From positions 1 to 46,151 of the forward strand of contig CALHVR010000043.1 of NCBI GenBank assembly GCA_938037005.1: 46,151 bases of DNA, in the 5' to 3' direction. Below, piece after piece: positions 1-46,151 of this stretch. Origin of the DNA: an uncultured Leptotrichiaceae bacterium. GTDB taxonomy: Bacteria > Fusobacteriota > Fusobacteriia > Fusobacteriales > Leptotrichiaceae. The notes under the pieces are model-generated. The model was not told the origin of the DNA. It saw only the letters and a program-made list of their open reading frames with translations, and searched no databases. The position numbers were made by a program, and so were the translations under genes. Numbering within the stretch: position 1 is the stretch's first letter; each line of letters begins with the position of its first letter.

Positions 1-120
1 TTCATTATAGTGAGTTGCTTTTAATGCACGTTCCCTTTGTTCAACTGTCACTTCAGGAATGTTACGTTTAACATAAGAAAAAGAGCGTGGTACTGGAACA
101 TCAAGTAAATATTCTTTCAT
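1..120 (-). CDS. beta-eliminating lyase family protein (tryptophanase / tyrosine phenol-lyase-like); only the N-terminal 40 codons are present, and the gene runs off the left edge
   Basis: ATG at 120..118, six nt after GGAGG (revcomp of cctcc at 127..131). Translates to MKEYLLDVPVPRSFSYVKRNIPEVTVEQRERALKATHYNE. The ..V.....E.RE.ALK...YN. pattern resembles the remembered N-termini of tryptophanase/TPL. The start overlaps the azlD stop (ATGA). Confidence 0.45.
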   Translation of the reverse strand, partial: MKEYLLDVPVPRSFSYVKRNIPEVTVEQRERALKATHYNE

Positions 121-515
121 AATATACCTCCTAAATTATATAGTACCCCGGTTGTCAATGAATGATTAGCGGACAGCACTCTTTTATATTTTAAATAATA
201 TTTTAATATATCAAATAATAAAATAACTACTAATGAAACTGTAATTATAAGACCTAGTCCTTTTTTCTTTAAAGACATAACAACAACTATCATCATTCCA
301 ACAAATATTTTTAGAAAATCAATCATCTTTGTCCCACCAGAAGTAAAAATCCCAGGAAAAACTAAAAGCGTTAAAACAGAATATGGTAATGCTTCAAAAA
401 ATTTATTTATAAATTTGTTATTTTCAGGTATTTTTACTAATAATGGGAAAAGTCTAATTCCGACTGTTAGCATTGCTGCAAAAATAATTAATCTTAAAAC
501 TTCAAAATTATTCAT
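117..515 (-). CDS. azlD: AzlD-family branched-chain amino acid transport protein (small subunit)
   Basis: 132-aa hydrophobic protein immediately downstream of, and overlapping by 8 nt, an AzlC-like gene. Size and arrangement are typical of AzlD. Confidence 0.7.
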   Translation of the reverse strand: MNNFEVLRLIIFAAMLTVGIRLFPLLVKIPENNKFINKFFEALPYSVLTLLVFPGIFTSGGTKMIDFLKIFVGMMIVVVMSLKKKGLGLIITVSLVVILLFDILKYYLKYKRVLSANHSLTTGVLYNLGGIL

Positions 516-1215
516 TTACTTTGTCCTCCTCAAAATGTCTTAAAGCATATATTGTACTGGCAGTTATCATTATTATTATCATAATCCAACCTATACTCAA
601 TTTATTTAATATTGGTAAATAAAACAGTAATCTCATTATAATTACATAACCAACTACTTCTATATATTTTATTTTATCTTTTAATGCTGAAATAATTAAA
701 CTGAAATATGTTGCATAAAGTACAAAGCTCATGCTAGTTCTAAACATTTCCGGTATTAAATTCCCAAATAATGAACCACATACAGAACTTAATCCATAAG
801 CAAAATACGGTATCGTATTAAGACCTATTGCATACCAAACATTATTTATTCCTCTTAAATTAAAATATGTCACCGTTTCATCTGTAAGACCTATCCCCGT
901 CAATATTTTTTCAAAAATTGATGTTCCGTCTTTTAATTTTCTAAAAACTGTAATATTTAACAATAAATATCTTAAATTTATCATAAATATTGCAATCAAA
1001 ATTTCTATTATTGTAGCATGTTGCTCATAAACTGTTTTTAACAACATTGATTCTGCTGCTCCAGCATAAATCCCAAAAGACAAAACGGCATCAAGTGGAG
1101 TTGACATTCCAAAGTTTTTTGATATTAATCCTATCGTTATACCAAAAGGAATATACGCAACACCTATTCCAATTCCATCTTTTAATCCTTTTAAATAAAA
1201 TTTCGATTTATTCAT
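508..1215 (-). CDS. azlC: AzlC-family branched-chain amino acid transporter (large subunit)
   Basis: 235-aa polytopic membrane protein. The N-terminal LKDGIGIGVAYIPFGITIGL segment is AzlC-like. Paired with azlD. Confidence 0.8.
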   Translation of the reverse strand: MNKSKFYLKGLKDGIGIGVAYIPFGITIGLISKNFGMSTPLDAVLSFGIYAGAAESMLLKTVYEQHATIIEILIAIFMINLRYLLLNITVFRKLKDGTSIFEKILTGIGLTDETVTYFNLRGINNVWYAIGLNTIPYFAYGLSSVCGSLFGNLIPEMFRTSMSFVLYATYFSLIISALKDKIKYIEVVGYVIIMRLLFYLPILNKLSIGWIMIIIMITASTIYALRHFEEDKVNE

Positions 1216-1314
1216 TTTTTTAATCTTAAACCTTCCAAAATATTTATATAATATATCATAAAAAATAACAAATAAAAATATGCAACAATATACGCTACAT
1301 ACTTTTATTTTACA

Positions 1315-2049
1315 CTATTTTTTCCCAAATTGTATTTCATTTAATCCATCTTGTGCTGCTTTTATGACTTCTATATCAGATAATTTTTCAGCTGTTATCA
1401 ATGCCTTTTCCATCCAATACTTCGCTTTTCTATTATTTTTTAAACGATAATATGTATAACCCAAATTATTTTGTGATTTTGCATGATTTTTTTTAGCTGG
1501 TTTTTCATACCATTTAATCGCTTCTTTGTAATTTCCTTCACTTGAAGCTAAAGTTCCTAAATTAAACATCGCTTCCATATTTTTTTCATTTGATGCTTTA
1601 ACATACCATTCTTTTGCCTTTGCATAATCTCTAAGATTTTCATATATTAAACCAATATTAAAATAAATATCTCCTCGCTTCACTTTTTCAGCTAATTCTA
1701 AAAATAATTTTAAAGCTTCGTTATATTTTTGTTGCGAATAATATAATTCAGCCAGTTTCTGTTTTGATTCAACATCACCTTCTTCAACTATTTTCAAATA
1801 CAATTCTTCTGCTTTTTTTTCATCACCAAATATTACATATAATTTAGCTAAAATCTTTTTAGCTTTAATATTCGCTTCATCATCTTTTACAATTTTTTCA
1901 AAAAGTTTAACACCTTCTTTTATATTTCCATTCTTTATTTCTGTATTCGCTATTTCTAATATCTTATCTTTTTCTTCCTTACTAATTTCTGAAAAACTTA
2001 TTGCCGTTATAGAAAAAAAGCAAAATATAATTATCAATATTTTTTTCAA
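1315..2049 (-). CDS. secreted Sel1-like/TPR repeat protein
   Basis: TTG start with an AAGGAAG RBS. N-terminal signal peptide MKKILIIIFCFFSITAISFS. Repeated ~36-aa units with A..WY.KA/…NLG..Y signatures (AKEWYVKASNEKNMEAMFNLG, AIKWYEKPAKKNHAKSQNNLG). Confidence 0.75.
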   Translation of the reverse strand: MKKILIIIFCFFSITAISFSEISKEEKDKILEIANTEIKNGNIKEGVKLFEKIVKDDEANIKAKKILAKLYVIFGDEKKAEELYLKIVEEGDVESKQKLAELYYSQQKYNEALKLFLELAEKVKRGDIYFNIGLIYENLRDYAKAKEWYVKASNEKNMEAMFNLGTLASSEGNYKEAIKWYEKPAKKNHAKSQNNLGYTYYRLKNNRKAKYWMEKALITAEKLSDIEVIKAAQDGLNEIQFGKK

Positions 2050-2084
2050 TGTCTTTTCTTCCTTTTCTCTAATCTCATACTTTT

Positions 2085-2113
2085 ATTTTATCATATTTCC
2101 TAATTTTTTTCAA
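2085..2113 (-). promoter_or_regulatory. sigma70-type promoter of the Sel1-repeat gene
   Basis: On the minus strand: TTGAAA (2113..2108), a 17-nt spacer, then TAAAAT (2090..2085) preceded by TGa (extended -10). Confidence 0.5.
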
Positions 2114-2115
2114 AG

Positions 2116-2132
2116 TTTTTTTTTTTTTTTTT
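2116..2132. repeat. homopolymeric T17 (A17 on the minus strand) tract
   Basis: Counted directly: 17 consecutive T at 2116..2132. It lies 2 nt upstream of the -35 hexamer of the Sel1-repeat gene promoter. Confidence 0.95.
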
Positions 2133-2142
2133 AGCGGGAAGT

Positions 2143-2170
2143 CAATAAAAACAACGCTTCCAGCGTTTGT
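2143..2170 (-). terminator. candidate rho-independent terminator after ridA
   Basis: Minus strand reads ACAAACGC-UGGAA-GCGUUGU (one bulged A) followed by UUUUUAUU. The stem is short. Confidence 0.4.
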
Positions 2171-2213
2171 ATCATTTTATATTTTTTAGCTATTTTTCTA
2201 AGCTAATTCTAAT

Positions 2214-2576
2214 TTATTTTGTATAAGCAATAGCTTCAATTTCTACTAAAGCACCTAATGGTAATTTCCCTACTTCAAAAGCCGATCTTGCTGGATAAGG
2301 TTGTTCAAAATATTGTCCATAAATTTCATTTACTGCCTTAAAATCATCAATATTATCTAATAAAACTAATGTTTTAACTACATTTGACATTGTTAGTCCA
2401 TTATTTTCTAAAATTGCTTTTAAATTTTCTAATGCTTGTCTTGCTTGCTCTTCCACTGTAACACCTTCAATTTTACTTGTTTCAGGATTAATTCCTAGTT
2501 GTCCTGATATATATAAGTAGTCTCCTGCTTGCCTAAAAGCTGAATAAGGACCTACTGCATTCGGTATTTTTTTCAT
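2214..2576 (-). CDS. ridA: RidA/YjgF-family reactive intermediate (enamine/imine) deaminase
   Basis: 120 aa. AVGPYSAFRQAGDYLYISGQLGINP and C-terminal PARSAFEVGKLPLGALVEIEAIA are classic YjgF/RidA signatures. Confidence 0.9.
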   Translation of the reverse strand: MKKIPNAVGPYSAFRQAGDYLYISGQLGINPETSKIEGVTVEEQARQALENLKAILENNGLTMSNVVKTLVLLDNIDDFKAVNEIYGQYFEQPYPARSAFEVGKLPLGALVEIEAIAYTK

Positions 2577-2671
2577 ATTTCCTCCTGTTTTTATTTTAAT
2601 ATAGTCTTATTCTATCATATTTTTTTAATTTTATAAATATTTTTTATAACAAAATTTATATTCAATATTTG

Positions 2672-2699
2672 TTGACTTTTTTATTTTTCAAGTTATACT
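2672..2699 (+). promoter_or_regulatory. sigma70-type promoter of hpf
   Basis: TTGACT (2672..2677), a 16-nt spacer, then TATACT (2694..2699). GAGG RBS ahead of the ATG at 2729. Confidence 0.5.
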
Positions 2700-2728
2700 A
2701 GTAATGAGGTAAGAGAGGACGTGGTTTT

Positions 2729-3043
2729 ATGAAAATTATTATTAGCGGAAAACACTTAAAAATTACGGATGCAATAAAAAATTATACAGAAGAAAAAATT
2801 AATAAAATTTCTAAGTATACGGATGCTATTACAGAAGTTGATGTCGTCTTATCTGTTGAAGATACTAAATCAAGCGGACAAATACATAAAGCAGATGGAC
2901 TAGTTTATGCAAGTGGAACAAAAATAAAAGTAGAAACGGAAAATACTGATTTATATGCTGCAATTGATGAATTAGAAGAAAAACTTGAAAGACAAGTTAG
3001 AAAATATAAAGAAAAACAAAAAGATTTTACAAAAAAAGGTTAA
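2729..3043 (+). CDS. hpf: ribosome hibernation promoting factor / RaiA family (short form)
   Basis: 104 aa. MKIIISGKHLKITDAIKNYTEEKINKISKY is the canonical S30AE/HPF N-terminus. Confidence 0.85.
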   Translation: MKIIISGKHLKITDAIKNYTEEKINKISKYTDAITEVDVVLSVEDTKSSGQIHKADGLVYASGTKIKVETENTDLYAAIDELEEKLERQVRKYKEKQKDFTKKG

Positions 3044-3080
3044 TCAATATAGGTAGTCATTAATATTTAATTTATACTTC

Positions 3081-3110
3081 AAAAAATGGGAATCATAAAT
3101 TCCCATTTTT
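3081..3110. terminator. bidirectional rho-independent terminator (hpf / rdgB)
   Basis: Perfect 8-bp stem ATGGGAAT (3086..3093) / ATTCCCAT (3099..3106) with a 5-nt loop, flanked by A6 on the left and T5 on the right. Confidence 0.7.
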
Positions 3111-3112
3111 AT

Positions 3113-3709
3113 TTATATAAACTTATTCAAAACTTGTTCTTTTAATTTTCTAAAAGCTCTAGCTCTATGACTTACAGTAACTCTTTCTTCCATTGTTGCT
3201 TCTCCAAATGTTTTCTCTAACTCATATGAGAAAAATACTGGATTATAGCCAAATCCATTTGTTCCTTTTCTTTCAAATATAATTTCTCCCTCAACTTCAC
3301 CTCTAAAAGATTGTACTGTCCCATCTGGTTTTGCAATACTTACAACCGACACAAATTTAGCTTGTCGTTCTTCTTGAGGAATATTTTTCATTTCATTTAA
3401 TAATTTATCTATATTTGTTGAATCTGTAGCATTTTCTCCAGAATATCTTGCAGAATAAATTCCAGGTGCTCCGTCTAATGCCTCTACACAAAGTCCAGAA
3501 TCATCTGAAACTGTTATCATTCCTGTATATTTTGCTATTTCTAATGCTTTTTTCACTGAGTTTTCTTCAAATGTTTCTCCGTCTTCTACAACATCTGGAA
3601 AATTTATTTCCTCATCTAAAAAAGAAATTACTTCTATATTCATATTTTCTGTTAATTTCTCAAAATCAGCTACTTTCCCCTTATTTTTAGTTGCTAAAAT
3701 TATTTTCAT
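3113..3709 (-). CDS. rdgB: non-canonical purine NTP pyrophosphatase (RdgB/HAM1 family)
   Basis: MKIILATKNKGKVADFEKL..., SDDSGLCVEALDGAPGIYSARY and FGYNPVF motifs. The ORF track extends to 3748 (MEGVSYQKDNCEK...). Homologues start at MKI..AT.N.GK, so 3709 is preferred, but neither start has a good RBS. Confidence 0.85.
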   Translation of the reverse strand: MKIILATKNKGKVADFEKLTENMNIEVISFLDEEINFPDVVEDGETFEENSVKKALEIAKYTGMITVSDDSGLCVEALDGAPGIYSARYSGENATDSTNIDKLLNEMKNIPQEERQAKFVSVVSIAKPDGTVQSFRGEVEGEIIFERKGTNGFGYNPVFFSYELEKTFGEATMEERVTVSHRARAFRKLKEQVLNKFI

Positions 3710-3748
3710 CTTTTCACAGTTATCTTTTTGATAACTAACTCCCTCCAT

Positions 3749-4498
3749 TTAATTTTTATTATTATATTTATCAAAATTAGATTTAACAATTTCATTCACA
3801 ATTATATGTATTTTTTTTTGATTATTTCTTTCTAAATTTTTATAATCTATTGGTTTATCAACTATAACTTTCACATTTTTTCCACCATGAATTTTAAGAC
3901 TTTGTTTTGATTGAATATCATATGTACCAATAATAGTTATCGGTATTATTCTTACTTCTGAATCTATCGCCAATTTAAAACTTCCTTTTTTAAACTCTCC
4001 AACTTCTCCATTTTCACTTCTTGTCCCTTCAGGAAAAATTACATACGAATTACCATTTTTTACCATTTGAATAGCATTTTTCATATCTTTCATACCTTGT
4101 CTGGCATTTTTTCTATCTAAAAATATACAATTTAGACCTTTCATCCAAATACTCAATATTGGCCAATGTTTCATCTCTTTTTTAGCAATAAATCCAAAAT
4201 TTATCGGTAAATAACCTGCTAAAGTAGGAATATCTAAATTACTTTGATGATTTGATATTAAAATTACAGGCTCATCATTTTTTACTATATTTTTTATATC
4301 TTCTTCCGAATCATTTTCATAAATTATTTCTACTTTTGCTTTTGCTGCCCAAATAAGACCAATACTCCAGTTCCTACAAACTTTTCTTGCAAACTTTTTA
4401 GCTTCCTTACCTTTTTTCATTAATAACACAGGTATTCTAAATACTGCTCCATATAAAAGCATTCCTACTAATGCTATATGATAAAATATCGTTCTCAT
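3749..4498 (-). CDS. plsC: 1-acyl-sn-glycerol-3-phosphate acyltransferase
   Basis: 249 aa. NHQSNLD (HX4D) and FPEGTRS acyltransferase motifs, with an N-terminal membrane anchor. Confidence 0.85.
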   Translation of the reverse strand: MRTIFYHIALVGMLLYGAVFRIPVLLMKKGKEAKKFARKVCRNWSIGLIWAAKAKVEIIYENDSEEDIKNIVKNDEPVILISNHQSNLDIPTLAGYLPINFGFIAKKEMKHWPILSIWMKGLNCIFLDRKNARQGMKDMKNAIQMVKNGNSYVIFPEGTRSENGEVGEFKKGSFKLAIDSEVRIIPITIIGTYDIQSKQSLKIHGGKNVKVIVDKPIDYKNLERNNQKKIHIIVNEIVKSNFDKYNNKN

Positions 4499-4545
4499 AA
4501 TATTTATATAAAATTAATAATTTTATATTTTCCTCCTTATCATTT

Positions 4546-5133
4546 TTATTCACAAAATTCTCCATACTCTTTATATTCTTTCAACTTTTCAATTATTTTA
4601 CTAAATTCAAATCCTTGTCTTAAAAGGTATTGTATTAACTTTTTTTCATCTTTATTTATACATTTTTTTATAGCTATTTCTAATTTTTTTATTTCAACAG
4701 ATTTTTGTCCATTATTTTCCTCTTCATCTAAATAATTATAAGCATTTTCAATTATTTCTTTACTTATCCCTTTTTGATACAACTCAAAATTTATTCTTTG
4801 CTTTCCATATTTTTTATTTTTTATATATGTTAAAGCATAATTAAAATCATCAATATACCCTAATTCTTCAAGTTTTTCGACTGCTTTTTGTATCATTTGA
4901 ATATTTTTATATTTTTCTTTAAGCTTTAATATAATTTCTTTTTTTGTCCTATCTCTTAAAGACAATAAGAATATCCCTTTTTCAACAGCTGCATCATAAA
5001 TAATTTCATTATAATATTCATTAATATTATCTCCAATTTTTAAATTATATCTCATTCTAATTAAAGGACTTATATCTATAATTTCGCCTGTTGATAAATA
5101 AAGTTTATTTTTTTTTATTTGCTCTATAATCAT
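4546..5133 (-). CDS. recX: RecX regulatory protein
   Basis: 195-aa helical-repeat protein directly downstream of recA. The start overlaps the recA stop (TAATG). Repeated ...L.E.GYIDD..YA..YI... units are typical of RecX. Confidence 0.75.
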   Translation of the reverse strand: MIIEQIKKNKLYLSTGEIIDISPLIRMRYNLKIGDNINEYYNEIIYDAAVEKGIFLLSLRDRTKKEIILKLKEKYKNIQMIQKAVEKLEELGYIDDFNYALTYIKNKKYGKQRINFELYQKGISKEIIENAYNYLDEEENNGQKSVEIKKLEIAIKKCINKDEKKLIQYLLRQGFEFSKIIEKLKEYKEYGEFCE

Positions 5134-6305
5134 TATTCAATGTCTAATCCTTCATCTTCTATTTCAATTTCTTCTATTTCTTCAATTTCATCTACTTTCT
5201 CTTTTTTAGATGTTTTCAAAGTTTTTTCTTCCGTCTCTACTGGTTCAATATCTTCATTTTCTACTGAATAATCAGGTTTTATTTTTGCTAATACTTCTGC
5301 TTCTAATTTATTATAAAGTTCTTTATCCTCTTTTAATAAATTTTCAACATTTATCTTTCCTTGTCCTAATTTTTTATCTCCATAACTAAACCAAGATCCA
5401 CTTTTTGCAACTATATCTAATTTTATTGCTGCATCTAAAACTTCTCCTACTTTAGAAATCCCTTTTCCATACAATACACTAAATCTTGCTTCTTTAAATG
5501 GTGGTGCAACTTTATTTTTTGTAACTTTAACCGATACTTCGTTCCCTATTATCTCTTCACCTTGTTTTACAGATCCGATTCTTTTAACTTCCATTCTTAC
5601 AGATGAAAAGAATTTTAACGCTCTCCCTCCAGACGTCGTCGTTTGTGGTCCCGGTGTAAATGAAAATCCTCCTATTTTTTCTCTAATTTGGTTAATAAAT
5701 ATCATTACTGTATTTGATTTTGCAATACTTCCCGTCAATTTTCTCAATGCTTTTGACATTAATCTTGCTTGCAATCCCATTTGTTGATCGGCCATTTCTC
5801 CTTCAATTTCAGCTTTTGGCACTAAAGCAGCAACCGAATCTACAACTATTACATCCATCGCACCGCTTCTAACTAACATATCTGCTATTTCTAAAGCTTG
5901 TTCTCCAGTATCTGGTTGTGAGATTAACAATTCATCAATTTTTACTCCTAATGCTTTAGCATAAACTGGATCTAACGCATGCTCTGCATCTATAAATGCA
6001 ACAACTCCTCCTTCTTTTTGTGCTTCAGCTATTATATGTAAAGCCAATGTTGTTTTCCCTGATGATTCTGCACCATAGACTTCAATTATTCTTCCTCTTG
6101 GTACTCCTCCAATTCCTAAAGCTATATCTAAATTTAAACTTCCTGTAGAGATTGCTTTAATTTCCATTTTTTGATTTTCTCCAAGTCTCATTATAGCTCC
6201 AGCACCATAACTTTTTTCTATTTGTGCTAATGTATCTTTTATCGCTTTTTCTTTTTCTAATGTTTCTTTATCTTTTTTTTCTTCTACTGCCTTTTTTCTA
6301 GCCAT
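5133..6305 (-). CDS. recA: recombinase RecA
   Basis: [19 protein letters not shown] (Walker A), [10 protein letters not shown] and IVVDSVAAL motifs. 390 aa with a long acidic C-terminal tail. Confidence 0.98.
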
Positions 6306-6463
6306 TTATTTTCATTCTTAATTTTTTTATTAAGAATACTCCTCCTTTTATTTTAGTATTTATTTTCTTATTATTAGTATATTTTATACCCTTAACTTCC
6401 CCTCTCCTTTCTTTATATATTATACCAAACTTTACTTAAAATATAAAGATATTTATAATAAAA

Positions 6464-6497
6464 AAAGATCTTATAAAATTCAATTTATAAAATCTTT
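6464..6497 (-). terminator. rho-independent terminator after the TPR gene
   Basis: 14-bp arms at 6464..6477 and 6484..6497 (one mismatch) with a 6-nt loop. On the minus strand it is followed by UUUUUUUAUUAU. Confidence 0.55.
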
Positions 6498-6520
6498 TTG
6501 TTTTTATATTATTATCTTTT

Positions 6521-7666
6521 TTATTTCATTTTTTCAACTTCAGATAAAACTGCTGATGCACCTTGTACTTTACTTGCAACTGCTTCTTTTAATATTGCTA
6601 TTGCTTCTGCTTTTCTACCAGTTGAAGCATAAACTTGACCTAATAATACTTTAGCTTCGTCATTTTTATCTTCGCTTATTGCTTTTTTCAAATATTTTTC
6701 AGCTGATGCAGTTTCATTAATATTAAATAAAAGAACTCCTAAATTTCTATTTACATTTTCTTTTATTAGTGATTTTAAATCTGTATAAGTTTTAGTTATA
6801 TTTGCAGTATCTTTTTTATTTTCATATATCGCCAATAAAATCAATTTTTGCTCTACTGCATTTGGTTCTTTATCTGTTATTTTTTTGAAATATGTTATTG
6901 CTTTATCATAATCTTTATAATTATAATAGAATTTACCCATTACATCAAATAATTCTAATTCTTTATCTCCTGTTTTAGCATTCATATCCAATAAAATTCT
7001 TTCAGCTTCTACTTTATTATTTTGTTGCATAGCAATTTGAACTAATATCATTCCTGAATTTAACATTCCATCTACTGATTGACCATATGACTCAGTCAAA
7101 TACTTTTTAGCTTCATCTAATTTGTTTAATACTACATACACTCTTCCAACATTATAATTTACTACTGATTTGAATTGATTATCATGTTGTTGTGCCATTA
7201 CTGATTTATATTTTTCTATAGCTTTTGCTTCTCTATTTGTTTGTAAATACATTGCTATATAACTTGAAGCATATAAAGCATTTTCTCCTTTTGTTTCTGT
7301 TTCTAAATATTTTAATTGTTTTTCTTGTTCTGCAATATCATTTTCAACTGTTGCAATTTCATATAAAATTTCTGCCGTTGCTAATTTTTCTTCTTTTGTC
7401 AAATTAACATTTTTCCAAGCTTGATTTGCATATTTTTTAGCATTCGTAACATCCCCTGCTTGTAAATATAACATTCCTAATTGTAAATCAGCTTTTTTAG
7501 CATAGTCTTTATCTCCTGAAGTAGATACTTTTTGTAATAAAGTTACACCTTCTCTAACTTTATTTTCATTAAATAATTTTTCTGCATTTGCATAATCATC
7601 TTTAACAGCTGCATATCCTAATGCACTTATACTTAATATTCCTAAAACTACTAATAATTTTTTCAT
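6521..7666 (-). CDS. secreted tetratricopeptide (TPR) repeat protein
   Basis: 381 aa. Signal peptide MKKLLVVLGILSISALGYA. Repeated 34-aa A..YL..A/…A..Y..A helical motifs throughout. Confidence 0.7.
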   Translation of the reverse strand: MKKLLVVLGILSISALGYAAVKDDYANAEKLFNENKVREGVTLLQKVSTSGDKDYAKKADLQLGMLYLQAGDVTNAKKYANQAWKNVNLTKEEKLATAEILYEIATVENDIAEQEKQLKYLETETKGENALYASSYIAMYLQTNREAKAIEKYKSVMAQQHDNQFKSVVNYNVGRVYVVLNKLDEAKKYLTESYGQSVDGMLNSGMILVQIAMQQNNKVEAERILLDMNAKTGDKELELFDVMGKFYYNYKDYDKAITYFKKITDKEPNAVEQKLILLAIYENKKDTANITKTYTDLKSLIKENVNRNLGVLLFNINETASAEKYLKKAISEDKNDEAKVLLGQVYASTGRKAEAIAILKEAVASKVQGASAVLSEVEKMK

Positions 7667-7715
7667 TTTTCACCTTTTCCTTTATCATCTTTAATTTACA
7701 CTTCTTTAATTTTTA

Positions 7716-8411
7716 TTATTTTCTTAAATCATCTACAATTTCTGTTTTAGAAGCTGTTTTCTCATCTACATTTTTTATAATTTTAGCTGGTGTCCCTGCT
7801 ACTACAACTCCCGATGGCACATTTTCAGTAACAACTGAACCTGCCGCTACAACTGAACCTGCTCCAATTCTAACACCTTCTAATACTACTGCATTAGCTC
7901 CTATTACAACATTATCTTCAACAACAACTGGATCAGCTGAAGGTGGCTCTATTACTCCTGCTAAAACTGCTCCTGCCCCTATATGGCATTTTTTACCAAC
8001 TTTAGCTCTTCCACCTAAAACAACATTCATATCAATCATTGTTTCTTCTCCAATTTCAGCTCCTATATTTATAACTGCCCCCATCATAATAACAGCTCTA
8101 TCTCCAATAGTCACTTTATCTCTAATATATACTCCCGGTTCAATTCTTGCATTTATTCCTTTTAAATCAAGCATTGGCACACCCGAATTTCTTCTATCAT
8201 TTTTTAAATGATAATTTGTTAAATTATTATCTTTTATAACTTTTTCAATATTTTGCCAATCGCCAAACACAATTTTCAAGCCTTCTTCTCCAATTACTTT
8301 ACAGTCATGTGTTTTTGTAATTATTTCATCGGTATACAATTCAACCGGTGTTGTTTTTTCTGCATTTGCTATATATTTTATTATTTCTTTTGATTTTTCT
8401 AATTCGGTCAT
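7716..8411 (-). CDS. dapH: 2,3,4,5-tetrahydropyridine-2,6-dicarboxylate N-acetyltransferase
   Basis: 231 aa. Left-handed beta-helix hexapeptide repeats ([52 protein letters not shown]). Length and N-terminal domain resemble Bacillus-type DapH. Adjacent to dapB. Confidence 0.85.
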
Positions 8412-8461
8412 TTCAATATAATGTAAATATTACATCCTCCTTTCTTAAATAAAATTTGAAA

Positions 8462-9190
8462 TTATTTTATTCCCAAAACGTCTTTCATAACATATTTTCC
8501 AGGCTTCTTATCTTTCAAATACATTATACCTTTTACTGCACCATCAGAAAACATTTTTCTCGATAATGCTTCATGTTTTATTTCTATTACTTCATCATTT
8601 TTAGTAAAAATTACTGTATGTTCACCAACAATATTACCACCTCTTATTGCGTGAACACCTATTTCTTTTTCTTGCCTTTTGCTATTTCCTTCTCTACCAT
8701 AAATAACATTATATTTCTCCGGCAAATTTTCTTGTATAACTTCTAACAATGTGGCTGCTGTTCCACTTGGTGCATCTATCTTTCTGTTATGATGTTTTTC
8801 TATAATCTCAATATCAAAATCGCTTAACAATTTTGTAGCGTATGCTACTATTTCATTTAAAACTGTTACCCCTAACGATGTATTTGTTGCCTTTATTAGA
8901 GGAATTTTTTTTGAAGCTTCTTCTATTTTTAATAATTGTTCAGTAGAATGTCCAGTCGTTGCTAAAACCAAAGGTACTTTTCTTTGGATAGCATATTTTA
9001 GCACATCTTCCATTAAAGAATAATGAGAAAAATCTATAATCCCATCAAACAATATACTTTCATCTTCTAAATTTAAGAAATTTCCTTTTCCTAAAGGATC
9101 TACAAATCCTACAAATTCATTTCCCGAAGCAATAACCGAATCTTTAACATATTGAGCCATTACTCCAGCTCCATAAACTACTATTTTCAT
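8462..9190 (-). CDS. dapB: 4-hydroxy-tetrahydrodipicolinate reductase
   Basis: MKIVVYGAGVMAQ Rossmann N-terminus and the diagnostic EKHHNRKIDAPSGTA motif. Confidence 0.9.
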   Translation of the reverse strand: MKIVVYGAGVMAQYVKDSVIASGNEFVGFVDPLGKGNFLNLEDESILFDGIIDFSHYSLMEDVLKYAIQRKVPLVLATTGHSTEQLLKIEEASKKIPLIKATNTSLGVTVLNEIVAYATKLLSDFDIEIIEKHHNRKIDAPSGTAATLLEVIQENLPEKYNVIYGREGNSKRQEKEIGVHAIRGGNIVGEHTVIFTKNDEVIEIKHEALSRKMFSDGAVKGIMYLKDKKPGKYVMKDVLGIK

Positions 9191-9199
9191 ATAACTCCT

Positions 9200-10219
9200 C
9201 TATTTATTCAAACCAGACGAAGTTAAATTAGATGACCCGATTTTATCAATTTCATATATAGTTTCTGAAGCACCTACTTGTCTCATTCTTACTATAACTT
9301 CTTTTGTATATTTTTCATATTCTTCCGGTGATAATCTGTTTAAAAATTCCTCACTATCAGGAACTAAATGAGAAGAATTAATATATTTAATTATTTGATT
9401 TGTATTTTCATCTACTCTCACTGTTCCCCAAGTTAAATCTAAATTATTTGAAATTTGATTTATTGGAACTAATGTTTGAGTAGAACGAGATATTTCTACA
9501 TAGTTTCCATAAGTATCTTCATAACCTATTAATGCTTCATAATTTTGACTTGCCTCTACATTTGTTATAAAATGCGATCCTATTCTTTCATGTCTTGTAA
9601 TTTTTCTATATTCATGACCATCTTTTAATATTTTAATTATAATATCATCTGTAACATTATTCTCTTCTTTTAACTTTTTAAATGTATCTTCTCTAATTTC
9701 CCAGTAAGCATATAACGTCGTAGGATTTTTAGGCATAAGTACAATTTCATCTACGAAATAAAATTCAGGTAAATATCTTTTATCAAAATAAATATCTTCT
9801 TGAATTACACTATATTTTGATTTATTAATTTCTGTTTCTATTTCTCTTAATTTTATATTTTCTTGATTTAATTCTCTAAATCCAAAATTAATTTCTTTAT
9901 CTTTTACTTTAAATCTATATCTTTTTTTCAATTTTTTCATTAATTTAGGATTAGGATAATTTCTATAAAATCTTCTGCTTCTATCTCTGTAAAGAGGTAT
10001 TTTAGAAAAATCAATTTCTTTAACTTTTTCTACTTTTTTTGTTTCTTCTTCTCCCAAAATTTTATCTTCATTTATTTCTTTTTTAGCTTTACGAATATAC
10101 CCTCGTTTTTCTAATTTTTTAATGATATTTTCTCTATTAAAGATTAATCCCAAAAAAAGCTTTTCTGACTTTCCTAAAGCTGTTAATTCTTTATCTGTCA
10201 TTTCATCTAAATACTTCAT
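9200..10219 (-). CDS. DUF4912-like protein with a Rho_N/SAP-like N-terminus (function unknown)
   Basis: 339 aa. DEIVLMPKNPTTLYAYWEI matches the remembered DUF4912 signature (..vllprdP.wlyvyWe.). The N-terminal MTDKELTALGK... resembles Rho-N/SAP helices. Sits 9 nt upstream of dapB. Confidence 0.55.
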   Translation of the reverse strand: MKYLDEMTDKELTALGKSEKLFLGLIFNRENIIKKLEKRGYIRKAKKEINEDKILGEEETKKVEKVKEIDFSKIPLYRDRSRRFYRNYPNPKLMKKLKKRYRFKVKDKEINFGFRELNQENIKLREIETEINKSKYSVIQEDIYFDKRYLPEFYFVDEIVLMPKNPTTLYAYWEIREDTFKKLKEENNVTDDIIIKILKDGHEYRKITRHERIGSHFITNVEASQNYEALIGYEDTYGNYVEISRSTQTLVPINQISNNLDLTWGTVRVDENTNQIIKYINSSHLVPDSEEFLNRLSPEEYEKYTKEVIVRMRQVGASETIYEIDKIGSSNLTSSGLNK

Positions 10220-10257
10220 ATTCTATAACCTCCTAAACAAAATTAAGTTCTTAAGAT

Positions 10258-10286
10258 ATTATACCATACTTAGATGTATATGTCAT
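10258..10286 (-). promoter_or_regulatory. candidate promoter for the DUF4912-dapB-dapH unit
   Basis: Minus strand: ATGACA (10286..10281), a 17-nt spacer, then TATAAT (10263..10258) preceded by TGg. Followed by an AGGAGG RBS. Confidence 0.45.
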
Positions 10287-10287
10287 T

Positions 10288-10674
10288 TTATTTTGATAAA
10301 TTTTCACGAATTTTTCTTTTGGTATCGATAATATCTTTATTTTCAAATTTTCTTTTACGAGTTGCAGCTTGAATAGCTTTCTCTTTAGCAAGTCTTTTTG
10401 CTTCTAATTGACTCATTTCAACTACTTCTTCCCCTAAAACTACAACTTTATCTTGACGTACTTCTAAAAAACCACCATCTACAAAATAACTTGTTTCCGT
10501 TTTATCGGCTTCTCGAACTAACATTTCCCCAGTCCCGAGAATATTAACATAATTTATATGCTTTGCTAATATTCCTATATCACCTGCCACTGTACGGACT
10601 TTTGCAAAAACAACTGGTTTTTCAAATACTAATCCTTCAGGAGTTACTACTTTCAAAATATATTCTTGTTCCAT
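10288..10674 (-). CDS. atpC: F0F1 ATP synthase subunit epsilon
   Basis: 128 aa, last gene of the atp operon. The N-terminal beta-sandwich sequence LKVVTPEG..FEKPV is typical. Confidence 0.9.
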   Translation of the reverse strand: MEQEYILKVVTPEGLVFEKPVVFAKVRTVAGDIGILAKHINYVNILGTGEMLVREADKTETSYFVDGGFLEVRQDKVVVLGEEVVEMSQLEAKRLAKEKAIQAATRKRKFENKDIIDTKRKIRENLSK

Positions 10675-10686
10675 AATTTCTCCTTA

Positions 10687-12967
<2,281 letters not shown>

Positions 12968-12977
12968 GAATAATCAC

Positions 12978-14480
12978 CTACCATATATAATTTTGTCTAT
13001 ATTCTGTAATATATTCATTCATTAACTCTTTTAATTCATCAGTTACTTCTTTTTTCTCTTTAATAATTTCTAAAATTTTATTTCCTTCAAGATTTTTTAT
13101 TAAATCATTTTCAAATTTTCTTACTTTTTCTGTTGGAATTTCATCAAAGAATCCGTTTGTTACAGCATAAAATGATACAACTTGTTCTTCAACTGAATAT
13201 GGACTATATTGCGATTGTTTTAACACTTCCATAATTTTAGCTCCTCTATTTAGCTGATCTCTTGTTGCTTTATCTAAATCTGATCCAAATTGTGAAAATG
13301 CAACTAATTCTGTATATTGAGCTAACTCTATTTTAACTTTTGCAGCTACTTGTTTCATAGCTTTAATTTGTGCTGCTCCTCCAACCCTTGACACTGAAAC
13401 TCCTGCATTTATCGCCGGTCTAAATCCTGAATTAAATAAATCTGTTTCTAAGAAAATTTGTCCATCAGTTATTGAAATAACATTTGTTGGAATGTACGCT
13501 GCAATATCTCCAGATTGTGTTTCTATTATTGGTAATGCTGTTATACTTCCACCACCTAATTCATCACTAAGTTTTGCAGCTCTTTCAAGTAATCTTGAAT
13601 GTAAATAAAATACATCTCCCGGATATGCTTCCCTACCTGGCGGTCTTTTTAATAATAATGACATTTCTCTATAAGCAACTGCATGTTTTGATAAATCATC
13701 ATAAATAATTAAAACATGTTTCCCTTGTTCCATAAAATATTCTGCCATTGAAGATCCTGCATAAGGTGCAATATATTGTAATGAGGCTGCTTCAGATGCT
13801 GTTGCCGTTACTATTATTGTATAGTCTAGTGCATCTTTTTCTTCTAATTTTCTATATATTTGTGCAACAGTTGATCTTTTTTGCCCTATAGCTACATACA
13901 CACAAATTACATTATTATTTTTTTGATTTATTATAGTGTCTATTGCTATTGCTGTTTTACCTGTTTGTCTATCACCTATAATAAGTTCTCTTTGACCTCG
14001 TCCTATTGGAAACATTCCATCTATAGCTTTTATACCTGTTTGCATAGGTTCTGTTACTGGCTTTCTATCAATTATTCCATAAGCTTCTCTTTCAATCGGT
14101 AAATATTTTGTTGTCTCTATATTTCCTTTACCATCTATCGGCTCTCCTAAAGCATTAACAACTCTCCCAAGCAACGCTTCTCCAACCGGTACTTCTGCTA
14201 CTCTTCCTGTACCTCTTACTTCACTTCCCTCTTTTATAGCGTTACAGTTACCAAAAACAACTGCTCCTATATTATTTTCCTCTAAGTTTAACGCCATTCC
14301 CATTACTCCATTTGAAAATTCAAGTAATTCTCCTGACATTACTTCACTTAATCCGTATATTCTAACTATTCCATCTCCAACTTCTAAAACCGTACCTGTA
14401 TTAGAAATATTTAAAGATGTTTTATAATTTTCTATTTCTTCTCGAATTACTTTACTTACTTCTTCGGGTTTTATTCTCAC
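12978..14480 (-). CDS. atpA: F0F1 ATP synthase subunit alpha
   Basis: GDRQTGKT Walker [46 protein letters not shown]. Confidence 0.97.
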
Positions 14481-14498
14481 GAAAAAATACCTCCATTC

Positions 14499-15035
14499 TT
14501 AAAACATTCTCTTCATATCTTCCAGTTGATGTTTTATTGAACCATTTATAACTTTATTCCCTATTTTTAAAATTCCGCCACCAATGATACTTTCATCCAC
14601 TTCAAGATTCAAGACTATTTTTTTTCTATATTTTTCCTCTAATTTTTTTATCAATTTATTTTTTTGGCTTTCCGAAAGTTCTTTGGCAAATACCGCAATT
14701 ACAGGTAATTTACCTTCTTCTTTATAAACTTCATTTAAAAAATTATTTCTAATTAAAGAAATATATTCAATTCTATCTTTAGACACAACATAATTTAAAA
14801 CATTTTGTGCATCTTCTCCTAAAAATGGAAACATTTTCTTTAAAAAAACTTTTTTTTCCTCATTTGTTATTATCGGATTTGTGAAAAATATTTTAATATC
14901 TTCTTCTTCTAAATATTTACTATTTAAAATATTCAATGCTTCTCTTATTTCGTCTATATTTCCTTTAGCTTTAGCTGTTTCAAAAATTGCTACTGCATAT
15001 CTTTTTGCAATTACATTTTTATCCATCATTTTCAC
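14499..15035 (-). CDS. atpH: F0F1 ATP synthase subunit delta
   Basis: 178 aa located between atpF and atpA. The IAKRYAVAIFE opening is typical of OSCP/delta. Confidence 0.85.
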   Translation of the reverse strand: MKMMDKNVIAKRYAVAIFETAKAKGNIDEIREALNILNSKYLEEEDIKIFFTNPIITNEEKKVFLKKMFPFLGEDAQNVLNYVVSKDRIEYISLIRNNFLNEVYKEEGKLPVIAVFAKELSESQKNKLIKKLEEKYRKKIVLNLEVDESIIGGGILKIGNKVINGSIKHQLEDMKRMF

Positions 15036-15521
15036 CTATATTTTCTCGATAAAATTATCTATTATTTCATCTTGTTTTTCTTTTATATTTTTCATAACAA
15101 TTTTTTCAGCTAATTCGACAGCCATTTTTCCAACTTCTTGTTCTAATTCCAATCTAGCTTTTGTTCTCATTTTTTCAATGTCAACTTCTGCTTTTCTCAT
15201 CATTCTTTCTCTATTCATCATAGCAGAAGAAATTATTTGATCTTTTTTAGCGTCCGCTTGTTCTTCTGATTTTATAAGAATATCATTTGCTCTTCTTCTT
15301 GATTCAGTTTTAAGTCTTTCAGCTAATTTTTTTTGTTCTTCTAATTTTGAATATTCTTCTTGAACCATTTTCATTTCAGATAAAGCTAAATCTTTTCTAT
15401 CCTCTAATAATTTCCCTATTTTTTTTGCAAAAAATTTATTAAAAAATAATACTAAAATTAAGAAGTTTATTATTTGTATAGCCATAGAAAAATCTATATT
15501 TACTAATTTTGAACTTTCCAT
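15036..15521 (-). CDS. atpF: F0F1 ATP synthase subunit b
   Basis: 161 aa. One N-terminal TM helix followed by a long charged coiled coil. Operon position agrees. Confidence 0.85.
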   Translation of the reverse strand: MESSKLVNIDFSMAIQIINFLILVLFFNKFFAKKIGKLLEDRKDLALSEMKMVQEEYSKLEEQKKLAERLKTESRRRANDILIKSEEQADAKKDQIISSAMMNRERMMRKAEVDIEKMRTKARLELEQEVGKMAVELAEKIVMKNIKEKQDEIIDNFIEKI

Positions 15522-15548
15522 TTATTTTCACTCCTGTATTTTTAGTTA

Positions 15549-15785
15549 TTATCCTTTTAAGAAAATTAATAAAAATGCTATTACTAATGCATAAATTGCT
15601 GATGACTCTGTAATTGCCAATCCTGTTATTAATGTTTGCATAATATCTGATTTAGCTTCTGGCTGTCTTGATATTGCTTCAACTGCATATCCAGTTGCTA
15701 TCCCTTGTCCTAATCCTGCTCCTGCTCCACCTATTGCTGCGATTCCTGCTCCTAATAATGCTGCTGCTTGTACTAATCCTTCCAT
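15549..15785 (-). CDS. atpE: F0F1 ATP synthase subunit c (Na+-binding signature)
   Basis: 78-aa helical hairpin with the RQPEA loop. Q27 and E60-S61-S62...Y65 align with Q32 and E65-S66-T67...Y70 of the Ilyobacter tartaricus Na+ c-ring. Confidence 0.9.
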   Translation of the reverse strand: MEGLVQAAALLGAGIAAIGGAGAGLGQGIATGYAVEAISRQPEAKSDIMQTLITGLAITESSAIYALVIAFLLIFLKG

Positions 15786-15802
15786 TTTTTCCTCCTAATT
15801 TT

Positions 15803-16741
15803 TTATTCTTTTATTATTTCTTCCTCTATATTATTTCCCATAGCTAATGATTCTGACACATAAACTGATGACAGTATTGTAAATACAAATGCTTGGATTA
15901 TACCTACAAATAAGTCTAAATAAAGTTGTAAAACCATAGGCCACCCTACTGAAAACGAAAACAGCCCATCTACAACGTTTTTTGTCGCTGTTTCAAGTAA
16001 TGTTCTCCCTACTAAACTATATAACAACCCTGCTATTACTAGTCCTGCCAACATATTTCCAAACAATCTCATTGATGTATTTAATACACTTGAAATTTTT
16101 TCTACAATATTTAACGGTAACATAAACCACATTGGTTCTATGTAACTTTTAAAATAGTTTTTTGCTCCAGCTCCTTTTATAGCAGCTATTGTCGATACTA
16201 TTAAAACTACTAAAGCTAAACCTACTGTTGTGTTAGGATCTGCTGTTGGTGTTCTGAAGAAATGATGCATTTCAAGTCCGTGTTCTCCTTTTGTTAAAAT
16301 TACAATAAAAGGGAATAAAAACAAACTTAAATTTGAAAATAAAATTATTGCAAATAATGCTGAAAAAAATCCAACATATTCTTTCTTTTTATCACCATAA
16401 GTTACTAAAAAAGTTTTTTCAATAAATTTATAATATTCTTCCATTATTACTTGTAATTTTGATGGATCTCTCAACGCTTTATCTTTTGATTTTCCTATAT
16501 CTTTTGTACTCAAAATAACAATTACCATAATCAATATCATAAGTACCCAAGTATTTAATACCGTTTGATTTACTTTAAAATTAATATTGCCTATCACAAA
16601 ACCAAATTCTCTTGCAGGTTCAACTAAACCTTCTGGCATTACAAATCTAACTGGTAATATCTTACTTATTAATGCTAATAATAAATTCACAACTACAGTC
16701 AAGGTCATTAAAAAAACTAATCCAATTCCTAATTTCTTCAT
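15803..16741 (-). CDS. atpB: F0F1 ATP synthase subunit a
   Basis: 312-aa polytopic protein. LRLFGNMLAG contains the conserved stator Arg motif. GGAGGTG RBS. First gene of the operon. Confidence 0.85.
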   Translation of the reverse strand: MKKLGIGLVFLMTLTVVVNLLLALISKILPVRFVMPEGLVEPAREFGFVIGNINFKVNQTVLNTWVLMILIMVIVILSTKDIGKSKDKALRDPSKLQVIMEEYYKFIEKTFLVTYGDKKKEYVGFFSALFAIILFSNLSLFLFPFIVILTKGEHGLEMHHFFRTPTADPNTTVGLALVVLIVSTIAAIKGAGAKNYFKSYIEPMWFMLPLNIVEKISSVLNTSMRLFGNMLAGLVIAGLLYSLVGRTLLETATKNVVDGLFSFSVGWPMVLQLYLDLFVGIIQAFVFTILSSVYVSESLAMGNNIEEEIIKE

Positions 16742-16797
16742 TTTTTACACCTCCTCTCAGTCATAAGTATAAAGAGAATTAATCAACTCTGTCTTTC

Positions 16798-16826
16798 ATT
16801 ATACTCCTATTTTAAAATTTTTTCAA
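16798..16826 (-). promoter_or_regulatory. atp operon promoter
   Basis: Minus strand: TTGAAA (16826..16821), a 17-nt spacer, then TATAAT (16803..16798), about 55 nt upstream of the atpB ATG. Confidence 0.55.
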
Positions 16827-16927
16827 GTATTATAAAATAACTGTAAATTGTAATGTCTACAGATGTCAATGATATGTAAAAAATATATATAAATTATGTT
16901 ATGTTTAATCAGTTACTTTTCTAGTTC

Positions 16928-17270
16928 TCATATCATTTGATTTAGACTTTTAAACCCCAATACTTTTCTTGATATATTATTATATCTACTACAATATTTC
17001 TTTACTACTCTCTTTAATGCTTTTAAACTATAAAATCACTTGTTTTCATAAAATTTACTATCTAATCTATGACTTCTCTCTACTATCCCATTTTACCATG
17101 ATGAATACGGTCTCATCTTCTTATATTTTATCTTCACTTCCCTTAGCTTAAGATAATAGTATTTTTTGTTATCACTCATTTTCTTCTTTAAAAAAAAAAG
17201 AAAAGCAGCTTATTCTCAACTTCTCTCATTTATAAATTATTTTGTTTTCTATTATCGTTCAATACCCATT
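16928..17270 (-). mobile_element. degraded DDE (rve/integrase-core) transposase remnant, C-terminal part only
   Basis: Minus-strand reading across three frames gives ..LREVKIKYKKMRPYSSW* / NGIVERSHRLDSKFYENK* / FYSLKALKRVVKKYCSRYNNISRKVLGFKSLNQMI*. This matches the remembered ..RPYTP..NGKVERSHR....FY....F.S...L......YNN..... tail of rve-type transposases, broken by stops and frameshifts. No inverted repeats identified. Confidence 0.55.
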
Positions 17271-17289
17271 GTACGATTTTCAATTAACT

Positions 17290-18315
17290 TTATTTTCCCT
17301 TGTAATTATTTAAAACTCTTTCAACTTGTTCTTCTAATAATTCTCTATCAGGAATATATAAAGTATATTTAGAAGCAAATATCTTATTGGACAAACTGCC
17401 AAGTGCATATTCTGCCTGTATACTATCTTTATCAGTACAAAGTATAATTCCAATCGGTTCATTATCCATATCATTATTAACTTCCATCTTATAGTAGTTA
17501 AGATACATATTGATTTGTCCAACTGCTTCCGGCATTAATTTTCCTGTTTTTAACTCAATCAAAACATAACTCTTAAGTATCTTGTTATAAAATACCATAT
17601 CAACATAATAATGAGTATTTCCAAGTGTTACTCTTTGTTGTGAGCCTACATACATAAAGCCCTTTCCAAGTTCAAGCAAAAATTTTTCAATATAAGATAT
17701 TAAGGCTTTTTCTAAATCACTTTCCATAATCGGCTTTTCTTCAGGTAATCCTAAAAATTCAAATACATAAGGATCTTTTATAACATCACTTGCCTTATTT
17801 ATTTCATTTCCCTTTAAGGCTAACTCTAATACTCTTTTTTTATTTTCATCTCCTGATGAAAGTAAAAGTCTTTCAAAAAGTGATGTTTTTATCTGCCTTT
17901 TTAGCTCTCTTACAGACCAATTCGCATCTACAGTTTCTTTTTCATAAAAACTTCTTTTCTTCTCATTGCTTATTGAAAGTAATTCACAATAATGCGACCA
18001 ACTTAATTTTCCAGACACCGTCTGGAAAATTGGAAAACATAAATAGAAATTTCTCATATTAAACAAATTAGATTTTGAAAATCCCTTACCATATTCTTTT
18101 GTTAGCTTCTTTGATAAGTCTGTTATTAACTATTTTCCATACTCAGCTCTATCAGAATTTCCCTGCTCTTCTTCTACGATAATTCTCCCAATCTCCCAGT
18201 AAGTTTGAATGAGGATATTATTAACCTCTCTTGCAACTCTATTTCTTGCATTATCCATCAATTCTTTAATATTGCTATAAAAATCTTTATGAATTTTATC
18301 TATTTCATTATTCAT
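17290..18315 (-). pseudogene. DUF1016 / YhcG-like PD-(D/E)XK nuclease gene interrupted by one in-frame TAG
   Basis: ORFs 18130..18315 and 17290..18066 are in the same frame. Reading through gives ...SDRAEYGK*LITDLSKKLTKEYGKGFSKSNLFNMRNFYLCFPIFQTVSGKLSWSHY..., a continuous DUF1016-like sequence. The TAG lies at 18132..18130. The C-terminal half has a VLIELK PD-(D/E)XK-like core. Confidence 0.8.
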
Positions 18316-18503
18316 ATAGCTACCACCTCTTTACCTATTATGATTTTGATTATTGTACCATAAGTATTGAGTGTATTCAATATTATATTACTTTTGTGAA
18401 TAATATAATTTCAAACTCAAAGTGTAATACTTTTATAAAATATATTTTTTATTATTATAACACAGACTTACATAAACTTATAAATAATAAAAATATTTAT
18501 TCT

Positions 18504-18527
18504 AAAAAAGAGAGTTATTAACTCTCT
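18504..18527 (-). terminator. rho-independent terminator
   Basis: Perfect 8-bp stem AGAGAGTT (18509..18516) / AACTCTCT (18520..18527) with a 3-nt loop. Followed by a U-run on the minus strand (A5 at 18504..18508, just left of the stem on the plus strand). Confidence 0.6.
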
Positions 18528-18652
18528 TCTACAAATTTTATCTCATTTTCATTCAACCCATAAAGCTCATATACCATTTTATCTATATCTTTATTAGTTT
18601 TTATTTTTTACCATTCTGGTAACAATCCATCATCAGACATATATTTATCCAT
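18518..18652 (-). pseudogene. C-terminal relic of a restriction-modification (N6-adenine methylase / type IIG-like) gene
   Basis: Minus strand reads MDKYMSDDGLLPEW*KIKTNKDIDKMVYELYGLNENEIKFVEES*. The ..ID..VYELYGL.E.EI..VE tail is the remembered C-terminal signature of many RM/BREX-type methylases. Only about 44 codons remain, with an internal stop. Confidence 0.5.
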
Positions 18653-18662
18653 GATACTCTTC

Positions 18663-19073
18663 TCAAAAATCATCTCTAAATAATGGAGTTTCACTTTCTT
18701 TGTACGGATTATAATTATTACAACTACAACTAAATTCTTTTAAAGTTTTTATTTTATTATCCACTGTCCAATCAATCAAAGAGATTCCATCAAACTCTTC
18801 AACTTTCTCCTCATTCATTTTACATTTGAAGTGCCATTCTACAATAGTTTGATTATCTTTATGAAAAAATTGCTTTATATCCCATGCAAGCACTTTTCCT
18901 CTTGTATTCCACTCATTAAACCAATGCTTTACTGTTTGACGATTTTCATACTTAGGACACCAACTCTCAATATAAATTATATTATCTAAAAAAATATCAT
19001 CTATTCCTAAATCTTGTTGTGTAACCCACATTTTAAACCATAAACGGATGATTTCCTCTCTCTTTATACTCAT
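18663..19073 (-). CDS. NTF2/SnoaL-like fold protein (function unknown)
   Basis: 136 aa. The EEIIRLWFKMW...W.I......D...VEWHF......V.EFDGISLI.W..D.KI..L.EF pattern resembles SnoaL-like/NTF2 family proteins. No search was done. Confidence 0.45.
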   Translation of the reverse strand: MSIKREEIIRLWFKMWVTQQDLGIDDIFLDNIIYIESWCPKYENRQTVKHWFNEWNTRGKVLAWDIKQFFHKDNQTIVEWHFKCKMNEEKVEEFDGISLIDWTVDNKIKTLKEFSCSCNNYNPYKESETPLFRDDF

Positions 19074-19104
19074 ATTATATCCTTTTTAATTTTTCATAAA
19101 CAAT

Positions 19105-20145
19105 CTATATTTCTCTCATCTCTAAAGTTCGCAATAATTTTTTATTATCAAATGCAAGTCCACCACCAACAACAACTGATTCTAATGAATTTTTAGCTCT
19201 TTTTATTGGTATCCGAACTTCCTTTTCTATTAATTTATCTAAATTTTTAATAAGTGCCCCTCCACCTGTTAAAATTATCCCATTATCTAATATATCTGCT
19301 GATAATTCTGGCGGACACTTTCCTAAAACTTCTTTTAAAGCTACGACTATTTCTCTAACAGAATCTTTTATCGCTTCATGAATTTCATTTGATGTAATTT
19401 CAATATTTCTAGGTATTCCCGTATTCAAATCTCTACCTTTTATTACAGTTTTTATATTTTCTGAAGCAGAAACTTGCATCGCCGTTCCAATATCTTTTTT
19501 TACATTTTCTGCCGTTTTATCTCCAATTAATAATCCATATTTTTTCTTAACATATTTTATTATATCTTCATCAAATTTATTACTGGCTACTCTTATTGAT
19601 TTACTTGAAACAATTTCATCTAAAGATAAAATTGCTATATCAGTAGATCCACCTCCAACATCAATTACTGTATGCCCTTCAGGAAGCGAAATATTTACTC
19701 CAGACCCTAATATAGCCGCTCTTCCTTCTTCAATTAAGTATATTTTTTTTGCCCCTATCGCTGCATCAAATATAGCTTTTCTCTCTATTGTCGTAACTTC
19801 TATCGGCACACAAATCATAATTTCCGGTTTAAAAGGAGAATTTCCGTAAATTTTTCGTATAAAAGCGTTTAACATTTCTCTTGTTGCATCTATATCTGTA
19901 ATAACTCCCTCTCTCAAAGGTCTAATTACAACAACATTATCTGCAGTTTTTCCTAACATTTCTTTCGCTTCTAATCCTACTGCCACAATTTCTCTTGTTT
20001 TTTTATCTTTTACAACGACAGATGGCTCGTTCAAAACAACTCTTTTTTGTTGTTTATCATAAATCAATACATTTGAAGTTCCTAGGTCTATCGCTATACT
20101 TTTTTTCATTCTAAAAAAATTAATAAATTTTGTCATTCTAGACAT
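19105..20145 (-). CDS. mreB: rod shape-determining protein MreB (actin-like ATPase)
   Basis: IAIDLGTSNVLIY, VIDVGGGSTDIAILS and GIILTGGGALIKNLDKLI motifs. The exact start is uncertain (several in-frame Met). Confidence 0.9.
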   Translation of the reverse strand: MSRMTKFINFFRMKKSIAIDLGTSNVLIYDKQQKRVVLNEPSVVVKDKKTREIVAVGLEAKEMLGKTADNVVVIRPLREGVITDIDATREMLNAFIRKIYGNSPFKPEIMICVPIEVTTIERKAIFDAAIGAKKIYLIEEGRAAILGSGVNISLPEGHTVIDVGGGSTDIAILSLDEIVSSKSIRVASNKFDEDIIKYVKKKYGLLIGDKTAENVKKDIGTAMQVSASENIKTVIKGRDLNTGIPRNIEITSNEIHEAIKDSVREIVVALKEVLGKCPPELSADILDNGIILTGGGALIKNLDKLIEKEVRIPIKRAKNSLESVVVGGGLAFDNKKLLRTLEMREI

Positions 20146-20169
20146 TAGTGGTTTCTCTCCCTATCTTTA

Positions 20170-20727
20170 TTAAACAGTTAATAATTCTTTTTCTTTTTTA
20201 TTTAAAGCTTCATCAATTACTGCAACAAATTTATCAGTTAATTTTTGTACTTTATCTTCTCCATTTTTCAAATCATCTTCTGTTATTTCACTATCTTTTT
20301 CTAATTTTCTTAATTTATTATTAGCATCTTTTCTTACATTTCTAATTGCAATTTTACCTTCTTCAGCTTCATTTTTTACCATTTTAACATATTCTTTTCT
20401 TCTATCTTCTGTTAATTCAGGTACAACCAATCTTATAATTCTTCCATCATTTGAAGGATTAAATCCTAAATTAGCTTGTAAAATTGTTTTTTCAATAGAT
20501 GGAATTAAAGATTTATCCCAAGGATCTACAACTAATAATCTTGCTTCTGGAGCAGACACTGTTCCTACTTGATTTAATGGTGTTGGAGTTCCATAAGCTT
20601 CAACTGTAATTCCATCTAACATTGAAACATTAGCTCTTCCCGCTCTAACATGTGAAAATTTTTCTTTTGTACTTTCTACTGATTTTAACATTTTTTCTTC
20701 TGTTTCATTTAATATCGTATTTAACAT
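20170..20727 (-). CDS. frr: ribosome recycling factor
   Basis: 185 aa. HVRAGRANVSMLDGITVEAYGTPTPLNQV and IPELTEDRRKEYVK motifs. Confidence 0.95.
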   Translation of the reverse strand: MLNTILNETEEKMLKSVESTKEKFSHVRAGRANVSMLDGITVEAYGTPTPLNQVGTVSAPEARLLVVDPWDKSLIPSIEKTILQANLGFNPSNDGRIIRLVVPELTEDRRKEYVKMVKNEAEEGKIAIRNVRKDANNKLRKLEKDSEITEDDLKNGEDKVQKLTDKFVAVIDEALNKKEKELLTV

Positions 20728-20765
20728 TATTATTCCACCTTTTATTTTTATAATTTTCGTTTTTA

Positions 20766-21485
20766 TTATTTAACTACAACTGTTCCTACATTTTTCCCTT
20801 GTGCCATTTTTAAAATGTTTCCTTCTTCCAACGCATTAAATACTAATATAGGAATATTATTCTCATTACATAAGGCTAATGCTGTTGTGTCCATAACTCC
20901 TAAGTTTTTAGTTATCGCTTCATTAAATGAAACTGTATCATATTTCACAGCGTCACTATACTTCATAGGATCTTTATCATAAATTCCATCCACTTTAGTT
21001 CCTTTTGCTAATACATCAGCATGAATTTCTGCTGCTCTCAATGCACCGCATGAATCTGTAGTGAAATAAGGATTTCCAGTTCCTCCAGAGAATATAACAA
21101 CTCTTCCTTTTTCTAAATGTCTTATAGCTTTTCTTCTAATAAACGGCTCTGCAACTTGAGGCATATTAACTGCTGTCATTACTCTTGTTGGCACTCCCAA
21201 TCTTTCAATTGCATCTTGTAACGCCAATCCATTCATAATGGTAGCCAACATTCCCATTGTATCTCCAGTAACTCTATCAAAGCCCTTTTCCGTTCCTGTT
21301 GCTCCTCTAAATATATTTCCTCCACCTATAACGATGGCAACTTCTACACCTTTTTCATGTACATCTTTTATTTGTTTTGCAAAACTATCTAAAATATCTT
21401 CCGAAAAACCAAAATCTTTGTTTCCTGCAAGAGCTTCTCCACTTAATTTTAATAAAATTCTTTTATATTTAAGCATTTTTTTCAT
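20766..21485 (-). CDS. pyrH: UMP kinase
   Basis: YKRILLKLSGEAL, VAIVIGGGNIFRG and VVIFSGGTGNPYFTTDS motifs. Confidence 0.95.
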   Translation of the reverse strand: MKKMLKYKRILLKLSGEALAGNKDFGFSEDILDSFAKQIKDVHEKGVEVAIVIGGGNIFRGATGTEKGFDRVTGDTMGMLATIMNGLALQDAIERLGVPTRVMTAVNMPQVAEPFIRRKAIRHLEKGRVVIFSGGTGNPYFTTDSCGALRAAEIHADVLAKGTKVDGIYDKDPMKYSDAVKYDTVSFNEAITKNLGVMDTTALALCNENNIPILVFNALEEGNILKMAQGKNVGTVVVK

Positions 21486-21501
21486 TCCCTTCTGAACTTT
21501 T

Positions 21502-21525
21502 AAAAAAAGGGGATTTTAATCCCCT
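21502..21525 (-). terminator. rho-independent terminator/attenuator between tsf and pyrH
   Basis: Minus strand: AGGGGAU-UAAA-AUCCCCU followed by UUUUUUU. Confidence 0.6.
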
Positions 21526-21531
21526 AGTTAA

Positions 21532-22431
21532 TTACTGACCTAATTGTGCAGCTACTTCTGCAGCGAAATCTACTTCTTCTTTTTCGATTCCTTCTCCAAC
21601 TTTGAATCTGTCAAATGATACTACTGTAAGTGGGGCAATGAATTGCTCAATTGTTACACTATCATCTCTAACATATTTTTGATTTAATAAACAATTTTCT
21701 TCATAGAATTTTCTCATTTTTCCTTCTAATATTTTTTCAATAATATTAGCTGGTTTTCCTTCAGCTTCTAATTGGTGTCTAGCAATTTCTTTTTCTCTTT
21801 CTAAGTCATCAGCTGTTACTTCTGCAGAATTTAAGTATTTAGGATCCATTGCTGCTACGTGCATTGCAACTCCTTTTGCTTTTTCCACATTTTCAGGAGT
21901 AGCATCTCCACCATTTAAGCTTAATAACACTCCAATTTTTCCACCTAAGTGAGTATAAGTTGTAACAAATCCTTCTGATTTAACAACTTTTACTCTTCTA
22001 ATATTCATGTTTTCTCCGATTTTAGCTATTAATTCAGTCAAATGAGTTTCAACTTTTTTACCGTCTAATTCGTAAGCTGCTAATTCTTCTACTGTTTCAA
22101 ATCCTTCTGCTAATGCAATTTTTACTAATTTTTCTCCAAATGATTTGAATTCGTCATTTTTAGCAACGAAATCTGTCTCTGAGTTAAATTCTAATACCGC
22201 ACCAGATTTATGATCTTCTGAAACTACTGCAAATACTAATCCTTCTGCTGCAACTCTTCCTGATTTTTTAGCTGCTTTAGCTATTCCTTTTTCTCTTAAC
22301 CAGTCAATTGCTTTTTCTATGTCTGCTCCGTTTTCTTCTAAAGCTTTTTTACAGTCAAGCATTCCTGCTCCTGTTCTTTCTCTTAATTCTTTAATAAGCG
22401 CTGTTGTTATTGCCACCTTATTTTCCTCCAA
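21532..22431 (-). CDS. tsf: translation elongation factor Ts
   Basis: [42 protein letters not shown] is the canonical UBA-like N-terminus. Confidence 0.95.
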
Positions 22432-22466
22432 TCAAATATATATCAAATCAATTTTAGTTGTAATAA

Positions 22467-23249
22467 CTATTCAGTTTCTTCTACTTCCTCAACTTCTTCT
22501 TCAACGAATGTTTCTGAATCTACTAATACTTCTTCAGCTGATTCTTCTGAAACGAACCCTTCTACTCCACCATTTGCTTCTACTGCTGCATTTGCAATTA
22601 CTGAAGCGAATAATTTTACTGATCTAATTGCGTCATCATTTGCTGGAATTCTATAAGTTACTAAATCAGGATCTACGTTTGTATCAATTAACGCGATTAC
22701 AGGGATTCCTAATTTTTTAGCTTCTTCCAATGCTAAGAACTCTTTTTTAATATCTACTACGAATAACGCAGCTGGTAATTCTTTCATATTTTTGATTCCA
22801 CCGATATTTTTAGATAATTTAGCCATTTCTTTTCTCAATAATCCAGCTTCTTTTTTAGTGTAAGCTGTATCTAAAGTTCCGTCAGCGTCCATTTCTTCTA
22901 ATTCTTTTAATCTTTTTACTCTTGTTTTAATTGTTGCTAAGTTAGTTAATAATCCACCTAACCATCTATGGTTTACATAGAATCCTCCAGCTCTTTCAGC
23001 TTCTTCTCTTACTGCGTCTTGAGCTTGTTTTTTAGTTCCTACGAATAATACTTTTCCACCTTCTGCTGAAATTTCTCTTACAAATTCGTAAGCTCTTTCT
23101 GTTGAAGCTAATGTTTGATGTAAATCTAAAATATGAATTCCATTTCTTTCTGTAAAGATATAAGGTTTCATTTTAGGGTTCCATCTTTTTGCTTGGTGTC
23201 CAAAATGTGCTCCTACTTCTAATAATTGTTTCATTGTGATTACTGCCAT
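22467..23249 (-). CDS. rpsB: 30S ribosomal protein S2
   Basis: [27 protein letters not shown]... The ATG at 23249 has AGGAGG upstream. The ORF-track start at 23312 adds 21 non-homologous residues. Acidic C-terminal tail. Confidence 0.95.
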
Positions 23250-23371
23250 TGTTTTTTTCCTCCTAATATTTTTTTGGTTTGACTCCCACTTATCTTTAAT
23301 AACAGATTGCAATCATCTTTGTTGCAACACCCTATTACTAAATAAAACAAAGTGTGATTAATAATCAATAT

Positions 23372-23400
23372 ATCTTATCAATTTTTACTATTTTTGTCAA
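23372..23400 (-). promoter_or_regulatory. rpsB-tsf promoter
   Basis: Minus strand: TTGACA (23400..23395), a 17-nt spacer, then TAAGAT (23377..23372). This leaves a leader of about 115 nt. Confidence 0.5.
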
Positions 23401-23485
23401 ATATATCACAATTTATACTTATACAAATTATTTATCTTTTGTTTTTTTATCATTAATCTTATTTATTTTTCATAATATATTAAAT

Positions 23486-23505
23486 AAAAAAGGAGCTTTC
23501 GCTCC
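23486..23505 (-). terminator. rho-independent terminator after the thi-type ABC operon
   Basis: Minus strand: GGAGC-GAAA-GCUCC followed by UUUUUU. Confidence 0.6.
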
Positions 23506-23510
23506 AAATT

Positions 23511-24257
23511 TTATTTTAAATATCGCTTAATCTCATTTTTATACTCCAAAAATTTCGGCATCATAACTAACTCATCTACTGTCTTCATTTTATCTAATTC
23601 AATTTTAATTTCTGTCAAAATTCTTCCCGGCTTATCGCCCAAAATATAAATTCTATTTGATAACAAAATTGCTTCATCAATATCATGAGTTATAAAAAGT
23701 GTAGACATTTTTATATTTTTCATCAATTCTATATACCAGTTATGCATTTTTTGTTTTGTTATAGCATCTAAAGCACTAAACGGCTCATCTAATAAGGCAA
23801 TTTCATTTGAAAACATATATGTTCTAAGAAGTGCCGCTCTTTGTCTCATTCCTCCCGATAACAATTTTGGGTAAAAATTTTCAGTGCCTTCAAGCCCAAA
23901 TTGCTTAAAATATTTACTTACCTTTTCTCTTGCATCCTGTTTTTTTTCTCCACGAATTATTAAAGGTAATGACACATTATCAATTATAGTTTTAAATGGT
24001 AAAAGTAAATCTTTTTGTAACATATAGCTTATCTTTCCCGTTTTTCCTGTAATATTTTCTGCATTCAAATTTACTTTACCTTTTTTAGGAATTATTAGAC
24101 CTGCAATAACATTGAATAAAGTTGTTTTTCCTCCACCACTTGTCCCTAAAATAGAAATAATTTCCCCTTCATACAAGTTGATTGAAATATTATCAATTAT
24201 CGTATTTCCATTAATTTCAACTGTTACATCTTTTACTTCCAATTTTTTATTCCCCAT
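23511..24257 (-). CDS. ABC transporter ATP-binding protein (NitT/TauT family; ThiZ-like)
   Basis: GTSGGGKTT Walker A, LSGGMRQRAALLR signature and LLDEPFSALD Walker B. Last gene of a TPP-riboswitch operon. Confidence 0.8.
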   Translation of the reverse strand: MGNKKLEVKDVTVEINGNTIIDNISINLYEGEIISILGTSGGGKTTLFNVIAGLIIPKKGKVNLNAENITGKTGKISYMLQKDLLLPFKTIIDNVSLPLIIRGEKKQDAREKVSKYFKQFGLEGTENFYPKLLSGGMRQRAALLRTYMFSNEIALLDEPFSALDAITKQKMHNWYIELMKNIKMSTLFITHDIDEAILLSNRIYILGDKPGRILTEIKIELDKMKTVDELVMMPKFLEYKNEIKRYLK

Positions 24258-24274
24258 AATTAAAACCTTTCACT

Positions 24275-25273
24275 TTATTTTAAATAATCATTTGAAAATC
24301 CAAAGCCACTCGGTATTTCTTTTTCAATTAATTTATTTACAAACAACCAATTATAGAAAGTATCCCAACGATTTTTATCAATTATTCCCCAAGATGCTGC
24401 ATCTGCTTGATATTTATCAGCTAACCATTTTTGACTTGCTATCGCTAATTTTTCATCTACTTCAGGAGCATTTTTAACTAATATTTTTGCTGCTTCTTCT
24501 GGATTTTTCATTGCATATTCATATCCTTTTTTTATTGCAGCCAATACTTTTTTAGCTTCCTCTGGATGAGTTTTCAAATACTCATTATTTGCAATAATTA
24601 CGGGACTATAATAATCTAATTCTTTTCCATAATCTTTAAAGTACCAATAATTTGTTTGTAATCCTGCAAGTTCTGTTGCAATACCGTCCCAAGCATAATA
24701 TACCCAAACTGCATCTATATCTGTTTTAAGACCTGTCACTACATCCGTTACCGTGTTCGGTATCATTTTTATTTTATTATAATCTCCACCATCATCTATT
24801 ACAAGTTTTTTTATCATTGCTTTTTCAATCTCATCATCCCAAGTTGCATATTTCATACCTTCCATTTTTTTAGGTCTATCAATCCCTTTATCTTTTAGAG
24901 ATATTATTCCAGAAGTATTATGTTGTATAATTGCAGCTACTGCCGTTACTGGAACTGAATCCTCTTTTGCAAACGATTTAGCTAATGTATCTTGAAAACT
25001 TATTCCAAATTGTGCTCCTCCAGCTCCAATAAGTGCTGTAGTACTTCCTTCTGGAGGTTGTACAATTTCCACATTTTCAAGCCCCAATTCTTTAAAATAT
25101 CCCAATTCTTTCGCTACAAAAAGCCCTGTATGATTTGTATTAGGTGTCCAATCCAAAACTATACTTATTTTATCTGATTTTTTCTCTGTATTCATTATTT
25201 TAGCTTCTTTTTTTTCTCCACAACTAATTAAAAAAACTAACATTCCTATTATCATTAAAAATATTTTTTTCAT
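24275..25273 (-). CDS. ABC transporter substrate-binding lipoprotein (NMT1/THI5-like; ThiY-like)
   Basis: MKKIFLMIIGMLVFLISCGEKK lipoprotein signal. LDWTPNTNHTGLFVAKELGYF is typical of NMT1/THI5-like binders. The ORF-track start at 25336 would overlap the permease gene and adds non-signal residues. Confidence 0.8.
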   Translation of the reverse strand: MKKIFLMIIGMLVFLISCGEKKEAKIMNTEKKSDKISIVLDWTPNTNHTGLFVAKELGYFKELGLENVEIVQPPEGSTTALIGAGGAQFGISFQDTLAKSFAKEDSVPVTAVAAIIQHNTSGIISLKDKGIDRPKKMEGMKYATWDDEIEKAMIKKLVIDDGGDYNKIKMIPNTVTDVVTGLKTDIDAVWVYYAWDGIATELAGLQTNYWYFKDYGKELDYYSPVIIANNEYLKTHPEEAKKVLAAIKKGYEYAMKNPEEAAKILVKNAPEVDEKLAIASQKWLADKYQADAASWGIIDKNRWDTFYNWLFVNKLIEKEIPSGFGFSNDYLK

Positions 25274-25319
25274 AAATTTCAACTCATATATTAATTTAAT
25301 ATATGCTCCTTTCTCTATA

Positions 25320-26090
25320 TTATTTATTCTCATCATTTTCCCACGGCATACTTAATATTTGAATTTTTTTCACCAAATACATTAATAATAAACTTATTAT
25401 TGAAATGAAAAAAATTACTGCAAACATTTTATCAAACGAATACGATTTTTTCACTCGTGTCATATAAACTCCAAGCCCTTCAAAGCCACCAAGCCATTCT
25501 GCTACAACTGCTCCAATTATAGAATAACTTACTGAAATTCTCAAACTTGCAAAAAAATATCCCATCGAACTTGGTATTTTTAAAAGAACAAAATTTTGAA
25601 ATGGAGTCGCTCCCATTGTTTTCATTAAATTTAAAGCATCCTTGTCTGTCGCTTTAAAGCCGTCAAGCAATCCAACTGTTATTGGGAAAAATGATGTAAT
25701 TACAATTAAAGTAATCTTTGGTAAAATTCCATATCCTAACCATAGCACTAATAACGGAGCAATCGCAACAGTTGGCACAGTTTGAGTTATAACTAACACT
25801 GGATAAATAGACTTATAAGCAAAATCATATTTATCCATAATTACTGCCATTACAAATCCTAAAATTATACCAATTCCAAGCCCTAAAAAAGCTTCAATTA
25901 ATGTTACTTTTGTATGTTGCATTAATAACGGTAAATCTTTTATAAATGCTTTTACTACTGCTAACGGAGATGGCAACATAAATTTAGGAATAATTCCAAT
26001 TACTGACATAATTTGCCATAAAATTAAAATTATAATAATTATAATAAACGGGGATATTTTATCTATTATATTTTGAAATTTTTTCTTCAA
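25320..26090 (-). CDS. ABC transporter permease (ThiX-like)
   Basis: 256-aa polytopic protein with an EAA-like loop (LMKTMGATPFQNFVLLKIPSSMGYFFASLR). Confidence 0.8.
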   Translation of the reverse strand: MKKKFQNIIDKISPFIIIIIILILWQIMSVIGIIPKFMLPSPLAVVKAFIKDLPLLMQHTKVTLIEAFLGLGIGIILGFVMAVIMDKYDFAYKSIYPVLVITQTVPTVAIAPLLVLWLGYGILPKITLIVITSFFPITVGLLDGFKATDKDALNLMKTMGATPFQNFVLLKIPSSMGYFFASLRISVSYSIIGAVVAEWLGGFEGLGVYMTRVKKSYSFDKMFAVIFFISIISLLLMYLVKKIQILSMPWENDENK

Positions 26091-26367
26091 TAGTCAAAAT
26101 CTCTCCTTTCGGCTTATAATTTATTTTAACATAAGACATTACTCCGGGAGCTCCTGCTTCAACTGCAATTATCTGACATTGTTTAACTATTTCCATAAGC
26201 TCATCATAATCTCCTTCTATCGTCGTTTCAAAAGGACCTACAACTGTTTTTAAATTTTTGCTTTCAATATAAGCTATTACCTCATCTACAATACGAATAA
26301 CCTCTTCATTTTCCACCACATTAGGTAAAACTTGTATCGCTACACTTGCTTCAATCTTTTTTCCCAT
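26059..26367 (-). CDS. MTH1187/YkoF-family (UPF0045) thiamine-precursor-binding protein
   Basis: 102 aa. The ASVAIQVLP....E..RIVDEVIAYI......TVVGPFETTIEGDYDELMEIV pattern is typical of the MTH1187 family. First ORF after the TPP riboswitch. SD GGAG and the ATG are separated by T9. Confidence 0.75.
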   Translation of the reverse strand: MGKKIEASVAIQVLPNVVENEEVIRIVDEVIAYIESKNLKTVVGPFETTIEGDYDELMEIVKQCQIIAVEAGAPGVMSYVKINYKPKGEILTIEEKISKYNR

Positions 26368-26444
26368 AAAAAAAAACTCCTTTCATTTACCGAATAGAAG
26401 CTTATTTAATAATATTTTATGTATCAAAAAATAGATTAAAATAA

Positions 26445-26518
26445 CTTCCTACGTCGGCATTATCCGTTCAGGTACTTGGGTTTAAGTTTTCACTATTCTC
26501 AGCATTTCTGCTCCCCAG
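26445..26518 (-). promoter_or_regulatory. TPP (THI-box) riboswitch
   Basis: Minus strand: CUGGGGAGCAGAAAUGCUGAGAAUAGUGAAAACUUAAACCCAAGUACCUGAACGGAUAAUGCCGACGUAGGAAG. It contains the conserved GGGG.GC...CUGAGA...ACCC...ACCUGA.C.GGAUAAUGCC.GCG.AGGAA core. Confidence 0.9.
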
Positions 26519-26538
26519 CATTTCAACATCTTACTTAT

Positions 26539-26566
26539 AGTATACCACACTTTTTATTTATATCAA
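26539..26566 (-). promoter_or_regulatory. promoter of the riboswitch-controlled thi transport operon
   Basis: Minus strand: TTGATA (26566..26561), a 16-nt spacer, then TATACT (26544..26539) preceded by TGg. The predicted start site falls just upstream of the riboswitch. Confidence 0.5.
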
Positions 26567-26587
26567 AAATCTTTTCACATATTTATT

Positions 26588-26624
26588 TTAAAAAAATAGA
26601 GCAAAGTTTTCACTTCACTCTATT
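26588..26624 (-). terminator. candidate terminator after the autotransporter gene
   Basis: 7-bp outer stem AATAGAG (26595..26601) / CTCTATT (26618..26624) plus a 4-bp inner stem. A U-run follows on the minus strand. The loop is large, so this is tentative. Confidence 0.4.
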
Positions 26625-26667
26625 TTAATTAAATTTATTCAGTTTTGAAAAATATTTCTCATTTTCT

Positions 26668-29600
26668 CTAGAATACCGCTCTAAATCCAATTCCTCCTCT
26701 TAAATTATTTCCTCTCGTATCATAACCGACATTCAATGTTAATCCAAATCTATTTTTTTCCAATCCAAATTTAAGATCTGCTTTAAAGCTTCCCATTCTA
26801 TCTTCTTTTTCTCTTGCTAAATTATACATATTTGCATCTGTATAAGCTACTTTTGCTTTATTTCTTGAATTATAAACTCTTCCTAATTCTGTCTCATAGC
26901 CTATTCCTGCACTTAAAGTATATTTAAATTCTGAATTTATTTTCTTACTGTATTTCAACTCTGCTCCAATTTCTGGTTTCACTGAAATGTAATGATTTCC
27001 TTTTACTTCTAGTCTCATTTCTCCTTTTTGCTCTTTTATAGTAGTAAATCTTCCGTATTCCACATTTAATGAACCATAAGGCACTAACGATACATGTTCT
27101 GACAATCTATAGTCTTTACTTACTTCATTTCTTACACCTATTCCATAAGTATAATATCTTGATTTCGCTCCAAATATTTCGTCCACATTTTTGTCCATAC
27201 CTCTATCCACAACTAAGTATCGTCTTTCCATGTCGTTCATTCCAACAAATCCATCCAATGAAACTTTCCATTTCAAGCTTCCGTTATTATCATATGCTCT
27301 TGTTTTGAATACTCCTAGTTTTAACATATTTTGATCTTCCACTGATTTTCCAATGTCTTTAAATCTAAATCTGTTGTGAATCAATCCAGCATACCAACCT
27401 GTTTCTTGTCCAAGTTTTATTGTTTCATCTTCATGAACATAAGCCAAACCGTAAGAATTACTTTCAAAGTCTTTTATTCCTGCTGTATCTGTTTTGAATT
27501 CATCTTTCATTCCAAATACTTTAATTTTATTATTTTGTTTTGAAGGATTATACCAATCATTCATTAAGTATCTAAACTCTTTGTCTAATTGTCTTCCTGT
27601 CATATATGTTCTTATTTGTGTATTTGCATATTGGTGACCCATCATTTCATCTACTGCTTGATGGAATAATATTTCCTCATTATTTCCTATACCATTTAAT
27701 TTATTAAATAATAATTTTTCTTTATAACCTCTATCACCAACTTGTTTATCTACTCCATATCTTTTTTCCAATCCATCTAAGAAGTTGTATGTATCTTTTT
27801 TATCTACTGGTGTAGCTTCTTTTCCAGCCCATTCTGTATAAGGAATTTTTGCTAAATATATATTTTCTATAGCTCCAGTATTTTCATCTCGTTTAATACT
27901 TGTCATCCAAGTTAAAGATCCTGAGTAAATACTCCATTTTGCAATTTGAGGGTTATTAATAATTAAATCATTATATGATTTTGTTCCTCCATTTTTTTCG
28001 TTATAAATTTTAGGATCTACTTGTATATATTTACTATTGGTATACTTAGCAGCTTCATTTCCTACTATTAAATCTACTTCTGTTAAATCTTTCAAGTTTT
28101 CAATTCCTTCTATAGGTTTAGTAAAGTCAACATTAGAAGTATCTATATACATTCCCAAAGAATTTACTGTTTTAGCTGTTGCACTTGGAGTTACCAGTTT
28201 ATCTTTTTCTAATTTTTTTATAGTTTCAGGATCTACAGTTACTAAATTAGGTGCTTTAATCGGTTTTTCATTAGGAAGTCTATTATCATAGATTCCTTTT
28301 TCATCTATTTTAACTCCTCCTAATTCTTTATCAAGTTTACTTTTATTTTCATCAAAAGCACTTGAACCTTCTCCACTTACATTGACTATTGGTATTGGCC
28401 CACTTTCTCCTTTAGTATCTGGTTCTTTAATACTTTTTCTTTCAATATCAGAAGCTATATCAAAATCCCCATAGTTTTTAATTATTCCTTTTTTATTTCC
28501 TGCTCCTGCTGCATATATTCCTTTACTATGTTTAGCATTTAATCTGATTTCAGCCCCTCGATGGTTGTATATAGTTGCTCCATTTTTTACAAAGATACCA
28601 ACTAGATTCTCTAAGCCTTCTCCCTCAGATATAATTTTTCCATAGTTATGACCTACAGCTTCATTATCAAGATAAATTCCTGTCGTATTGCTTGCTGATA
28701 AAATTATATCTCCTTTATTTACTAAAGTAGAATTTTTTTCAGTTGCAAACATACCTATAGAATGTTCTCCTGTAACTTTTATTTTTCCTTTATTGACAAT
28801 ATGTCCTGTGAATGGAGTTTTTTCATTTCTTTCCTCTATTGCAGGAGTATATCCTCCAGCCATACCTATAGCATATTTTGTTTCTCTAGGTTTTGTTTTG
28901 TCATATATTGAAGCTCCAACTTCTATAGTCGCATAGTTAGTAGCAATTTTACTTTCATCAGAAGATATACTATAAATACCTACATTTCCTTTCCCATCTT
29001 TGAAATCTATATTTCCATGGTTTTCTATTGTTCCAGCACCATAAATTCCATAGTTTTCATCACCTGTTGCTTTTAAGTGAGTATAATTTGTTACACTTCC
29101 TAATTTATCTTTAGAATATATAAATACTGTGTCACTTCCCAAATGTTTAGTTACTGTTGCTTTTGAAAGTATTGTATTATTACCTTGTTCATTATTATTA
29201 ATAAGTCCATATCCATGGTCTCCAATAGAAATATTTCCTAAAAGATTTATATTTTGTCCACTACCATTAGCATAAATTCCAACAGCTTTATTTGTTCCTA
29301 CATTTAAAGTACTTCCATCTTTTAAAGTTACATCTTTTGAATTAGAGTAAATTCCAACAGCATTGTCAGAAGTTTCTATCTTAGCTCCTGTTTCTAAAGT
29401 AACTCCATGTCCATATATACCGATTGAATTTTTTCCAACTTTTATATTTTTCTTATTTGTTATACCTATTGTAGCTTCTTTAGTATAAATTCCTATATTA
29501 GGATTAGTATCACTATCTGCAGCAGATACATCTATATCTCCTTCGTTCACAACAGAAGTTAAAGTATTTTTATTTGCTACTATTCCATATCCTTTTACTC

Positions 29601-32600
29601 CAACAGTTTTTATGTTTCCTTTGTTAGTAAATGTTCCTGTTCCATTAGCTAAAAGGTTAGTTAATCCACCTGTCGTATTTGTTTCATTATTAATTTCAAC
29701 ATCAATGTTATTAACTAAATCTGTTCCATCAAAAATAACTCCAGTAGCCTTACCTGTATTACTTCCTTTATAATTTAATTTTAATTTTTTCCCTGCTGCT
29801 GCATTAATTGTTGATTTATCTTTCAAGTATATTCCTACACCAGAATCTTTAACATTAATATTAACATCATCTGTAAGTTTAACATCTGAATTTTGAGCAT
29901 AAGTTCCTATTCCTTCTGCTCCCACTGTTATATTTCCAGCTAATTCTATAGTTGCCCCTTCATTATTAGATGCACTAGTTGATTTAACTGATATTCCAGC
30001 TCCTTTATCTCCAAGAACTATATCTCCAACATTTTTAACAAGTAATTTACTTCTATCCTTATCACTGTTATTGTTTACTGATATTCCTATAGAATCTTCT
30101 CCTTTAATATCTATTGTACCTGCATTTAAAATATCTACAGCATTTCCTGTTGCTCCTGCTTTATCTGTTCCAAATGGTACAGTATCACCCGGATTTACTT
30201 TTGATGAGGCATTCGCTGCTATTCCTATACCTTTTTCTGCTACAGTAATAGATCCTTTTGTATCATTTACTAATTTACTTCCATTTGTTCCAAATATTCC
30301 AACTCCTGCATTAGTCATTTCAACTTTATTTTTATTTTCTATTTTTCCATAGTTTACTGACATGGCAGCTGTAGAACTACTTGGGGTTAAAATACCATTT
30401 TCTACTTTTACAAGTCCACTGTTTACAAATCCAGTTTCATCATTAGATGTTGCACTTGCATCAGATTGAATACTTAATCCTTGTCCGCTAAATGTTGTAT
30501 TACTAGCATCTCTTGTAACAGTAACTCCCTCTTTAATATCAACCAATGTTTTTCTTAATGAAATATGATTATATCCATCATCTTTATTATTAATATTAAT
30601 CTCTAAAGTCATTGCCGGAGCTTTAGGTTCTATATTTAAAGTTCCACCTGTTATATAAGATTTAGTCCAAAAATATGCTTCTTCACCATCTTTTTTAACT
30701 GTAACATCTTTAAATAATTGTTTTTCTCCATTATTATCTTTATTAGCTAATATTTTTTTTACATAATCATCAGTACCATTCCATGTCATTGTAACACCTG
30801 TATTATCTATTTGCCCTAGATTGATACCATCTTTTTTAATATTCAATGTTACGTGTTCTTTAAATCCTTGATATTTACTATTAGGTTTATTATAGTCTTT
30901 TACATCAGCTAGATCAATAACTCCATCATAAAGATTGAAAACTGTATTTCCTGTTATTTCAATTTTAGAAGTATTATCTGCATAAACTGGTGCTGTCTTA
31001 TCATATTTTGTTTTATCATCAAAATTATTTTTAACTTCTATAGTTCCTCCACCAAATTTTACAGTACCTCCATTAGTAGCAACTAATCCATTTCCTACTC
31101 CAGCTTTAATTTCACTACCATTTCCTTTAATTTCTACTTCTCCACCATTAGTAGCAGATGCTCCCGTACCATGAATTTTAACATTTCCTGTTATAACTAC
31201 TTTAGATTTTTTTTCAGGGTCAGCACCATCTTTTCCAGAACCACCTTTACCTGATGCATAAGCTCCAATATTATTGTATTTTTCAAGTTTAGTAGCTGTA
31301 TCCTCTGCTGCCCATCCATCTATGGCTTCAATATTTCCATCTATATGAATATCTCCATAGCTTACAGTTTTATGTGCTGCACCTGTATCGTCTTTATAGT
31401 TATGTTCAAATTTATTTGCATAAGCTATTAATGAACCAAATCCATAAGCTTTAGTGTCTTTTGCAGTTATTTTTCCACCTTCAGCCATATATGCTATTGG
31501 TCTTAGCTCAGCATTATTTTCTTTAGCCATTTTTGCTGACATTTCCAAAGGAACACCAAAATTAATTTCAGATTTTTCATCTTTAAGTGCATTTATTGTA
31601 GCTTCACTAATTCCATATTTATTATTACCAAATGTTAATCTTCTTTGTTGAGCTTCACCATCTCCCCAAGTTCCTTTAGCTAATGCTAAAATTGTTCCTG
31701 TTGCAGCTTTATTAGCATTCTCATCAGCTGAACTTATCAATTTATTATCAACATAATCAGATGATTTTACATTATAGTCTTTTATAGCTTCTGTTCTTAT
31801 AGGAACAGTTGCCGCATCTTTTTTACCTGCTACTACATTTCCAGTTCCATCTAAAACTTCCTCTGTATGATGTTTTCCATCTTTTTCTGTTTCTGCTATT
31901 GCTACATCTATTTGAGTTCCTCTTTCAGAATCTATCATAATATTTCTCTTAGAATATTTTCCAAAAGTAGCATCAATATCATTTATATAAAGTGCATGAA
32001 TTGGATCACTTTCTTGAATTTTTCCATCTCCTTTTAAATCTTTTACAACATCTATACCTTTTCTTTGACCTGATTGAGCTAGTACAACCACATTATTTTC
32101 CACAAACTTATCTGAAGTACCACCCATTGCTCCTTTAGCTGTTTGATTTGTTGCAGTAGGCTCTGATGCAAGTTGCTCTCCAATTCTTGCAGAAGGTTTT
32201 ATTTCTCCTTGATGTATTCCTCTTTTTGTAGATTTCCACTCTGGATTATTTATAGCCCCCCAGTTTGTTGTAGTTTCTTTGTAATGTTCTTCTTTGATTT
32301 CTTTTCCATCTATATCTTTACCAGTACTTTTATCTGGAATTAAATCTGCAAAATATAAGATAGTATTATTGTCTCCATATGAATTAACAGCATTATCCAT
32401 TCTTATTACAGGTGTAAGTCCTGTTTGATATACATCTTCTCTTACTCCACTATATTTACCTAGTAATTTTTGCATATTTGGTGTATACCCAAGACCTGAG
32501 TAAAATATATTTCCCGAACCTTCAAAATTAACAGTAGAATTATTAGTAATATTATAACTTCCTGAAATACCAACTAAATTATATATAATATTTCCATTAG

Positions 32601-34170
32601 TTTTAACTTCTGCATTTACTCCTTCTCCTAAATAAGCTCCTCTTTGATCCCTAGCTCTAGAGTCTTCTTCGTTAAACAAAACATAAGCACTTGTTGGTAG
32701 CATATAAAATAAAGTATTTTCATCATTTTTGAAATTCACTTTAACATTTTTAAAATTTAATTTACCAGAATGCCATGATTCAACAGAAAACATTGCAGCT
32801 TTTCCCCATAAATTTCCTTCAATATTCTGGAAAGTTCCATTCCAAACACCGTGTATTCCTATTACACCATTCATTTTTTTACCCTCAACATCTGCTATGC
32901 CCGGCTTTTCAGTTATATCATTTCCATCCTTATCTTTTTCAACATTACCAGCTAAATTAAAAATTTTCTTTTTCCCATCTACAGCTCCGTATATAAATCC
33001 TCCAACTACTGGATTTTTTATATCTTTTTCACTAATTCTTTTATCTTCTGGCATCAAATCATATTCAGCAGTAGTATTTGCTTTCATAAATCCGTTTTTA
33101 ACAAATACCAACGATCCTAACCTTTCTTCGCCTTCCTTTTCATCTACAATAGTTCCATCCGACTTAATTCCACCTGAACTTGCTGTAAATTTTTCGCCAT
33201 TATGTCCTGTCCATAATTTCCCATATGTTGCTCTAAATTCATTACTGCTATCATCTGCATTAGGACTTCCATATAATCCTGGTGATCCTGCTTCTTCACT
33301 ATCATCCCTTTGACTATTTATATTATAATGCTCCCCTTCAAGTTGCTTAAATTCCGTATATCTATAATCAGTAAATGGATTTGTGTTAGGTTGAGGAGTT
33401 TTTACTGTTACTTCTACTTCTTTAGGTATTATTGGATCTGGTGCTGGCACCTCTGGAACATTCAACGGAATATCCACTCCTGCCGGTTCTTTTGTTTCAA
33501 TCTCTTCAACACTAACAGAGTCTCTTCCAACTTCTTTTGGTCTTACTGTTGCATCTATATTAAGACTTGCTATAGGTTCTTGTACTTCTCCCGTACTCGT
33601 TACTCCATAACTATTTAATTGTTTTCCTCCTTTTTTTCTTACACTCGTTATTGCAGAAGTAAGAGAGTTTTTCCCTTCATTTTCTTTTTCTTTTTTTTCT
33701 GTAAACTTTTCATAACTTGAACTCTCTGAAGATATACTTCTTTCATATATATCAGTACTTCTTTCAAAAATTCCTTCATATGGATATTTTTCTTTTTTAT
33801 CTCCTTTTCCTTTATAAGTTCCACTCCATTTATTATGGAAATAATTTATTCCATATTGCCAAGAACTCCAAGGTGATTTTACTACTTGATCTCCTTGTTC
33901 CATTAATTTTATTAATTCTAAATTAGTATCTTTTAATAATTTTTCATTTTCTTTTTTTGCCTTTAAAAATAACTGTTTTACTTCTGTTGTAGTATTTCCT
34001 ATTTCTGTTTTAACTTGTGATATCTTTTTATCTGTTTGAGTTGTTGCAGATAAACTAATCATTCCTGTTAATAAAAATGATATTAAAAGCGCACTTGTAT
34101 AAGTTACACCTTTTACTCTTTTAGCGTAGCTTCTAAGTTGCTTTTCTAACGTCTTTAAAGTATTACCCAT
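26668..34170 (-). CDS. giant type Va autotransporter (Fap2/RadD-like putative adhesin), 2500 aa
   Basis: N-terminus MGNTLKTLEKQLRSYAKRVKGVTYTSALLISFLLTGMISLSA is the extended signal typical of fusobacterial autotransporters. The passenger is rich in G-[IV]-G-I-[YF]-type beta-helix rungs. The C-terminal ~280 aa have alternating-hydrophobic beta strands ending ...GGIGFRAVF, with a terminal aromatic. Confidence 0.9.
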   Translation of the reverse strand: MGNTLKTLEKQLRSYAKRVKGVTYTSALLISFLLTGMISLSATTQTDKKISQVKTEIGNTTTEVKQLFLKAKKENEKLLKDTNLELIKLMEQGDQVVKSPWSSWQYGINYFHNKWSGTYKGKGDKKEKYPYEGIFERSTDIYERSISSESSSYEKFTEKKEKENEGKNSLTSAITSVRKKGGKQLNSYGVTSTGEVQEPIASLNIDATVRPKEVGRDSVSVEEIETKEPAGVDIPLNVPEVPAPDPIIPKEVEVTVKTPQPNTNPFTDYRYTEFKQLEGEHYNINSQRDDSEEAGSPGLYGSPNADDSSNEFRATYGKLWTGHNGEKFTASSGGIKSDGTIVDEKEGEERLGSLVFVKNGFMKANTTAEYDLMPEDKRISEKDIKNPVVGGFIYGAVDGKKKIFNLAGNVEKDKDGNDITEKPGIADVEGKKMNGVIGIHGVWNGTFQNIEGNLWGKAAMFSVESWHSGKLNFKNVKVNFKNDENTLFYMLPTSAYVLFNEEDSRARDQRGAYLGEGVNAEVKTNGNIIYNLVGISGSYNITNNSTVNFEGSGNIFYSGLGYTPNMQKLLGKYSGVREDVYQTGLTPVIRMDNAVNSYGDNNTILYFADLIPDKSTGKDIDGKEIKEEHYKETTTNWGAINNPEWKSTKRGIHQGEIKPSARIGEQLASEPTATNQTAKGAMGGTSDKFVENNVVVLAQSGQRKGIDVVKDLKGDGKIQESDPIHALYINDIDATFGKYSKRNIMIDSERGTQIDVAIAETEKDGKHHTEEVLDGTGNVVAGKKDAATVPIRTEAIKDYNVKSSDYVDNKLISSADENANKAATGTILALAKGTWGDGEAQQRRLTFGNNKYGISEATINALKDEKSEINFGVPLEMSAKMAKENNAELRPIAYMAEGGKITAKDTKAYGFGSLIAYANKFEHNYKDDTGAAHKTVSYGDIHIDGNIEAIDGWAAEDTATKLEKYNNIGAYASGKGGSGKDGADPEKKSKVVITGNVKIHGTGASATNGGEVEIKGNGSEIKAGVGNGLVATNGGTVKFGGGTIEVKNNFDDKTKYDKTAPVYADNTSKIEITGNTVFNLYDGVIDLADVKDYNKPNSKYQGFKEHVTLNIKKDGINLGQIDNTGVTMTWNGTDDYVKKILANKDNNGEKQLFKDVTVKKDGEEAYFWTKSYITGGTLNIEPKAPAMTLEININNKDDGYNHISLRKTLVDIKEGVTVTRDASNTTFSGQGLSIQSDASATSNDETGFVNSGLVKVENGILTPSSSTAAMSVNYGKIENKNKVEMTNAGVGIFGTNGSKLVNDTKGSITVAEKGIGIAANASSKVNPGDTVPFGTDKAGATGNAVDILNAGTIDIKGEDSIGISVNNNSDKDRSKLLVKNVGDIVLGDKGAGISVKSTSASNNEGATIELAGNITVGAEGIGTYAQNSDVKLTDDVNINVKDSGVGIYLKDKSTINAAAGKKLKLNYKGSNTGKATGVIFDGTDLVNNIDVEINNETNTTGGLTNLLANGTGTFTNKGNIKTVGVKGYGIVANKNTLTSVVNEGDIDVSAADSDTNPNIGIYTKEATIGITNKKNIKVGKNSIGIYGHGVTLETGAKIETSDNAVGIYSNSKDVTLKDGSTLNVGTNKAVGIYANGSGQNINLLGNISIGDHGYGLINNNEQGNNTILSKATVTKHLGSDTVFIYSKDKLGSVTNYTHLKATGDENYGIYGAGTIENHGNIDFKDGKGNVGIYSISSDESKIATNYATIEVGASIYDKTKPRETKYAIGMAGGYTPAIEERNEKTPFTGHIVNKGKIKVTGEHSIGMFATEKNSTLVNKGDIILSASNTTGIYLDNEAVGHNYGKIISEGEGLENLVGIFVKNGATIYNHRGAEIRLNAKHSKGIYAAGAGNKKGIIKNYGDFDIASDIERKSIKEPDTKGESGPIPIVNVSGEGSSAFDENKSKLDKELGGVKIDEKGIYDNRLPNEKPIKAPNLVTVDPETIKKLEKDKLVTPSATAKTVNSLGMYIDTSNVDFTKPIEGIENLKDLTEVDLIVGNEAAKYTNSKYIQVDPKIYNEKNGGTKSYNDLIINNPQIAKWSIYSGSLTWMTSIKRDENTGAIENIYLAKIPYTEWAGKEATPVDKKDTYNFLDGLEKRYGVDKQVGDRGYKEKLLFNKLNGIGNNEEILFHQAVDEMMGHQYANTQIRTYMTGRQLDKEFRYLMNDWYNPSKQNNKIKVFGMKDEFKTDTAGIKDFESNSYGLAYVHEDETIKLGQETGWYAGLIHNRFRFKDIGKSVEDQNMLKLGVFKTRAYDNNGSLKWKVSLDGFVGMNDMERRYLVVDRGMDKNVDEIFGAKSRYYTYGIGVRNEVSKDYRLSEHVSLVPYGSLNVEYGRFTTIKEQKGEMRLEVKGNHYISVKPEIGAELKYSKKINSEFKYTLSAGIGYETELGRVYNSRNKAKVAYTDANMYNLAREKEDRMGSFKADLKFGLEKNRFGLTLNVGYDTRGNNLRGGIGFRAVF

Positions 34171-34262
34171 CTTTTCACTCCTTTTTTAGTATAATCTTTG
34201 TTTTATCTTTTTTTTAAAATATAATTTAATTACTCTTAATGTCAATTATACAATATTTTTTT

Positions 34263-35183
34263 TTATTTTTCAACTTTATATTCAAACTTTTCTAATATAT
34301 TTTCAACAACCTCATCTTCCGTTATTTCCGATAAATTATATATAATATAATCTGTTTCTTTTTTAAACCAAGTCATTTGTCGTTTAGCATATCTCCGACT
34401 TTCTCTCTTCACATTTTCAACTGCCTCATCTAAACTAACTTTCCCATCAAAATAGTCAAAAAATTCTTTATATCCAATCGCACTTATTTTATGCAGTTTA
34501 TCTTTATAATTATCATAAATATATTTTACTTCATCAAGTATCCCTTGTTTTAGCATAATATCTACACGCATATTAATCCTATTATAAAGCTCTTCTCTAT
34601 CTCTTACTAAAAATATTTTCAAAAAATTATATTTATTCTTTTTCACATTTTTTGTACGAATTTTACTAAATTTTTCTCCTGTTAAAAGACAAACTTCTAT
34701 CGCTCTAACAAGTCTAATTTTATTTTGTTTATCTACCCCATTATATGCTTTTTCATCTAATATTTTTAGCTGTTCTTGCAGTTCACTTAAACTTTTTTCA
34801 TTTAATTCATTTCTAAGTTTTTCATTTTTTGACGGCAAGTCTGAAAATCCATCCGTTATTGCACGAATATACAATCCCGTTCCACCAACTAACAAAATAT
34901 TTTTATTATTTTCATCAAAGTTATTCAATATTTCGTTTACATCTTTTTCAAAATCTCCAACACTATAATCTTCTCCAATCTCAGCAACATCTATTAGATG
35001 ATGTTTCACTCCTTGCATTTCGTCTTTCGTTATTTTTGCCGTCCCTATATCCATCTTTTTATATACTTGCGATGCGTCTGCCGATATTATTTCTGCTTCT
35101 AGTATTTTTGCTAATTTTATTGACATATTTGTTTTTCCAACAGCTGTAGGCCCAGCTATTACAATCCCATTATATTTTTTCAT
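34263..35183 (-). CDS. miaA: tRNA dimethylallyltransferase
   Basis: GPTAVGKT P-loop. ISADASQVYKKMDIGTAKIT and RRYAKRQMTWFKK motifs. Confidence 0.92.
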   Translation of the reverse strand: MKKYNGIVIAGPTAVGKTNMSIKLAKILEAEIISADASQVYKKMDIGTAKITKDEMQGVKHHLIDVAEIGEDYSVGDFEKDVNEILNNFDENNKNILLVGGTGLYIRAITDGFSDLPSKNEKLRNELNEKSLSELQEQLKILDEKAYNGVDKQNKIRLVRAIEVCLLTGEKFSKIRTKNVKKNKYNFLKIFLVRDREELYNRINMRVDIMLKQGILDEVKYIYDNYKDKLHKISAIGYKEFFDYFDGKVSLDEAVENVKRESRRYAKRQMTWFKKETDYIIYNLSEITEDEVVENILEKFEYKVEK

Positions 35184-35222
35184 ATTTTTCCCTTTTTCTT
35201 TTTTATTAATATTAAAATAATT

Positions 35223-35951
35223 TTATTTATATAATTTGTCTACATATTCACTTCTTTTCCCCTTTTCATTATATACAAAAATTGGTTTTTCAATTTTTAA
35301 TCCCTTTTCTGCATCTTTTATGCCTTCAATCAAACAAATTTTACTTTCTTCATCTTGTTTTGTAAAAATATTTATTAATCTTTTCGGTTCTAATCTATAT
35401 TTTCTCATAATTTCAAACACCTCAACAAGCCTCTCCACACGAAAAACCATATTAAAACTTCCCCCATTTTTCAGCACAAATGCACTTGCTTCAACAATTT
35501 CTCCCAAACTCAAATCAACATTATGTCTTGCTTTTGCTAATTGATCTAAATCATTAATCTGATTAATGTTTCCTTTAAACTCAAAATACGGAGGATTTGT
35601 AACAACAACATCAAACTCATCTCTCTTAAAAATTTCTCTATAATTTTTTATATCGCCTTGCATTATTTTTACTCTATCTCCAAGTTTATTATTTTGTACA
35701 TTTTCTTTTGCAATGTCAGCCATTATTTCTTGTAATTCAACTCCAACAATTTCAGCTTTAGAACGATTTGCTAAAATCAATGCAATTACTCCACAACCTG
35801 TCCCAATATCTAATATTTTTTTGCTTTTTCTATTTATCTTTACAAAATCACCAATTAATACCGAATCTAATGTAAAATTTTGAAAATCATTTCTTTGTAT
35901 AATTTTTATATTTTTTAACATCGTTTCGGTTCTTTCTCCTGTTTTTTTCAT
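35223..35951 (-). CDS. SAM-dependent methyltransferase, tRNA (adenine-N6)-methyltransferase (YfiC/TrmN6)-like
   Basis: ILDIGTGCGVIALILA (motif I) and VVTNPPYF (N6-adenine/amino-MTase motif IV). 242 aa. Confidence 0.7.
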   Translation of the reverse strand: MKKTGERTETMLKNIKIIQRNDFQNFTLDSVLIGDFVKINRKSKKILDIGTGCGVIALILANRSKAEIVGVELQEIMADIAKENVQNNKLGDRVKIMQGDIKNYREIFKRDEFDVVVTNPPYFEFKGNINQINDLDQLAKARHNVDLSLGEIVEASAFVLKNGGSFNMVFRVERLVEVFEIMRKYRLEPKRLINIFTKQDEESKICLIEGIKDAEKGLKIEKPIFVYNEKGKRSEYVDKLYK

Positions 35952-36098
35952 ATTTCCTCATTTTTTTATTTTAATTTATTTTTATCATATTATAACTTTA
36001 TTTCTTATATTTTACCACATTATTATTTTTGATTATAGTAAAATATCTATTTTCACATTTATTAAATTTTAATTAAAGTTGTAAAAAACAAATAAAAG

Positions 36099-36170
36099 AG
36101 AGTATATTTTTTGAACTGTATTTCTATATCTGCCCTTTAATGATTTTAAAATACAACTCAAATATACTCT
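36099..36170 (-). terminator. long imperfect inverted repeat, possible terminator after the Sel1-repeat gene
   Basis: AGAGTATATTT (36099..36109) is perfectly complementary to AAATATACTCT (36160..36170). The arms extend inward (GAACTGTA / TACAACTC) with a 3-nt bulge and 2 mismatches. The loop is about 31 nt. On the minus strand it is followed by CUUUUAUUUGUUUUUU. Confidence 0.35.
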
Positions 36171-36213
36171 TCCTAGAAATTTATATCGTTATTATTTTTT
36201 ATTTTATTATTTT

Positions 36214-37020
36214 TTAATTTACTAATCCTTTTTTTACTTCAATATGTCTAAGTTTATCATCTACTGACATTCCTGCTTCATCTCTTGCTTTTTCATACCA
36301 AATTTTTGCCTCTTCAAATCTTTCTCTCATTTCATATAATTCTGCAAGATTGTACATAGCACCTAAATACCCAGCATCTATTGCTCTAAAATACCATTCT
36401 TCTGCTATTTCAAAGTTTCCTTTTATAAAATTTAAGTATCCTATATTGTTTAAAGCTCCAATATGCCCATAATTTATAGCTTGTTCATACAAGTTTTCTG
36501 CTTTTTTATATTTTTTCTCTTTAAAATATATTACTCCTAAAGCGTTCATACAATGAGAATCTCCATTTTTTACACCTTTTGTAAAATATTTTTTTGAGTT
36601 TTTACTATCATTTCTCTCATCATAAAATAATCCTAAATTATAACACACCTCTTTATTTTTTAACTTTAACGCTTTTAAAAAATATTCTTCAGCTAAATCA
36701 TACTTCTCTTGTTCTTTATATATCAACCCTAAATAATTCATAGAATCTCCATCTTTTAGCTTTGCCATTTCTAAAAAACATTTTTCAGCTAAATCTTTTT
36801 TATCTGTATTTATATAAAGTACGCCCAAATTAAACATAGCTCTAACATTTCCATTTTCAATCGCATTAAAATAGAATTTTTGTGCTCTTTGAAAGTCACC
36901 TATTGTCGATAGCAAAACACCTAAATCATTTAATGATTCTCCATCTTTAGGATTTTGTTCTATTTTTTCTAATTTTTTATCTATTTCATTTAAAATCTCT
37001 TCTTTACTTAAATTTTTCAT
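36214..37020 (-). CDS. Sel1-like/TPR repeat protein (no obvious signal peptide)
   Basis: 268 aa. Repeated A..(Y/W)(F/Y)..A...G...AM.NLG.(L/I)Y units (AMFNLGVLY, SMNYLGLIY, CMNALGVIY, ALNNIGYLN, AMYNLAELY). Confidence 0.75.
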   Translation of the reverse strand: MKNLSKEEILNEIDKKLEKIEQNPKDGESLNDLGVLLSTIGDFQRAQKFYFNAIENGNVRAMFNLGVLYINTDKKDLAEKCFLEMAKLKDGDSMNYLGLIYKEQEKYDLAEEYFLKALKLKNKEVCYNLGLFYDERNDSKNSKKYFTKGVKNGDSHCMNALGVIYFKEKKYKKAENLYEQAINYGHIGALNNIGYLNFIKGNFEIAEEWYFRAIDAGYLGAMYNLAELYEMRERFEEAKIWYEKARDEAGMSVDDKLRHIEVKKGLVN

Positions 37021-37027
37021 CTTAATT

Positions 37028-38857
37028 TTACTCCACCGTTACTGATTTTGCCAAGTTTCTTGGTTTATCTACATCATTTCCTTTTAATTTTGATAAATAA
37101 TAAGCAAGTAATTGATGAATTATAATTGATAAAAATCCAGTATAATCATCTTCTACTGCTGGAATATAAAACACTTCATCTGCTACTTCTTCAACAAGTG
37201 TATTCCCTTCTTTTGCTATCGCAATAACAAATGCTCCTCTTGCTGTAACTTCTTTTATATTAGACACTGATTTTTCAAATAAATCTGTTTGAGTTACATT
37301 AATTACAACTGGTACACCATCATCAATTAAAGCAATCGTTCCATGTTTTAATTCTCCTGATGCAAATGCCTCCGAGTGAATGTATGAAATCTCTTTAGAT
37401 TTCAACGCACCTTCAACAGCTATTACATAATCAAGTCCTCTTCCTAAATAAAACATACTATTTTGATCTTTTATTTTATCTGCTACAGCTTCCACTCTAT
37501 CTGCATAAGTTAAAACTTCTTGCACTCCCGCTTTTATTCTATATAATGATTTTATATCTTGTTCATATTGTTCTCTCGTTATTTTTCCAAATTTCATAGC
37601 CATATCTGTCGCTAATAAATATAAAATAACCATTTGAGTTGTGTACGCTTTTGTAGATGCTACTGAAATTTCAGGCCCTGCCCATGTATAAATTACATGA
37701 TCTGCCTCTCTTGCGATTGACGAACCTACAACATTTGTAATTGCAATTACTCTAGCTCCATGTCTTTTAGCTTCTTTCATTGCCTCTAATGTATCCAAAG
37801 TTTCTCCAGATTGACTTAATACAATTACTAGTGTTTTATTATCAATTACAGGATTTCTATATCTAAATTCTGATGCAACCTCAACATCTACTTTTACTCT
37901 TGTTCTTTTTTCAATAATATATTTCCCAACCAGTCCTGCATGATATGCAGTTCCACAGGCAACAATATAAATACTTCCCACACCTTCTAAATACTCTTTT
38001 GTTAATCCTGCATCATCAAAATTAATATTATTATTTTCATCTACTCTACTATTTAATGTTTCTATTAATACTTCAGGCTGTTCGTGTATTTCTTTTTCCA
38101 TAAAATACTCATATCCACCTTTTGAAGCTGCTTCCATATCCCATTCAATATGAGTTACTTCTCTCTCAACTGGTTGCCCTTGTGAGTTCATTATTTTTAC
38201 TGAATCTTTTTTTAATTCAACAATTTCTCCATTTTCAATTAAGTATACATCTCTTGTATATTTTAAAATCGCTGGAATGTCAGAAGCTATAAAGTTTTCT
38301 CCGTTTCCAATCCCTACTATTAATGGACTTTCTTTTCTTACTGCAATTAATCTATCGGGTTCTGAAACTGACATAATTCCCAATGCATAAGCACCTTTAA
38401 TAATTGTCAATAATTTTTTAGTTGCTTCTAGCAAATCTCCTTCATATAATTCCGTTAATAAATGAGCTATAACTTCCGTATCTGTCTCTGACTGGAATTC
38501 ATATCCTTTTTCAATTAATTCTTTTTTCAATTCCAAGTAATTTTCAATAATTCCATTATGAACCACAACTATACTTCTATCTTTATTAAAATGGGGATGT
38601 GAATTTTCATCTGACGGTTTTCCATGAGTTGCCCATCTTGTATGTCCTATAGCCATTGTTCCATGTAAAGGATTTTCAGCTAATACATTTGCTAAATTTT
38701 GCAATCTTCCTACTTTTTTTACAACTGCCAATCCCTTTTCTCCTGTATTTACTGCAATTCCTGCTGAATCATACCCTCTATATTCTAATTTTGATAATCC
38801 GTCAATAACAAAATCTTGGGCATTTTGACTCCCAATATATCCTACTATTCCACACAT
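37028..38857 (-). CDS. glmS: glutamine--fructose-6-phosphate aminotransferase
   Basis: Begins MCGIVGYIG (catalytic Cys2) with AAGGAGAAG upstream and ends ...NLAKSVTVE. The ORF-track extension to 38929 reads through the ribozyme leader. Confidence 0.97.
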   Translation of the reverse strand: MCGIVGYIGSQNAQDFVIDGLSKLEYRGYDSAGIAVNTGEKGLAVVKKVGRLQNLANVLAENPLHGTMAIGHTRWATHGKPSDENSHPHFNKDRSIVVVHNGIIENYLELKKELIEKGYEFQSETDTEVIAHLLTELYEGDLLEATKKLLTIIKGAYALGIMSVSEPDRLIAVRKESPLIVGIGNGENFIASDIPAILKYTRDVYLIENGEIVELKKDSVKIMNSQGQPVEREVTHIEWDMEAASKGGYEYFMEKEIHEQPEVLIETLNSRVDENNNINFDDAGLTKEYLEGVGSIYIVACGTAYHAGLVGKYIIEKRTRVKVDVEVASEFRYRNPVIDNKTLVIVLSQSGETLDTLEAMKEAKRHGARVIAITNVVGSSIAREADHVIYTWAGPEISVASTKAYTTQMVILYLLATDMAMKFGKITREQYEQDIKSLYRIKAGVQEVLTYADRVEAVADKIKDQNSMFYLGRGLDYVIAVEGALKSKEISYIHSEAFASGELKHGTIALIDDGVPVVINVTQTDLFEKSVSNIKEVTARGAFVIAIAKEGNTLVEEVADEVFYIPAVEDDYTGFLSIIIHQLLAYYLSKLKGNDVDKPRNLAKSVTVE

Positions 38858-38884
38858 ATTTTCTTCTCCTTTTAATGTAAATAT

Positions 38885-39056
38885 ACTAGAAAATATCACG
38901 ATAGTACTTTTATTATTACAATTACTCATAAATTTTGTATACTATTTGGGCTGTGATTTCCCAGAAAGTATCCGCCGAAAATCTCGATAACTTTCTCTCC
39001 TCGTCACCCTTAACCGTGAAGGTTAGATTAATTTTTGGTTAAGGGTCTGGCGCTTT
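38885..39056 (-). ncRNA. glmS ribozyme (GlcN6P-dependent self-cleaving leader); the 3' boundary is approximate
   Basis: Minus strand: AGCGCCAGACCC...GGGUGACGAGGAGAGAAAGUUAUCGAGAUUUUCGGCGGAUACUUUCUGGGAAAUCACAGCCC... This matches the conserved AGCGCCAGAAC...GACGAGGA...UUAUCGAA.UUUUCGGCGGAU...AUCACAGCC core, directly upstream of glmS. Confidence 0.9.
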
Positions 39057-39081
39057 AATATTTTTATTTTCTAGTCAGTGA

Positions 39082-39110
39082 ATTATAACAAATTTTAATA
39101 CAATTTTCAA
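39082..39110 (-). promoter_or_regulatory. glmS promoter (consensus hexamers)
   Basis: Minus strand: TTGAAA (39110..39105), a 17-nt spacer, then TATAAT (39087..39082). The predicted start site lies about 20 nt upstream of the ribozyme cleavage region. Confidence 0.65.
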
Positions 39111-39146
39111 CTTAATTCCATGTACAAATTTTTGTTTATTCTTCAA

Positions 39147-39272
39147 TTAATTTATTTTAAAAATCACTCCAATCCATATTCTATTTTTCTTTAACGATAC
39201 TTTCTTATCTATCTCATACAAAAATTCAATATATTTTTCATTTAATGTAACTAATAATATTTTTTCTCTCAT
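39147..39272 (-). pseudogene. truncated ToxN/AbiQ-like (type III TA endoribonuclease) gene, 41 codons
   Basis: ATG at 39272 preceded by AAAGGGGAAATT. Translates to MREKILLVTLNEKYIEFLYEIDKKVSLKKNRIWIGVIFKIN*. KYIEFL.E.D.KV and .IGV.FKIN match the remembered N-terminal signatures of ToxN/AbiQ (..KYIEYL.EFD.KV....FIGIVLEI..). Homologues continue for ~130 more residues. No other frame continues the similarity. Confidence 0.6.
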
Positions 39273-39294
39273 AATTTCCCCTTTTATTTTAAAA

Positions 39295-39316
39295 GCTGCC
39301 TCTTTCATGAAGCAGC
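39295..39316 (-). terminator. hairpin terminator between the repeat array and the toxin ORF
   Basis: Minus strand: GCUGCUUC-AUGAAA-GAGGCAGC (one A-C mismatch) followed by UUUUAAAAU. It occupies the position of the toxI/toxN attenuating terminator. Confidence 0.5.
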
Positions 39317-39326
39317 CTTGTTTGAT

Positions 39327-39496
39327 TTCCTATTTATCAGTAATTATTTACTGAAAAGCTAGAACTCGCTCACTCTTATTTTTTCCTATTTTATCAACAA
39401 TCTTTTGTTAAAAAGTCGGAACTTACTTTCTCTTATTCATTTCCTATTTATCAGTAATTATTTACTGAAAAGCTAGAACTCGCTCACTTTTATTTT
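39327..39496 (-). repeat. three tandem 56-58 nt direct repeats; candidate type III antitoxin RNA (toxI-like) array
   Basis: Unit A (39327..39382) and unit C (39441..39496) differ at one position. Unit B (39383..39440) is about 70% identical by eye. Every unit carries a hairpin (A/C: CAGTAA-TTAT-TTACTG; B: AACAA-TCTT-TTGTT). Confidence 0.85.
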
Positions 39497-39503
39497 CGCT
39501 ATA

Positions 39504-39532
39504 ATTTTACCATTTTTTACATTTTTTGTCTA
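39504..39532 (-). promoter_or_regulatory. promoter driving the repeat array
   Basis: Minus strand: TAGACA (39532..39527), a 17-nt spacer, then TAAAAT (39509..39504) preceded by TGg (extended -10). The predicted start site is at the first repeat unit. Confidence 0.5.
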
Positions 39533-39535
39533 CTC

Positions 39536-40342
39536 TTATTTCCCCTTAATTTCAAATTCTACCATATAAGGTACATGATCAGATAATTCATCCCACTTTT
39601 CAGATTCATCTTTTACAAAAAAGCTTTTATTAACTTTCCAATTTTTTGATTTATCTCCAAAAATATAATCAATTCTTGTGTCTTTCACATTTCTTTGTTT
39701 ATCTTTTTCAACTTCGCTATTTGAAGGGGATCCTTTTATTTCAGTATAACTATCTGTCCATTTTTTTAAATACTTTGAATAACTTTCTGAAGTTGGTAAC
39801 ATATTAAGATCTCCTGCCAAAAATTTAATATCTCCTTCAAAAATATCAGTTACAGCTAAAACTTCTTCTGTTTCTTCTGCTTTAATATTTTCTTGATAAT
39901 TCAAATGTGCATTAATTATTGTTACAGTTTTTCCAAAAACATCTTTAGATATTTGTACCCCCAGCAAATATCTTTTTTCATTCCCAACAGATGGTAATTC
40001 AAAAGTATAATATCTCTCAATTGGATATTTTGAAATTATAGATATTCCAAACTCTCCCCCATCAAAGTCTAATGTTTTTTGAAAATAATATTCATTATAA
40101 CCCAATTTATCTGCAATATCTTCCGTCACATCTCTTTTATTACTTCGTCTCGTATTTTTATCAACTTCTTGCAATACAATAAAATCCGGATTATATTTTT
40201 TTATCGTTTTTCCTAATTTTTCTCCATTCGTTAATCTCGCTCCATAAATATTATAAGTCATTATTTTGAATTCTTTTGCTTGCAACATTACTCCCATTCC
40301 TAAAAAAATGATGAAAGTCAATATTTTTTTTAAACTTTTCAT
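39536..40342 (-). CDS. secreted endonuclease/exonuclease/phosphatase (EEP) family protein
   Basis: Signal peptide MKSLKKILTFIIFLGMGVMLQA. IMTYNIYG, DFIVLQEVD, INAHL, AGDLN, RIDYIF and SDHVPY motifs of the DNase I-like EEP fold. Confidence 0.8.
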   Translation of the reverse strand: MKSLKKILTFIIFLGMGVMLQAKEFKIMTYNIYGARLTNGEKLGKTIKKYNPDFIVLQEVDKNTRRSNKRDVTEDIADKLGYNEYYFQKTLDFDGGEFGISIISKYPIERYYTFELPSVGNEKRYLLGVQISKDVFGKTVTIINAHLNYQENIKAEETEEVLAVTDIFEGDIKFLAGDLNMLPTSESYSKYLKKWTDSYTEIKGSPSNSEVEKDKQRNVKDTRIDYIFGDKSKNWKVNKSFFVKDESEKWDELSDHVPYMVEFEIKGK

Positions 40343-40389
40343 TTTTTGCTCCTAATTTACACTTTTCAACTTTTACCAATACTAATTAA

Positions 40390-41136
40390 TCATTTTCTTT
40401 TTTCAATTAAATAGTATCTTGCTCTTATTCTTAATTTCTTTATAATTTTTTTCAATCCGCTTAAATGTTTACTTTCCAAAAAAAGCCTTGCTTTTAATGA
40501 TGTCCAACTATCTGCCCACCAATGTATTCCGTAAGTGTCTTCTTTTATACATTCTTGTGAAAAAACTTCTCCCAAACCGTATGGATAAAAATATTGTTTC
40601 GGATAAAGTTTTATTTTCCCATTTTGTAGTTCATTCTCTCTTTTATTCGTTAATCCATATTTTTTCTCCATTATATACGTAAATATTTTAGGAATTGTCC
40701 AAAGAGGCTTTTCCCATATTTCTTGTTCGTAAAATTTAATGACATCAGCTAAAAATGGACTTCTTTTCTCACACCCAAAAATTCCAACACTTAAAAATTT
40801 TTCATTTTCATATCCTAAAAAAAATTTTGTTTCCTCATTTAAAAGTGGGGAAATATCTTTTATTATTTCCATATCTGTATCTAAATAAATTCCACCGTGT
40901 TCGTACATATAATGAACTCGCATATAGTCCGACACATATGCCCACAATTTTCGTTCATAACATTCTCTAAAAAATCTATTTTCTTTTAAATGTTTTTCCA
41001 TATCAAAATTTATTTCATTTATCTCAATAATTTCATAATTTTTAAGATTTTCACACCAAGAGCCGTGACACTGATAAAAAATATTCGGTTTTTTACCGTC
41101 ACCTACCCAAACGTAATGTATTTTTTTCTCTATCAT
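40390..41136 (-). CDS. glycosyltransferase, family 32-like (DXD sugar transferase)
   Basis: IHYVWVGDGKKP N-terminus and YVSDYMRVHYMYEHGGIYLDTDME (DXD) are typical of the Gly_transf_sug/GT32 family. Confidence 0.7.
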   Translation of the reverse strand: MIEKKIHYVWVGDGKKPNIFYQCHGSWCENLKNYEIIEINEINFDMEKHLKENRFFRECYERKLWAYVSDYMRVHYMYEHGGIYLDTDMEIIKDISPLLNEETKFFLGYENEKFLSVGIFGCEKRSPFLADVIKFYEQEIWEKPLWTIPKIFTYIMEKKYGLTNKRENELQNGKIKLYPKQYFYPYGLGEVFSQECIKEDTYGIHWWADSWTSLKARLFLESKHLSGLKKIIKKLRIRARYYLIEKRK

Positions 41137-42523
41137 TACTATATTTCTCCTCTATTTTTTTATACATATATGTAAAACATGTTATTAAAACATATACTCC
41201 TATCAACAATACCATATTTTTTATAAGTCCATCTCCAAAAAATGAACCTCTCGGTATATAAAATAAATTAGGTATAAAATAATAAGATGTTAACAATAAA
41301 AATCTATTTTTTACAACATTTCTTTCATATTTTATTATAATAATTCCTAAAATAATTGATATTATTATTATCCATAAATATCCTAAATCATACATTTCTG
41401 CAATATAGTTTGAACCAATCCCCTCTCCTTTTAAATAAGCTTTCGGATCTAAAGCATAAGTCAATCTATCTGCTAATGAATTTGTGTTATTTAAAGTATC
41501 AATCGATTGTGGTTTAAAGCCAAAAATTCCCTGAAATATATATGGATAATTCCCAACTCCAACAATTTTATTTTTCAAATCAATCGTATAACCTAAAACT
41601 AAATAACTCACTCCTTGTGAAAATAAAAAATTATAAATTCCATTAATTAGATCTAAACTAAATATTTTTTTACTTCTTATTGATACTAATATTTGTGAAA
41701 AAATCATTATAAACCCTATTAATTTTGCCATCGTTTTCATTTTTATTTTTATGCCATACACTTTTGTGTAATACCACATTATAAATAATAATTGTGTTAA
41801 GAAAATCGCTCTTGCACCTTTAAACGAATCTAATAATTTTACCATAAGATAAATGCTTGAAACTGTTAAAAATTTCTTTTTTGTTGGTATAGAAATTAAA
41901 AATATTAAAAATCCTATCGTCATTATTGTCCCTGATCCTTTTGTAAACCAAGGATATTCAACACTTTTTAAAATTCCAGTATAATATGCTTCATAACCTG
42001 CTTGTAAAATTATTTTCATTTGTAAAAACATTTTATATGCCAGTCCCGGAACTGAAATAAAAAACAAAAACATCCCAAAATCTGTATATATTTTATTTGT
42101 TGTTAATTTTATTTCACTATACAATTTTTCTTGTGTTTCAGTAAATATTCCAATTATAAATCCTAAATGTGTAAATAATAAAGTTATTATAAATACTATG
42201 ATAATTTCATTTCTCACATCATGATAAAAATAATAATTCGCAAATTTTGTAGCCCAACCAAATTCATGATAATTTACTATATCTAAAAATATTCGTGAAT
42301 AATTAAATAAAAATGTTGTGTATAAAAAAATCATATATGAATTTAACCAATTCAAGTATATTTTTGCTGTAGCAAAAACATAGATATAAATTACCATTAA
42401 CATTCCTTCTAAAAATTTCATTTCTTGCTGTCCATTTTTGAATGTTATTAGATTTTTTGTCAAAAATATAAACACAATAATCATCAAATGCACTATTAAA
42501 AATATTATTTTATCTTTTTTCAT
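41099..42523 (-). CDS. polytopic membrane protein, O-antigen/oligosaccharide repeat-unit polymerase (Wzy)-like
   Basis: 474 aa with at least 10 predicted TM helices. Overlaps the downstream GT32 gene by 38 nt. The family call rests on topology and context only. Confidence 0.45.
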   Translation of the reverse strand: MKKDKIIFLIVHLMIIVFIFLTKNLITFKNGQQEMKFLEGMLMVIYIYVFATAKIYLNWLNSYMIFLYTTFLFNYSRIFLDIVNYHEFGWATKFANYYFYHDVRNEIIIVFIITLLFTHLGFIIGIFTETQEKLYSEIKLTTNKIYTDFGMFLFFISVPGLAYKMFLQMKIILQAGYEAYYTGILKSVEYPWFTKGSGTIMTIGFLIFLISIPTKKKFLTVSSIYLMVKLLDSFKGARAIFLTQLLFIMWYYTKVYGIKIKMKTMAKLIGFIMIFSQILVSIRSKKIFSLDLINGIYNFLFSQGVSYLVLGYTIDLKNKIVGVGNYPYIFQGIFGFKPQSIDTLNNTNSLADRLTYALDPKAYLKGEGIGSNYIAEMYDLGYLWIIIISIILGIIIIKYERNVVKNRFLLLTSYYFIPNLFYIPRGSFFGDGLIKNMVLLIGVYVLITCFTYMYKKIEEKYSNDREKNTLRLGR

Positions 42524-42641
42524 TTTATCCTCTTAAATTTTACTTTTTAAAATCATTATACATCAAATCCTACATTATTTCTACTTTTTTTTATAGGTTA
42601 AAAATGATATAATTTATAAAAAAGTAAAATTGGAGTTAATT

Positions 42642-43583
42642 ATGAAAATATATATTTCACCCATGGCAGGAATAACAGATTATGCTTACAGACAAATAAT
42701 GTCAAAATTTAACCCCGACTTAGTTTTTGCTGAAATGGTAAACGCTCATCTTATGAATTTGGAGGATGAAACTACAATAACTCAACTTTTAAAATGCGAT
42801 AATTTTGAAAAAACTGGAGCTCAAATTTTTGGACACGATAAAGAGGAACTTGTAAATGCTTTTCTAAAAGTTGAATCACTTGGATTTAAACAAATTAATC
42901 TTAATATGGGTTGTCCTCAACCAAAAATTATAAAAAACGGCTCAGGCTCTGCTCTTTTACCAAGAACTGAATTTATGAAAGATTTAATTCATACTTTAAA
43001 ATCAAAATTAAAATCTGACACAAAACTTTCTATAAAAATTCGTGTTGGTTATAAAAATTTTCATTCTCCAGAATTTTATATTCAACTTGCTAACGAGTAT
43101 AAGCTTGATTTTATTTGTGTTCACGGTCGTACACAAGAACAAATTTATAGCGGTGTTTCTAACTGGGATTTAGTTTCAAAACTGAGTAAATTACCAAGAA
43201 ATATTGATTTTATTGGTAATGGCGATTTATTTGATCCAGAAAATATTGCTAAAAAAATTAAAGATACAAAACTTGATGGAATTATGCTTGCTCGTGGTAT
43301 CGTTGGTAATCCGTGGCTTATCGCTCAAACGAAAGAATTTTTATCTTATGGAAGTATAACTACTACTCAAACTTTTGAAAATACAAAAAATGTTTTATTA
43401 GAACATTTGACACTTTTAGAAAAAAACAAAGGAGCTGTTACTGCTTCCATGGAAATTAATAAATTTATACGCCCATATTTCAAACAATTTTCAGAAAACA
43501 CTCCAGATTTTTCTACAAAATTACGAGAAATTATATCTGAAAAAGACATTTTACAAAAATATCGGTTAATAAATTCACTTTAA
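42642..43583 (+). CDS. tRNA-dihydrouridine synthase
   Basis: MKIYISPMAGITDYAYR, INLNMGCPQPKIIKNGSGSALL, VHGRTQEQ and MLARGIVGNPWL motifs. The ATG at 42642 has GGAG 6 nt upstream. The ORF-track start is an upstream TTG. Confidence 0.9.
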   Translation: MKIYISPMAGITDYAYRQIMSKFNPDLVFAEMVNAHLMNLEDETTITQLLKCDNFEKTGAQIFGHDKEELVNAFLKVESLGFKQINLNMGCPQPKIIKNGSGSALLPRTEFMKDLIHTLKSKLKSDTKLSIKIRVGYKNFHSPEFYIQLANEYKLDFICVHGRTQEQIYSGVSNWDLVSKLSKLPRNIDFIGNGDLFDPENIAKKIKDTKLDGIMLARGIVGNPWLIAQTKEFLSYGSITTTQTFENTKNVLLEHLTLLEKNKGAVTASMEINKFIRPYFKQFSENTPDFSTKLREIISEKDILQKYRLINSL

Positions 43584-43611
43584 AATTCTATAATATCATT
43601 TTCAATAAAAA

Positions 43612-43644
43612 AGTACCAAAACTATTTTTTATAGTCTTGGTACT
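43612..43644. terminator. bidirectional rho-independent terminator (dus / NlpC-P60 gene)
   Basis: 14-bp stem AGTACCAAAACTAT / ATAGTCTTGGTACT (one mismatch) with a TTTTT loop, flanked by A-run and T-run. Confidence 0.7.
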
Positions 43645-43649
43645 ATTTT

Positions 43650-44261
43650 TTATACACTTTGTCTAGCTTTATCTACTCTCACTGCATATTTAAAATATTT
43701 ACCCCAATACTTGCTTTCAAGTGTTGAAATTACTACTCCCTGAGATGTTGAGGCATTTAAAAACAAGGAATTCCCTAAATAAACTGCTGTATGATTTACT
43801 CTTTCCTCGGGTCTAAAAAACAATATATCTCCCGGCTTTAACTCTGATCTATCAATTTTTCTACCGTGATTTGCTTGATCTATTGCAACTCTTGGCAATT
43901 CATAATTAAATACAGCACGATAAATTCTTCTCGTCAATGCCGAACAATCAATTCCTTCTACCGAATCACCACCCCAAATATATTTTGTTCCTTTCCATAT
44001 ATTAAAGGCTTTTAAAAGAGAATTTTCTAAAATTACTCTATCTATTTCTTCCATCGTTCCATTCATTAAAACTTTATTTTGTAACGCTTCAAACTCATTC
44101 ATTCTATTACGAATTATTGTATTATCTAACAATATACTTTCTTGATTTTCATTTTTGGGATAATCTTGTTGAGTTATTGTTGCTATTTGCGCTGCATTTA
44201 TATTACTACAGCTTATAACTATCAGTCCTATTATTGCTAATATTATTTTTTTATTTTTCAT
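43650..44261 (-). CDS. NlpC/P60 (C40) family cell-wall peptidase lipoprotein
   Basis: Lipoprotein signal ...LIVISC. WGGDSVEGIDCSALTRRIY (catalytic Cys) and NHTAVYLGN (His) motifs. Confidence 0.85.
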   Translation of the reverse strand: MKNKKIILAIIGLIVISCSNINAAQIATITQQDYPKNENQESILLDNTIIRNRMNEFEALQNKVLMNGTMEEIDRVILENSLLKAFNIWKGTKYIWGGDSVEGIDCSALTRRIYRAVFNYELPRVAIDQANHGRKIDRSELKPGDILFFRPEERVNHTAVYLGNSLFLNASTSQGVVISTLESKYWGKYFKYAVRVDKARQSV

Positions 44262-44318
44262 TTTTTTATACTGAAATTATATAAATAATTACAACTTTCC
44301 TTTCTAAAATTTTATTTT

Positions 44319-44765
44319 TTACTTTTTAGGTGATTCAATTATTAAAGTAATTGGTCCATCATTTATAGCCTCTATATCCATATGTTCTTGAAATTCTCCC
44401 GTTTCAAAGGGAACTCTCGTCTTTGATAGCTTTTTCAAAAATATATTATAAATTTCTCTCGCTTTATCTGCCGGAGCTGATTCCGTATAGCTTGGACGAC
44501 GACCTTTTCTAGTTTCGCCATAAATTGTAAAATTACTTACAATCATTAAACTTCCATCCACATCTTGCACAGACAAATTCATTTTTCCATCATCATCACT
44601 AAATATTCTTAAATTTATTAACTTATCAACACAATAATCTATATCTTTTTCATTATCATCGTGAGTTATTCCAACAAACGCTAATATTCCTTGTTCTATT
44701 TCACATTTATATTTTGTGTTTACAAACATCTTTGCTTCTTTAACTCTTTGAATTATTATTTTCAT
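44319..44765 (-). CDS. dtd: D-aminoacyl-tRNA deacylase
   Basis: MKIIIQRVKEAKM..., SNFTIYGETRKGRRPSYTESAPADKA and GPITLIIES motifs. The ORF-track start at 44783 adds 6 residues. Confidence 0.9.
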   Translation of the reverse strand: MKIIIQRVKEAKMFVNTKYKCEIEQGILAFVGITHDDNEKDIDYCVDKLINLRIFSDDDGKMNLSVQDVDGSLMIVSNFTIYGETRKGRRPSYTESAPADKAREIYNIFLKKLSKTRVPFETGEFQEHMDIEAINDGPITLIIESPKK

Positions 44766-44873
44766 AGTTTTTTCCCATTTCAATTTTTAATTTTAAAATT
44801 TAATTACACCATTTACACCATAATTATAATAAATCTTTTTTTATTTTTCAAGTTGTAAAAAAAATATTTTTTC

Positions 44874-44907
44874 AAAATAAAAAACTACAGTTCTTACACC
44901 GTAGTTT
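44874..44907 (-). terminator. candidate rho-independent terminator
   Basis: Minus strand: AAACUAC-(12 nt loop)-GUAGUUU followed by UUUAUUUU. Confidence 0.45.
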
Positions 44908-44913
44908 CTTCTA

Positions 44914-45339
44914 TTAATTACTTTCTATAATTTCAAAATTTTCTTCTTTTTTATTGAATTTTAATTGATAAACTTTTCTTGCTTCAATCTCAATTTCAAC
45001 TTTTTGAGGACCATAAATATTTGTAACACTCTTATGAAGTATTCCCGGTCTAGTTGATGAATAAGTAACATTTACTATTCTTTTACCCGGTTTTATGTAA
45101 ACTCCAGTTTTTGTAGTTTGATAAAAATACACTGCTGGCTCTCCATCTATGTCCAAGACTCTCATTTCTTTAGAAGTTATACCATTTGTCCCTGTATCTA
45201 AAAATAATTTTGAAGCATCAGGATTTTCTTGTAAAAATCTATCTCCATTTTTTCTATGGAAATATAATGAAACTCCCATACCTAAAGGAACTAATACTAC
45301 CATTGCAATTATGTAGTAAGCATAAATTGGTAAATTCAT
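44914..45339 (-). CDS. hypothetical single-pass membrane protein
   Basis: 141 aa. N-terminal TM helix (IYAYYIIAMVVLVPLGMGVSLYF) followed by a beta-rich soluble domain. No family recognised. Confidence 0.5.
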   Translation of the reverse strand: MNLPIYAYYIIAMVVLVPLGMGVSLYFHRKNGDRFLQENPDASKLFLDTGTNGITSKEMRVLDIDGEPAVYFYQTTKTGVYIKPGKRIVNVTYSSTRPGILHKSVTNIYGPQKVEIEIEARKVYQLKFNKKEENFEIIESN

Positions 45340-45345
45340 TCAAAT

Positions 45346-45795
45346 TCACTCTCCTTTTCTTTTAGTTTTTATTTTTATAACTCTTTGGTTATCACCAATT
45401 AAACATAAGTCCTCCAAAAGACTTTCATAATCCTTGTAACTTAATAAATCACAATCTATTTCTTCTTGTTTCCCTGCCTCATCTGTTACAATTAAACTTT
45501 TACTTCCATTCACTTCATAATATGAAAATTCATACTCATTAAAAGGAAATACTTCTTCTTTTTTCCCTTTTTCTAATATTAATTTATCATTATCAACTAT
45601 TATAGTTATTTTGTTTTGTAATATTGTTGAATATGCAAAAAATAAATATATTAATGCTAATATTATAACTCCATAAGTTGTATCTACTATAAATCTTGAT
45701 AATATAAATCCAATGAATAAGACAGCAAATAACCCCGTAATTAAACTTATAACCGTTTTAAATAATTTAGGTTTATATCGTTTCATAGAAATCAT
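45346..45795 (-). CDS. hypothetical membrane protein (two TM helices plus a small soluble domain)
   Basis: 149 aa. Two adjacent hydrophobic helices, then a ~90-aa domain. GAGGAG RBS. No family recognised. Confidence 0.5.
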   Translation of the reverse strand: MISMKRYKPKLFKTVISLITGLFAVLFIGFILSRFIVDTTYGVIILALIYLFFAYSTILQNKITIIVDNDKLILEKGKKEEVFPFNEYEFSYYEVNGSKSLIVTDEAGKQEEIDCDLLSYKDYESLLEDLCLIGDNQRVIKIKTKRKGE

Positions 45796-45931
45796 CTCCT
45801 CGTTTATATTATACCACAGATATATTATATCACAAAATTTTTAAAAATCAAAAAAAATTAAACTTTTATTAAAAATATATTTTTAAAATGATTATATTTC
45901 AAATCTGTTCATTCATTCAGATGTATTTTTG

Positions 45932-45960
45932 TTGACTTTGCGAGTATTTTAGAGTAGAAT
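45932..45960 (+). promoter_or_regulatory. promoter of the right-edge lipoprotein gene
   Basis: TTGACT (45932..45937), a 17-nt spacer, then TAGAAT (45955..45960). Confidence 0.5.
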
Positions 45961-46018
45961 AAAATTTACAAAATAAAAAGTAATCATCTAAATTATTTAA
46001 GATGAAATAGGAGGAAAA

Positions 46019-46151
46019 ATGAAAAAAATTATTATGTCATTATTTTTATGTTTACTAGCTCTTTCTTGTGGAAATAGTAACAGTCAAACAGCAAATGAAA
46101 AAGAAACTAAAACTACACAAAAAGAAACTTTAGTTACAAGTTTACCGCCTT
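46019..46151 (+). CDS. lipoprotein, N-terminal 44 codons only (possibly an ABC substrate-binding protein); runs off the right edge
   Basis: AGGAGG RBS. MKKIIMSLFLCLLALSCGNSNSQTANEKETKTTQKETLVTSLPP has a signal peptide with a Cys lipobox followed by a polar linker. Confidence 0.6.
   Translation, partial: MKKIIMSLFLCLLALSCGNSNSQTANEKETKTTQKETLVTSLPP

Follow-up and report, generated by a model that had tools for sequence, protein, structure and literature searches.

A probable decayed allele of a chromosomal type III toxIN locus upstream of glmS in an oral Leptotrichiaceae bacterium

Analysis of the window, a stretch of 46,151 nucleotides of DNA from an uncultured Leptotrichiaceae bacterium, leads us to conclude with high confidence that the interval 39532-39147 on the minus strand is a chromosomal toxin-antitoxin (TA)/abortive-infection locus of the type III toxIN family, present as a decayed allele in an oral Leptotrichiaceae species and flanked by an endonuclease/exonuclease/phosphatase (EEP)-family gene and the glmS ribozyme. 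No finding spoke against this identification. The locus comprises a promoter-like site, three repeats, a hairpin, a ribosome-binding site (RBS) and a 41-codon open reading frame (ORF). A preliminary description made from the sequence had listed these elements in this order and had read them as a ToxIN/AbiQ-like relic. All of them were located on the minus strand at the coordinates given below, and the reading is borne out by the match of the encoded peptide to the profile PF13958 and by full-length alleles at the same site. With residues 1-41 of 165 left, the window copy is a relic that lacks a full-length, catalytically competent toxin. The family is a known one, in a phylum where toxIN is already common, and the locus constitutes no new class of system; the new details are the path of decay, with repeated toxin loss and a deletion at microhomology, and the dissection of a long ToxI unit.

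The toxN remnant and its full-length alleles

The 41-codon ORF (39147..39272, minus strand; MREK...FKIN) corresponds to codons 1-41 of 165 of toxN, followed by a TAA that results from a frame shift. Two checks that the preliminary description had proposed for its reading, a profile comparison of the peptide and a search for alleles in which these repeats precede a complete toxin gene, both came out in its favor. The peptide matches ToxN_toxin (PF13958; E 3.4e-5, 24.5 bits), the alignment covering positions 3-41 of the 159 in the profile and the score being 0.5 bit under the cut-off of 25 because only a quarter of the domain is left. Exhaustive searching of 1.84 billion representatives with HMMER revealed a 165-aa protein, P0003, that is identical to the remnant over residues 1-41, and two further full-length products, P0005 and P0006, are 98% identical to P0003. 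P0003 matches PF13958 with E 1.6e-35 and 123 bits, and its matches in the PDB are ToxN from B. thuringiensis (4ATO, E 2e-17), ToxN from P. atrosepticum (2XD0, E 9e-14), AbiQ (4GLK, E 5e-8) and ToxN from E. coli (7D8O). Pfam thus gives ToxN_toxin alone and the PDB matches are ToxN and AbiQ alone, which argues against membership in the cptIN or tenpIN families.

With the 41-aa peptide as the query, a word-indexed protein search returned only other truncated copies, tblastn against plasmids gave no match, and phmmer against the PDB placed ToxN at E 0.7-1.4, not significant, among GST noise. A contig scan with the toxin alignment gave no Leptotrichiaceae among the matches listed, only Bacillota relatives of 40-48% identity.

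The full-length genes occupy the same chromosomal site as the remnant. Six syntenic contigs (L003-L008) harbor an identical promoter, array and hairpin in front of a full toxN, and the contigs encoding P0003, P0005 and P0006 share with the window the gene order Wzy-like polymerase, glycosyltransferase, EEP-family gene, toxIN, glmS ribozyme and glmS. A nucleotide alignment shows hardly any difference between the window and the intact alleles over the stretch that runs from the EEP stop codon through promoter, three repeats, hairpin and RBS to codon 41.

Only four of the positions that are invariant in the family, Y14, L18, R31 and G35, are retained in the remnant, while those beyond residue 41 (Y45, F46, A47, P48, S51, P52, K53, K55, H56 and further ones) are lost; because the conserved YFAPxSSPKxKH core is absent, the remnant cannot be an active nuclease. 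S50, S51 and K53 of P0003 align with T52, S53 and K55 of P. atrosepticum ToxN, which are reportedly active-site residues in the 2011 ToxIN structure paper.

The RBS (AAAGGGG, 39278..39284, minus strand, read from the sequence) is located 5 nt before the toxN start codon, and the start 3' of it aligns with the N-termini of ToxN homologues; we therefore place the start at the ATG at 39272, giving a product of 41 aa here and of 165 aa in the intact gene. Gene callers begin the toxin at an upstream ATG in the loop of the hairpin that precedes toxN (39272-39308, minus strand), which yields 53 aa here and 177 aa in the intact gene. The earlier expectation that no ORF-based annotation would display the locus holds for the RNA array, which is unannotated, but not for the ORF, which is called in metagenomes at 41 or 53 aa with a weak PF13958 mark.

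The GlmS protein encoded in the window shares 87% identity with its Pseudoleptotrichia goodfellowii counterpart, the comparison on which the placement of the host is based, and 86% with the one from a Leptotrichia sp., and its nearest matches (96-99%) are proteins from metagenomes or metagenome-assembled genomes (MAGs), some of them from oral samples; the G+C content is 26-30%. Outside the TA locus, and likewise on the minus strand, are the glmS promoter (39110-39082; TTGAAA-17-TATAAT, 11/12 positions), the glmS ribozyme (39065-38890; Rfam RF00234, 85.9 bits, E 5e-20) and the glmS coding sequence, which starts at 38857 with the methionine of MCGIVGY and encodes 609 aa, as in related contigs. 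The longest glmS ORF (633 aa; additional codons at 38858-38929, minus strand) begins inside the ribozyme, the true start being that at 38857. Upstream of glmS in P. goodfellowii the ribozyme is present, with no EEP gene, array or toxin, and the insertion of toxIN at the glmS site is therefore specific to the lineage of the window.

The neighborhood also varies in a second defense-type gene. A 678-aa GmrSD-type (DUF262/DUF1524) gene is present in two of the contigs with intact toxIN (L003 9708-11744 and L007 9672-11708), where it sits between the gene of a 268-aa repeat protein downstream of glmS and a methyltransferase gene, and it is missing from the window (35952-36213) and from L004. A 2500-aa ORF is found at 26668-34170 of the window on the minus strand.

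The toxI array and the fold of its 57-nt unit

The toxI array (39324..39494, minus strand) is composed of three tandem units of 57 nt, R1 (39494-39438), R2 (39437-39381) and R3 (39380-39324). TRF reported a period of 57 nt in 3.0 copies at 39326-39496, and a repeat search found three copies spaced exactly 57 nt apart, with copies 1 and 3 being 97% identical and copy 2 64%. The 47-nt core of the unit is found at two places in the window, both in the array (0 expected in shuffles), and the array, which has no match in Rfam, is the sole long-period array of the 46-kb window. Its 3' end is separated from the toxN start codon by 51 nt on the same strand. Blower et al. 2012 (PMC3401426) give 31-62 nt and 1.9-5.6 copies for toxIN repeats and list many toxIN loci from Fusobacterium and Leptotrichia; the unit length of 57 nt and the three copies found here fall inside these ranges.

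The promoter-like site upstream of the array (39504..39532, minus strand) consists of TAGACA (39532-39527), a 17-nt spacer and the extended -10 element TGgTAAAAT (39512-39504), and in a consensus scan it agrees at 10/12 consensus positions in addition to the extended -10 TG. It had been described as a good extended -10 promoter. The site is present, with its TG, and is invariant in the intact and decayed alleles compared, but the match alone is weak and statistically undistinctive, five promoter-like sites having been found here against 5.2 expected in shuffles. Because such sites are as common in shuffles, the promoter call rests on position and conservation, from which we infer that 39504..39532 is the promoter of the toxIN operon.

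Between toxI and toxN is a 28-nt hairpin (39292..39319, minus strand; AAGGCUGCUUC-AUGAAA-GAGGCAGCUUU) with a predicted fold of 11 bp, -15.9 kcal/mol and z = -4.4, which is invariant in the alleles of this locus bar one G-to-A change in L012-L016 and appears to occupy the place of the partial terminator of toxIN loci. Of the hairpin and U-run originally proposed, the strong hairpin is present, but the U-run 3' of it is short and weak and the terminator scan made no call there. The same scan found no terminator-like site between toxN and the glmS promoter, and we can speculate that transcripts passing the hairpin could enter the glmS leader.

R2 departs from the sequence of the outer units at 36% of its positions, and three helices are kept via compensatory changes: stem 1 (4 bp; GAGC/GCUU in R1 and R3, AAGU/ACUU in R2), an inserted hairpin (6 bp; CAGUAA/UUACUG in R1 and R3, UAACAA/UUGUUG in R2) and a loop-to-tail pairing (UUCU with GGAA in R1 and R3, UUCC with GGAA in R2). 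A pairing test was conducted on nine distinct units from only two loci, the window-type locus and a paralogue with 58-nt units, using controls in which the 3' partners were slid. In stem 1, the pseudoknot helix and the inserted hairpin together, 95.9% of cells pair, compared to 31-59% in the slid controls, a value that slightly understates the pseudoknot pairing since MAFFT misplaced one gap in R2. Compensatory (two-sided) changes are found in four pairs among the nine units, a single one of them in stem 1 and the other three in the inserted hairpin. This covariation, in a small sample from two loci, is supportive of a folded unit.

A survey of ToxN relatives, made by contig scan with the toxin alignment, covered at least 80 loci of 40-48% identity, mostly from Bacillota MAGs. 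Among the matches listed, an upstream array is present at 77 of 80 loci; 73 of these 77 arrays have periods of 34-41 nt and two have a period of 59 nt, while two other listed arrays, with periods of 70 and 77 nt, resemble pairs of diverged short units by their consensus sequences. The canonical 34-nt units (21 units) support a 3-bp stem and a 5-bp loop-to-tail pseudoknot, with helices that covary and in which 93.5% of cells pair, compared to a maximum of 51% in slid controls, and 0/500 shuffles attain the observed score. Common to the 57-nt and canonical units is the order of an A-rich leader, stem 1 with a UUC(C/U) loop, an AUAAA linker and a GGAA tail; the 57-nt unit differs by a hairpin of ~20 nt between the 3' arm of stem 1 and the AUAAA linker. 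The 57-nt unit is accordingly the canonical ToxI core of stem and pseudoknot, decorated with an extra hairpin. The preliminary description had entertained a distinct antitoxin RNA architecture on account of the length of the unit, an idea superseded by the canonical core with its inserted hairpin and by a published repeat range that reaches 62 nt.

The 59-nt units, from L050 and L068, harbor an unrelated hairpin at the same place of insertion, and the position after stem 1 evidently can tolerate extra RNA. In L050, a Bacilli MAG, three of these hairpin-bearing units are located directly before one canonical 34-nt unit, 5' of the ToxN relative (77-275). A different arrangement is seen in L105 (1160-2609; also in L106 and L107), where tandem ToxN-family genes of 166 and 149 aa are located beside phage-type ORF6N/pRha antirepressor genes and the first toxin gene is preceded by alternating 34-nt units with a 68-nt super-period. 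Solved ToxIN complexes are triangular heterohexamers. It is conceivable, though we think it unlikely, that the linker hairpin of the 57-59-nt units had two or more separate origins at one and the same position, in Leptotrichiaceae as well as in the Bacillota loci L050/L068, and altered the geometry or stoichiometry of the ToxIN complex, and that the orphan array is kept as immunity to incoming cognate toxins.

The closest known systems are the ToxIN pairs of B. thuringiensis pAW63 (4ATO) and P. atrosepticum pECA1039 (2XDB/2XD0), which share the toxin family of the intact P0003 and the operon order of promoter, tandem repeats, hairpin and toxin. The stem and the loop-to-3'-tail pseudoknot of the window unit are likewise those of the canonical 34-nt units of relatives. 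In contrast, the units of these two systems are 34 or 36 nt long in 2.9 or 5.5 copies, where the present locus has three units of 57 nt with the inserted hairpin, is chromosomal and from Leptotrichiaceae, and in the window has its toxin cut to 41 codons.

A paralogous toxin, 54% identical, is found in Pseudoleptotrichia (formerly Leptotrichia) goodfellowii (WP_036056107.1; L097-L104); this accession, annotated at NCBI as a type III ToxN/AbiQ toxin, is contained in the 90% cluster of the paralogue P0010. The P. goodfellowii-type array consists of 1.8-2.8 units of 58 nt that are laid out in the same way, extra hairpin included, and a hairpin and an RBS come after it, but it is located at another chromosomal site (radical SAM gene/pyrB), its unit sequence is different and its toxin is intact. 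Between L097 and L098 (about 2740-2940) the array varies from 1.8 to 2.8 units of 58 nt with an intact toxin, and loci that still work are therefore polymorphic in the number of their units too. The paralogue in L098 is located near cas1/cas2. Four toxIN loci are listed for L. goodfellowii (PMC3401426).

AbiQ/antiQ from Lactococcus lactis pSRQ900 (4GLK) is an abortive-infection type III pair with a homologous toxin and upstream repeats, AbiQ being more distant from the toxin of this locus and plasmid-borne. The antiQ units are short, about 35 nt. CptIN and TenpIN follow the same logic, a tandem RNA repeat antitoxin with an endoribonuclease, but their toxins belong to different sequence families; their repeats are longer, given as 40-48 nt for CptIN and 39-57 nt for TenpIN (PMC3401426).

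Lesions in toxN

Alignment with the intact alleles revealed that the window lacks 361 bp after codon 41 and rejoins the gene 14 bp before the toxN stop, the deleted part being codons 42 to about 160. At the deletion junction (39150..39158, minus strand) a single copy of AAAATAAAT is left, where the intact alleles have two, at gene offsets 114 and 475. As 361 cannot be divided by three, the reading frame is shifted and runs directly into a TAA. The 3' remnant of toxN (39136..39149, minus strand) is out of frame; its sequence, ..TTA ATT GAA GAA TAA, is that of the L I E E stop of the intact gene and matches the final codons and stop of L007, L008 and L010, and the AAA (K) codon before L I E E falls in the junction repeat (39152-39150).

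The same deletion is present in at least eight independent assemblies (the window, L001, L002, L013-L016 and L132, the last being a 1.6-Mb metagenome contig of the same species). The deletion haplotype of the window, L001 and L002 reads ..TTTAAAATAAAT|TAATTGAAGAATAAAC, and that of L013-L016 and L132 reads ..TTTGAAATAAAT|TAATTGAAAAATAAAT; the bases that vary beside the junction (5 nt on its left, 9 nt on its right) agree with those of two different full-length haplotypes, one L010-like and one L003-like. We favor two independent deletions at the same microhomology as the likely origin. L001 is a mosaic, L003-like upstream and window-like from about codon 11 on, and recombination is clearly active among the alleles, so that a single deletion may also underlie both haplotypes. 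With ~20 other repeats of at least 9 nt in the gene, the AAAATAAAT pair is not uniquely predisposed to deletion. In L132, extra A/T in homopolymer runs (2380-3000) break the EEP and glmS frames and resemble uncorrected long-read error.

Other alleles carry other lesions. Codon 109 is changed from CAG to TAG (Q109*) in the full-length genes of L010 and L011, and codon 111 from CAA to TAA (Q111*) in that of L012; the 90% cluster also contains P0031, which is without the N-terminus (four contigs), and P0033, which stops after residue 122. The toxN gene has thus been lost repeatedly while toxI stays. Intact products dominate the contig counts, P0029 alone being found in 85 against ~16 contigs with truncated products, although such counts cannot be treated as independent samples. 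Over promoter, array and hairpin there is no difference between the window and L010, which has the Q109* allele, and thus the deletion may have hit an already dead gene. The toxin-dead L011 and L015 have a single R1/R3 fusion unit, while the intact alleles have three units in 6/6 cases; the one-unit arrays could reflect relaxed constraint or assembly collapse, in numbers too small to separate the two.

Present state of the locus and alternative readings

In the intact allele, one promoter would drive the three 57-nt toxI repeats, the hairpin and the 165-aa ToxN endoribonuclease. On the analogy of ToxIN complexes of solved structure, the transcript of the repeats would be cleaved by ToxN into its individual units, each of which would fold into a pseudoknot, bind ToxN and silence it; upon phage infection the labile RNA would presumably be lost and ToxN would kill the cell. 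To our knowledge, a decaying TA pair can tolerate only the toxin being lost first, and the antitoxin is consequently left orphaned. In the window, the 361-bp deletion between the copies of AAAATAAAT has left the promoter, array, hairpin, RBS and 41 codons, and by the same analogy the orphan array is probably still transcribed, unprocessed, partnerless and without function. The relic array is almost identical to the arrays of the intact alleles, which fits recent decay but would also be compatible with selection keeping the RNA.

Preservation of the orphan array for a function, either the neutralization of a related ToxN that is encoded elsewhere or arrives via plasmid or phage (anti-addiction) or a role as a small RNA of its own, is in our judgment distinctly unlikely. 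Consistent with such a function, the window and most toxin-dead alleles have kept the promoter, three units and hairpin whole, and the toxin-dead alleles stand on several haplotype backgrounds and are spread by recombination. However, a recent deletion equally predicts near-identity to the intact alleles, and the single unit in the toxin-dead L011 and L015, against 0/6 intact alleles, hints at relaxed constraint, with collapse being possible. Without ToxN, moreover, the precursor would not be cut into units, there is no second ToxN gene in the 46-kb window, and the ToxN relatives of six viral contigs are only 40-43% identical and have units of 38-39 nt.

A function for the 41-aa peptide as a small protein in its own right, such as an RNA-binding or dominant-negative fragment, is very improbable. 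The RBS and start codon are kept and the peptide is 98-100% conserved among the deletion alleles, but its stop codon is the product of the frame shift at the junction, and a piece of 41 residues, out of the 165 that make up a single-domain fold, is unlikely to fold; the lesions of other strains at residues 108, 110 and 122, together with N-terminal loss, indicate that no fragment is favored.

The preliminary description had itself considered that the repeat might be a dispersed MITE. A MITE-like element or a part of the glmS leader, with the resemblance to ToxN due to chance, would suit an AT-rich intergenic region directly upstream of the glmS ribozyme, but there is next to nothing left in its favor. 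The array is unique in the window and matches nothing in Rfam, and the glmS gene of P. goodfellowii has the ribozyme with neither array nor toxin upstream. Pattern scans reached only the same locus: a degenerate two-unit pattern had 88 matches in metagenomes, 87 by chance and one real (L132), and one chance match and no real one in viral contigs. The dispersed-repeat or glmS-leader reading is refuted by this metagenome scan and by the intact alleles, in which a full toxN lies between the array and glmS. An assembly artefact in the window, to which an AT-rich, repetitive sequence might give rise, can hardly account for the deletion, as the same junction is found in contigs of at least five other studies or assemblers, one of them 1.6 Mb long, and with two flanking haplotypes.

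Taken as a decayed toxIN allele, the locus would provide a clean natural example of type III TA decay, in which the toxin is lost first, through several independent lesions within one species, and in which the RNA antitoxin, promoter and hairpin persist as an unannotated orphan after toxin loss. It also holds a caution for annotators, in that tiny ORFs with upstream tandem repeats can be TA relics. Lastly, the hairpin-bearing long ToxI unit constitutes a testable variant for establishing how much extra RNA the assembly of ToxIN tolerates.
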